A stretch of DNA of 63,590 bases, counting the filler, from Octopus bimaculoides (taxonomy: Eukaryota), in the NCBI RefSeq assembly GCF_001194135.2. It is 6 parts of 6 records of this genome, joined end to end, with 100 filler letters (N's around TTAATTAATTAA, not from the genome) between each part and the next. Parts side by side here need not be neighbours in the genome. Positions count along the whole stretch, not along the records: positions 54,916 to 60,400 come from NC_068982.1; 5 more parts are not named here. One strand, written 5' to 3'. This document shows positions 1 through 63,590 of this stretch, in pieces. The notes below the pieces were generated by a model, which searched no databases, was not told where the DNA came from, and was given only the letters and a program-made list of their open reading frames with translations. Position 1 is the first letter of the stretch. Each line of letters begins with the position of its first letter. The position numbers and the translations under genes are program-made.

Positions 1-416
1 GTGTGTGTGTGTGTGTGTGTGTATGTGTATATACATACATACACGCGCTCACATATATTATAAGTATGTCCAAAGACGATGATATTATGTCAGACCGACT
101 TGAGAATATTAATCGAACGTAAGAGTTATATTTCTTAACAATCGAATCGCCTCTTTCTTCTCTTCTTTACACTGGTATAAAAAGTAATTATATGCAATGA
201 TAATTTATTGCATGTGAAATTTATTGCGTCATTCTGCTTGGAAATTCTATAAATTTATAGTTTTAATTGTATACAAATATTTTTGAAAGTTTTTACTAAA
301 ATACTGTTCTGCGCCATGATGTCCTTATATATTGGTATCAAATTTTGAACATAAATTATCCTAACGACCATTTCGTATATTTACGCATGTATCTGTGTGC
401 GTGTGTGTGTGTGTGT

Positions 417-450
<34 letters not shown>

Positions 451-732
451 GTGCGTGTGTATGTGTTTCTCTGTACATATATCAGTCACGTGTTAACTTC
501 CACCAAATTATATACAAATATATATATATATATATATATGCATCTATATATGTATCTATATATGTATATGAATATATATACATATACATACATGTATAAA
601 AACATACTCACTCTCTCACGTATATATGCACACTCGAAACAGGTACGTATATACAGTTTCACTCTGAATACATTTAGGAATGCATATATATGACCATACA
701 TACTTTCGGACAGAAACCGATACATATATCCA

Positions 733-790
<58 letters not shown>

Positions 791-2016
791 TATATATATA
801 CATACATACACACATACGAGGTCATAATACCATCGCATGTGGGTTTGTTTTAACGCTACAAATAAATCTGAAAATTTGTTAATATATTGCTTAAGTGTAA
901 AAGTAATATAAGCATATTTCAAGCTAAAATGGTTCGGGTGATTTTCTTTTCAATCTCCCACTATTGTAACTTTTCCCAATACATTCAAGATATTGTCTTT
1001 AACATTTTAAATGAAATAATTTCAGAACACTTATGAAATATTGTATTTTAATTACGTCGCCATATTGTCTAAACTGATGGTAAAATGTTTTTAAAATTAC
1101 GTCTCAAAAATCTGTTCCATTTTATGTGATATAGTAAGTTCTATTTTAGTTAAAGAAATTATAAAGAAAGCTGGAACAGTGGTTTTGAATTTATAACTTT
1201 GCTTCATGTCTTACTTCTTTATATCTCTTTTCTTTCTCTTACAGAAACCCTTTACATTTTCATGTAGAAATGCAAATAGATATATGCATGTTGGTGTATT
1301 TGTGTATAAATATGCACGTACGTACGCATACAACCAAATATGCACACACAGACACACACACACACACACACATATGATTTATGTATGTATATACATACAC
1401 ACACATATATATATAAATACATACATGGATATACATACATATACGTATATATGTATATATACATCTGTATATAAATATATATATATATATATGTATGTAT
1501 GTATATATAATACACTCTGTTCACTTCCCATTTCCCATTTGTCAAATGATCTCACCACTAAAAACATATTAATCATGCTGTATGTTTGAATATCCTTCCA
1601 ACAACTTTAGTGGAGCAACGAAGAAAATAAGCAAAACACAAATTAATAATAGAATAACACAAATTATATGGAAATAAATAAATAGTGCCTCGTATAATAT
1701 TTACAGTAATTCGTATTGTATATTTGTACATTTATTGAACTCTATCTTATACAAAAATCACATATACATACATATACACATAAACACACACACAAACTCA
1801 CATGTACACACGATCCAACACATGCACGCGCACATGCACACATTTACAGACACCCACCACGCGTACATACTTACTCGCAAGGACACCACAGCTCTACACC
1901 CAGACCAATGTTTCACATAAAAATCGATATGCACACATACTCACACACACAGATGCAGAAAACTACACTTATATGCAGACAAGCATCAGACGTTTAACAC
2001 GCACTCAGAAACATAC

Positions 2017-2074
<58 letters not shown>

Positions 2075-2144
2075 NNNNNNNNNNNNNNNNNNNNNNNNNN
2101 NNNNNNNNNNNNNNNNNNNNNNNNNNNNNNNNNNNNNNNNNNNN

Positions 2145-2184
<40 letters not shown>

Positions 2185-2399
2185 GAGAGACAGAGAGAGA
2201 GAGAAAATAGTTATTTTTTTCCCATATGGGTAGATATATATAAAGCGAGGGTGAAAATGCACTGAAATTCGGTTAGATATTTTATTGTTAAATTTTTAAA
2301 GACTTAACCGGTTTTATGGATTTCTCTGGTTTTAAAAAATTGAGAAAGAAAGACGTGGAGCTATGCTGCAACTGCCTTGCTTCTGGTTGGAATTGCCTT

Positions 2400-2570
2400 C
2401 TTTTTATACAGACAAAATGACTGAAACCAATATCTATTTTGGATACGTTTTGATTGGTCGAGGACGATCAAGTGTTCAAGTTTTAGAAATTTTAGACGTT
2501 CGCCGTAACGTTCGTTCCTTAATGTTACGTGACAATATTCTTGGCCGTTAAACCGTTATTTAAATCTGTC
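2400..2570 (-). mobile_element. Possible degenerate CR1/L2-type LINE ORF2 C-terminal fragment
   Basis: Minus strand reads, with frameshifts, RLTAKNI..TLRNERYGERLKFLKLEHL, resembling the CR1 C-terminal motif RRFT....L....YEERLK.L.L.SL. Short and decayed. Confidence 0.3.
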
Positions 2571-3139
2571 ACGGTTGTGTGAACATGTTTAGTGACAATG
2601 TCTAGCAATCTGAATTTTATCTGAATTTTATCAGGGTTGTCTCCCAAACGTAGAAAAGAACTTTTATCTGGGCTTCCCCCTACTCCCATACCTTAATATG
2701 TGACTATATATTTTGCACTGAAAGCAAGGCTCGCCCTGTTGAATGAATATGTATAGTGACAGTCCCAAAATAAACTTCTCTAGATTGAATCTGTCGATTG
2801 GTAGATGGTAAAGGGGGGGGGGGTCAATGAAGTCTTTTTTCTATTCATTCAACAGTTATGTATATGTAGAATTTGCCAGTTAGATTGTATATACAAAGTT
2901 TAGGTTTTTAAGCTGTATAAATTCAATACGTCCAGCAGTAGACTCAGTTTGTGTTTGAATAGTTATTCGTAAATGTTGTTTGTTAAAGTTTATTCAATGT
3001 TGGTTTGTACGTTTCTATGAATGTATTTTCTTTGTTTATCCTTGCTTGGTCTGCGGTATTGACTGAACAGAAGCAAAGTGGAAAGCCTTGGTACTTAGAA
3101 GACATATTTTTGGCACATATGTCTATGCGTCTACTAATT

Positions 3140-3295
3140 GGTAAATTCCTCCCACTGGAATCTCGTATTTGTTGTCTCTATGATTAGTAAGTTTATTTCT
3201 AAGAGTGAGTTTTGTTTGATCTATGGAATCATAGTTGCATATTTCACATTTAATAGCGTATACTATATCTTTTGACGAACAGGTAGATGTAGATC
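3140..3295 (-). mobile_element. Penelope-like element GIY-YIG endonuclease fragment (decayed)
   Basis: TCSSKDIVYAIKCEICNYDSIDQTKLTLRNKLTNHR fits the PLE pattern TC.S.N.VY.I.C..C...YIG.T...L..R...H; YIG is decayed to SID. Confidence 0.65.
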
Positions 3296-3329
3296 CCACA
3301 GTTGGAGCGGCCACACTATTTGGCTGTTG

Positions 3330-3560
3330 GTATGAGATTTTGAAAGTCAATGCAAACATGAATTGCAAAACGGAAAACTTAATTTCCTGTACAAGTTGCC
3401 CACAGTGTAAAGATCACTATATTGGTGACCCAGGAACGGGACTATACGACAGAGTTCGTGTCCAGAAGCAACAAATTAAAGAACCTCTCGGTCAGAAACA
3501 CCACTTGCAGTGGACGCTTTGCATCGGGGAGAAATGGGTAGTTCACGATCTTCGCCCTTA
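3330..3560 (+). mobile_element. Penelope-like element GIY-YIG endonuclease fragment (decayed), second subfamily
   Basis: LKVNANMNCKTENLISCTSCPQCKDHYIGDPGTGLYDRVRVQKQQIK contains NC...NLI.C..C..C...YIG, typical of PLE endonucleases. Confidence 0.75.
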
Positions 3561-3750
3561 AGTTATGGTCGGACAACAATTATTTCCGGAAATATAAAGA
3601 AAAATTCTTCATCAGGACGTACAGACCATTACTAAACACAAAAAAAAAAAATGATATTCCACCCCTCCACACAACAAATAACGGGATCCTCTACTTTATA
3701 TANNNNNNNNNNNNNNNNNNNNNNNNNNNNNNNNNNNNNNNNNNNNNNNN

Positions 3751-3786
<36 letters not shown>

Positions 3787-4699
3787 GAATTGGATGACAG
3801 CCACACTTTCATCATTTGATCGTTGAAGAGAAGAACAACCCTCAGAGGTAAACTACCATTTCCCTAACACCTCTCCCCGCAATGTACATATGAACTTAAA
3901 TACTTGAGTAGTGTAGATACGTATACATATGTATGTGTGTGTACGTGTGCATGTGTATGTGGGTATAAGTAAATATACGGATGCCATACATGCACACGCA
4001 CGTGTGCATACGTGTATGTATAAACGTGTGTGGGTATATATGTGTAAATATGTATATATATGTGTATATACGCCTCATACGTCCCGTTTATTTGCTTATG
4101 CATCCATCATTATCATCGTCGTTGTTTAACGTCTATATGGAAAATGGACATTGGGCGGCGATGATGGTTGTCGTAGATGGTTGGGCGGAAGTGTGGGGGC
4201 ATGTAAGCCAGAAGGAATATTTGTGCGTGTGTGTGTGTGTAAATGTGTGTATATATGTGTATGGATATACATGTGTATGTGTATGTATGTATGTATGTAT
4301 GTATGTGTACGAGTGTACATACAGGTTTATACAGATATGTGCACGTGTGTCTATGCGTATGTATATATCTATGAGCGCGTGTTCCTGGGTGCGCGTGTAT
4401 ACGAGCATATCTGTGCAGATGTGTGTGTATATATATGTGCGTGTGTGTGTGTGTGTCTATCTCTCTCTCTCTCTCTCTCTAGAGAGAGAGAGAGAGAGAG
4501 AGAGAGATTGAGGGAGAAAGAAATGTAAATATATTTTTTGTGTATTATATGTAGGGAAGTAAATTTGTGGGCTAGCTTGTTCTCTCCCATCTCTCCTTCC
4601 AAACCAAAATATATATTTAGAAAAACACTTCTATCAACCAACATTTTTTATAAAAAGACATGTATCTTACACCTCACCCCAGACACACACCTAAAACAC

Positions 4700-4810
4700 A
4701 CCAAAAACAGAAAATTACTGAAAGAAAATATTTGGAAAGACATCTGGCCATTACCTCCCTAACCAAAGGTTAACTGTTCAAATGGCTTCATAAGACACTC
4801 GTTTAACACC
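4700..4810 (+). mobile_element. Possible relic of an L1/Tx1 zf-RVT region
   Basis: NIWKDIWPLPP*PKVNCSNGFIRHS resembles the zf-RVT consensus W..IW...PPKV..F.W...H; has an in-frame stop. Confidence 0.3.
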
Positions 4811-5394
4811 ACACCACCTCCCAACCCCATCCCCAATCATGTATTTTGTGTTAACCATTCACTACTCTCTTTCAGCTATCATTCATCAATAGTCTTTTAC
4901 TCCCACACTGATTAACAAACCCCAACCCCACCTCAAACACACCCNNNNNNNNNNNNNNNNNNNNNNNNNNNNNNNNNNNNNNNNNNNNNNNNNNNNNNNN
5001 NNNNNNNNNNNNNNNNNNNNNNNNNNNNNNNNNNNNNNNNNNNNNNNNNNNNNNNNNNNNNNNNNNNNNNNNNNNNNNNNNNNNNNNNNNNNNNNNNNNN
5101 NNNNNNNNNNNNNNNNNNNNNNNNNNNNNNNNNNNNNNNNNNNNNNNNNNNNNNNNNNNNNNNNNNNNNNNNNNNNNNNNNNNNNNNNNNNNNNNNNNNN
5201 NNNNNNNNNNNNNNNNNNNNNNNNNNNNNNNNNNNNNNNNNNNNNNNNNNNNNNNNNNNNNNNNNNNNNNNNNNNNNNNNNNNNNNNNNNNNNNNNNNNN
5301 NNNNNNNNNNNNNNNNNNNNNNNNNNNNNNNNNNNNNNNNNNNNNNNNNNNNNNNNNNNNNNNNNNNNNNNNNNNNNNNNNNNNNNNNNNNNNN

Positions 5395-5443
<49 letters not shown>

Positions 5444-5895
5444 GGAGTGAAACAAATAGAAACAGCGTAGTGTTATATCTAGAGTCATAAACACACTACA
5501 GAAAATATATTCTATTAAAGAATATAGCGTGATATAAGATTTAAAAGCGACTATCATAAAACAGCTCTTAAGAGCAATGCTGATAATACAATGTTTACAC
5601 GCAACGACATTAAATACTCCGTTTGATTTCGTTATACGTCGTGTAAATTCAAATTACTCACTAAAATTGTATGAGATTGCAAGTCGAAGAGTAAAATTTA
5701 CACTTGGCACCGTTAAAGCAGATTTGTAGGCCCAGTGGAGCAGAAAGAAGAAAATCTCCTTGCAAGGTAAAGGGTGAGAAAATCTGTCAAATAAATGATG
5801 AAAAAAAGATTTACTTATATACATGTATGCTATGACATCTCTATGTTTGTACACATACACGCATATACATATTCATGTTAACTCTGTGTGTGTGT

Positions 5896-5951
<56 letters not shown>

Positions 5952-6098
5952 ACATATTAAAAAAAATACGAATTAAGGGTGAAAGTAGCCTGGAAGTTTC
6001 CTCTCGTTTATCTTCATCACAGAATCTGATGAATGTTAGCGCATTAATCTTGCGAAGTCACTGTCACCGTTTTTTTTAAAGTTGAATGAACATGAATA

Positions 6099-6129
6099 TC
6101 TATCTATCGATCTATCTATCTATCTATCG

Positions 6130-6172
<43 letters not shown>

Positions 6173-6186
6173 GATCTATCTATCTA
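6099..6186. repeat. (ATCT)n tetranucleotide microsatellite with ATCG variants
   Basis: Seen directly in sequence. Confidence 0.95.
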
Positions 6187-6377
6187 TCTCCCTCTTTGTC
6201 TCTCACTTTCTGTCTCCCCCTCTGTCGCTTTGGAGTTTGTCTCTTGTTTCTGAAAAATGGCGTTCCTCGAAATGTAAAACCATCTTTCTTTCCTTCCCTG
6301 GGCATCTGCTAATATTTTACATATACCACGTGCTCGCGTTGTTATTTTTGTGTGTTTGTTCTTCGTCTTTTTCTTTA

Positions 6378-6431
<54 letters not shown>

Positions 6432-6536
6432 NNNNNNNNNNNNNNNNNNNNNNNNNNNNNNNNNNNNNNNNNNNNNNNNNNNNNNNNNNNNNNNNNNNNN
6501 NNNNNNNNNNNNNNNNNNNNNNNNNNNNNNNNNNNN

Positions 6537-6573
<37 letters not shown>

Positions 6574-6769
6574 ATGTGTAACGTAATAGTTTAGAAATAA
6601 CCAATGGTTTCATATCTAACGTGAACTATACATCTGTTCAGTTTCCCTAAACGATACCCATTCTCTGCAAAGAATGTTTTTTTTTATTACAAGAACGCCG
6701 GTAATAGTTAAAAAATATTCCTCTTAAAAAATTATGGCCGGGCCAGTCGTTTTCCTTCGCTTGATAGCT

Positions 6770-7510
6770 AGGTTTTCCAATTTGAAGTAAAAATTCCCGA
6801 AAATGTGAACAACTTCCAAAGGCTTCCGTCCTGGAGTTCAGGTAGCCTCCTGACTCATGTGAGTTCATGACAATTATATCTTTTTCTGCCATACACAATT
6901 TACACAGTCTTATTCCATTGCGATAGGGTCCACAAGTTTCCATTAATTTCCATGTGATGTTAAGGGCCGTATGATCGTCATTTACGCTCCATACATATGC
7001 TGCAAGTGTTGTTGTGTTGCGTCTCTCCGGGACCCTGAAATATCTGTGTTTGTTCAGGCGAATTTTAAATTTGGATTCACAAGATCCGACATAAATTTTA
7101 GTGTCTCTGTGTTGGCATTGATGTTACTGATATTTGTGCTGCTTCTGTTTGAGGCAACCTTTGTTTGGTACACTGTAGACTCGGTGTTACATCGATCGTC
7201 CACTGGATACTTATTTCTAATCCTGCATGAACAACCTGCCTCTGTCCATGGTTTAGGAGTACCAAGTAATATTTTCTTAACACTGGGTGCACAACTGAAA
7301 GAGATACTTAAATTATGTCTGTTAAAGATCCTTTTATATTTGTGTAATCGCGTGAAATTCTTATCAACCAACCTAAGAAAAATCTTAGCTATGCATGTAC
7401 GGACATTTAGGGAGAAGTGGAGAGCGAACAATAAGATGTGTTGGATTGGAATTTGGTGAAAAAATACTTTAATAAATAGGTTTTGAAGATGTTCAAATAC
7501 CCACTTTTCA
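6770..7510 (-). mobile_element. Penelope-like retroelement 3' fragment (RT C-terminus plus GIY-YIG region), degenerate
   Basis: FSLNVRTCIAKIFLRLVDKNF..LHKYKRIFNRHNLSISFSC, CSCRIRNKYP..RCNTESTVYQ and PYRNGIRLCKLCMAEKDII...LNSRTE..SCSH match the conserved PLE C-terminus (FS.NV.TNIG..FL.L.DKHF...H...KIFNR...K.SYSC; C.LC..EK..I; LN.R.E....C.H). Confidence 0.85.
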
Positions 7511-7536
7511 TTAACAGGTCTCGAATGTGTATGTGT

Positions 7537-7576
<40 letters not shown>

Positions 7577-7578
<2 letters not shown>

Positions 7579-7907
7579 AGGGGGAGCACTCCGTCGGTTG
7601 CGACTATGAGGTTCGCAGCTGATACAACCAACGTAACAGCTTGCTCGTGAAATTAACGTGCAAGTGGCTGAGCACTCCACAAACACGTGTACCCTTGACG
7701 TAGTTCTCGGGGAGATTCAGCGTGACATAAAGTGTAACCAGGCTGGCCCTTTGAAATACAGGTACTACTCATTTTTGCTAGTTGAGTGGACTGGAGCAAC
7801 GTGAAATAAAGTGTCTTGCTCAAGGACACAACGCGGCGCCGGGAATTGAACTCACGACCTTACGATCATGAGGTAAATGCCCCTAACCGCTAAGCCATGC
7901 GCCTTCA
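7577..7907 (-). mobile_element. tRNA-derived SINE, family C
   Basis: Minus-strand head with A-box (tggcttagcgg) and B-box (gagttcaattcc), followed by gtgtccttgagcaagacact. A second near-identical copy is at 61383-61695. Confidence 0.85.
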
Positions 7908-7943
<36 letters not shown>

Positions 7944-9484
7944 TCTATACTTGGCATGAGCCGAAGTTACATTTCCATAGAGAGGACGACATTTCTTGTC
8001 GCTTCCATTGCTGCATATCTCCTAATCAATTCCGCATAACACCCCGTGACTGATATGTGTCTTATGTAATCATCTTTTTCGAAACTGAAAATATTTTTGA
8101 TCTAAACAAGGGATGCCACGAAACTCACAATCAGTAAGAACTTGTTCTTTGACCATGGTCAGCAAGAAATGAAAACGTTCGACAAATAAATGACGTCACC
8201 AAGAAGCCAACCAACCGGAACATTAGACTTTGCTAAAACGAAAATTCTAGACCAAAATATCTCCGAGAAAACGTTTGAAAATGTCATCAAAATTAGAACC
8301 CATCAAAATGTGATCCTTTACCGTTAAAACATATGTATATGCTCATCAATTTGGACTCTAACAAGATAAGAAGGTGAATAGACTCGTGCACTTCGACTGA
8401 AATTAGGGAAAGAACTACACGCACCACGACAAAAATTGTAAAACAAATCTATCTTTCTGCGTCCGGCCTTTTTTGTTATAAAAACTCAACATGACGTGAG
8501 TTTTCAATAATGTATACTCGTTATGATCTTCACCGAATATTTACGCTTATAATACTGTCTATCTCTGTGAAACATTGGATCATTTAAACATGTTTTTCCG
8601 GTTTTTTTCCTTGTAATTTTAAACTCTCCTAAACCATTTATTTATTTATTTGTAACGTTCATTAACTAAAAATTGTCGAATCCGGTTTTGTATGTCAAAA
8701 AAATCTATTACAAAATTAAAAAACATCAACACATTCTGAAATTCAGATGCATTTTCAAAACCTAAAGAATACACTTCTTTGCTCCATACANNNNNNNNNN
8801 NNNNNNNNNNNNNNNNNNNNNNNNNNNNNNNNNNNNNNNNNNNNNNNNNNNNNNNNNNNNNNNNNNNNNNNNNNNNNNNNNNNNNNNNNNNNNNNNNNNN
8901 NNNNNNNNNNNNNNNNNNNNNNNNNNNNNNNNNNNNNNNNNNNNNNNNNNNNNNNNNNNNNNNNNNNNNNNNNNNNNNNNNNNNNNNNNNNNNNNNNNNN
9001 NNNNNNNNNNNNNNNNNNNNNNNNNNNNNNNNNNNNNNNNNNNNNNNNNNNNNNNNNNNNNNNNNNNNNNNNNNNNNNNNNNNNNNNNNNNNNNNNNNNN
9101 NNNNNNNNNNNNNNNNNNNNNNNNNNNNNNNNNNNNNNNNNNNNNNNNNNNNNNNNNNNNNNNNNNNNNNNNNNNNNNNNNNNNNNNNNNNNNNNNNNNN
9201 NNNNNNNNNNNNNNNNNNNNNNNNNNNNNNNNNNNNNNNNNNNNNNNNNNNNNNNNNNNNNNNNNNNNNNNNNNNNNNNNNNNNNNNNNNNNNNNNNNNN
9301 NNNNNNNNNNNNNNNNNNNNNNNNNNNNNNNNNNNNNNNNNNNNNNNNNNNNNNNNNNNNNNNNNNNNNNNNNNNNNNNNNNNNNNNNNNNNNNNNNNNN
9401 NNNNNNNNNNNNNNNNNNNNNNNNNNNNNNNNNNNNNNNNNNNNNNNNNNNNNNNNNNNNNNNNNNNNNNNNNNNNNNNNNNNN

Positions 9485-9516
<32 letters not shown>

Positions 9517-10319
9517 CATATACATATATATATATATATATATACATACATACACACACAAAGAGAGAGAGAGACACACACACACATATATGCGTACACA
9601 GGACTCTAATTGAGGCTGCTCCTCTTTATTGATACTATATTGTTAAGTGCAATATGGCGAGGTTACGGCAGTGTGGTCAATGCAAACATATGCATATATT
9701 AGTACTATTTCATGCAGTTAGTCGTTGGTGTTTGTACTGTCAATGTTAGCTCTAGCATATTTATGGGAGAGACTTTACGGAACTCAAAATATCTACAATT
9801 CGTAGAGTGTATGTGTATATGTGTATATATATGTGTGTGTAGGTATATATATATGTGTGTATATATATTTGTGTGTGCGTGTGTGTGTGGTAAATACAGA
9901 ACATCTTTTAGTGATTGATCATAATATCGAAATATCACTTGCTTTAAAACAACCATGTACGACTAATCAATAAGAAGCATTACTATCTAACTTGATAATC
10001 GATAGAGATTCAGTGTTTCGAACGGACTTAACGGTGTAGTCTGTGTGTGTGTGTAAGGTTTGTGTTTGTAATTCTCATTCTATTAGTTTATGTTTCTGAA
10101 TGCTTGCACGCACGTGCTGCCCGCAGGTTTTGGCGAAATGTAGGTTCGCATTTTACTGTACTTGTATTTGTGAACATGTATTTTCTTTGTTCATCGGTGA
10201 ATGTATATTTAAATGCGTGTGCGAGTATGTGTATACGTATATATATATGAATATATATATGTATATATATGTATATATGTATATTTTTATATACATATAT
10301 ATATACATATACATATATA

Positions 10320-10360
<41 letters not shown>

Positions 10361-10771
10361 ATATATTTATGTATTTTCAAAGTTTTCTTTGCATCTCAAC
10401 ACATTAGCAAATAGCAATAACAGTAGAAGACTATCAGAACTAATTCAGAGCCATCTACTTACAAGCCTCGGTCACCTGACACCAAAGTTATGTCTGTGAC
10501 CTACAGGCGCAGAGTTACTCTAGGCCGATTCGAATCCATCGATTTTGCCTCTTTAAAACAATTTTCATAAGAATAATCATAGATCTACTCGTCAGTTAAG
10601 GTCGGATAGGTTTGCAATTGTGTTAAAATACACGTTTACTGAAATAAACTTTCTGTTCTGAGTGTCACCTGATTCTTGATTGACTTCTGAGACAATTATC
10701 ATAAAGAAACGCACTGGAAGGTTTCACTAAACACGCTGAAAGAATCGCAATAAACGACAAGTGGATAAACG

Positions 10772-10815
<44 letters not shown>

Positions 10816-10829
10816 TGATGATGGTGATG

Positions 10830-11690
10830 ATTTCTTTATTAACCACAAGAGTGTACAGTCAGAAAAAAAACATTATGGACAATACAGGACAAACAAAGAA
10901 TGTGAATGTTTGAGGATTAAAAAATCAACAATGTGCGATCCTCAATACGGAGATGTTCAAGGGCTGCTCATGGAAAACCTCATAAAAACAAACCATAGGT
11001 ACCCTGAGTATCGGAGCAGGTGCCTTTTATCCTTTACTTTTCTCCAACTACAGGCGTATGCTCAGGGCAGGCTTGTTTACTCGAACCATTCTCGCCACGT
11101 TCATGCACATTTTAGCAAACTGGCTAGAAGACAACACTTCCCTCTCAACCCTTATTTTCCTTTCCAAGTGAAACTTGAATAAGTTGATCAGAGATTGGCC
11201 AGAGAGAAAACCGTTCGGTTTCAGCCCCTTCAATCTCGCCCTGCATACAGCCTCTTTCGCCATGGCCACCATCGGTTAAAGAAAGGTGGCAGGACGATCT
11301 TCACGATGGATCCAGTTTACAGCCGGATCCGTCCCACACGTGACCGCAAGTGTTCGACATAAACCCAAAGGTTTGCAACGCATGAGTCCTGGACGAGTGC
11401 ATGCAGGACCGTCTCGTCGTTCTGCGCGCATCTCAGACATGCTGAGCTGACGGCACTTCCGTGCCTGGAAAGTTTATCTCGAACAGGCAAAGTTCCCCGG
11501 CAGCAGCGCCAGGCCAGAGATTTTGAGAAATTATCCATCGGTCCTAGGCCGAAAGTTCTCCGGATAAGAGCGACTAGCTGATCTTCTTCGACGCCCAAGG
11601 TCTCCCCGAGAACGGCGTTGTACTTTTCCTCCACTAATCCTCTATAATATACTAAAATGGACGTTCCACCTATCGCAATGTCCATAATAA
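10830..11690 (-). mobile_element. 5'-truncated L1/Tx1-clade LINE (zf-RVT domain, 3' UTR, ATT/ATC tail)
   Basis: SLAWRCCRGTLPVRDKLSRHGSAVSSACLRCAQNDETVLHALVQDSCVANLW is zf-RVT-like (W.....LP..D.L......C.RC...ET..H.L..C....W). Reading continues after a frameshift as VAMAKEAVCRARLKGL; a simple-repeat tail lies at ~10776-10830. Confidence 0.8.
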
Positions 11691-11696
11691 TGATCT

Positions 11697-11710
11697 TACT
11701 GCTGCTACTG

Positions 11711-11758
<48 letters not shown>

Positions 11759-11933
11759 ATACCACTACCACTACCACTACTACTGCTGCTACTGCTGCTA
11801 ATAGTAATCCCACGACAACGACGACCATCGCCGACACCATTATCATTATTATTGCCATTAATATCATTAGTAGCAATAGTAGTAGTAGTAGTAGTAGTAG
11901 TAGCAGAAGCAACAGCAGCAGCAGCAGTAGTAA

Positions 11934-11974
<41 letters not shown>

Positions 11975-12050
11975 ACAGTATTGATGACGATGTTAATGAT
12001 GATGATGATGATAATGAAAATAATAATAATGCATTCATAATAATAATTGG
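11697..12050. repeat. Compound trinucleotide microsatellite (CTA)n ... (GTA)n ... (GAT/AAT)n
   Basis: Seen directly; explains the poly-Leu and poly-Val ORFs. Confidence 0.95.
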
Positions 12051-12743
12051 TGACTTACGATAAGATCAAGGAAACATAAACGGAAGCGATAAAACGGATA
12101 TCTGAGTTTAAAAAGAAAAAAAAAGAAGCCATAAAAAGAAAAGAAGAAAAGAAAAGACAACCGAGCAGGATAACATGAATTAAAAAACAAAACAAAAAAG
12201 AAATGAAAACCCGTTCAATCCCGTCGTAAATTGTCCACAATGTATTAAAGTGATAACAATAATAAGAATCTGATCGATAATAATAATAATAATGATAATG
12301 ATAATGTTTAGACAGATATAAGAGAAGGTAGGAGAGAGGGAGAGTGTGGATGGGGGTGAGTGAGACAGGGTGAAAGAGGAGGAGGGTTAGAGGTGGGGGA
12401 AAAAGAGATAAAGCAAATAATTAAATAAATCATTAAAATGGATTTAGAGGAAAACAAAAAAGATATAATAAAGATAGATAGAAGGAGATAGGGAGAGAGA
12501 GAGAGAGAAAGAATGACAGAAAGGGAGAGAAGGAAATAAAATGGCTGCCCATCTGTTGGCAAATTTTTTTAGTTTTCCATTTAATGTTTCTTTTTAAAAG
12601 CATTCACTGAGATTTAGTCTCGACTTTCTTTATGAACATCAGAATAACACTCATCATCGTCATCGTCATCATCATCATCGTCATCAATGTCCTCGGCATC
12701 GTCCTGGTTGCCATCGTCACCATCGTAATCATCATCACCGCTG

Positions 12744-12780
<37 letters not shown>

Positions 12781-15700
12781 CATTAAGCCTGTTCTCTCTG
12801 TATATATCTCTCTCTTCTTCTTTTCCCCCACCTCTTTCCCACCACCTCTTGCCTCGTTGTCGAATCAAGACATTTTTCTGTGCGGTGTTGCGGCTGTGTC
12901 CTACAAATAAAAATGTTTCATCGGGGTTGAAGTGACTTTAAAAGTCAAAATTTTTTCTTACAAAAAAATATTTAAAAAACTAACGAACGAGATGAAAAGC
13001 AGATAAAAACTTAAATGTTTTTTGTTGTTACTTAATTTTTCCTTTTTTCAAAATTTAATTATTTTTATTACTTCTGATTTTTGTATTATTTTAAAAATAT
13101 ATTTCGCACGAGAATGTCAGCCAAAATCGGTTTGAAATTAGTTTATTTCTCTCATGATTTTCTTGAAAATCCTCGACAGAAAAACTTGGTTTTAAGTCAC
13201 AAGTATTTATTGGTCCATATTCAAAAGATTCCTTTTGCCCTTTCGACGTAATTGAAGAACCCAAACAATCCCAACTGAATATCGTATATATTTAACCAAA
13301 AATGTATAACCTAAAACAAGAAAAAGGTAATAGAAATACACTTTCACAGGTTTTATATATGAAGATACGAATTAAACTATTAGTGTTATCTTGTCAAACA
13401 TTTTGAGAGCATTTTTCGCGAAAATGATTTCAGATTTACAAAGTTTTTCTAGTCTCATTGAAAACACATATCAAATAAATAATAACCACAAGAGGAAATT
13501 AATTCCAGACTGTTAAAGCCCGTTATTGTTCAGATGAATTGATAAAAATTGGTTTATAAAATGTGGACCATCGAAACCAAGCGATCTGTCTCTTGTGCAA
13601 ATCCTTACTATCTTTCGTATTCCAGTTGCTTCTAATTTTCCCTCGCACTTAAGACCATAACTATCTCCGACAAATCCCTCGCTAATAACAGTCAAGGAAA
13701 ATGCTACTGGAACACCGAAAACACTTTAGAACTGAATAGAATGATTACGGCAAAATGCTACTGGAACAAAATCTGAATTACGGTTTTGTTGCTACGTCAT
13801 TCCCCCACCACTGAAACAAATTTCATTCTCTATTGTTTTAGCGTACGAATCCTCGTTTTGACAACGCAACAAATGTCTTTCATCCGGAAGAAATTATTCA
13901 GAGCCATTCTTACCGCTAACGATGCCGGTTATGATGCCTTTGCTATTCGCCTGTTTTAACCTGGTAACTAGCTCTGTATACTATTTTATTTATATTTTAC
14001 CCACTCTTTATTAAATGCTATCATATTTCATTACCTTCTTTACAGTTTTAAGCACCTGATGTTGACGATTGTCACTTTCAGCTGACACTTCATTAACTTG
14101 CTACTCTGGTCCCTGTAGATTTTGCGCTCTGGAATGAAGCATTCATGTTCCAGTAAAAAAGAGGTCCCTCTCTTGGGTCCTATCTAAATCGAATGTGCAA
14201 ATCACAAATATGAGTCCTGTGTAGATGACCAGTTTAGGTTGAAGGCCAGAAGTGTTAGGGAGTCGATTATATGAATCGTAATACTTAAACAGGTATTTTT
14301 ATGTTGTTTTATCAATCCCAGAATGACGAAATTCAAAGTTATCTCGAAATGATGTAAACTCTGGAACAATTAATACATGACAACTTTTTCATGGCTTTAA
14401 TAATTCTGCCAGACCTACCGTCACTCCTTGTATCACCAAAAGACTGAAAGAGAGCTCATAGGCAGTGGCAGAAAGAATGAAAGGCAAACTGGAACTCATA
14501 GTTCTGGCTCTTTCAGGGTACGAGAACAGTTCCCGGGTGTTTAAAGAGGCAGTGCTTAGGTATTTTCTTTTTCCTTCATCCTATTATAAGAAACCAGGGG
14601 AGGATGCGCAAACACTTGTCACAAACCTCTGTCAAGCATACTAGTCTCCACCAGAGAGTTCTTGTCTTGGAATCACCTCTTTGTAAACAGAGAAGAAAAC
14701 GTATTCGGTATTCGTTAGTTGACACTCGACAATTTCAGTGGTTGACAAAACAACTATGCATATCTTATAATTGCCGCCGTTTTCACATCATGTTTTGCGC
14801 TATTTTCAGTCAGAAATTCGTTGGCTTCCTTCTCGCTGCTGCTGCATCAGAATTGATATTTTCTTCAGTCTACTGTCTGTAAAACGTATTTTGTTTTCAC
14901 TCGAAAATTTTGAGGAGGCGTCTTAACACTCTGCAGTCGTTTTGTTTGTATACGAGTAGCAGAAACAAAAAAGCCTCGCAAATTGATATATTTCTTTCTT
15001 TCAACCGAACGAGGGAGAATGGATGCAAATAGTCAGATTCCTACTTCACTGTTTGTAAGTTTTGCTTTATAGAATTATTATTTCACATAGTTTCACTTGG
15101 TAATAATCCATGATGTATCATGCAGAGCTAGACAAAGCAGTTTTATCAATGTTAAAACAAGAAAGAAACAAAACAAAACAATGGCAAAAATAATTATCGC
15201 TTCTGATTTCGGTAAAAGGCCAACAATTTTCATGCTAGTGGGTGAGAACTCTATACCTGTATTTGTTTTATTGACCATGACATGATATATTTGACCTCGG
15301 CCGCATTCGAACAATGAACATACAGTTCAAGAGATAATAACATTTTTTGCCGGTTCGCCCCCTTCATTAATAGTAAGGAAATCTGACAAAATTACCAAAG
15401 TTTGTATAAAATATAAAACTAGAGAGTAGAAACTGGAAGTGACTCTATAGGAAATATAAGGTTTCCTCAAAGACAAATTCAAAATCTAATGAGAATTTTA
15501 TAATAGCACGAATAAGGATACAAGAAAGCATCAACCTGCTAGAAATGAGAGCTAAAGTCTTTTTCGCGCAAACCAAAACCAGTACCTTAACAGATATATA
15601 ACATGACCAACATGATTTTTACTAGGTACAATGAAGAGGGTCAAAGATTAAATTTCCAGAAGCCGAGACACGGGTGCGTAGATATCTTGAATAGTATAAT

Positions 15701-16049
15701 CTCTCAGAGTTGTAGTTTTGAATATGTTAATTCTTTTTTGTTTCCTCGCCTACTGTTATTTCTCTGTCATTTTGGTGCTTTACGCTGGTCTAGTTAAGAC
15801 TTTAGCGCCCATTGCTAGCAAAAATAGCACAAGAACGCAAAGTCATCCGGTCAGTTGGATGATACGAAAACGGACAACAAAACATCCAGAGAGATGATAC
15901 AAAAAAAAAATCGAGGACGGATCATTCGGAGTTTTCTTTCTTCAGTCGAGTTCCAGATTATCTTTACAATTTCGGCTGGTTATACTCAAAATTCCTCCAA
16001 TCTGGACAGCCCCAAGGAAAAACTCAGCTAAGAGCACTTAGATTCCTTG

Positions 16050-16092
<43 letters not shown>

Positions 16093-16192
16093 NNNNNNNN
16101 NNNNNNNNNNNNNNNNNNNNNNNNNNNNNNNNNNNNTTAATTAATTAANNNNNNNNNNNNNNNNNNNNNNNNNNNNNNNNNNNNNNNNNNNN
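16093..16192. other. Artificial scaffold linker (44 N + TTAATTAATTAA + 44 N)
   Basis: Exactly 100 nt with a palindromic six-frame stop cassette; the identical structure occurs five times. Confidence 0.95.
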
Positions 16193-17897
16193 GAACACAT
16201 TATCGAAAACGAAAATCGCCTAACTTAAAAAATAAAAAAAGTTACACCCATTTTCCCTCAGTGTCTAATTCCAATGTTCACTGAATTCTTTCCCCAATGT
16301 TTTTTCAACACAAAATAAAACATGTATTTTTACTTTTTCAAAGTTTTTGCATTCGACACAAGTAAAAATTTTAATGAATTTAAAAATAATAGTGAAGCCT
16401 TATTTACCACATTTATTATGAATGGGAGTGGGGTCTTTTCCAGGTTTAATTTTGAAACAACTTTCACCATTGGAATTTCCATATCTGAATTGTTCTTCAT
16501 TTGTTTAAATAAATAAATGGGTACTGTTTCCAAAATTCACTTTTCCTGATAGTGAAATAAGCCCATCAAATGGAATTCTACCTTCCATTATTTCTTTCCT
16601 ACTTGACAAAAAGTATTGTTGCTTAGTTATTCAATTCAAGATATCTATATACGATGCTTGACTCCGTGTTGCTTTTTTTCTTTTTTACGGACAGACACCA
16701 AACTGACACCTGCTTAAAATTACTGTAATAAAAAGTTTCAAAGTTTTCGATAACTGAATTTACAAGCATCCTTCGTTATTGGGGAACTATTTCATTTCTC
16801 TTACTGAGCCAAATATACATTTTAATCAGGTTTTAATTCAACACCAACGAGTGTTTCAGTGGTGGAAAAATATTCATTTCATATCAGCATCCACTGCTTA
16901 TCATTTGTATGCAGAAAACTGTATTGACAAAAAAAGGGGGTGGGATTGTAATGGTGGTTGCTGTCATGAGGGCAGAGATGGGGGTACAACGTTCCAAAAT
17001 CATGGATTTTCGTGAATTTCAATGTTTTATTTAAAAAAAAAAACTTCCCCCATTTTTGTAAGTGAAAAGTGCAAAAAAAATAGAAAATTCTGTCGTGGGG
17101 AACCCAGGGAGAAGAAGAATCATAGATTTTCTAAAAAATTTTCATAGAAGGCTTCCTCACCATCATTTTGAAGTGTGGTGAAAAAATAGATTTGAAAAAT
17201 TCCTGTGAAATGGAGAAAATCCAATCTGTGGATGAGTTATTCCGAAACTCTGCCTAAGTTTTATATATATACAATATACTTGATGTATTTAATATTATAT
17301 ATATATTTACATATATTTATATTGGTGTATGAATGTGTTTATTTGCTTTGCATATATGTGTGTTAAGTATAGTCTGTTGGTACTTGGCTACCAAGTTTCG
17401 AAATTTTAAAATTTGGTACATAAATGTAGTTTTCCAAGGTGAATAAGAGATATTTCACTTTTCCAGAAAATTTTTTTTTTTAAGTTATAGAAGTTTAAAA
17501 TTTAATAATTTTCACCCAGTCAGAAAACAGGACTTGGAAGCTGTCATTTTGTGCGTGACAATTTAACTGTTATTTTTAGGACATCTCACCACCACCTCAA
17601 TGAAAGATAATATATGATCCATATATAAGATCCATTTATTCCTTTGACCTATTAAAATGAAAGTTGAAAAGAGTCATAAAATATGATCTGCACCATCCCC
17701 AAAGTGAGCAAAGTGGCTGAACTTCAATATCACTACACACCAGTAGCACATGCAGTCCACTTACAAAAACAACACTGCTAACTGTAGAAGTAAACGTTTA
17801 ACCACTCACACTTTTAACAGAATCGACACATACACAGGAGTGCATGTACACACACATTCTCGGATCTTTCTGGTTTGACGGGCACCACTTGTTTTCT

Positions 17898-18579
17898 TAA
17901 CGAAACACTTTCAAACTTGGGATACTGGTAGAATGTGTCATATAAAACATCTTTTTCTCTTAGCTTTCTTAACAAAAATTTTTTCTTAATAAGTCATTTC
18001 ATGTTAAAGTTGTTGTATTTCTGTAATTTCAACCAATCACTGATGTCTATTCAGCTGAATACAGTTACTGCTGTTTTTGTAAACAATAATTCTTGCCGGT
18101 GTCAAGAGTGTTATTCCCTGTTTAATTATATCATTATTCCCTAGTAAGGTTTTAGGGTTAGGGTTCGGGTTTTAGGGTTAGGGTTATGGTTATGAGTTAT
18201 AGGGTTTTAGGGTTAGGGTTATGAGTGAGGTTATGGCAAAAATAATCATAACCCTAACCGTAACCCTAACTCTAAAACCCGAACCCTAACCCTAAAACCC
18301 TAAAGCTAAAACCAGTACAAATGTACGAACGATGTCATAAATAACAGTACCACGGCACTAATTTTATTCAAGGGAAAAGATCCCATGACACCATTAGAAC
18401 ATGTTGTTTACATTCCATGGCAGTAATTGTTTTCACCTCAATAGACGTCAGTGATTGGTTGAAATTACCGAAATACGACAATTTTTTACATGAAATAACT
18501 TTGAATACAAAATTTTTTATCTGTTCTATAACACAAAATATACAAGTATACGAAGTTTGAAAGTGTTTCGGTACCAAAA
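17898..18579. mobile_element. Foldback/MITE-like element with long imperfect inverted arms and central inverted telomeric repeats
   Basis: Left arm (cgaaacactttcaaactt...taatttcaaccaatcactgatgtctatt, from 17901) is the reverse complement of the right arm (aatagacgtcagtgattggttgaaatta...aagtttgaaagtgtttcg, to 18570). The centre is (TTAGGG)-like 18148-18236 then (CCCTAA)-like 18248-18313. Confidence 0.85.
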
Positions 18580-19269
18580 NNNNNNNNNNNNNNNNNNNNN
18601 NNNNNNNNNNNNNNNNNNNNNNNNNNNNNNNNNNNNNNNNNNNNNNNNNNNNNNNNNNNNNNNNNNNNNNNNNNNNNNNNNNNNNNNNNNNNNNNNNNNN
18701 NNNNNNNNNNNNNNNNNNNNNNNNNNNNNNNNNNNNNNNNNNNNNNNNNNNNNNNNNNNNNNNNNNNNNNNNNNNNNNNNNNNNNNNNNNNNNNNNNNNN
18801 NNNNNNNNNNNNNNNNNNNNNNNNNNNNNNNNNNNNNNNNNNNNNNNNNNNNNNNNNNNNNNNNNNNNNNNNNNNNNNNNNNNNNNNNNNNNNNNNNNNN
18901 NNNNNNNNNNNNNNNNNNNNNNNNNNNNNNNNNNNNNNNNNNNNNNNNNNNNNNNNNNNNNNNNNNNNNNNNNNNNNNNNNNNNNNNNNNNNNNNNNNNN
19001 NNNNNNNNNNNNNNNNNNNNNNNNNNNNNNNNNNNNNNNNNNNNNNNNNNNNNNNNNNNNNNNNNNNNNNNNNNNNNNNNNNNNNNNNNNNNNNNNNNNN
19101 NNNNNNNNNNNNNNNNNNNNNNNNNNNNNAAAAAAATTGTTTTCATTGCTGCACACAGTACACAAAAAAATCAAAAATTTAGTTAAGAAAATTTTTTTTC
19201 TGCATGCACGTTACTATTCCAACATTTTTGTTGGTTCTTTGGTCCTTTTTTTTTTCTTTCCTCTGTACA

Positions 19270-21070
19270 AAATGAGTCTTTCCAGCTTACCCGCGAACTC
19301 TGGTGACGTCGCACTTTGGTTTGCTCAATTGGATGCATATTTTTCTACCCATGCTGTGCCTCACCGACAGCAGCTAAACCTTTTGTACTGTAGGATGCCT
19401 TCACCTCTTGCACGCTCTGTGAAAGATCTCATCACTGACCCACATCCGAACGCGACTTACACGTCCATCAAATCCAAGGTTCTCTGTCAGAACACATAAT
19501 CTGCAGAGGGTAAATTCCAGACACTGATGCAAGATGAACACCTGGGAGATAGGACACCATTTGAGTTTCTTCATTGTTTGTGAGAACTCAGCGACACTTC
19601 ACTTAAGGACAATCCTCTGGTTAGGAAATTGTTTTTCTCTCATCTACTGCCAATCAATACTGGCCACAACAGCCATGGTAAACAAGATCATAGAGCTTAT
19701 TGTGCAGCCCGCACCTCACCATAACTGTTCAGACCCATAGTAGCTTCCTCTACTACCACAAAGTCTCCTACTTCGTCACATGACAACATTTTGGAGAGAG
19801 TTGATGTATTAACACGTTGCATGGACACACTGTGGCAAGAACACGCCAGCTCTCGTCCTCGCAGCAGAAGCCATTCTAAGTCATGGTCATCTACTTCTCT
19901 AACAGTTTCCATTCTCTGCTGGTACCATGCCACATTTAAGGACAAAGCCTGTCGATGCATCCAGCCCTGTTTGTTCAAGCTATCAGGAAACTAGTTGCAG
20001 AAAATTTGGGCACATCAAATTCTTCCTGAAATTTTTCATCTCATCGTGCATTCTTTGTTGAGGATCATGTGTCTAACGAATTGTTCATGGTTGACACCGG
20101 ATCCAGCTATTTTATTTGGCATTTGTGTCTTACTTCAGACAAGCCGAAGCAATCCGCCATTAACCTGCACGTGGTAAATCTATCTCCGATAGAAACTTAC
20201 AGTCAGGTCTCATTAAACCTAGATCTCAACCTTCGAAGAGATTTTAGGTGGGTTTTTGTTATAGCAGATCTACCATACCCCATTCTAGGTGCAGACATTT
20301 TAAACCACTTTCACTTGTTAGTAGATGTCAGGCAACAGAGACTTGTGGACGATTCTACATCTTTGTTTCTGCCTGCTCGAGTTACTACTAATGCTGTTCT
20401 CAGTCCATCAATTTTTGTCGCCACTGCTGGTGATCAGTTCCACTCCCTTTTGGCTTCTTTCCTAGAGCTGGTAGATTTGACTTTCAACTCAGTCAAAGTC
20501 ACACACTCAACTTTCCATTATATCACTACTTCTGGACCACCTGTTTTTTCACATCCACAGTGACTCACCCTTGATCAACTCAAAAAGGCTCAATCTGCGT
20601 TTGAGCATATGCTTCAACTCGGCCTTATTTGCCCCTCAACCAGCCCTTGGGCATCTCCTCTACATTTGGCATGGAAAGGGGATTCAGATTTTCACCTGGT
20701 GAGGGATTACAGACGTTTGAATGTGATCACTGTTTTTGTTTGGGATGATTCTGTCAGAGGACCACTCGTTTCTCCCTATAAAGACCATTTCATATGCTAT
20801 CGCGCACACCTAAAACTTTTAGTCTCAATATCAATGGTCGGGCAGAGACTGTGTCAATTGATAGACTTAAAAAGGTACATTTTGAGGTTTCCACACCCTT
20901 TGATGACACCCCAGCCACGCTCGCTTTTGATCCTTTACAACCACCTATACACCCACCTACACATGCACCTTTGACCACACCATCACCTACACCTCCACAT
21001 TCATCGCCACAACCTAACACAAACAAACCTTATGTCACCAGGACAGGCTGTACTGTGCATTGACCAAAAA
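19270..21070 (+). mobile_element. Degenerate, internally deleted Ty3/Gypsy LTR retrotransposon (gag, protease, RT N-terminus, integrase C-terminus)
   Basis: Gag: VALWFAQLDAYF, LGDRTP.EFL, CWYHATFKDKACRCIQPC. Protease: FMVDTGS, FRWVFVIADLPYPILGADILNHFHLLVDVRQQRLVD. RT start: HYITTSGPPVFS, SPWASPLHLAWK..DYRRLNVIT. This jumps directly to the integrase tail DSVRGPLVSPYK...INGRAETVSIDRLK. Several stops and frameshifts. Confidence 0.92.
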
Positions 21071-21344
21071 AGACTTACCAAAACTATTTATATCTGACAA
21101 CCTCTTTTGTGTTTCCTGTGACAGACAATTGCTTTCTTGTGTTGCTGAACAATTCTAATGCTTTGCCATTGAACATTTTGTCAAAATTTTGTGCGTGCCC
21201 ATTTATATTTCTTGTAATTATTTTCTTTTGACTTGTCACATTTTGTACCATATCTTGTTGTTTGCGATCGGTTACCATCTTTGCTCTTTTCTTATGCCTG
21301 CTCCACTTATTCTCTATTTTTGCACTAGTGTTCTCAGTGGGGAA

Positions 21345-21701
21345 GCCAGCTCCATTTTGAACGAGATCTCACCAGTAGCCATTGTCATGCGTGAAACAAG
21401 AATGAGATCTTGCCTGCAACCATTTGCCATGCATGAGACGAGATTCTCGCTAGCAACCAGTATTTAAGCAAGAAACAACATTCACTCTCTCATTTTCATC
21501 TCACGCTTATGCCGAGAAACACAGCATAGCCAGCAGCTCACAGCGGACTCTTGTCCCGCTCTGACTCCACATGCTTATCTCCAGAGGTAATGAAATCACA
21601 CGTGTACGGAGTTAAGACAAACCACGGGATGCTATAAAGATGGTCACTGAATGAGAACTCTGTGAATAAACGACTGTGAACTTCTTTGTGTTCCAATTAC
21701 A
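21345..21701 (+). repeat. Probable 3' LTR of the Gypsy element
   Basis: Follows a purine-rich agtggggaag tract, contains TATTTAAG and AATAAA (21665), and ends in ..TTACA. The 5' LTR cannot be compared (probably in gap 18580-19129). Confidence 0.45.
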
Positions 21702-21982
21702 AAAAATAATTATAATGGGAGAAGGAGATACTCAACAGGTATCATAAACCTTCCATTATACAAGGATTGCAACAAAAGGACTCTGATGGACCTAGCTGAT
21801 TGACTGTAGAGTCGATTAATTAATTGTTTAAATGGTTAGCTACTTGAATGATAGTAATGATACAGAATGAATTAGTATGTTTTCTTATTGGTATCATGAC
21901 CCTCCCAAATCAGAAAATGTTTCAATACACAATTTCACATTAAAAATTTTGCAAACAAAATATAAAAATGATGTATCATCAT

Positions 21983-22720
21983 CATCGTCGTCGTCATCGT
22001 TTAACGTCTGCTTTCCATGCTGGCATGGGTTGGACAGAAGGCTGCACCAGACTCAATTTGATCTGACAAAGTTTCTACAGCTGGATGCCCTTCCTAACGC
22101 CAACCACTCCGAGAGTGTGGTGGGTGCTTTTACGTTCCACCGGCATGAGAGCCAGTCAGGTGGTTCTGGCAACAACCATACTCAAAAGGTATTTTTTACA
22201 TGCTACCTGCATGGGAGCCAGTCTAGCAACGACCACACTTGAATGTTATTTTTCACATGCCAGTAAGGTGACGCTGGCAACGATCATGCTCGAATGGTGC
22301 TTTTTACATGCCACCGGTACGGGAGCCAATCTGTGGCCCTGGCAACGATCACGCTCAGATGTGCTTTTAATGTTCCACTGGCACAAGTGCCAATCAGGAG
22401 TTACTGTCATCGGCCACGTCAGTGATTTTGATTTGATTTCACTTACCTCAGTAGGTCTTCACAAGCAAAGTTTATTGTCCAATGATTGAGGGGTACTCAT
22501 AAGTGGGCTGGTTACACCCCACACTCAGATGGTGCTTTTAACATTCCCCTGGTTATACCCACTGGCATTGGCCACAGGCTATGGTCTCACTTGGCTTGTC
22601 GGGACTTCTCAAGCACAGCATATCTTTAAAGGTCTTGGTCACTAGTTATTGCCTTGGTAAGGCCCAATGTTCAAAGGTCGTGCTTCACCACCTCATCCCA
22701 GGTCTCCCTGAGTCTACCTC
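21983..22720 (-). mobile_element. RTE-clade LINE 3' end with internal ~60-70 bp tandem repeats in the 3' UTR and a (GAT)n tail
   Basis: Minus strand reads WDEVVKHDL*TLGLTKAITSDQDL*RYAVLEKSRQAK (RTE/BovB-like C-terminus). The 3' end ...ccaacccatgccagcatggaaagcagacgttaaacgatgacg is shared with 28617-28768 and 42720-42965. Confidence 0.75.
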
Positions 22721-24019
22721 TCCTACTTATTTGTTTGACATCATAAGAATTTAGAAATTTCAAGAATGTGAAATTATTTGTTTTAGGAATGGTGAATCTT
22801 GGAGCAAATAAAGCTACATTTAATGGTATATAAATATTGGGTTAAAATCCCTTTGGATACAACTTCCTTCACCACATAACCAGAATAACAATTTAATTCT
22901 GCCATGGAAGTATTTCTGTGGCAAAACCTTCATTGATATAACATATTTAAAGTATGTGTGTCTATAAAGGAATTTTTCCCAGATTAAAAACCATAGCTTC
23001 TGGTTTTTCAATAATACACATATGTTAAATATGTTATTTTGATAAAGTTTTAACTAAAGAGCTGCTTCTATTGCATAATTCGAATTGTTTGTGTGTTGCC
23101 TTTGCAAACCAGTGCATAATATATACACTATGTCTTTATACTTCAGACTGGCTGATTTGATTTTACTTTGGAAGTGACACCTTCATTCTGAAGTGATTTC
23201 GTTTCACCTAATTCTGAAGTATATTGAATTTCTTTACACAACATTTTTATAAAGAGATATTTCTCGGATTAAAACCTCAGCTTTTGACTTTTCAAAGACA
23301 CACATTACGTTTTTACTATAGAGATGATTTTTGCATATCATACGAAGTTCTTTGATCTTTGAGGTGCCACACATGACTGGCCAGGGACATGACAAAACGT
23401 CTTTCTGGAACCCTGAAGGTTGACTAGTGGTTGCAGAAGGCTGTGCTGGCAGATCTGATGTATTTACAGGCTTGGATGCTGGCTATGTTCACATTCCTGG
23501 TGTATTTCTGGTTGACACCTAGCCTGGGAATGTTGTTGTCACCGGTGTTGTTGGGGCTGCCGTCAATGTTGCTATCATTATGGTGCACTGGGATGGCAGT
23601 GCTGGCATGTCATCGCTGCACTTATTGTCGCTGTGGTGATTGTCTCTGGTCATAGGGTTGGCACTGTTGCTGCCAGCAGTGGTGTGGATGCCATTGCTGG
23701 TAATGTAGGGTGTAGGGCCAGTTACTTTCTCAATGCCATTGGTATCAGTCTGGTCATTCTCTCTGGCTGTTGCATTGGTACTGGGGTCATTGGCATCAGA
23801 GCTGGTTTTCTGCCACTGTCAGCACCTCCGGTATTGCTGTTTTTGGATGGTACGTTGTTGTTACTGTAGTTGCTAGACCTAGGTGTCACTGTAGCCTCAT
23901 AAATGACACCTTCAGCTTCACATTGACCCCCCCCCCTGCTGTACAGTCATTGTACACCCTGCAAAGGCAAACTGCCTCTTTCCGTGTTTTGTGGGTGTTA
24001 GTACTATATATATATAGTT

Positions 24020-24050
<31 letters not shown>

Positions 24051-24195
24051 CTAGCAGAGGCATCCAGCGTTGCTCGGGAATGAAATTGTTGCTTATATAC
24101 TGGATGAAAAAAAGCAAAATATGCTGTATAGAAATTTGAGGACATTCTGTAGATGGACTCTCAGATGAATGATGGTTGGGCGCCTCTCATGAATG
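24051..24195 (-). mobile_element. Helitron-like 3' terminus, truncated by linker gap
   Basis: Minus strand CCCGAGCAACGCTGG (short hairpin) ...TCTG-CTAG|T, the canonical hairpin + CTAG end followed by T, sitting in an (AT)n tract. Confidence 0.6.
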
Positions 24196-24295
24196 NNNNN
24201 NNNNNNNNNNNNNNNNNNNNNNNNNNNNNNNNNNNNNNNTTAATTAATTAANNNNNNNNNNNNNNNNNNNNNNNNNNNNNNNNNNNNNNNNNNNN
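24196..24295. other. Artificial scaffold linker
   Basis: 44 N + TTAATTAATTAA + 44 N. Confidence 0.95.
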
Positions 24296-24326
<31 letters not shown>

Positions 24327-25954
24327 AATACACACACTGAAAAGAAAATGAGAAACACATGATGCAAATATACAAATACATAATACACAAAAGAGAAAAA
24401 ATAAAAAAGCTCAAACATGACCACACTTACAGAAAGACTATGGGAGGAGACAAATATATGCCACATACACAGAGAGAGAGAAAGAGACACACACACGCAC
24501 ACATCTGTGTATATATGTTGTAGAGCCATTTGTTGTTAATAACAAACTCATCTATTATGTGCGCAAGTCTTCATTTTGTCGGAGAGTGAAAACTCAACAT
24601 AAAAACCATGTTGCTGCCTCTGGTGCAGATAATGACAATGATGATGATGATGACGACGACGACGACGATGACAACGACGATGACAGCAGCAATAACAACA
24701 ACAACAACTATGACAGCAACAGCAACGACGATGGTGACGATGGTGATGGTGATGGTGATGATGATGTTGATCATCTGCAAAACATTTTCTCGAAGCTTCC
24801 TACACACATCACTATTGTAATAGAGTTGATGAATATACAAAAGCTCTCTCTGATCCCCCCGGGCCTCATAAATTCATGGCAAAGTGGGTGTTTCATTATA
24901 ATGCCAACCACATTTAATGATGGAACAGAAAAACTTTGAATGGAAATTAAGTCACAACTTATCATTTCACATAGAACAAGTATTTGTCAATTCTAAAATA
25001 TGACCAACATTGACAATGCAGATCTTGGCACCTAAGGAAAAAAAGAAAACAAAAGAATAAAATAAAATAAGATAAAACGAAATAAATAAAACACATAAAC
25101 AAATAAATGTGTCTTAATTATTATTCATTGAACCAATTTGAATAACTTTTTCTGTGGAAATATGTGGCTTTTGTTACACTCCATAATTTGTTCCGTTTAA
25201 ATTAAAGCTTGATAACAAAAGAGTCGAAATATTTTCCCAGTGGCTTGCTTCCATCATAATTATGGACAAACTCACGAGGTGGATCAAAACATGGGTGTTC
25301 TGATAGTCAGCAATGTCTTGTATTTTTGATCCCTAGCAGCTAAATGAAGAATGGTCGCATAAAACATTTCAACAGTGTTGGTCCCTCTGTGGTTGCTGAG
25401 AGCAATGAGACTGATGAATCTAACAGATGGATATGTAAACACTGGTGAATTCCTCACAATTTGCCTGTGAATCTTTGAGAAAACAATTTTCCTACTCGTT
25501 TATTGGTTTCAGATTTTTTTCTTTGTTTGCTTCCTTCTTTCCTGTCTTTCTTTCTTTCCTTTGGGTTCCATTACTGAAGAAATAACAACAAAATTTTTTT
25601 AAAAAAACTAAAAAAAAACTAACAGAAATAAGTAAAATAAAAATGCAAACATGCAAACAAATGAACAAACAAAAATAAAGTTTAAAAAAAAAATAGCAGA
25701 AGATAAAAAACGATAATGTAAGGGATAAGAGCATCCGAGAACAGTGTATTCTGCTTTATCAATATTTCTTGGACTTTAAACACCCGAATAAATATATAAT
25801 CTTCAACATTATCATTGTCATCATCATCATTATCATCATCACCACCTTCATAACCACCACAACTACCACCACCAACACACACACATGCACACACATTCAC
25901 ACACATATACATAATACATGTATATATATATATATATCCACATATATATTATGG

Positions 25955-26001
<47 letters not shown>

Positions 26002-26279
26002 NNNNNNNNNNNNNNNNNNNNNNNNNNNNNNNNNNNNNNNNNNNNNNNNNNNNNNNNNNNNNNNNNNNNNNNNNNNNNNNNNNNNNNNNNNNNNNNNNNN
26101 NNNNNNNNNNNNNNNNNNNNNNNNNNTATATCTATATATATATATATATACATGTATGTATGTCCAAGTTTAAGAGCAACAAGCTTATTTTCTTTAACAT
26201 TGTTTTTCCAGATAATTTCATTCATTTTCTTTTTTGTCCAGTGTTATTTGACTTAACACGAAACATATTCTTTTCTACT

Positions 26280-26430
26280 CTAGGCACAAGGCCTGAAATT
26301 TTTGTGGAGGGGGCCAGTCGATTAGATCGACCCCAGTGCACAACTGGTACTTAATTTATCCACTCCAAAAGGATGAAAGGCAAAGTCAACCATGGCGGAG
26401 TTTGAACTCAGAATGTAAAGACAGTCGAAA
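26280..26430 (-). mobile_element. tRNA-derived SINE, family A (partial)
   Basis: Reverse complement of gagttcaaa..ccgcc..ggt.gactttgcctttcatcct...gataaattaagtaccag...ggggtcgat...ccttgtgcc. Confidence 0.8.
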
Positions 26431-27246
26431 AAGAATATATTATTGACAGATTTGTTAAAAGTGTTGGTGAAAAATAAAGATTATAAAATAAATGGAAAGA
26501 AAGAAAACCAAACAAGTTTATCTGACAATGAAATAGATTTGAACCTATATTTCTAAGGCCAAGATAAAGCATCAAGTTCTTTGGTATGCAGAATGATAAA
26601 ATTGTCATGTTTAGAGAATCAAGTGTTATGTTGAAGTGTGACAATGTGTAGGAAGATCTAATGTGAAGGACTACAACTATAAAAGTTTCGTGTTTGCAAA
26701 TTTCCTTATCAAAGCAATAATTAAAGGTAGATGTTAGCAAATTATCTCATTGCAATTTTCTTGATTAAATTCTTTGTGAACACAAAGCAAACAGAAAACC
26801 ACTTCACCTTCCCCCATGAAAGTTACCAACTACCCATGCATTTCCCACAAGTTTAAAGTTACAATTGTACAACATAAGTGTTTAAATTGTTCAGTGTAAC
26901 TTTCCATAGCAAAATAGATTTCAACAGAATCAGCATTTTTGGAGAATACGTCTTCTTGTCTTCACCTGGATTATAATAACAAACATAACTATGTTATTGA
27001 AACACTCCACTCTACACTGTGTTCTGTTCTCATGCTAGCACCATTTGCTGAATATATAAATGAAATAAATATTCATTCTGAGGTGCCATGCTAAATTCTG
27101 TCTTAGAACTAATGTATTTAAATCACATATTTATCTTCTAATCATTTTTAAGTCATTACGTTTACTCAACTTAACATATTGTGTTGAGCATTTACAGAAG
27201 TTCACACATTCACACTCATAGTTGCACCTTTCTCTATTCATTCCTT

Positions 27247-27289
<43 letters not shown>

Positions 27290-28137
27290 TCTCTCTGCTA
27301 CCATCTCTCTCCCTCAGTCTCTGTCTCTTATTCTTTTTCACTTTTTCCTGTTCGCGCATTCCCTTCTATTATACTAAACAGATCGCTGCTTAAGATTAGT
27401 ATTCTAAATTCTTTACTTCTTCAAATTAACATGTCTCGACAACACTTAACATTTTCCAAGAGATGACGTTAATAGCCTGACAAATTTTACTATTTAAAAC
27501 CGGCTTAAACGACTGCTATTCTAAGTGAGAATACTAATTGTTGTGTAATCCTGGTTATCTGTTCGCATCATCAAATATTGGTGCCGTACACTTTTGGACA
27601 AATGCAAAGTAACAATGTTGGCACTGATATTTAAAGAATAGATATTTTGACAAACCTGACGAGTTTTGAGGATCTTAATTACATCTAAGATTAAAGAATG
27701 TTGTGTCAACATTTACTATTCCACACACAAATAGTCAAACAGACACACACACACAAACACTCATACACACACAAAAACACCCACATGAGCTTATATATAG
27801 CACCAAGTGGTGAGGGGGGAATGGCAAAATCAATATGTTAACACAAATTGTGAATTACTAAGTTCCAATAAGATTTCCTTACCAATATCGGTGCATATTC
27901 TTGCATGATTTTTGCATATTGCTAATGAGAGCCTACATTAGTCAGAAGGGTCTTTTGGACAGTTGCTTGACAACAAATTCCATGGTATTAGTGGTAGATG
28001 AATCTTCCACTGTACAACATGTCATGTTTTCAAGAAATATTCACAGTTCTGGTACCAATTCCAAATAAATATAAGAATAAAACTAAACACTCAAATTGTT
28101 TACTAAAAATTTGCATATATACTTGTGTACACACAAA

Positions 28138-28173
<36 letters not shown>

Positions 28174-28616
28174 ACACATATATATATATACACAATCTAA
28201 TCCAATACACATGTGCACACACATAAATTCATAGAAGATCTCTCGTCTATGTGCAAACAGACAACCTCATATACACACATGCATATATATCTGTGTACAT
28301 ACAAACAGGTAAACATGTATATACATGCAAATCAATACATTAAAAAAACATGTGTATGTGTTCACACAATCACATAGAAACACACATGCTTCGAAGTTTA
28401 TCCCTAATAGTGGTTTGGATTTTGGTTGTTCCTTCTAGCATGCCAGGAATCCTATGATGGATACCTCTTATGTGTTTCAATGTACACTGTATTTATACAC
28501 ACAGATATGTATATATACATGTTCATACAAACACACAAATGTACAACATATAAATATGCATATACCTATATGCATAGACATATATGTATACATGCATATA
28601 TATATATATATATATT

Positions 28617-28768
28617 GGCGTTAGGAAGGGCATCCAGCTGTAGAAACTCTGCCAAATCAGATTGGAGCCTGGTGTTGCCATCCGGTTTCACCAGTCCTCA
28701 GTCAAATCGTCCAACCCATGCTAGCATGGAAAGCGGACGTTAAACGATGATGATGATGATGATGATGA
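28617..28768 (+). mobile_element. RTE-type LINE/SINE 3' tail
   Basis: ggcgttaggaagggcatccagctgtagaaa...ccaacccatgctagcatggaaagcggacgttaaacgatgatgatg, homologous to the 21983 and 42720 copies. Confidence 0.75.
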
Positions 28769-31457
28769 TATATATATATATATATATATATACGTATATG
28801 AATATACATACACACACACTTCTATATACATATGCATCTTGACACAGACCAAAACCCAGACGCAAACAAACATATAAATAACCAACTCTTCTGTTAAAAG
28901 ACAAGTTTTGCTGTTGGATGGCCACAGGAAGTGGAAGCTGATTACAGCATAAAATCTTGCAAGAAAAGACAAAACAAAATAACAAAAACACAATCTCAAG
29001 AATACAGCTTTTTATGGATATAACAAAAGAGACAGCAACGTCTGCATGATTCTTGCAAAAAATGGTTAATTTCCCTTCCAGAACAAAACACTTGATATTG
29101 ATAAAAAGGAATTTGTATTTTTGTTATATTATTTATGTTTTCTACAAAAGTATTTTGAACTGGATTTCAATCCAATTGTGAATTATATTTTGGACAGCAG
29201 AAGAATTTTTATTTGATTACTTCATTTCAAACTGAGAATATCTAAAAGACTCTGGAATGTGATATATACATATGTGTGTGTGTATANNNNNNNNNNNNNN
29301 NNNNNNNNNNNNNNNNNNNNNNNNNNNNNNNNNNNNNNNNNNNNNNNNNNNNNNNNNNNNNNNNNNNNNNNNNNNNNNNNNNNNNNNNNNNNNNNNNNNN
29401 NNNNNNNNNNNNNNNNNNNNNNNNNNNNNNNNNNNNNNNNNNNNNNNNNNNNNNNNNNNNNNNNNNNNNNNNNNNNNNNNNNNNNNNNNNNNNNNNNNNN
29501 NNNNNNNNNNNNNNNNNNNNNNNNNNNNNNNNNNNNNNNNNNNNNNNNNNNNNNNNNNNNNNNNNNNNNNNNNNNNNNNNNNNNNNNNNNNNNNNNNNNN
29601 NNNNNNNNNNNNNNNNNNNNNNNNNNNNNNNNNNNNNNNNNNNNNNNNNNNNNNNNNNNNNNNNNNNNNNNNNNNNNNNNNNNNNNNNNNNNNNNNNNNN
29701 NNNNNNNNNNNNNNNNNNNNNNNNNNNNNNNNNNNNNNNNNNNNNNNNNNNNNNNNNNNNNNNNNNNNNNNNNNNNNNNNNNNNNNNNNNNNNNNNNNNN
29801 NNNNNNNNNNNNNNNNNNNNNNNNNNNNNNNNNNNNNNNNNNNNNNNNNNNNNNNNNNNNNNNNNNNNNNNNNNNNNNNNNNNNNNNNNNNNNNNNNNNN
29901 NNNNNNNNNNNNNNNNNNNNNNNNNNNNNNNNNNNNNNNNNNNNNNNNNNNNNNNNNNNNNNNNNNNNNNNNNNNNNNNNNNNNNNNNNNNNNNNNNNNN
30001 NNNNNNNNNNNNNNNNNNNNNNNNNNNNNNNNNNNNNNNNNNNNNNNNNNNCATATATATATATATATATGTATAAATACATATACATATGTATGTATAT
30101 ATGCATATATGTATATACACACATATATGTATATATGTATATATATTATATGCACACACACACACACATATATGCATGCATATATATAAGCTTATATATG
30201 TATATGTACATTCATATGTATGTGTGTGTGTTTGTGTGCATGTATGTATGTACATATGTAGGGAGAGATAGCTGGATAGATACATGCACATGGACAGATA
30301 TTGTCTGTATACATAGATATAGATATATGTACATATACATATATATATACATATAAGATATAGATGTAGATATACAATCACATATATATACGTACACACA
30401 TGCATAAATACCACCAGAATTACAGTAGGGTTGCAATTGCAGTAGTTAATAATCGATGCAGTAGAAACATGTGTAGGTCTGTTCGAAGCTGTGTATATAT
30501 AAAAAGGTATTAAAAGCACTGCTAATGCTACTTCATAATAATCCTTATTAATTATCGTTATTGATATATAAATGCTTGAAATGCAAGAGTAGAACAACAG
30601 CCAACAACTGACGAAGGGTCGTTCTTTATGTTGTTTGTTTTGTTTTCCATTTGTGTCTTTCGTTTTTCGAAAGAATAGCTCATGTTCCATGTATTCGTAC
30701 TTCGTACTTTTTTTGTAGTACATATTTCATGACGTCCTGTGCCCACTGGAAAAGAAGATATAAGATTGCCAGGTTTTTGTCTCTCTCACCGAGGTCAGCA
30801 GCTATCGAACGCCGACGAAGGGAAATNNNNNNNNNNNNNNNNNNNNNNNNNNNNNNNNNNNNNNNNNNNNNNNNNNNNNNNNNNNNNNNNNNNNNNNNNN
30901 NNNNNNNNNNNNNNNNNNNNNNNNNNNNNNNNNNNNNNNNNNNNNNNNNNNNNNNNNNNNNNNNNNNNNNNNNNNNNNNNNNNNNNNNNNNNNNNNNNNN
31001 NNNNNNNNNNNNNNNNNNNNNNNNNNNNNNNNNNNNNNNNNNNNNNNNNNNNNNNNNNNNNNNNNNNNNNNNNNNNNNNNNNNNNNNNNNNNNNNNNNNN
31101 NNNNNNNNNNNNNNNNNNNNNNNNNNNNNNNNNNNNNNNNNNNNNNNNNNNNNNNNNNNNNNNNNNNNNNNNNNNNNNNNNNNNNNNNNNNNNNNNNNNN
31201 NNNNNNNNNNNNNNNNNNNNNNNNNNNNNNNNNNNNNNNNNNNNNNNNNNNNNNNNNNNNNNNNNNNNNNNNNNNNNNNNNNNNNNNNNNNNNNNNNNNN
31301 NNNNNNNNNNNNNNNNNNNNNNNNNNNNNNNNNNNNNNNNNNNNNNNNNNNNNNNNNNNNNNNNNNNNNNNNNNNNNNNNNNNNNNNNNNNNNNNNNNNN
31401 NNNNNNNNNNNNNNNNNNNNNNNNNNNNNNNNNNNNNNNNNNNNNNNNNNNNNNNNN

Positions 31458-31490
<33 letters not shown>

Positions 31491-32089
31491 TTAGGGAAAA
31501 TAACCAGTTTTCAAGAACTCATCGATGAAAATCCACTATCACATATAGAAAAATTTTGTCCCTAATAATATTATATATATATATATATATTTTATTTATA
31601 TTATTATATGACTGAACTCCATCCTTTTCCAAGTAAGTTTTATTTATCTATATATATATATATATACATTTATAATTAGACATAAATAATACATACATGC
31701 ATACCTACATCCATGCAGACATGTACTCACACACGCACGCACATACTTGCACAGTGTATGTCATAAATACTGAGAAACTAGTCCTATGCCGTTAGATGTT
31801 TATCACAATGGAGCGTCAGATATTGCCACAGCCTTGTATCTTGAGATAATTACATTAATGTGTAAGTTCTTGAAGAGCAGCAGCGCTGTGAGAATTGGGG
31901 CCTGAGATGTAAAATATGGAATATGACACAATAGAAAGGATGTTTGCCATTAGGAATCAGGTTAGTTACCATTCTTCTTTTATTCTTTGATTGGCACCAT
32001 ATGTAGGTAGCTTGTCTTCTGCACTTACATACGTTAAACTTGCCTATGTATATACGTACATACATACATACGTATTCATGTATATGTAT

Positions 32090-32215
<126 letters not shown>

Positions 32216-32496
32216 ATGTATCTGTGTATGTATGTATGTCGTGGGACATAAGTATGTGTTCGAAAGTTTTTGTACGTATGTTTAGTTGTGTTGTGTTTTT
32301 TAATTAGTTATAGTGCTGTCATAAACATGACATGCTTGAAAAAATAGAGATTCATCTGATTTTTTTTACATCCAGAATACGTATGTATGTCTGTCTTCCT
32401 ATATATATATATGTGTTTGTGTGTGTGTGTGTTTATGTGTGTATGTATACATATATATATGTATGTATATATTGTATGTGTGTGTGTGTGTGCATG

Positions 32497-32527
<31 letters not shown>

Positions 32528-33368
32528 ATTGATGATGATGACGATGATGGTGATATCATCATCATCATCATCATCGTTTAACGTCTGCTTTAAACGATGA
32601 TGATGATAATGATGATATCACCATCATCGTCATCATCATCATCATATATANNNNNNNNNNNNNNNNNNNNNNNNNNNNNNNNNNNNNNNNNNNNNNNNNN
32701 NNNNNNNNNNNNNNNNNNNNNNNNNNNNNNNNNNNNNNNNNNNNNNNNNNNNNNNNNNNNNNNNNNNNNNNNNNNNNNNNNNNNNNNNNNNNNNNNNNNN
32801 NNNNNNNNNNNNNNNNNNNNNNNNNNNNNNNNNNNNNNNNNNNNNNNNNNNNNNNNNNNATATATATATATATATATATATTCATAAGTAAATATACACA
32901 CAATCATACATTCATTTGCATATACTGGCATATGCACTTACAGATATTGAGATTCCAAAATACATTTTTAGATACACACGCACGTGTTTGTGTGTGTACA
33001 TATACACATGTATTTATACGTATATGTATTTATGTATATACATATATATACATGTGTATATGAAAACAATGATTGAAATACCTTATCTCTTACTAAACCC
33101 TTTTTGTTACCTAGAATATTGGATTTCCTTTGTTCTTATATTCGGCATTTAGAACTAACGATTTTTTTTGCAGGTCTTCAGTTCTTCCCATTGTGCTTGT
33201 AATACATCATGTCATCGTAAAAGACTTTAAGATGTCGAATAATTTCACACTAAACATCTGAGATCATTAAATTTTTGCAATGTTGCAAAATAATTACACA
33301 TTCTGTTGAGAATATAATGCATAAAGATATTTTGGCTTGTATGTATTGTGTACATGTTCACATGTATG

Positions 33369-33401
<33 letters not shown>

Positions 33402-33489
33402 ATGTATATATGAACAGACAAATAAATAGATAGGTAAATATAGATGAATTTATATATATATAGTAGCCTTTAGCCCACCTCCACCCCAA

Positions 33490-33890
33490 AAGGATTAAAG
33501 GCAAAGTCGACTTGAGTATATTTGAACTCAGGCCACAAGGATGGAAGAAATGGCCGCTAGGCATTTTCTCCAGCATGCTAATGAGTCTTCCATATGATGA
33601 TGATGATGATGATGATGATGGTGGTGGTGAGAAGGAGGAGGTGAAGAAGAAGAAGACGAAGAAGACGAAGAAGAAGAAGCAGAAGAAGAAGAATCTTTTC
33701 TATTATAGGCACAAGGTCTGAAATTTTGGGGGATTACATTGACCCCAGTGCTTCACTGGTACTGAATTTATTGGCCCCAAAGTGATGAAAAGCAAAGTCG
33801 ACCACAGTGGAATTTGAACTCAGAACATGAAGGTGGACAAAATACCACTTAGCATTTCTCCAGGCATGCTGAGGACTGTGCCATCTCACC
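33490..33890 (-). mobile_element. Two decayed family A SINE copies separated by a GAT/GAA microsatellite
   Basis: aaaggattaaaggcaaagtcgac...tttgaactcag (33490-33592) and ggcacaaggtctgaaatttt...atttgaactcagaac (33705-33890). Confidence 0.7.
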
Positions 33891-34226
33891 ACAATAATAA
33901 TAATAATAATAATAATAATGATAATAATAATAATAATCATAAAAATAATCATAGCAGCAACAAAAACAACTGCAGCAGGATAACAACAATTGAGTTGGTG
34001 ATGAGGGGAACTTATTCCGTTATGTAACCTAACGTTATACAATAGAGTTGTTAGTTCCAACTGGGAGTTCTTTCTGAGAATATAAATAGTCAAAACGCAA
34101 AGAATTGATGAATCACAGACCAGAGAATTTGGTGCTGATGATTCAGTTTAATTAGACAAAGTGGTTCTGATTCTCAGTGCTCATCCCAAAAGCGTAACCC
34201 AAGAGTTGGGTGTTCACTTATAGACT

Positions 34227-34267
<41 letters not shown>

Positions 34268-35631
34268 CAAAAGAGAGAGTGTCTAAATTTGTTGGCTACT
34301 GTAATATCTATTTACCAGGAAATCCACCCCATTCATAACATGTCTGCAGCTTTTCAATTCCTAATTCTCAAGAGAAATTATATACAACTCAATGATATAG
34401 ATATATGTTGACCTTTGACCTTTCCGACATCCTCCAGTGTGTGATGGCCTGGGTTACTACTGTAAGACAGTAATGCTTTATATTCCGATCGAGTCATAAC
34501 AGAATTACCAATTTTAAAACATTAGCAATTGCATTTTGTTCTCAACAGTGTTGCGAAGTATGGAATCCCACAAGTGCCAGATATCATTTCTTTCAAGTTC
34601 TGATGGCATGCATATATTATAAAGTATTCTGGTACATCATATTTCACTCTTTAAATCAATAAGGAATCAACTCTCAGCCATTATTCTTCTGTAAGATGTA
34701 ACAGAATGAATTCCAGAAATAGAGTGAAGACACACCAACCATAGTCTTAAACTTTTGGAAAGAAATGATGAGGAAAAAATTAAGTGACTTGGGCCCGGTC
34801 CAGCCCTTCCCCTCCCCCAACACACACATGCACATAGGCATCAAGTCATTAAAGTGTAGGACGATATATCCTGTGGTATTTTTTCCAAATCTGTAATCTG
34901 AGTTCAAATCTTACTGATGTCAACTTGTTTTGTTTTCATCCTTTCATGAAAGGAGCAGATGTAAGCTGTGAGGTTAAGAAGTTTGCTTTCCAATCTTATG
35001 GTTTTAGAATCAGTGCCACTGTGTGCCATCTTGGGAAAATGTGTATGACCCCTGTCCAACCAAAGCCCTGTTAGTAGGCTTGATAAATGGAAATTGAAAG
35101 AAGGCTTTCACAAGTACGTGCATGTGTGTGTGTGTGTGTGTCAGAGCCTCACATTCTGAAGCCATTTTTCTGCGAGTTCTTTGGGGAAGAATTCTTTCAC
35201 TGAATCTTTCACATTGATTAAGTGTCATGACCACAGGAATTAAGCCGTGGATTGGAACAATTAATAATCCAAAGTGGGATAAGTCCAGATTATATATGCT
35301 GGGTGTGGCATCAGTGCAATTTCTTCAGGTTCCTGGAGTTTATTCCAGGTTCTTTGAGTGGTATGAGGTCTTGTGATGCCTTGACATAGAAGAGGTTGCT
35401 TTCTGTTGACCAATGCCAGGCATTTTTACTGCAAAATGGCATACGTCCAGGATTTTGTTGCCCTGAGGCTATAGAAGAAAAGACTTGCCCAAGGTGTCAT
35501 TCAATTGGACTGAACCTGGAGGCATGTGGTTGGGATGAAAAGGGTCTGACAAGGCATGTGTAAAGTTATGCACTTTATGGACGGGAAAACCAGGGTAACC
35601 CTATAAACCGGCCATAACTAGCATTCCCTAT

Positions 35632-35672
<41 letters not shown>

Positions 35673-36062
35673 NNNNNNNNNNNNNNNNNNNNNNNNNNNN
35701 NNNNNNNNNNNNNNNNNNNNNNNNNNNNNNNNNNNNNNNNNNNNNNNNNNNNNNNNNNNNNNNNNNNNNNNNNNNNNNNNNNNNNNNNNNNNNNNNNNNN
35801 NNNNNNNNNNNNNNNNNNNNNNNNNNNNNNNNNNNNNNNNNNNNNNNNNNNNNNNNNNNNNNNNNNNNNNNNNNNNNNNNNNNNNNNNNNNNNNNNNNNN
35901 NNNNNNNNNNNNNNNNNNNNNNNNNNNNNNNNNNNNNNNNNNNNNNNNNNNNNNNNNNNNNNNNNNNNNNNNNNNNNNNNNNNNNNNNNNNNNNNNNNNN
36001 NNNNNNNNNNNNNNNNNNNNNNNNNNNNNNNNNNNNNNNNNNNNNNNNNNNNNNNNNNNNNN

Positions 36063-36113
<51 letters not shown>

Positions 36114-36726
36114 CACTCACACACGCCTATATACTCACATTCACACATAAATACATATTCATATTTCATAAAATATTGATAGACTTAAAGATATATAGAT
36201 ATTCAGATATACATATGTATATATATATGTGTGCATGTGTATGTGTGTGCACGCGCATGTGTGTGTGCATGTATGTCTGTATGTGTGTGTGTGACCACAT
36301 ATGTTTATGCCGTCAGACTCCAGAATAGTAAGTTTAACCATTCCCCCTTATGAATCAATATGAATAGAGATGGGCTAGACAAACATTCATCGATTACTTA
36401 TCAATATGCATACAAGCCTTCTAAATATATCAAAGAAGAATTATTTAAATTGTTTCCATGCATTAGATCTACATTCTTTTCCATAACTTATTCCCCACAG
36501 TGTCGTTTGAAATCATCACTTTAAAATATTTATTAAGTTCAAGCTATCTCTTTTTCCATCCGTATTATGTTCAAATAACACAAACATGTGTAAATGATGA
36601 TATATATTTATACGCACATGAAAAATATCCATGTATAAAGTGCATGACAATTTGTGAATATTTCTGTGTGTATGTGTATGTACATGTACCAGCAAAATTC
36701 TCCATCTCTCTCCCTCTCTCTCTCTC

Positions 36727-36950
36727 AGGCATGGCTGCGTGGTAAGAAGTTTACTTCCCAACCACACGGTTCTGGGTTCAGTCCCATTGGGTGGTACCTT
36801 GGGCAGGTGATTTTTGCTATCACTTCAGGGCAACCAAATCCTGGATATATGCCATTGTGCAGCGAAAATACCCAAGTCTTCTACTAGAGCTTCAGGCAAA
36901 CCAAAGTCTATTGAGTGGATTTGGTAAAGAGAAAGGTGCCAATCAAATAT
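36727..36950 (+). mobile_element. tRNA-derived CORE-type SINE, family B
   Basis: ggcatggctgcgtggtaagaag...gggttcagtccc...ccttgggcagg (CORE-like ccttgggcaag)...gagtggatttggta. Confidence 0.75.
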
Positions 36951-37107
36951 ATATATATATGTGTGTGTGTGTGTGGTTTAGGTTTTAACTGGCCCTTTTA
37001 GCATGTAAGGAGTCCTGTCAAAGGCCTCTTCTTTGTGTATAGAAAGCTACTATACACTTATATATATAGATAGATATATGGATATACATACATATATATA
37101 TACATAC

Positions 37108-37146
<39 letters not shown>

Positions 37147-37814
37147 TACACACACACACATATATAAATATAAATATGTACCTACACAGATACAAAACAT
37201 GTGCATGTGTGTGTACCTTTATATAAACATTTCCCTTTGTTTATAAGAATTCCACTGATAATAGATAACTACACACACACAAACACACACAGAAAGCTTA
37301 CTTAAGCCCCTATTGTAAACACCTGTCAATTCCCTAGACCCAAATACATTAATTTCCTTAAGGGGATTTCTTCATGTTTAAATTCCCCGATAAAAACCAA
37401 TCTACAGACAGTAAATATGTTATGACTACAGCTGTGAACATTTTACTAGAAAGAAACTCATGAGTGTATAGCTTTAAATACTAACAGATCAGGGAACCCC
37501 CCTTTTTTACGCTTCTCATAACAGACCCCACCCTTTTTTCTTTTCATAACATCGTGCTATATTGGTAATGTATGATTTGTTGTGTGATGTTAATATTTCT
37601 CAGCTGGCAGAATCATTAGCACACTGGGCAAAATGCTTAGCAGTGTTCTGTCCGTTTTCACATTCTAAGTTCAAATCCTGCCAAGGCTGATTTTAACTTG
37701 CATCCTTTCAAAGTCGATGAAACAACTACCAGCATCTTCCCGCAGAATTACACATTTTGGGCCAAAATCTGAGATCATCATCATCATCATTATTATAATT
37801 ATTATTATTATTAT

Positions 37815-38430
37815 TATTATTATTTAGTGAAAGAGCAGTGTATGCCATCAAAGTGACACTGGGGTACAAATATACGATGCCCAGTATACCCATTATGACT
37901 AACCTATCTGACAAGGGTACACCAAGCACATGCATCACAACCATACGTTCACGACATAGTGATCTCATATCAAGATAAACAGCGCATGACCTTGCAAGTG
38001 GGGCCCAGTTAGAATTTTCTTCAGGTCGAGTAGTCCATTCTGCTCAAAAGGTCCCTGAATAAGGGTTGTTTATGGATGATGAATGAAATACCCAAGTTTC
38101 AAGAGGTGAATTATTCAAACCCCAAAGAATTCCTCACAACACATGGCTATGATGCTCCCCCACTATTTCTGTTCGTGATCAGAGATGCACATATCGTCAG
38201 CCACCNNNNNNNNNNCTATTTCTGTTCGTGATCAGAGATGCACATATCGTCAGCCACCAAGAGACATGCTCAACTGGCTAAGGTCAAACAACTGGCAATC
38301 AAATCTTTGGTATTGAGCAGAATATTTGCTGTAGCCCATCTTTTATACCAAGACAAAACAATGTACATGATAACACTTCCAATCAGTTAAGATCAGAAAC
38401 CATGAGAGTCACTGCCTGGTACTGCATCCG
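37815..38430. repeat. Unclassified ~600-bp interspersed-repeat-like block embedded between (TTA)n tracts
   Basis: Compositionally distinct block bounded by TTA microsatellites on both sides, with no intact ORF. Class not determinable; only one copy in the window. Confidence 0.3.
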
Positions 38431-38486
38431 GGCATTTATCATTATTATTATTATTATTATTATTATTGTTATTATTATTATTATTC

Positions 38487-38920
38487 AGGCGACGATCTGG
38501 CAGAATCGTTAGCTTGCCAGGCAAAATGCTTCGCAGTATTTTGTCTGTCTTTACGTCCTGAGTTCAAATTCCCCCAAGGTCAACTTTTCTTTTCATCCTT
38601 TTAGGGTCAATAAATTAAGTACCAGTGAAACACTGGGGTCGATGTGATCGACTATGCCCCTACCCCAAAATTCCAGGCCTTGTGCCTTTAGTAGAAAGGA
38701 TTATTATGATTTCAGGCAATAGGCTGGCAGAATCGTTAGCATGTCTGGCAAAAGGCTTACCAGCATTTCGTCCGTCCTTACATTCTGAGTTCAAATTCCA
38801 CCGAGGTCATCTTTGCCTTTCAGCCTCTCAGGGTTGATGAAATGAGTACCAGTTAAACACTGGGGTCGATGTAATCGACTGGCTCCTCCACTCCAAATTT
38901 CAGGCCTTGTGTCTATAATG
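38487..38920 (+). mobile_element. Two tandem family A SINE copies
   Basis: 38487-38700 and 38715-38920 each begin ggc..ctggcagaatcgttagc, carry ctgagttcaaattcc and end ccaggccttgtg. Confidence 0.85.
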
Positions 38921-38991
38921 AAAAGGATTGTTATTATTTGGGGCATCCTGAGGGACGACCTAGATAGATAGATATTATTATTATTATTGGT

Positions 38992-39035
<44 letters not shown>

Positions 39036-39489
39036 TAGTAGTGGCAGCAGCAGCAGCAGAATCATTACCATCAACATCATGGGTATTAATGCCTGTCAAA
39101 TTCGTTGTGGTGTTGTTATTCCAGTTCACAGAATAATAATCTGGTTTTGTTACCATTTTGCAAGACTTCTTTTTCTGTGTTTAACATTGGCTTCAAGAGA
39201 TGCAAGAATATTACAAATTCTTCAAATTTTCCTTTTACCATTCCTCAAAAGTGACATCGATCATTAGCTTGATTGATATCATCGTCACCATCATCATCGT
39301 TATCACTACCACCACCACCACCACCACCATTATCATCTCTAGTAGCATTTTTTCTGTTTTAATTAAAGAAATGTTAATTTTCCCATTGAATTAATATTAA
39401 CAGCTGAAAGCAAGAAGAGAGAAAATTCTAATAGTCAGCATTAATGCATTTTCATGGTATAAAAATTAAAATGATGATGATGATTCTTT

Positions 39490-39650
39490 GTAATTTTGGC
39501 ACAAAGCCAGCAATTTCGAGGTGGGGTGGGACAGTTGGTTACGCTGGCCCCCAGTATTTGACTGGTATTCTATTTCATCCACACTGGAAGGGTGGAAGGC
39601 AAATTTGGACTTTGAAGCAACTTGAACGCCAAACATAAAATGCCAGAAGA
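39490..39650 (-). mobile_element. Decayed family A SINE
   Basis: ggcacaaagccagcaattt...actggtattctatttcatcc...ggaaggcaaatttggac is the reverse complement of the family A body. Confidence 0.6.
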
Positions 39651-40162
39651 AATACAACAACAACATCAATAATAATAATAATAAGGATAACAATTATAAC
39701 AACAACAACAGCAACAGCAATGATAATTTCTTTTTATTTGCAAAAATTCCTTGATATTTGATTGGTTAAATTTTCTTGTTGAGAAATTATTTGGTATTTG
39801 GATTTTGGTAAATGAGATGGAACTTTAACTAATTGTTGATTCAGTGTGTCCATGTTTTCCATATCAAATTTTTAACATGTTAATCCAGCTAATCTAACTA
39901 ATTAACCCTTTGTCCTCCGTACATGGTGAGCATTCATAAATCACATTTATTTTATTTATTAATTTATTTATTCAACGGGGGGGGGGGGAGATATTGAACT
40001 GAAAAGGAAAAAAAAAATGCAAGTCTTTTAATAACAATGACTTATAAATATTGTTTTTGCTTTAGTGTCAGAGAATTTGGTGCCTGAGGATCTAATTCTA
40101 CCATTCTGTATTTCTTGGTTCCTATTTTGTGGTGTACACAATGTGATTAGTGAAAGGATTAA

Positions 40163-40385
40163 CCCTTTAGCACTCAAACTGGCCAAATGCATCCTAAATA
40201 TTCTATCAATTTTATATTCAAACTGCTGGCCAGATCCAGCCTGTCGAGCATACCCTACAATGCCATTCTGGAAATAAACAATCACATCGTCAAAATGTGA
40301 AAGCCATGAGATAATGACTGATTAATTCAAAACAATGTGAAGATATAAATATCACATTTGATGAAGTGATCTGAATGTCAAAGGG
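40163..40385. mobile_element. Non-autonomous TTAA-specific MITE (piggyBac-type ends)
   Basis: TTAA (40159-40162) CCCTTTAGCACTCAAA ... TCTGAATGTCAAAGGG TTAA (40386-40389): imperfect TIRs beginning CCCTTT, with TTAA on both sides. Confidence 0.8.
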
Positions 40386-40716
40386 TTAATGTAATCACCA
40401 GTATGGTGCCCATTCCTTTTTTAGGTCCCTTCACATAGCTGATTCTTTGAAACGTGTGTGTGCTTATTGAGAAAATTAGGGGCAAACGGAAACTGTTTGT
40501 GGGACTTAAAAATGGAAAACAGAAAGAAAATCTGTGCTGGTTTCAGTCATTTAAGACTTGCTCTTCATATTGGAATAGAATACAGAGAAAAATTGAATAA
40601 AATTAAACTAAATTTGCATAATAATCAGATGGTGTTGCGTTTTGTGTCCCGACTGTTGCTATATGGTGCCAGGAAGGTCCAATGATAGTGATACATATTA
40701 TTATTATTATTATTAT

Positions 40717-40794
40717 TCAGGTCACTGCCTGGAATCGAACTCAGAATCTTGAGGTTAGTAGCCCGTGCTCTTAACCATTATGCCATATGCCCCT
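40717..40794 (-). pseudogene. tRNA-like cassette (SINE head or tRNA pseudogene) with Pol III A and B boxes
   Basis: Minus strand GGGGCATATGGCATAATGGTTAAGAGCACGGGCTACTAACCTCAAGATTCTGAGTTCGATTCCAGGCAGTGACC: A box TGGCATAATGG, B box GAGTTCGATTCC. Acceptor and anticodon stems are imperfect, so it is not a functional tRNA. Confidence 0.75.
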
Positions 40795-40804
40795 GAATAA
40801 TAAT

Positions 40805-40872
<68 letters not shown>

Positions 40873-40927
40873 CAACAACATCGAAAAATACCTTAGAAAT
40901 GAGAACCCAGATTCGAAATTTCCCCAA

Positions 40928-40973
40928 GACACCTGATGAAGGCTGGAGGGTATATCTGCTGAAACATTGTGTT
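40928..40973 (+). ncRNA. Degenerate minimal type I hammerhead ribozyme of Penelope-LTR type
   Basis: GACAC-CTGATGA-A-GGCTG-gagggtatat-CTGCT-GAAA-CATT-GTGTT: both core boxes, an extra A after A9, stem I GACAC/GTGTT and stem II with one mismatch. The stem III palindrome ACGT appears as ACAT. Confidence 0.7.
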
Positions 40974-41479
40974 AACAACAAACAAGATGAGGACAAATAT
41001 CCGTCAAATGGAAATAATGTATCCTCTTTAAAATTTAGCTTTTTTGACAATGCAACATCTACAAGAATGGAAACGTGAAAAATGAAAATTTTGTTCAAAT
41101 AATATTGTTTCTTCCCATGAATAAAGCTTTTGCACTAGTAATTTCATTCTGTCAATAATTAAAGGTGTACAACTCTGATTTGGTTACCTTGTGCAAAATT
41201 CCAGCGCAGAGATTTTAGTTAATGACTAATAAATTATTCATTCTGTTCAATTCACAACCATTTTTATTAATTAGTTAGAGATTAGATAGCATAATTAGAG
41301 AGGCCTCTTTGTAGTCATTCCACTTCTTTAGATTCAGTGTTCAAATACTAATTAAGTCAAATTTACCTTTCACCATTCTGGGGCTTGTTTTAGACTGGGG
41401 TCTATTAAATTACTTGATCCCTTCTCCAGACTTTTTGCCCTTGGGCCTGTGTTAGAAACAGCTAGACAAAGAAAGGCAA

Positions 41480-41610
41480 TAATTTGGCAGAATCATTCAG
41501 GTGTCAAACAAAATGTCTGGTGGTAGTTGTTGCATCTCTTTAGATTCTGATTTCAAATCCTGCCAAAGTCAGTTTTAACTTTCATCATTCTGAGGTCAAC
41601 AATATAAGTA
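41480..41610 (+). mobile_element. Decayed family A SINE
   Basis: tttggcagaatcattcag...ttctgatttcaaatcctgccaaagtcagttttaactttcatcattctgaggtcaac. Confidence 0.6.
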
Positions 41611-41632
41611 CAAGTACAATATAAGTATAGCC

Positions 41633-41666
<34 letters not shown>

Positions 41667-42546
41667 NNNNNNNNNNNNNNNNNNNNNNNNNNNNNNNNNN
41701 NNNNNNNNNNNNNNNNNNNNNNNNNNNNNNNNNNNNNNNNNNNNNNNNNNNNNNNNNNNNNNNNNNNNNNNNNNNNNNNNNNNNNNNNNNNNNNNNNNNN
41801 NNNNNNNNNNNNNNNNNNNNNNNNNNNNNNNNNNNNNNNNNNNNNNNNNNNNNNNNNNNNNNNNNNNNNNNNNNNNNNNNNNNNNNNNNNNNNNNNNNNN
41901 NNNNNNNNNNNNNNNNNNNNNNNNNNNNNNNNNNNNNNNNNNNNNNNNNNNNNNNNNNNNNNNNNNNNNNNNNNNNNNNNNNNNNNNNNNNNNNNNNNNN
42001 NNNNNNNNNNNNNNNNNNNNNNNNNNNNNNNNNNNNNNNNNNNNNNNNNNNNNNNNNNNNNNNNNNNNNNNNNNNNNNNNNNNNNNNNNNNNNNNNNNNN
42101 NNNNNNNNNNNNNNNNNNNNNNNNNNNNNNNNNNNNNNNNNNNNNNNNNNNNNNNNNNNNNNNNNNNNNNNNNNNNNNNNNNNNNNNNNNNNNNNNNNNN
42201 NNNNNNNNNNNNNNNNNNNNNNNNNNNNNNNNNNNNNNNNNNNNNNNNNNNNNNNNNNNNNNNNNNNNNNNNNNNNNNNNNNNNNNNNNNNNNNNNNNNN
42301 NNNNNNNNNNNNNNNNNNNNNNNNNNNNNNNNNNNNNNNNNNNNNNNNNNNNNNNNNNNNNNNNNNNNNNNNNNNNNNNNNNNNNNNNNNNNNNNNNNNN
42401 NNNNNNNNNNNNNNNNNNNNNNNNNNNNNNNNNNNNNNNNNNNNNNNNNNNNNNNNNNNNNNNNNNNNNNNNNNNNNNNNNNNNNNNNNNNNNNNNNNNN
42501 NNNNNNNNNNNNNNNNNNNTATGTTTAATAACAAAATAAGAATTTA

Positions 42547-43140
42547 AGGCAGCAAGAGCTGGCAGAATCATTAAGAAGTCGAGTGAAATGCTTCATCCAT
42601 CCTCAGATTCTGAGTTAAAATCCTGCCCCAGTTGACTTTGCCTTTTTCCTGTGGTCAAAGCAATCAGCTAACTCAACCCAGTCCCCAACTAACTTTATCC
42701 AGTCCCTATTGTAGAAAAGGCAGTGACAAGTGACCAAGACCTTTGACTACATACCGTGCTTGAGAAGACCTGTCAAGCCAAGTGAGGGTGTAACCTAACT
42801 GGCACCTACTACACTCTTGGTGTGGTTGGCATTAGCAAGGGCATCCAGCTGTAGAAACCATACCAAGTCAGATCTCCCAGCTTACCATTTTTCACTCAAA
42901 CCATCCTACCCATGCCAGCATGGAAAGTGGACATTAAATGAGAATGATGACGATGATGATGATGATAAGGTGGCAAGCTGGTAAAATCATTAGTTTGATG
43001 GAGAAAATGCTTAGCATCATTTCTTCCAGCTTTGAGTTCCTGTTCTTAAATTCTTTCAGAGTCAATAAGATAAAGCACCAATCAAACAGCAGCTATCAAT
43101 GTACTTGACATCTCCACAAGACTGCTGGCTTTGTGCCAAA
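42547..43140 (+). mobile_element. SINE A, RTE 3' fragment, SINE A cluster
   Basis: SINE A heads at ~42547 and ~42968. Between them (42720-42965) lies the RTE C-terminus gtgacaagtgaccaagacctttg...cttgagaagacctgtcaagccaagtgag plus its tail. Confidence 0.7.
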
Positions 43141-43872
43141 ATTAGAAAGAATAATGTCCCAAACTACTTCCTGAATTCTCAATGGTACAACTTTGGTACA
43201 CCATTGCCTGTTGTCTTAAAGTTCTTTCGTTTTCTGATGAGAAACAAATGTAGGATGAGAAAACAATTTGATGTTGTTAGATTATTCTTGCACCAAGCAA
43301 TTTTCTCCTATTTTATTTCAAATTTTCCATTTTCTATTTATCTGGGAAATTTTGTTCTTTGTTGTGTGGTGGGGGGTAACCCCATTTTTCTTTTTATTTA
43401 TTTCATTTTCCTTTATTATTTTATTTTTATTTTTATTGTTATTTTTGCAAAGAAAAGGAAAACAAATATTTCAAAGTATGCATTTCATCTGGATCTTGTT
43501 AAATCGTTTTGTTTTGTTTTGTTTTTTACCATTTTCGATATTTCCTGCTGTTTTATTCATGTCAAACATGTTACACCTTAAAACTGTTTTTTTGAAAAAT
43601 GATTTTAAAAAAATAAATAAATAAAACAAAACAAAACAATCACATAAGCAAAAAGACAACAAAAGTAAACAACAATAAAAAATTTCTTTATAGACTTATT
43701 GAAAGAGAAAGATTTTTATCCAGACTAAATTCCAAAGAAAACCAAACTAAAATTCTAAGAAATATGCTTTCCTGTTGATAAAAGAAACCAAGTTGATTAG
43801 AATCTACCATTTTACGGGTTTTGCTTCATCGTAGCTAAACATATTTCTCCAATATGTTCAGACTCTAATGTC

Positions 43873-43972
43873 NNNNNNNNNNNNNNNNNNNNNNNNNNNN
43901 NNNNNNNNNNNNNNNNTTAATTAATTAANNNNNNNNNNNNNNNNNNNNNNNNNNNNNNNNNNNNNNNNNNNN
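43873..43972. other. Artificial scaffold linker
   Basis: 44 N + TTAATTAATTAA + 44 N. Confidence 0.95.
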
Positions 43973-46900
43973 ACGAAAGGACGAGAGAACAAACGAACGT
44001 ACGGATGTACGTTAGTAATTACGTACGAATGAAAGACCGAACGAACGAACGAACGTACGTAAGAAGGAACGAACGACTAACGTACGTACGTACGAACCAA
44101 TGAACGAAAGATCGAACAAACAAAAGAAAGAACGAATGAAAGAACGAACGAACGTACCTAAGTACGTACGTACGTACGTACGAATGAACGAACGATCGAA
44201 TGAAAGAACGAACATACGTATGTACCTACGAATGAAAGAAGCCACGAACGAACAAAGGAACGAACGAACGAAAGAACAAGCGGACTTACGTACGTACTTA
44301 CGAACGAACGAACGAACGTACGTACGTACATACGTACTTATGTACGAATGAACGAACGAACGAATGAACGGACGAACGAATGAACGAACGAACGACCGAA
44401 ATTACTTTCGTACGTAAGTACGTATGTACGAATGAACAAACCAACGTAGATACGTTCATACGTACGAACGAACGAACAAACCTAAGAATGAACCAATGAA
44501 AGAACTAATGAACGAACGGACGAACGTAGGTACGAAAAAACGCTCGAATGAACAAACGAACGAACGAACAACGAACGAACGTACGTAAATAAATATGAAC
44601 GATCGAACGAACGTACGAAATAACGAACCAACGTACGTACGTAGGCACGAAAGAACGAGAGAACAAACGTANNNNNNNNNNGAACGTACGTAAATAAATA
44701 TGAACGATCGAACGAACGTACGAAATAACGAACCAACGTACGTACGTAGGCACGAAAGAACGAGAGAACAAACGTACGTACGGATGTACGTTATTAAGTA
44801 CGTACGCACGAAAGAACGAACAAACGAACGTACGTAAGAACGAACGAACGACTAACGTACGTACGTACGTACATACGTTATTAAGTACGCACGCAGGAAA
44901 GAACGAACAAACAAACGTACGTAGGAACGAACGAACGTACGTACGTGCGTACGTACATACGAACGACCGAGCGAACGAACATACGTATGTTGATAAGTGC
45001 GTACGAACGGACGATCGAACGAACGAATGTACGTACGTNNNNNNNNNNAACAAACGTACGTACGGATGTACGTTAGTAAGTACGTACGCACGAAAGAAGG
45101 AACGTACGTAAGAACGAACGAACGACTAAAGTACGCACGTACGTACGTACGTACATACGAACGACCGAGCGAACAAACGTACGTACGTAGATAAGTGCGT
45201 ACGAACGGACGATCGATCGAACGGATGTACGTACGTACGTAAATACGTACCAAAGTACGTATGTACGAATGAACAAACGAACGAACGTACGAAATAACGA
45301 ACGAACGTACGTTCGTAGGCACGAAAGGACGAGAGAACAAACGTACGTACGGATATACGTTAGTAAGTAGGTACGCACGAAAGAACGAACGAACGTACGT
45401 AAGAACGAACGAACGACTAACGAACGTACGTACGTACGTACGTACATACGAACGACCGAGCGAAAGAACGTACGTACGTAGATAAGTGCGTACGAACGGA
45501 CGATCGAACGAACGAATGTACGTACGTACGTAAATACGTAACAAAGTAAGTATGTATGAATGAACAAACGAACGTAGATACGTACATACGTACGAACGAA
45601 CTAACCAAAGAATGAACCAATGAAAGAACTAAAGAACAAACGAAGGACGAACGAACGTACGTAAATAAATATGAACGATCGATCGAACAAACGAACGAAC
45701 GAACGTACGAAATAACGAACGAACGTACGTACGTAGGCACGAGAAGACGAGAGAACAAACGTACGTACGGATGTACGTTAGTAAGTACGTACGAATGAAA
45801 GAACGAACGAACGAACGTACGTAAGTACGAACGAACGACTAACGTACGTACGTACGAACGAACCAATGAACGAGAGATCGAACAAACAAAAGAAAGAACG
45901 AATGAAAGAAGAACGAACGTAAGTATGAACGTATGTACGAATGAAAGAACGAACGAACGAGGAAACGAACGTACCTAGGTACGTACGTACGTACGAATGT
46001 ACGTAAATACGTAGCTAAGTACGTATGTACCTACGAATGAAAGAAGCCACGAACGAACAAAAGCACGAACGAACGAAAGAACAAGCGGACTTACGTACGT
46101 ACTTACGAACGAACGAGCGGACTTACGTACGTACTTACGAACGAACGAACGAACGTACGTACGTATGTACGAATGAACGAACGAACGAATGAACGGACGA
46201 ACGAACGAACGAACGCAGGAAGGTACGTTCGTACGTATGAACGAACGAAGGAACTAACAAACGAACGTACGTACGTATTTACGAATACATGAAAGAACGA
46301 ACGAACGTACGTACGTAGGTACAAACGAGCGAACGCTTATACGTACGTATGTACGAACGAATGAACGAACAAACGACCGAAATTACTTTCGTACGTACGA
46401 ACAAAAGAACGAACAAACGAAACGACGAACTTACGTACGTCATTACGAACGAACTTACGAACGAATGAACGTACATACGTACGTATGTACGAACGATCGT
46501 ACGTACGTAAGTACGTAGGAACGAATGAACGTACGAACGAACGATCGAACGAACGTACGAACGTATGTTCGTAAGAACAAAAGAAAGAACGAACGAATGA
46601 ACGTACCTACGTACGAACGAATGAACGATTGAACGAAAGAACGTACGTACGTACGATGGGACGCACGAACGAACAAAAAAACTAACGAAGGAACGACGAA
46701 CGTACGTACGACCGACCGAACGAACGAACGAACTTATATACGTACGTGCGTACGTACGAACAAGCGAACGAACGATTGAAAGAACGAAACAACGAAAAAC
46801 GAACGTATGTTTGTACGTACGTTCATACGTACGAATGAACGAACGAACGAACGTACGAAATAACGAACGAACGTACGTACGTAGGCACGAGCGGACGAGA

Positions 46901-49900
46901 GAACAAACGTACGTACGGATGTACGTTAGTAAGTACGTACGAATGAAAGAACGAACGAACGAACANNNNNNNNNNNNNNNNNNNNNNNNNNNNNNNNNNN
47001 NNNNNNNNNNNNNNNNNNNNNNNNNNNNNNNNNNNNNNNNNNNNNNNNNNNNNNNNNNNNNNNNNNNNNNNNNNNNNNNNNNNNNNNNNNNNNNNNNNNN
47101 NNNNNNNNNNNNNNNNNNNNNNNNNNNNNNNNNNNNNNNNNNNNNNNNNNNNNNNNNNNNNNNNNNNNNNNNNNNNNNNNNNNNNNNNNNNNNNNNNNNN
47201 NNNNNNNNNNNNNNNNNNNNNNNNNNNNNNNNNNNNNNNNNNNNNNNNNNNNNNNNNNNNNNNNNNNNNNNNNNNNNNNNNNNNNNNNNNNNNNNNNNNN
47301 NNNNNNNNNNNNNNNNNNNNNNNNNNNNNNNNNNNNNNNNNNNNNNNNNNNNNNNNNNNNNNNNNNNNNNNNNNNNNNNNNNNNNNNNNNNNNNNNNNNN
47401 NNNNNNNNNNNNNNNNNNNNNNNNNNNNNNNNNNNNNNNNNNNNNNNNNNNNNNNNNNNNNNNTACGTACGAACGAACGAACTAACCAAAGAATGAACCA
47501 ATGAAAGAACTAAAGAACAAACGAACGACGAACGAACGTACGTAAATAAATATGAACGATCGATCGAACAAACGAACGAACGAACGTACGAAATAACGAA
47601 CGAACGTACGTACGTAGGCACGAGCGGACGAGAGAACAAACGTACGTACGGATGTACGTTAGTAAGTACGTACGAATGAAAGAACGAACGAACGAACATA
47701 GGTCAGAACGAACTAACGACTAACGTACGTACGTACGAACGAACCGATGAACGAAAGATCGAACAAACAAAAGAAAGAACGAATGAAAGAAGAACGAACG
47801 TAAGTATAAACGTATGTACGAATGAAAGAACGAACGAACGAGGAAACGAACGTACGTACGTACATTCGTACGTACGTACGTAAATACGTAGCTAAGTTCG
47901 TATGTACCTACGAATGAAAGAAGCCACGAACGAACAAAAGAACGAACGAACGAAAGAACAAGCGGACTTACGTACGAACGAACGAACGAACGTACGTACG
48001 TACATACGTACGTATGTACGAATGAACGAACGAACGAATGAACGGACGAACGAACGAACGAACGCAGGAAGGTACGTTCGTACGTATGAACGAAAGAAGG
48101 AACTAACAAACGAACGTACGTATGTATTTACAAATGCATGAAAGAACGAACGAACTTACGTACGTAGGTACAAACGAGCGAACGCATACACGTACGTATG
48201 TACGAACGAATGAACGAACGAACGACCGAAATTACTTTCGTACGTACGAACGACGGAACGAACGAACGAAAGAACAAACGGACTTACGTACGTACTTACG
48301 AACGAACGAACGAACGAACGTACGTACGTACATACGTACGTATGTACGAATGAACGAACGAACGAATGAACGGACGAACGAACGAACGGACGAACGAACG
48401 AACGAACGTAGGAAGGTACGTTCGTACGTATGAACGAACGAAGGAACTAACAAACGAACGTACGTACATATTTACGAATGCATGAAAGNNNNNNNNNNNN
48501 NNNNNNNNNNNNNNNNNNNNNNNNNNNNNNNNNNNNNNNNNNNNNNNNNNNNNNNNNNNNNNNNNNNNNNNNNNNNNNNNNNNNNNNNNNNNNNNNNNNN
48601 NNNNNNNNNNNNNNNNNNNNNNNNNNNNNNNNNNNNNNNNNNNNNNNNNNNNNNNNNNNNNNNNNNNNNNNNNNNNNNNNNNNNNNNNNNNNNNNNNNNN
48701 NNNNNNNNNNNNNNNNNNNNNNNNNNNNNNNNNNNNNNNNNNNNNNNNNNNNNNNNNNNNNNNNNNNNNNNNNNNNNNNNNNNNNNNNNNNNNNNNNNNN
48801 NNNNNNNNNNNNNNNNNNNNNNNNNNNNNNNNNNNNNNNNNNNNNNNNNNNNNNNNNNNNNNNNNNNNNNNNNNNNNNNNNNNNNNNNNNNNNNNNNNNN
48901 NNNNNNNNNNNNNNNNNNNNNNNNNNNNNNNNNNNNNNNNNNNNNNNNNNNNNNNNNNNNNNNNNNNNNNNNNNNNNNNNNNNNNNNNNNNNNNNNNNNN
49001 NNNNNNNNNNNNNNNNNNNNNNNNNNNNNNNNNNNNNNNNNNNNNNNNNNNNNNNNNNNNNNNNNNNNNNNNNNNNNNNNNNNNNNNNNNNNNNNNNNNN
49101 NNNNNNNNNNNNNNNNNNNNNNNNNNNNNNNNNNNNNNNNNNNNNNNNNNNNNNNNNNNNNNNNNNNNNNNNNNNNNNNNNNNNNNNNNNNNNNNNNNNN
49201 NNNNNNNNNNNNNNNNNNNNNNNNNNNNNNNNNNNNNNNNNNNNNNNNNNNNNNNNNNNNNNNNNNNNNNNNNNNNNNNNNNNNNNNNNNNNNNNNNNNN
49301 NNNNNNNNNNNNNNNNNNNNNNNNNNNNNNNNNNNNNNNNNNNNNNNNNNNNNNNNNNNNNNNNNNNNNNNNNNNNNNNNNNNNNNNNNNNNNNNNNNNN
49401 NNNNNNNNNNNNNNNNNNNNNNNNNNNNNNNNNNNNNNNNNNNNNNNNNNNNNNNNNNGTACGTACGTACATACATAGGAACGACCGAGCGAACGAACGT
49501 ACGTACGTAGGCACGAAAGGACGAGAGAACAAACGTACGTTCGGATGTACGTTAGTAAGTACGTACGAATGAAAGAACGAACGAACGAACGTACGTAAGA
49601 ACGAACGAACGACTAACGTATGTACGTACGTACGAACGAACCAATGAACGAAAGATCGAACACACAAAAGAACGAACGAATGAAAGAAGAACGAACGTAA
49701 GTATGAACGTATGTACGAATGAAAGAACGAACGAACGAACGAGGAAACGAACGTACCTAAGTACGTACGTACGTACGTACGAATGAACGAACGATAGAAT
49801 GAAAGAACGAACATACGTATGTACCTACGAATGAAAGAACCCACGAACAAACAAAGGAACGAACGAACAAAAGAACAAACGGACTTACGTACGTACTTAC

Positions 49901-51134
49901 GAACGAACGAACGAACGAACGTACGTACGTACATAAGTACGTATGTACGAATGAACGAACGAACGAATGAACGGACGAACGAACGAACGAACGTAGGAAG
50001 GTACGTTCGTACGTATGAACGAACGAAGGAACTAACAAACGAACGTACGTACGTATTTACGAATGCATGAAAGAACGAACGAACGTACGTACGTAGGTAC
50101 AAAAGAGTGAACGCATACACGTACGTATGTACGAACGAATGAACGAACGAACGATCGAAATTACTTTCGTACGTACGAACGAACGAAACAACGAACTTCC
50201 GTAGGTACTTACGAACGAACTTACGAACGAATGTACGTACATACGTACGTATGTACGAAAGAACGAACGAACGAACGTACGTTTGTACGTACGTAAGTAC
50301 GTACGAACGAACGAACGAACGAACGAACGATCGAACGAACGTACGAACGTATGTTCGTAAGAACGAAAGAAAGAACGAACGAATGAACGTATCTACGTAC
50401 GAACGAATGAACGATTGAACGAACGTATATACGATGGGACGCACGAACGAACAAAAAGACTAACGAAGGAACGATGATCGTACGTACGACCGACCGAACG
50501 AACGAACGAACGTATATACGTACGTGCGTACTTACGAACAAGCGAACGAACGATTGAAAGAACGAAACAACGAAAAACGAACGTATGTTTGTACGTACGT
50601 TCTTACGTACGAATGAACGAACGAACGAACGTACGAACGAAATAAGGAACGACCGAACGGTCGAAGGAACGAACGAGAGAACTAAATTACCTATGTACGT
50701 ACGTATGAACGAACGATCGTACGTACGTACATACATAGGAACGACCGAGCGAACGAACGTACGTACGTAGGCACGAAAGGAAGAGAGAACAAACGTACGT
50801 ACGGATGTACGTTAGTAAGTACGTACGAATGAAAGAACGAACGAACGGACGTAAGAACGAACGAACGACTAACGTACGTACGTACGTACGAACGAACCAA
50901 TGAACGAAAGATCGAACACACAAAAGAAAGAACGAATGAAAGAAGAACGAACGTAAGTATGAACGTATGTACGAATGAAAGAACTAAAGAACAAACGAAC
51001 GACGAACGAACGTACGTAAATAAATATGAACGATCGATCGAACAAACGAACCAACGAACGTACGAAATAACGAACGAACGTACGTACGTAGGCACGAGAG
51101 GACGAGAGAACAAACGTACGTACGGATGTACGTT

Positions 51135-51182
<48 letters not shown>

Positions 51183-54100
51183 CGAATGTACGTTAGTAAG
51201 TAAGTACGAATGAATACGTACATACGTACGTATGTACGAATGAACGAACGAACGAATGAACGGACGAACGAACGAACAAACGTAGGAAGGTACGTTCGTA
51301 CGTATGAACGAACGAAGGAACTAACAAACGAACGTACGTACGTATTTACGAATGCATGAAAGAACGAACGAACGTACGTACGTAGGTACAAACGAGCGAA
51401 CGCATATACGAACGTACGAACGTATGTTCGTAAGAACGAAAGAAAGAACGAACGAATGAACGTACCTACGTATGAACGATTGAACGAAAGAACGTAAGTA
51501 CGTACGATGGGAGGAACGAACGAACAAAAAACTAACGATGGAACGACGAACGTACGTACGACCGACCGAACGAACGAACTTATATACGTACATGCGTACG
51601 TGCGAACAAGCGAACGAACGATTGAAAGAACGAAACAACGAAAAACGAACGTACGTTTGTACGTACGTTCATACGTACGAATGAACGAACGAACGAACGT
51701 ACGAACGAAACAACGAACGACCGAACGATCGAAGGAACAAACGAAAGAACTAAATTACCTATGTACGTACGTATGAACGAACGATCNNNNNNNNNNNNNN
51801 NNNNNNNNNNNNNNNNNNNNNNNNNNNNNNNNNNNNNNNNNNNNNNNNNNNNNNNNNNNNNNNNNNNNNNNNNNNNNNNNNNNNNNNNNNNNNNNNNNNN
51901 NNNNNNNNNNNNNNNNNNNNNNNNNNNNNNNNNNNNNNNNNNNNNNNNNNNNNNNNNNNNNNNNNNNNNNNNNNNNNNNNNNNNNNNNNNNNNNNNNNNN
52001 NNNNNNNNNNNNNNNNNNNNNNNNNNNNNNNNNNNNNNNNNNNNNNNNNNNNNNNNNNNNNNNNNNNNNNNNNNNNNNNNNNNNNNNNNNNNNNNNNNNN
52101 NNNNNNNNNNNNNNNNNNNNNNNNNNNNNNNNNNNNNNNNNNNNNNNNNNNNNNNNNNNNNNNNNNNNNNNNNNNNNNNNNNNNNNNNNNNNNNNNNNNN
52201 NNNNNNNNNNNNNNNNNNNNNNNNNNNNNNNNNNNNNNNNNNNNNNNNNNNNNNNNNNNNNNNNNNNNCATACGGACATAGGAACGACCGTGCGAACGAA
52301 CGTACGTACATAGATATTTGCGTACGAACGGACGACCGAACGAACGAATGTACGTACGTACGTACGTACGTAAATACGTAGCTAAGTACGTATGTACGAA
52401 TGAACAAACAAACGTAGATACGTACATACGTACGAACGAACGAACTAACCAAAGAATGCACCAATGAAAGAACTAATGAACGAACGGACGAACGTAGGTA
52501 CGAAAAAACGCTCGAATGAACAAACGAACGAACGAAAAACGAACGAACGTACGTAAATAAATATGAACGATCGAACGAACGTACGAAATAACGAACCAAC
52601 GTACGAACGTAGGCACGAAAGAACGAGAGAACGTTATTAAGTACGCACGCAGGAAAGAACGAACAAAGAAACGTACGTAGGAACGAACGAACGTACGTAC
52701 GTACGTACGTACGTACATACGAACGACCGAGCGAACGAACATACGTACGTAGATAAGTGCGTACGAACGGACGATCGAACGAACGAATGTACGTACGTAC
52801 GTACGTAAATACGTACCTAAGTACATCCGTACGTACGTTAGTTCTCTCGTCCTCTCGTGCCTACGTACGTACGTTCGTTCGTTATTTCGTACGTTCGTTC
52901 GTTCGTTTGTACGTACGTACGTACCTACGTTCGTCCGTTCGTTCATTAGTCCTTTCATTGGTTCATTCTTTGGTTAGTTCGTTCGTTCGTACGTATGTAC
53001 GTATCTACGTTCGTTCCATCGTCCGTTCGTACGCACTTATCTACGTACGTACGTTCGTTCGCTCGGTCGTTCGTATGTACGTACGTACGTACGTATGTTC
53101 GTTAGTCGTTCGTTCGTTCTTACGTACGTTCGTTCGTTCGTTCTTTCGTGCGTACGTACTTACTAACGTACATCCGTACGTACGTTTGTACTCTCGTCCT
53201 TTCGTGCCTACGTACGTACGTCCGTTCGTTATTTCGTACGTTCGTTCGTATGTACGTATCTACGTTCGTTTGTTCATTCGTACATACGTACTTTGGTACG
53301 TATATACGTACGTACGTACGTACATTCGTTCGTTCGATCGTCCGTTCGTACGCACATATCTACGTACGTATGTTCGTTCGTATGTACGTACGTACGTACG
53401 TACGTTCGTTAGTCGTTCGTTTGTTCCTACGTACGTTCGTTTATTTGTTCTTTCGTGCGTACGTACTTAATAACGTACATCCGTACGTACGTTTGTTTTC
53501 TCGTTCTTTCGTGCCTACGTACGTATGTTGGTTCGTTTTTTCGTACGTTCGTTCGATCGTTCATATTTATTTACGTACGTACGTTCGTTGTTCGTTCGTT
53601 CGTTTGTTCATTCGAGCGTTTTTTCTTTCGTTCTTACGAACATACGTTCGTACATTCGTTCGATCGTTCGATCGTACTTTCATTCGTTCCTACGTACTTA
53701 CGTACGTACGTTCGTTCGTTCGTTCGTACATACGTACGTATGTACGTTCATTCGTTCGTAAGTTCGTTCGTAAGTACGTACGTAAGTTCGTCGTTTCGTT
53801 CGTTCGTTCTTTCGTTCGTACGTACGAAAGTAATTTCGGTCGTTCGTTCGTTCATTCGTTCGTACATACGTACGTATATGCGTTCGCTCGTTTGTACCTA
53901 CGTACGTACGTTCGTTCGTTCTTTCATGCATTCGTAAATACGTACGTACGTTCGTTTGTTAGTTCCTTCGTTCGTTCATACGTACGAACGTGCCTTCCTG
54001 CGTTCGTTCGTTCGTTCGTCCGTTCATTCGTTCGTTCGTTCATTCGTACATACGTACGTACGTTCGTTCGTTCGTTCGTAAGTACGTACGTAAGTCCGCT

Positions 54101-54815
54101 TGTTCTTTCGTTCGTTCGTGCTTTTGTTCGTTCGTGGCTTCTTTCATTCGTAGGTACATACGTACTTAGCTACGTATTTACGTACATTCGTACGTACGTA
54201 CCTACCTAGGTACGTTCGTTTCCTCGTTCGTTCGTTCTTTCATTCGTACATACGTTCATACTTACGTTCGTTCTTCTTTCATTCGTACATATGTACTTTG
54301 GTACGTATTTACGTACGTACGTACATTCGTTCGTTCGATCGTCCGTTCGTACGCACTTATCTACGTACGTACGTTCGTTCGCTGGGTCGTTCGTATGTAC
54401 GTACGTACGTACGTACGTTAGTCGTTCGTTCGTTCTTACGTACGTTCGTTCGTTCGTTCTTTCGTGCGTACGTCTTTACTAACGTACATCCGTACGTACG
54501 TTTGTTCTCTCGTCCTTTCGTGCCTACGTACGTACGTTCGTTCGTTATTTCGTACGTTCGTTCGTTCGTTTGTTCGATCGATCGTTCATATTTATTTACG
54601 TACTTCCTTCGTTGTTCGTTTGTTCTTTCGTTCGTGTTTTCGTACCTAAGTTCGTCCGTTCGTTCATTAGTTCTTTCATTGGTTCATTCTTTGGTTAGTT
54701 CGTTCGTTCGTACGTATGTACGTATCTACGTTCGTTTGTTCATTCGTACATACGTACTTAGGTACGTATTTACGTACGTACGTACGTACATTCGTTCGTT
54801 CGATCGTCCTTTCGT
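43973..54815. repeat. Complex CpG-rich satellite built from ACGA/ACGT tetramers, with a ~1.1-1.3 kb higher-order unit and an internal inversion
   Basis: The entire scaffold is tetramer-derived. Landmark words (gtaggcacg..ggacgagagaac, gaagccacg, gcaggaaggtacg, gaaattactttcg, gatgggacgcacg) recur in ordered fashion; gtaggcac spacing is 1148 nt (45733 to 46881) and 1260 nt (49507 to 50767). Polarity flips at ~52821. Confidence 0.95.
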
Positions 54816-54915
54816 NNNNNNNNNNNNNNNNNNNNNNNNNNNNNNNNNNNNNNNNNNNNTTAATTAATTAANNNNNNNNNNNNNNNNNNNNNNNNNNNNN
54901 NNNNNNNNNNNNNNN
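54816..54915. other. Artificial scaffold linker
   Basis: 44 N + TTAATTAATTAA + 44 N. Confidence 0.95.
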
Positions 54916-55170
54916 ATTTGGTAGACGGAAACTGAAAGAAGCCCGTCGTATGTATGTATATATATATGTATGTGTATGTATATGCTTGTGTGTCTGTGTT
55001 TGTTCCCCCAACATCGCTTGACAACCGATGCTGGTGTGTTTACGCAAAAGAGACCGATAGAATAAGTACTAGGCTTACAAAGAATAAGTCCTGGGGTCGA
55101 TTTGCTCGACTAAAGGCGGTGCTCCAGCATGGCCACAGTCAAATGACTGAAACAAGTAAAAGAGTAAAAG
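54916..55170 (+). mobile_element. Family B SINE, 3' portion
   Basis: atttggtagacggaaactgaaagaagcccgtcg...gaataagtcctggggtcga...ggcggtgctccagcatggcc...aaacaagtaaaagagtaaaag; closely matches the reverse complement of 58735-59040. Confidence 0.9.
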
Positions 55171-55220
<50 letters not shown>

Positions 55221-55523
55221 ATGTATGTATGTATGTATGTATGTGCATGTGTGTGAATGTATGAATATATGGAATAATCGGGTTCACGATTTCAACCGCT
55301 AGTTCAAACAGTGACGAAAGGTACCAATGTAACAATATATGGGCAACAATGTTCGTACGTGATTGTTTAATTGTATATTCATATTAACAAAATAAAATAT
55401 ATACACTATAATTGATGTATTGAATACGTTTTCCCTGATGTGTAGATACAAATATTTATCAAGCTCTTTCTCTATACGTGTGCTTATGAGTGGTGTGTTT
55501 TTATACATACACACATACATACA

Positions 55524-55569
<46 letters not shown>

Positions 55570-56401
55570 NNNNNNNNNNNNNNNNNNNNNNNNNNNNNNN
55601 NNNNNNNNNNNNNNNNNNNNNNNNNNNNNNNNNNNNNNNNNNNNNNNNNNNNNNNNNNNNNNNNNNNNNNNNNNNNNNNNNNNNNNNNNNNNNNNNNNNN
55701 NNNNNNNNNNNNNNNNNNNNNNNNNNNNNNNNNNNNNNNNNNNNNNNNNNNNNNNNNNNNNNNNNNNNNNNNNNNNNNNNNNNNNNNNNNNNNNNNNNNN
55801 NNNNNNNNNNNNNNNNNNNNNNNNNNNNNNNNNNNNNNNNNNNNNNNNNNNNNNNNNNNNNNNNNNNNNNNNNNNNNNNNNNNNNNNNNNNNNNNNNNNN
55901 NNNNNNNNNNNNNNNNNNNNNNNNNNNNNNNNNNNNNNNNNNNNNNNNNNNNNNNNNNNNNNNNNNNNNNNNNNNNNNNNNNNNNNNNNNNNNNNNNNNN
56001 NNNNNNNNNNNNNNNNNNNNNNNNNNNNNNNNNNNNNNNNNNNNNNNNNNNNNNNNNNNNNNNNNNNNNNNNNNNNNNNNNNNNNNNNNNNNNNNNNNNN
56101 NNNNNNNNNNNNNNNNNNNNNNNNNNNNNNNNNNNNNNNNNNNNNNNNNNNNNNNNNNNNNNNNNNNNNNNNNNNNNNNNNNNNNNNNNNNNNNNNNNNN
56201 NNNNNNNNNNNNNNNNNNNNNNNNNNNNNNNNNNNNNNNNNNNNNNNNNNNNNNNNNNNNNNNNATATATATATATATATATAAACAATTTGTATACCAG
56301 CATATGAATTTGCACATCTATTGCATTTGTAGGGTATGGGGTATATGGCGAAATACTCCCGAAAACAGAAATCAATCCAATATCCAAAAAATGTTGCGTA
56401 T

Positions 56402-56415
56402 TTTATTTGTTTATT
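56402..56415 (-). terminator. Two AATAAA polyadenylation signals downstream of the Ilp7-like stop codon
   Basis: Plus-strand tttatt at 56402-56407 and 56410-56415, ~90-100 nt past TGA (56502), followed on the minus strand by U/GU-rich sequence. Confidence 0.5.
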
Positions 56416-56501
56416 TAAATTCATAGCAAAAATAATGATTAATTGAGAAAATCCAAAATGTAAATTTGAAGACGGGTACTGTAGAAGATAGTACCAGTAA
56501 A

Positions 56502-56722
56502 TCAGAAAGTTGGACAGTTGCCATTCTCACCTGAGGTTTGATATCGGGAATGAGAATGACAGAATTCTGCATACTCTTCCCATGTACAACCTTTCATATA
56601 ACAACACTCTTCCATGATTCCGCCGGCTTGACCTCGTTTAACCATCGTGTGCTCCCGTTTTAGATAGCTAAATGCTTCGGAGTCCTGCAGTAAAAATGGA
56701 AACCTGAGGGAACGTCGATGAC
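56502..56722 (-). CDS. ILP7: Ilp7/relaxin-type insulin-like peptide, last visible coding exon (C-peptide end, A chain, C-terminal extension)
   Basis: Acceptor tttgctcttatcctttacAG at 56723, phase 1, compatible with the upstream exon. Encodes HRRSLRFPFLLQDSEAFSYLKREHTMVKR-GQAGGIMEECCYMKGCTWEEYAEFCHSHSRYQTSGENGNCPTF*. ECC...GCTWEEYAE[YF]C is the diagnostic A-chain motif of Drosophila Ilp7 orthologues. Confidence 0.95.
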
Positions 56723-56785
56723 CTGTAAAGGATAAGAGCAAATGCATGATTATTAGAATTATTAATATTGTTATTAATATTATTA

Positions 56786-57000
56786 AAGGCGGCGAACTGG
56801 TGGAATCATTAGCACGCCGTACAAAAAGCTTAACGGCATTTCGCCCGTCTTCACGTTCCGAATTCAAATTCCCCCTAGTTCGACTTTGCCCTCCATTCTT
56901 TCGGAGTCGATAAAATATGTACCAGTTGAGTACTGGAGGTCGATGTGATCGACTTATCTCCTCCCCTAAAATTTCTGGCCTTGTGCCAAAAATTTGAATC
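56786..57000 (+). mobile_element. Family A SINE inside the Ilp7-like intron (antisense to the gene)
   Basis: aaggcggcgaactggtggaatcattagcacgccg...ttcaaattcc...cgactttgcc...ggccttgtgccaaaaatttgaatc. Confidence 0.9.
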
Positions 57001-57891
57001 CAGTATTTAGTTGAGTCCTTTTTACATTTTACATTCGAATCCTGCAGAGATCTATTTTCCGTCGCGGTTTTTTTCTTTTTCCTACACACAAATTATCTAA
57101 AGCAAAATTTTCGAATGTGTCCTTTCTCTTTTAAGACTGTAGGATGTGATTCGAGCCAGATTTAGCTGCTAACTTTAGCAGATCGAGTGATCACAAAAAG
57201 CTCCCTTCCTTGACTTGACAGAGCTCTTAATAGATGTTGATTCCCATTGTTATTTGGAAAATTTGAGACGCCAGTAATAGTTCCAATTACAAAATCTATC
57301 TTCAGTTAATGATATCCTTTTATCCTCATATGAATCTAATATTCTACTTCTTACATTTCCGCTAAATGTTTCAGATTGTATATTTACGTGGAGATTAGTG
57401 TATTATTGGTTAATTCATAAATACGTTTTAGGTAAAAATTCTGCATGTCTAAAGATTCGATAAACTTTCAAAGAAAATATTTTGAAATCACAAATATCTT
57501 GAATCATATGAGGTGAAATGTTATTCTTTTAAGAAAAAATATATTAAGATTTCAGAAATATCAAAAGTCCAAAATTTATGATATTTCGTACCTTCAAGAT
57601 TCAAAGATCTAACTCCTTTTTTCATAGCAAAGTTATTGTAATATAAAGCTATACAATTTCAATATTAAGATATCTTGAAACTACAAATACACGAGAACAG
57701 TTAAACTTTGCATTCGTTTGATAATAAAGAAAATTTAGGAAAAATATCAAAATCGAAAATGATAATCTGTGTTGTATCATTGTTACACAATATTAATTTT
57801 AAAATATAATACTGTTATCATGCACAATATTTACTGGAATACTCTTTAAAATATATTTTGAAATGAATAAATTTATTTTAATATGACTTAC

Positions 57892-58097
57892 GTCTTAACT
57901 GGTGTTGGCTGAGAGGTCTCCTGACGTCATTAGTGTCTACTGAGATATTGGTGCTCCGGCGAAGGCGGCGTGGAGGTCGTTTGTTAATGATCTTGTAGAT
58001 GTCGTTTTGACAAGCAATGCTGATATGTGGACCTAATTCTGCTCGACATCGCCGAAAACATTCTTGGTTCCATACATTTCTCCAATGCTGGAAGTTC
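57892..58097 (-). CDS. ILP7: Ilp7/relaxin-type insulin-like peptide, B-chain and C-peptide exon
   Basis: 206-nt exon with acceptor tttcgcgtAG (58098) and donor C|GTAAGT (57891). Encodes NFQHWRNVWNQECFRRCRAELGPHISIACQNDIYKIINKRPPRRLRRSTNISVDTNDVRRPLSQHQLR, which aligns with the Drosophila Ilp7 B chain as recalled (DWENVWHQETHSRCRDKLVRQLYWACEKDIYRL). Splicing to 56722 keeps the frame (C+GT = Arg). Confidence 0.95.
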
Positions 58098-58576
58098 CTA
58101 CGCGAAATATATACACACATATATATATACAGATACATATNNNNNNNNNNNNNNNNNNNNNNNNNNNNNNNNNNNNNNNNNNNNNNNNNNNNNNNNNNNN
58201 NNNNNNNNNNNNNNNNNNNNNNNNNNNNNNNNNNNNNNNNNNNNNNNNNNNNNNNNNNNNNNNNNNNNNNNNNNNNNNNNNNNNNNNNNNNNNNNNNNNN
58301 NNNNNNNNNNNNNNNNNNNNNNNNNNNNNNNNNNNNNNNNNNNNNNNNNNCTTCAACTGAAAGGAACACAGAAAGAAATAAGGAGAGAAACATATATATA
58401 TACAACGGCAAGTTAGTAGGGTTATGTTGTTCATGGATTTGGAAATAGTGTTGTATGTGATGGGATTGTAGATAGTAGTGGTAGTCTTCTACATATATTG
58501 AGTTTCTACGAGGAATATTAATAGAGAGCATGGAAAATACGAACAAATATGAATCTGTTGTTGTTTATCTTCAAGT

Positions 58577-58607
<31 letters not shown>

Positions 58608-58734
58608 ACACATATACACACACAGACACAAACATACACTGAATGAGTAGCCCTACGATCACAGGTCTTCCAGATATGCTCATTTCGTTTTTAATATCCA
58701 AACCTCATTCCATAATATTCAACTTTGGACCATT

Positions 58735-59160
58735 ACTCTTTTACTCTTTTACTTGTTTCAATCATTTGACTGCGGCCATGCTGGAGCACCGCCTTTAGTC
58801 GACCCCAGGACTTATTCTTTGTAAGCCTAGTATTTATTCTATCGGTCTCTTTTGCCGAACCGCTAAGTTACGAGGACGTAAACACACTAGCATCGGTTGT
58901 CAAGCGATGTTGGGAGCCAAACACAGACACACAAACATACACAAACATACACAAACATACACAAACACATACATACATAAATATATATATGTACATATAT
59001 ACGACGGGTTTCTTTCAGTTTCCGTCTACCAAATCCACTCACAAGGCTTTGGTCGGCCCGAGGCCATAGTAGAAAACACTTGCCGAAGGGCCCACAAGGT
59101 GGGACTGAACCCGGAACCATGTGGTTGGTAAGCAAGCTACTTACCACACAGCCACTCCTA
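58735..59160 (-). mobile_element. Complete family B (CORE-type) SINE
   Basis: Minus-strand head gtaggagtggctgtgtggtaagtag...gggttcagtcccac, body to ...ctttgtgagtggatttggtagacgg, internal (AC)-rich tract, and 3' part ending aaacaagtaaaagagtaaaag. Confidence 0.9.
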
Positions 59161-59974
59161 CGGCATTGTTCATTGATTTATTTTTTTATTTTTATGACTA
59201 CTAATCTCGCAAATCTCATTAAAATGTTTGGAGGGGTTAAATATCAGACTTCATTATCCAAAGATTCATTCTTTAAAACGGTAGGTTTTGATTTAAGGGA
59301 GATTTGGCTAATATTTCCTGTTGGTCGAGTGACGACGTACAAGCTATGCCTTTGGCTCGCAATTATGTATCTGCTATTAGTCGTGGGGGGTAGTTATGGT
59401 TGTAGTATTGTAGATAGTACTGTTGTAGTGATTTTAGTAGTGTAGGTGGTAGCGACGGTACTTGTAGAGGTGTTGATGGGAAGGTGATAGTCGGAACATA
59501 AGAATAGTGGGTGTGGTGGGTGTTGTGGTTCTAGTGATGGAAGCAGTAGTAGTGGTGGTAGTACTCGTAGCGGTGGTGGTGGTGGCGCTGCTGCTACTGG
59601 TGCCGCTACTAGTTCTGGTAGGTTTGGAAAAAGTGTTGTTTGTGATGGGGAAAGCAGGTTATGATGTTGGTAGTGTTGGTGATGGTGTTGGTGGTAGTGG
59701 TAATGTTGGTTTTAGTGTGGTGGTTGTAGTTGTTATTGTGATGGGGGTTACTGTGTTGATGGTAGCGATGGTGGAGGTGATGGTGACGTCTGTATAATTC
59801 ATATAGGGTGATATACAATAAATATATAATGCAATAAATATATAATTGGTAAGATTTACAATGCTTATGTAATTGATATAAAGGTGTTTATTGTAAGCAA
59901 AATTAACATAGAACTCAACTATATATATAATANNNNNNNNNNNNNNNNNNNNNNNNNNNNNNNNNNNNNNTGTG

Positions 59975-60300
59975 TGTGTGTAAAAGAATACAAAATGGGA
60001 CAAGAACGCAAAACATCCAGATAGACGATACAAAGAAAACAAGGACGGGTCATTCGGAGTTTTCTTTCATCAGTCAAGTTCCAGACTATCGGAGAAAGTT
60101 ACACAAATACAAATAATAAGACATAACAACAGGTGACTTTCGACTAAGGACGAATTAAATTAACATGGCGTGTGTGGAAGTAAAGCCTTACGACAAGGAT
60201 ACAAGATTTCACAGGTACAAGGAAGAATATAGATGTTGCACGGACAACGGCCGAACCAAGAAAGAAAGGTCAGGCTTGGCCGAACACCGGTCACGTGAGG
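59975..60300. repeat. Unclassified interspersed repeat (related copy at ~15860-15965)
   Basis: aaaacatccaga.aga.gatacaaa...ggacgg.tcattcggagttttcttt..tcagtc.agttccaga is shared between the two loci. Confidence 0.7.
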
Positions 60301-60400
60301 AGAGAAGAGAGAGAGGTAGAGGCAGAGGGACAGAAGAAATAAAAAGGGACGAGAAAAAATGACAGAGACACAGTGAAGTGAAAAGAAGAGGGAAAGTGAG

Positions 60401-60500
60401 NNNNNNNNNNNNNNNNNNNNNNNNNNNNNNNNNNNNNNNNNNNNTTAATTAATTAANNNNNNNNNNNNNNNNNNNNNNNNNNNNNNNNNNNNNNNNNNNN
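60401..60500. other. Artificial scaffold linker
   Basis: 44 N + TTAATTAATTAA + 44 N. Confidence 0.95.
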
Positions 60501-60531
<31 letters not shown>

Positions 60532-60971
60532 TATGCATGTTTGTATGAATATATACAGTTATAGAGATGGAGGGGGTAGATGAAACAGAAGTATATTTTA
60601 TATTTTTGATAAATAAAATTTTAGCGGACAAAAGTTTCATCCTGATTTAAAACTTCGCCATCATCATCTTCATCATCATCATCGTTTATATATTTGCCAC
60701 AAGGATGAAAATTGAGGAGACATTGGATGGAGAAATTACAAAAATTTATCTGATATGAAGTTTACAAAGAATCTTGTATGACAAAGGAACCTCGAAAAGC
60801 AACAGTAAAGACATATGTCTTAACTGAGATGTTCCAGCCGAAGCACAGTCATTTGGGCCAATAAGTGGACTTCTGTAAATCCAGTATTATCCTTATTCCT
60901 AGAGTAAAAGCTTTCTTCTATGCTGAGTGTAGGGCCTTTCAACCAACAAGCTCTAAAAATATTGGTCAGTA

Positions 60972-61187
60972 GGGCGGCGATCTGATAGAAATATTAGCAC
61001 GCCAGGCGAACTGCATAGCGATATTTCGTCTGTCTTTACGTTCTGAGTACAAATTCCGCCGAGATCAACTTTGCCTTTCTTCCTTTCGGGGTCGATAAAT
61101 TAAGAACCAGTTGTTCACTGGGTCGATCTAATCGACTGGCCCCCTCGCCCAAAATTTCAGCCGTTGTGCCTAGAGTAGAAAAGAATA
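60972..61187 (+). mobile_element. Full-length family A SINE with 12-bp target-site duplication
   Basis: Flanked by TATTGGTCAGTA (60960-60971) and TACTGGTCAGTA (61188-61199). Confidence 0.9.
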
Positions 61188-61382
61188 TACTGGTCAGTAA
61201 TATCTGCGGCTCCGAGGGGGTGGGGAAGCTGGGAAAATTGTTTGGACGCCTGACATGATGCCTAGTGTCATTTCATCCGTCTTAACGAAATCTATATTTC
61301 TATCTATCTATCTAGCTAGCTATATCCCTTTTTCTATTTGTCACTCTCTCTTTCTCTCTCCCTTCATATATATATATATATG

Positions 61383-61695
61383 AGAGAGCACTCCGTCGGT
61401 TACGACGAGGGTCCCAGCTGATACGATCAACGGAACAGCCTGCTCATGAAATTAACGTGCAGGTAACTGAGCAATCCACAGACACGTGTACCCCTAACGT
61501 AGTTCTCAGGGAGACTCAACGTGACGCATAGCGTGACAAAGCCGGCCCTTTGAAATACAAGTACTACTAATTTTTGCCAGGTGAGTGGATTGGAGCAACG
61601 TGAAATAAAGTCTCTTGCTCAAGGACACAGCGCGTCGCCGTGAATCGAACTCACGCCCTTATGATCGTGAGCCGTATGCCCTAACCACTAAGCCA
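61383..61695 (-). mobile_element. tRNA-derived SINE, family C
   Basis: Near-identical to 7577-7907. Confidence 0.88.
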
Positions 61696-62603
61696 TATAT
61701 ACATATATAACAGAGTTTATTAGTGATGAATGCATATATCTGTATATGAATAGAACATATCTTTATAACTCCTGGATTTTCAGAACGATGCGAAGCGTCA
61801 TCCTATCCTCAGTCACAGTTATTCTTGATAGCCATGTACTTGGCGGAAAGCTTAATACGAGATCTGTATGATTCTTTGAATTCTTGTTATTACTCTCTCT
61901 GTGTATATATATATATGCATAAACTAAATATACAGCGCGTCGTTGGTTTAATAGACACTTTTATATGATCAGCAACTGTAGTTCTTATTTTATGACGAAC
62001 GAAATTAAGTGGGCGGCATGTTAATCCCAACAAAATAGAAAATTTTTATAATGGATTTATAATGGATATGAAAACAAAACATTTTACAACATACATAATT
62101 AAAAGAACATTAATGGAGGAAATATAGTCAGAACAGGAAAGAATAGAAATATATATTTTAGCAATAAAACAAAATTATATACAGCAAGATATGCCATACA
62201 AAGTAAAATAATCATGGTTGGAATTGCTAGAATATAAGGTTGTGTGTTGCTATATGCTTATAAAGTACAATAAATTTGGATTAAAAGAACAATAATATTA
62301 GATGTGTATATTATTGAAAATAATGTAAACAGATAGGAAAAACATTACATTGTAGGCCAGTAGTTTAAATACGACTAGTTTCAGTTTGTCGCCAGTTTAT
62401 GTATTAGCGATATTGTTTCGATGGTAAGTGTTGAAGACATTCAAAATGTTTCAATTATTTTTGAGTCTGTAGGTTACAGGATTCGATAGAATATCACATG
62501 TAATGTACGTTTATCATCAAGATATTAATTCTGTCAGACTTCAGTCTGTTTGATTCTATGGGAAGCTAACCAGGAGAATGTGTTGGAATTTTCCTTCACG
62601 AAT

Positions 62604-63005
62604 AGGCGCAGGCGTTGCTGTGTGGTAAGAAGGGCGGCGACCTGGCAGAACCGTTAGCACACCGGGCGAAATGCTTAACGGTATTTCGTCTGCTGTCACG
62701 TTCTGAGTTCAAATTCCGCCGAGGTCGACTTTGCCTTTCATCCTTTCGGGGGCCGATAAAATTAAATACCAGTTACGCACTGGGGTCGATGTAACCGACT
62801 TAATCCCTTTGTCTGTCCTTGTTTGTCCCCTCTATGTTTAGCCCCCTGTGGGCAATAAAGAAACAAGAAGCTTGCTTCGCAACCACATGGTTCCATGTTC
62901 TGTCCCACTGTGCGGCATCATGGGCAAGTGTCTTATACTCTTGCCTTCAGTCAATCAAAGCATTGTAAGTGGATTTAGTACACGGAAACTGGAAGAAGCC
63001 CGTCG
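62604..63005 (+). mobile_element. Family B SINE interrupted by a nested family A SINE (62633-62864)
   Basis: The B head ggcgcaggcgttgctgtgtggt-AAGAAG resumes after the insert as AAGAAG-cttgcttcgcaaccacatgg; AAGAAG is duplicated at 62627-62632 and 62865-62870. Confidence 0.9.
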
Positions 63006-63158
63006 TATATATATATATATATATATACGTATTTATTGGAAAATGTGTGAAATCCTTGGTACAGTTAGGTATATTTGAAAAAGGAAAAGTATCACTTCAC
63101 TGGTAGTTCTAATCAATTTAATTTTCTAATAATATAATTTTACAGTTTGTTTTTTTTA

Positions 63159-63415
63159 GACCCAAATGACACTCGAGTTTCAGTTACACAAGATCTCGTT
63201 GATTATGTCGAGAACGATGAAACTTTTTGACAATTTTGCATAAGCCACTGAGCAGGAATCGCCAAGCTTTTGGCAAAATTTGATGCAGATTCACTTCTGA
63301 ACTTTGTCTGTCGTGTTAAATGCGACGATTATACGCTACACACCTACCTCCCAAACATTGCTTTAAAGAACGGAAGTGAGCTAGAAAGTTAAAATTTAGT
63401 GCACATGCACGAGAA
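63159..63415. mobile_element. Rearranged mariner-type transposase relic
   Basis: Minus strand ~63325-63228 reads TDKVQK*ICIKFCQKLGDSCSVAYAKL (mariner N-terminal EQR.CIKFC.KLG). Plus strand 63159-63227 reads DPNDTRVSVTQDLVDYVENDETF (resembles the segment preceding the mariner I.TGDE motif). Confidence 0.6.
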
Positions 63416-63590
63416 ATTAAGAACCAATTGTGTACTGGGGACGATCTAATTGATTGACCCCTTCCCAAAAATTTCAAGCCTTGTGCCTAAAATAAAAAAG
63501 AATTTTAGACTATTTTCTTTAGTCAATACACAGTGATCGCTTATAAGACTTAAGCGTATAATATTATATACATACATATATATATATATA

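What the first reader, a model, noticed from the sequence alone, without database searches (positions are those of the whole stretch)
56502..58356. Cephalopod orthologue of Drosophila Ilp7 (arthropod relaxin) reconstructed from two spliced exons
Seen: two phase-compatible GT-AG exons give ..NFQHWRNVWNQECFRRCRAELGPHISIACQNDIYKI-(C peptide)-FPFLLQDSEAFSYLKR..KR-GQAGGIMEECCYMKGCTWEEYAEFCHSHSRY... Known: W..VW..E...RC, AC..DIY and GCTWEEYAE[YF]C define the dilp7 clade, which is distinct from molluscan insulin-related peptides (MIPs); in arthropods it has been proposed to act through a leucine-rich-repeat GPCR (Lgr4-type) as well as the insulin receptor. Inference: this is an octopus relaxin-like neurohormone, a candidate for feeding or reproductive control (e.g. 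the optic-gland axis). The gene is split by gaps and sits on a 5.5-kb piece, so it may be missed or fragmented in annotations.
Basis: partly seen in the sequence, partly recalled or inferred. Interest (0 to 1): 0.8.

Follow-up and report, generated by a model that had tools for sequence, protein, structure and literature searches.

The report
Octopus insulin-like peptide 7 gene
The two exons are real and encode the Octopus bimaculoides orthologue of fly insulin-like peptide 7, but the gene is already annotated in RefSeq and listed in a 2025 paper, so the finding is correct and not new.

Summary
On the minus strand, exon 58097-57892 (GTAAGT donor, phase 1) joins exon 56722-56502 (CAG acceptor, TGA stop). 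The product is 100% identical to residues 44-185 of XP_014782891.1, "probable insulin-like peptide 7 [Octopus bimaculoides]". The piece is a verbatim slice of chromosome 2 (CM046602.1:155056809-155062293). The 58141-58350 gap lies in intron 1, 43 nt upstream of the exon-2 acceptor, so it does not touch the coding sequence. The signal-peptide exon lies about 2.85 kb beyond the piece edge.

Orthology to Dilp7 is solid:
- The Dilp7 motifs are present.
- The gene has the diagnostic phase-2 plus phase-1 intron pair.
- NJ bootstrap for ILP7 monophyly including octopus is 196/200, separate from MIPs, IGFs and relaxins.

The gene is neither missed nor fragmented. PMC11863921 (2025) lists it as the octopus ILP7. 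No evidence links it to the optic gland. No LGR4-type receptor was found for any cephalopod.

Two side observations:
- Spiralian ILP7s, including octopus, carry an extra cysteine pair.
- The conserved C-peptide end plus A chain of ILP7 and MIP-type precursors resembles the propeptide plus Gla module of vitamin-K-dependent carboxylase substrates (hhalign 90%, clean controls).

The parts
57892..58097 (-). Coding exon 2 of LOC106878236 (206 nt). It carries the last base of codon 44, residues 45-112 and the first base of codon 113. It encodes the end of the spacer, the ILP7-type B chain (NFQHWRNVWNQECFRRCRAELGPHISIACQNDIYKIIN), the KR83-84 cleavage site and the N-terminal C peptide.
   Evidence: Acceptor cgtAG|G, donor GAC|GTAAGT. 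100% match to P0001.
57983..58096 (-). B-chain region (N45-N82). It includes the Dilp7 signature W-x2-V-W, the extra Cys57, and the canonical Cys61 and Cys73.
   Evidence: Alignments. Invariant ILP7 columns W53, C61, C73 and D76.
56723..57891 (-). Intron 2 (1169 nt), phase 1, GT...AG, inside the C-peptide coding region.
   Evidence: Same position and phase as in Dilp7-type genes described in PMC11863921.
56502..56722 (-). Coding exon 3, covering residues 113-185 plus the TGA stop. It encodes the C-terminal C peptide, the KR141-142 cleavage site and the A chain with its C-terminal tail.
56655..56702 (-). Conserved C-peptide end, FPFLLQDSEAFSYLKR (residues 120-135). It is predicted helical and resembles a vitamin-K-dependent carboxylase recognition propeptide.
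56505..56633 (-). A chain, G143-F185: GQAGGIMEECCYMKGCTWEEYAEFC followed by the tail HSHSRYQTSGENGNCPTF, which carries the extra Cys182.
56368..56501 (-). Probable 3' UTR. An AATAAA signal (minus strand) lies near 56410. The end coordinate is taken from the RefSeq gene start 155058261 given in PMC11863921 Dataset S3.
   Evidence: coordinate mapping. Inferred; not tested with transcripts.
58098..60400 (-). 3' part of intron 1 (phase 2; about 5.1 kb in the assembly). It contains the gaps 58141-58350 and 59933-59970, microsatellites and an interspersed repeat. Exon 1 lies outside the piece.
54916..55171 (.). Interspersed repeat copy with microsatellite tails. It is inverted relative to the copy at 58737-59034. 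It flanks the gene's 3' end and is not part of the gene.
   Evidence: arms 87-98% complementary.
58737..59034 (.). Second, inverted copy of the same interspersed repeat, inside intron 1.

Best explanation
These are coding exons 2 and 3 of the single-copy Octopus bimaculoides gene LOC106878236 on chromosome 2. It encodes a 185-aa Dilp7-type (ILP7) insulin-superfamily prepropeptide.

Shown:
- Exon 1, outside the piece, encodes the signal peptide and most of a short spacer.
- Exon 2 encodes the last residues of the spacer and a B chain with the ILP7-specific N-terminal W..VW helix.

Inferred from the family:
- The precursor enters the secretory pathway.
- It folds with the three canonical insulin disulfides plus a fourth, spiralian-specific one (Cys57-Cys182).
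- It is cut at KR83-84 and KR141-142 by prohormone convertases.
- It is released as a two-chain neurohormone.

The receptor is open. In flies Dilp7 has been linked to both the insulin receptor and LGR4. No LGR4-type receptor is detectable for cephalopods, so I think the insulin-receptor tyrosine kinase or an unidentified receptor is the more likely route in octopus.
For: - Exact splice junctions and frame.
- 100% identity to XP_014782891.1 and to the chromosome assembly.
- HMMER search of 1.84 billion representatives: 71 relatives. All nine other clusters looked up by name (eight of the nine best hits plus P0012) are ILP7-type: seven hold members named 'insulin-like peptide 7' (Centruroides, Haliotis, Pomacea, Biomphalaria, Physella, Priapulus, Tubulanus), one is the Owenia protein listed as Ofus_ILP7 in PMC11863921, and one (Bradybaena) is unnamed.
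- 30 of 32 family members hit Pfam Insulin PF00049.
- NJ tree on B+A cores: ILP7 clade including octopus 196/200; octopus inside an 8-Cys spiralian-only clade 135/200; MIPs, IGFs, relaxins and Dilp1-6 all outside.
- Intron phases 2 and 1 at the positions that PMC11863921 gives as diagnostic for Dilp7-type genes.
- N-terminal hydrophobic core at residues 9-25.
- AlphaFold model with mean pLDDT 79.8, above 90 over the B and A helices.
- The same sequence is published as octopus ILP7.
Against: - The octopus protein alone falls below Pfam's Insulin gathering score (16.7-17.4 bits against 23).
- The Foldseek search of the model against PDB gave only an insignificant IGF-II match.
- I saw no transcript evidence. 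The exact protein was found only on the genome contig, not on any transcriptome-derived assembly.
- No receptor or function has been tested in any cephalopod.
- No second cephalopod ILP7 protein is present in the collection.
Confidence: 0.95

Rival explanations
1. It is a molluscan insulin-related peptide (MIP) or an IGF-like gene, not an Ilp7 orthologue.
For: It shares the general insulin Cys framework and the C-peptide motif A..[FY]L.KR with MIPs. It has eight cysteines, as MIPs do.
Against: The extra cysteines sit at different places. In this protein they are at B(-4) and in the A-chain C-terminal tail, not in the MIP-type CECC pattern. The A chain has the ILP7 spacing CC-x4-C and the WEEYAE motif. 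Bootstrap support for the ILP7 clade is 196/200, with the MIPs in a separate clade. The gene has the extra phase-2 intron.
Confidence: 0.02
2. It is an orthologue of vertebrate relaxin / Dilp8 / starfish RGP and acts through an RXFP/LGR3-type receptor.
For: PMC11863921 finds the Dilp7-type and relaxin/Dilp8-type families to be sister groups.
Against: - Relaxin/Dilp8-type genes lack the phase-2 intron and the spacer between signal peptide and B chain. This gene has both.
- There is no RxxxRxxI motif in the B chain.
- Octopus has a separate relaxin-like gene, XP_014770853.1.
- No LGR3-type receptor is listed for octopus.
Confidence: 0.02
3. It is an intact-looking but unexpressed or decaying gene: a relic ligand retained after loss of its LGR4 receptor.
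For: No cephalopod LGR4 was found. No other cephalopod ILP7 protein was found. There was no transcriptome-derived contig carrying the exact protein. The octopus branch is rather long, and the C-peptide motif carries a one-residue insertion.
Against: - The ORF is complete, with consensus splice sites.
- All 14 columns invariant across the ILP7 alignment are kept in octopus, including both spiralian-specific extra Cys.
- The RefSeq model extends to a distant 5' UTR exon, which suggests transcript support.
Confidence: 0.05

Closest known systems
Drosophila melanogaster Dilp7 (NP_570070.1), called 'arthropod relaxin' by Veenstra
   Same: B-chain N-terminal W..VW.QE...RC, AC..DIY, A chain ECC-x4-C-TWEEYAE[YF]C, a spacer after the signal peptide, and phase-2 plus phase-1 introns.
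   Different: Octopus has two extra cysteines (Cys57, Cys182) and a longer A-chain tail. The fly has an LGR4, which is indirectly implicated as the receptor. None was found for cephalopods.
Spiralian ILP7s: Crassostrea virginica XP_022286880.1, Haliotis, Pomacea and Biomphalaria 'probable insulin-like peptide 7', Owenia CAH1799283.1, Tubulanus XP_074662659.1
   Same: Same eight-cysteine pattern (xDCHRRC ... C in the A-chain tail), GIMEECCY.K.C, CH.H.R tail and gene structure. The octopus protein is sister to this group in the tree.
   Different: Only 24-37% overall identity. Octopus has ECFRRC where the others have DCHRRC, N54 where the nearly invariant H stands, and a one-residue insertion in the C-peptide motif.
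Molluscan insulin-related peptides (MIPs; the Mytilus and Sepioteuthis examples in PMC11863921 Dataset S4)
   Same: Insulin fold framework, two-chain processing, and the C-peptide end motif A..[FY]L.KR.
   Different: MIPs have CC-x3-C with CECC, no W..VW extension and no WEEYAE. They form a separate clade.
Propeptide plus Gla module of vitamin-K-dependent carboxylase substrates (human TMG2, factor X and factor IX, as in PDB 9bvp, 9bvl and 9bvk)
   Same: F[LI]-x4-A-x2-[FI]L, followed about 20 residues later by EC-x4-C-S-[WYF]-EE-A-x-E. hhalign gives 90% probability over 56 columns, and shuffles do not reproduce it.
   Different: No ILP7 member hits Pfam Gla PF00594. The aligned cysteines are not structurally equivalent: the ILP7 Cys that aligns to Gla Cys17 is the one that pairs with the B chain in insulins. 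No Gla residue has been shown in any ILP7.

Membership tests
Dilp7-type insulin-like peptide (ILP7) | B chain with the N-terminal extension W-x2-x-W-[HN]-x-[ED]-x3-[RK]-C and the A-C-x-x-D-[IP]-Y end | tested here: met
   QHWRNVWNQECFRRC...IACQNDIY aligned with 60 ILP7s. W53, C61, C73 and D76 are invariant columns.
Dilp7-type insulin-like peptide (ILP7) | A chain E-C-C-x4(5)-C-[STVA]-W-E-E-[YFLV]-[AG]-E-x-C, with one residue more between CC and C than in insulin | tested here: met
   EECCYMKGCTWEEYAEFC. E151, C152, C153, C158, W160, E161, E162, E165 and C167 are invariant.
Dilp7-type insulin-like peptide (ILP7) | [quoted passage not shown] | tested here: met
   Exon 1 is 131 nt...GGAAG|gtaata, joined to cgtag|G at window 58097. 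Criterion.
Dilp7-type insulin-like peptide (ILP7) | Phase-1 intron inside the C-peptide coding region | tested here: met
   57892|56722, codon C|GT.
Dilp7-type insulin-like peptide (ILP7) | Groups with Dilp7 orthologues and not with MIP, IGF or relaxin in a phylogeny | tested here: met
   NJ on 60 columns and 67 sequences: 196/200 bootstraps. This is a distance method on short cores only. PMC11863921 used the sequence in its ML tree and labels it ILP7 in Dataset S3.
Dilp7-type insulin-like peptide (ILP7) | Co-occurrence with an LGR4-type receptor in the same genome (the argument used for ligand-receptor pairing) | tested here: not met
   No LGR4 or LGR3 is listed for O. bimaculoides or Sepioteuthis in Dataset S5. 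There is no cephalopod among 76 hits to oyster LGR4. The test covers annotated proteins only, not the genomes, so real absence is unproven. This is a correlate, not a defining sequence feature.
Insulin/IGF/relaxin superfamily (Pfam PF00049) | Six-cysteine framework C-x11-C ... CC-x3-5-C-x8-C and a match to the family HMM | tested here: met
   The framework is present. The octopus protein scores 16.7-17.4 bits, below the 23-bit cut-off, but 30 of 32 aligned orthologues match, best 2e-6. Fold search was inconclusive.
Molluscan insulin-related peptide (MIP) | CC-x3-C A chain with an additional Cys two residues before CC (C-E-C-C), paired with a Cys at the far N-terminus of the B chain | tested here: not met
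   The octopus A chain reads IMEECC, with no Cys at -2. The extra Cys are at B(-4) and in the A tail.
Relaxin / Dilp8 / RGP type | B chain immediately after the signal peptide, a single phase-1 intron, and the RxxxRxxI receptor-binding motif (vertebrate relaxins) | tested here: not met
   A spacer and a phase-2 intron are present. The B chain CRAELGPHISIAC lacks the second Arg (direct reading).
Vitamin-K-dependent carboxylase substrate (Gla protein) | Propeptide recognition site with Phe -16, Ala -10 and Leu -6, followed by a Glu-rich stretch | tested here: inconclusive
   ILP7 consensus PFLxxxxAxxFL fits the spacing. The strict motif is present in 26 of 61 precursors and the loose one in 47 of 61. 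The octopus copy fits only loosely. HMMER, hhalign and shuffle tests are positive. There is no Pfam Gla hit.
Vitamin-K-dependent carboxylase substrate (Gla protein) | Gamma-carboxyglutamate actually present in the mature peptide | not testable with these tools
   Needs mass spectrometry (+44 Da per Gla) or an in vitro carboxylation assay.

The most novel reading that the evidence does not exclude
The conserved end of the C peptide in ILP7 precursors, and in MIP-type invertebrate insulin precursors, may be a recognition site for the vitamin-K-dependent gamma-glutamyl carboxylase. In octopus this segment is FPFLLQDSEAFSYLKR. The invariant glutamates of the A chain (EECC...WEEYAE) would then be converted to gamma-carboxyglutamate.

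ILP7 would be an endogenous Gla hormone. It would also be a candidate for the missing natural substrate of the invertebrate carboxylase, which in Drosophila is active and recognises human factor IX and prothrombin propeptides although no Gla protein is known there.

A weaker variant of the same reading is that the propeptide plus Gla module and the insulin C-peptide plus A-chain exon share ancestry.
Probability: 0.15. Interest if true: 0.75.

Novelty: already known. Interest (0 to 1): 0.18.

Why it matters
As stated, the finding adds nothing to the record. The gene model, its name and its family assignment have been public since 2015, and it was used in a 2025 comparative study. Its value is as a correct positive control for the first-stage reader, who got exon boundaries, splice phase and family right from raw sequence.

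Two things around it could matter.

First, octopus keeps a well-conserved ILP7 while no LGR4-type receptor can be found for any cephalopod. If that absence is real, it is an exception to the ligand-receptor co-distribution argument on which the Dilp7-LGR4 pairing largely rests. It would also point to the insulin receptor or another receptor.

Second, the resemblance between the ILP7/MIP C-peptide plus A chain and carboxylase substrates suggests a testable post-translational modification. It bears on the open question of what the invertebrate vitamin-K-dependent carboxylase is for.

Tried and rejected
- Reading the open frame from exon 2 up into the gap as coding (MYLYIYMCVYISR...). Rejected: it is TA/TG microsatellite upstream of a consensus acceptor, and the annotated model splices to a distant exon 1.
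- Looking for the signal-peptide exon inside 58351-60400. tblastn finds nothing there; it is at L001 10001-10131.
- Fold search of the AlphaFold model against PDB. Only an insignificant IGF-II match (E=6), so uninformative.
- Pfam on the octopus protein alone. Insulin falls below the gathering score, so I relied on the family-wide result.
- Pfam Gla domain in ILP7s. No hit in 32 members.
- Other genes in the piece. All other ORFs of at least 70 aa are gap-spanning or low-complexity. The Rfam hits mir-466 and SCARNA7 are far below gathering scores and sit on CA repeats.
- Searching for other cephalopod ILP7s by single sequence and by profile. None found. The word-index search is insensitive: one search scored only 7 candidates and missed Haliotis. 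The result therefore excludes close annotated orthologues only.
- Literature. No paper links dilp7 with octopus function, or dilp7 with carboxyglutamate.
Full report
**What is in the sequence**

The piece 54916-60400 carries 943 N in three gaps and is rich in microsatellites. On the minus strand, one frame reads ...RRNFQHWRNVWNQECFRRCRAELGPHISIACQNDIYKIINKRPPRRLRRSTNISVDTNDVRRPLSQHQLRR and runs into a consensus donor (GAC|GTAAGT) after base 57892. A second frame starts behind a pyrimidine-rich acceptor (TTATCCTTTACAG|GT) at 56722. It reads HRRSLRFPFLLQDSEAFSYLKREHTMVKRGQAGGIMEECCYMKGCTWEEYAEFCHSHSRYQTSGENGNCPTF and ends at TGA 56504-56502. The junction is phase 1 (C+GT = Arg).

**The gap**

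The piece is 100% identical, N runs included, to positions 12978-18462 of locus L001. That locus is CM046602.1 (chromosome 2 of assembly GCA_001194135.2, Octopus bimaculoides), and the piece corresponds to 155056809-155062293. The annotated 185-aa protein P0001 has 44 further N-terminal residues. They are encoded by an exon at L001 10001-10131, about 2.85 kb beyond the piece's end. That exon ends ...GGAAG|gtaata (131 nt, phase 2) and joins the G at window 58097, just behind a cgtAG acceptor. The gap 58141-58350 therefore lies in intron 1, 43 nt upstream of that acceptor. The open frame between the acceptor and the gap is intronic TA/TG repeat. Nothing coding depends on continuity across the gap. 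The '5.5-kb piece' results from how the scan window was assembled, not from a small scaffold.

**Identity**

The spliced product is 100% identical to XP_014782891.1 / XP_052821902.1, 'probable insulin-like peptide 7 [Octopus bimaculoides]'. An exhaustive HMMER search of 1.84 billion representative proteins gave 71 relatives. I looked up names for eight of the nine best of these plus P0012. Seven of those nine clusters hold members named 'insulin-like peptide 7', from scorpions, abalone, apple snail, Biomphalaria, Physella, a priapulid and a nemertean. The Owenia protein is the one listed as Ofus_ILP7 in PMC11863921, and the Bradybaena protein carries no name. Thirty of 32 aligned members match Pfam Insulin; the octopus protein alone is sub-threshold.

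Reference sequences came from the supplements of PMC11863921. An alignment of the B and A cores shows every ILP7 signature in the octopus protein: W..VW, RC, AC..DIY, and ECC-x4-C-TWEEYAE-x-C. A neighbour-joining tree recovers an ILP7 clade that includes octopus in 196 of 200 bootstraps. Octopus is sister to the other spiralian ILP7s. MIPs, IGFs, relaxins, Dilp1-6 and bombyxin all fall outside.

[quoted passage not shown] The octopus gene has exactly this structure.

**Already known**

Datasets S3 and S4 of PMC11863921 (BMC Biol 2025) list LOC106878236, NC_068982.1:155058261-155125485(-), XP_014782891.1, labelled 'ILP7', with the identical sequence. The gene is thus neither missed nor fragmented. 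ILP7 in molluscs generally is also established.

**How it most likely works**

Shown by the sequence:
- an N-terminal hydrophobic core (residues 9-25);
- a spacer;
- a B chain;
- dibasic sites at 83-84, 134-135 and 141-142;
- an A chain of 43 residues.

The AlphaFold model (mean pLDDT 79.8) has confident helices at 46-52, 62-74 (B chain), 126-137 (C-peptide end), and 148-155 and 160-164 (A chain).

Inferred from the family: secretion, convertase processing, and a two-chain hormone with the three insulin disulfides.

All nine named spiralian ILP7s, including octopus, have an extra Cys four residues before the first B-chain Cys and another in the A-chain tail. The oyster sequence has them too. 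None of six named ecdysozoan ILP7s has either, and neither do fly, hemichordate or starfish ILP7. A fourth disulfide is the obvious reading, but it is untested.

**Receptor and function**

PMC11863921 and PMC12702675 report only indirect evidence that fly Dilp7 uses LGR4, and note suggested binding to the insulin receptor as well. In Dataset S5 of PMC11863921, O. bimaculoides has only a bursicon-receptor-type LGR and Sepioteuthis only one GRL101. My search with oyster LGR4 returned 76 proteins at E<=1e-40, from bivalves, gastropods, a nemertean, many arthropods, a hemichordate and echinoids, but none from a cephalopod.

Caveats:
- Only annotated proteins were searched.
- Only the 8000 candidates sharing the most words with the query were scored.
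- The paper used an older octopus proteome of 15,842 proteins.

I therefore treat 'acts through Lgr4' as unsupported for octopus, and the insulin receptor or an unknown receptor as the more likely route. The optic-gland study of O. bimaculoides reports ImpL2, an insulin-binding protein, rising at the feeding-to-fasting transition. It does not report an insulin-like peptide, and it says the pathway's actions in octopus are unknown. No other cephalopod ILP7 protein is in the collection.

**An unexpected resemblance**

A profile of 32 ILP7s searched against all PDB sequences gave, as best hit, the propeptide plus Gla fragment of transmembrane Gla protein 2 (E=0.005). Factor X and factor IX fragments were also in the top five, ahead of IGF-II. 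These are the substrates co-crystallised with the vitamin-K-dependent carboxylase.

The match has two parts, in the right order and spacing:
- The conserved C-peptide end (consensus PFLxxxxAxxFL) lines up with the propeptide (F -16, A -10, L -6).
- The A chain (ECC..GCSWEEYAEYC) lines up with ERECxEExCS[WYF]EEAxE.

Results of the tests I ran:
- The strict motif occurs in 26 of 61 ILP7 precursors and a loose form in 47 of 61, ending 12-25 residues (in all but two cases) before the CC. The octopus copy has a one-residue insertion.
- Shuffles of the three Gla fragments reached the real HMM score in 0, 0 and 1 of 20,000 trials. Each half alone beats at least 99.8% of its shuffles.
- hhalign gives 90% probability (P=1.7e-6) over 56 columns.
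- A reversed Gla profile gives 0.1%, and 200 column-shuffled profiles reach a maximum score of 19.1 against 36.4.
- The spiralian and non-spiralian ILP7 subsets each reproduce the hit (92% and 87%).
- MIP-type invertebrate precursors give 65%.
- Vertebrate insulin/IGF/relaxins give 0.1% and insect Dilp1-5 with bombyxin give 1.8%.
- The Mytilus proteins that the 2025 authors' Dilp7 HMM picked up as by-catch have Gla as their only Pfam hit or, for one, their best of two weak hits (sub-threshold for both). They score 17-21 bits on the ILP7 HMM.

Against the idea:
- No ILP7 hits Pfam Gla.
- The aligned cysteines are not structurally equivalent.
- Nothing shows Gla in an ILP7.

For plausibility:
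- Cone-snail venom insulin is documented to contain carboxyglutamate.
- The Drosophila carboxylase is active and recognises human factor IX and prothrombin propeptides. [quoted passage not shown]
- I found no paper linking dilp7 or insulin C peptides to carboxylase recognition.

I rate the functional reading at about 15%.

**Rest of the piece**

Two inverted copies of an interspersed repeat (54916-55171 and 58737-59034), CA/TG/TATG microsatellites, and a G/T-rich low-complexity stretch (about 59400-59790). There are no further credible ORFs or RNA genes.

**Verdict**

The functional inferences are untested, and the Lgr4 part is not supported for cephalopods.

Noticed in passing
window 56655-56702 and 56505-56633 (minus strand); alignments A1 and A2: The conserved C-peptide end plus A chain of ILP7 precursors resembles the propeptide plus Gla module of vitamin-K-dependent carboxylase substrates (TMG2, factor X, factor IX). 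So do those of MIP-type invertebrate insulin precursors. PDB profile search E=0.005; hhalign 90% (P=1.7e-6); shuffled, reversed, vertebrate-insulin and insect-Dilp1-5 controls negative. No literature link found.
   Followed up: partly
window 58060-58062 (Cys57 codon) and 56514-56516 (Cys182 codon), minus strand: Octopus ILP7 shares with all named spiralian ILP7s (gastropods, oyster, annelid, nemertean) an extra cysteine at B(-4) and another in the A-chain C-terminal tail. Both are absent from all named ecdysozoan and ambulacrarian ILP7s. This implies a lineage-specific fourth disulfide.
   Followed up: partly
not in the window (receptor side): No LGR4- or LGR3-type receptor protein could be found for any cephalopod, either in PMC11863921 Dataset S5 or in a search with oyster LGR4, although octopus keeps a conserved ILP7. 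This is either an annotation gap or a real exception to the Dilp7/LGR4 co-distribution.
   Followed up: partly
not in the window: O. bimaculoides ILP7 is the only cephalopod ILP7 protein in the 5.8-billion-cluster collection, and its 90% cluster has one member. The 2025 paper's Sepioteuthis proteome also yielded no ILP7.
   Followed up: partly
window 54916-55171 and 58737-59034: Two inverted copies (87-98% complementary arms) of an interspersed repeat with microsatellite tails bracket exons 2-3. Further partial copies lie elsewhere in L001.
   Followed up: partly
window 59400-59790 (+ strand): A G/T-rich low-complexity stretch (GGTGGTAGT-like units) inside intron 1 gives long spurious ORFs rich in V/G on the plus strand and in T/P on the minus strand. 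No homology was sought.
   Followed up: no
L001 10001-10131 and upstream: Exon 1's ATG is preceded by an acceptor (ttgcag|ggaaaATG). The RefSeq gene extends about 60 kb further upstream, so there is at least one distant 5' UTR exon. L001 is about one third N.
   Followed up: no
PMC11863921 Dataset S4: Several Mytilus edulis entries in that paper's relaxin/insulin dataset are not insulin-like peptides. They look like propeptide plus Gla-like modules (KKKEALDFLHHRVKRGLGEECREGCSWEEIAEIYEPN...) picked up by the Dilp7 HMM. One of them carries an automatic 'CRISP1' label.
   Followed up: partly
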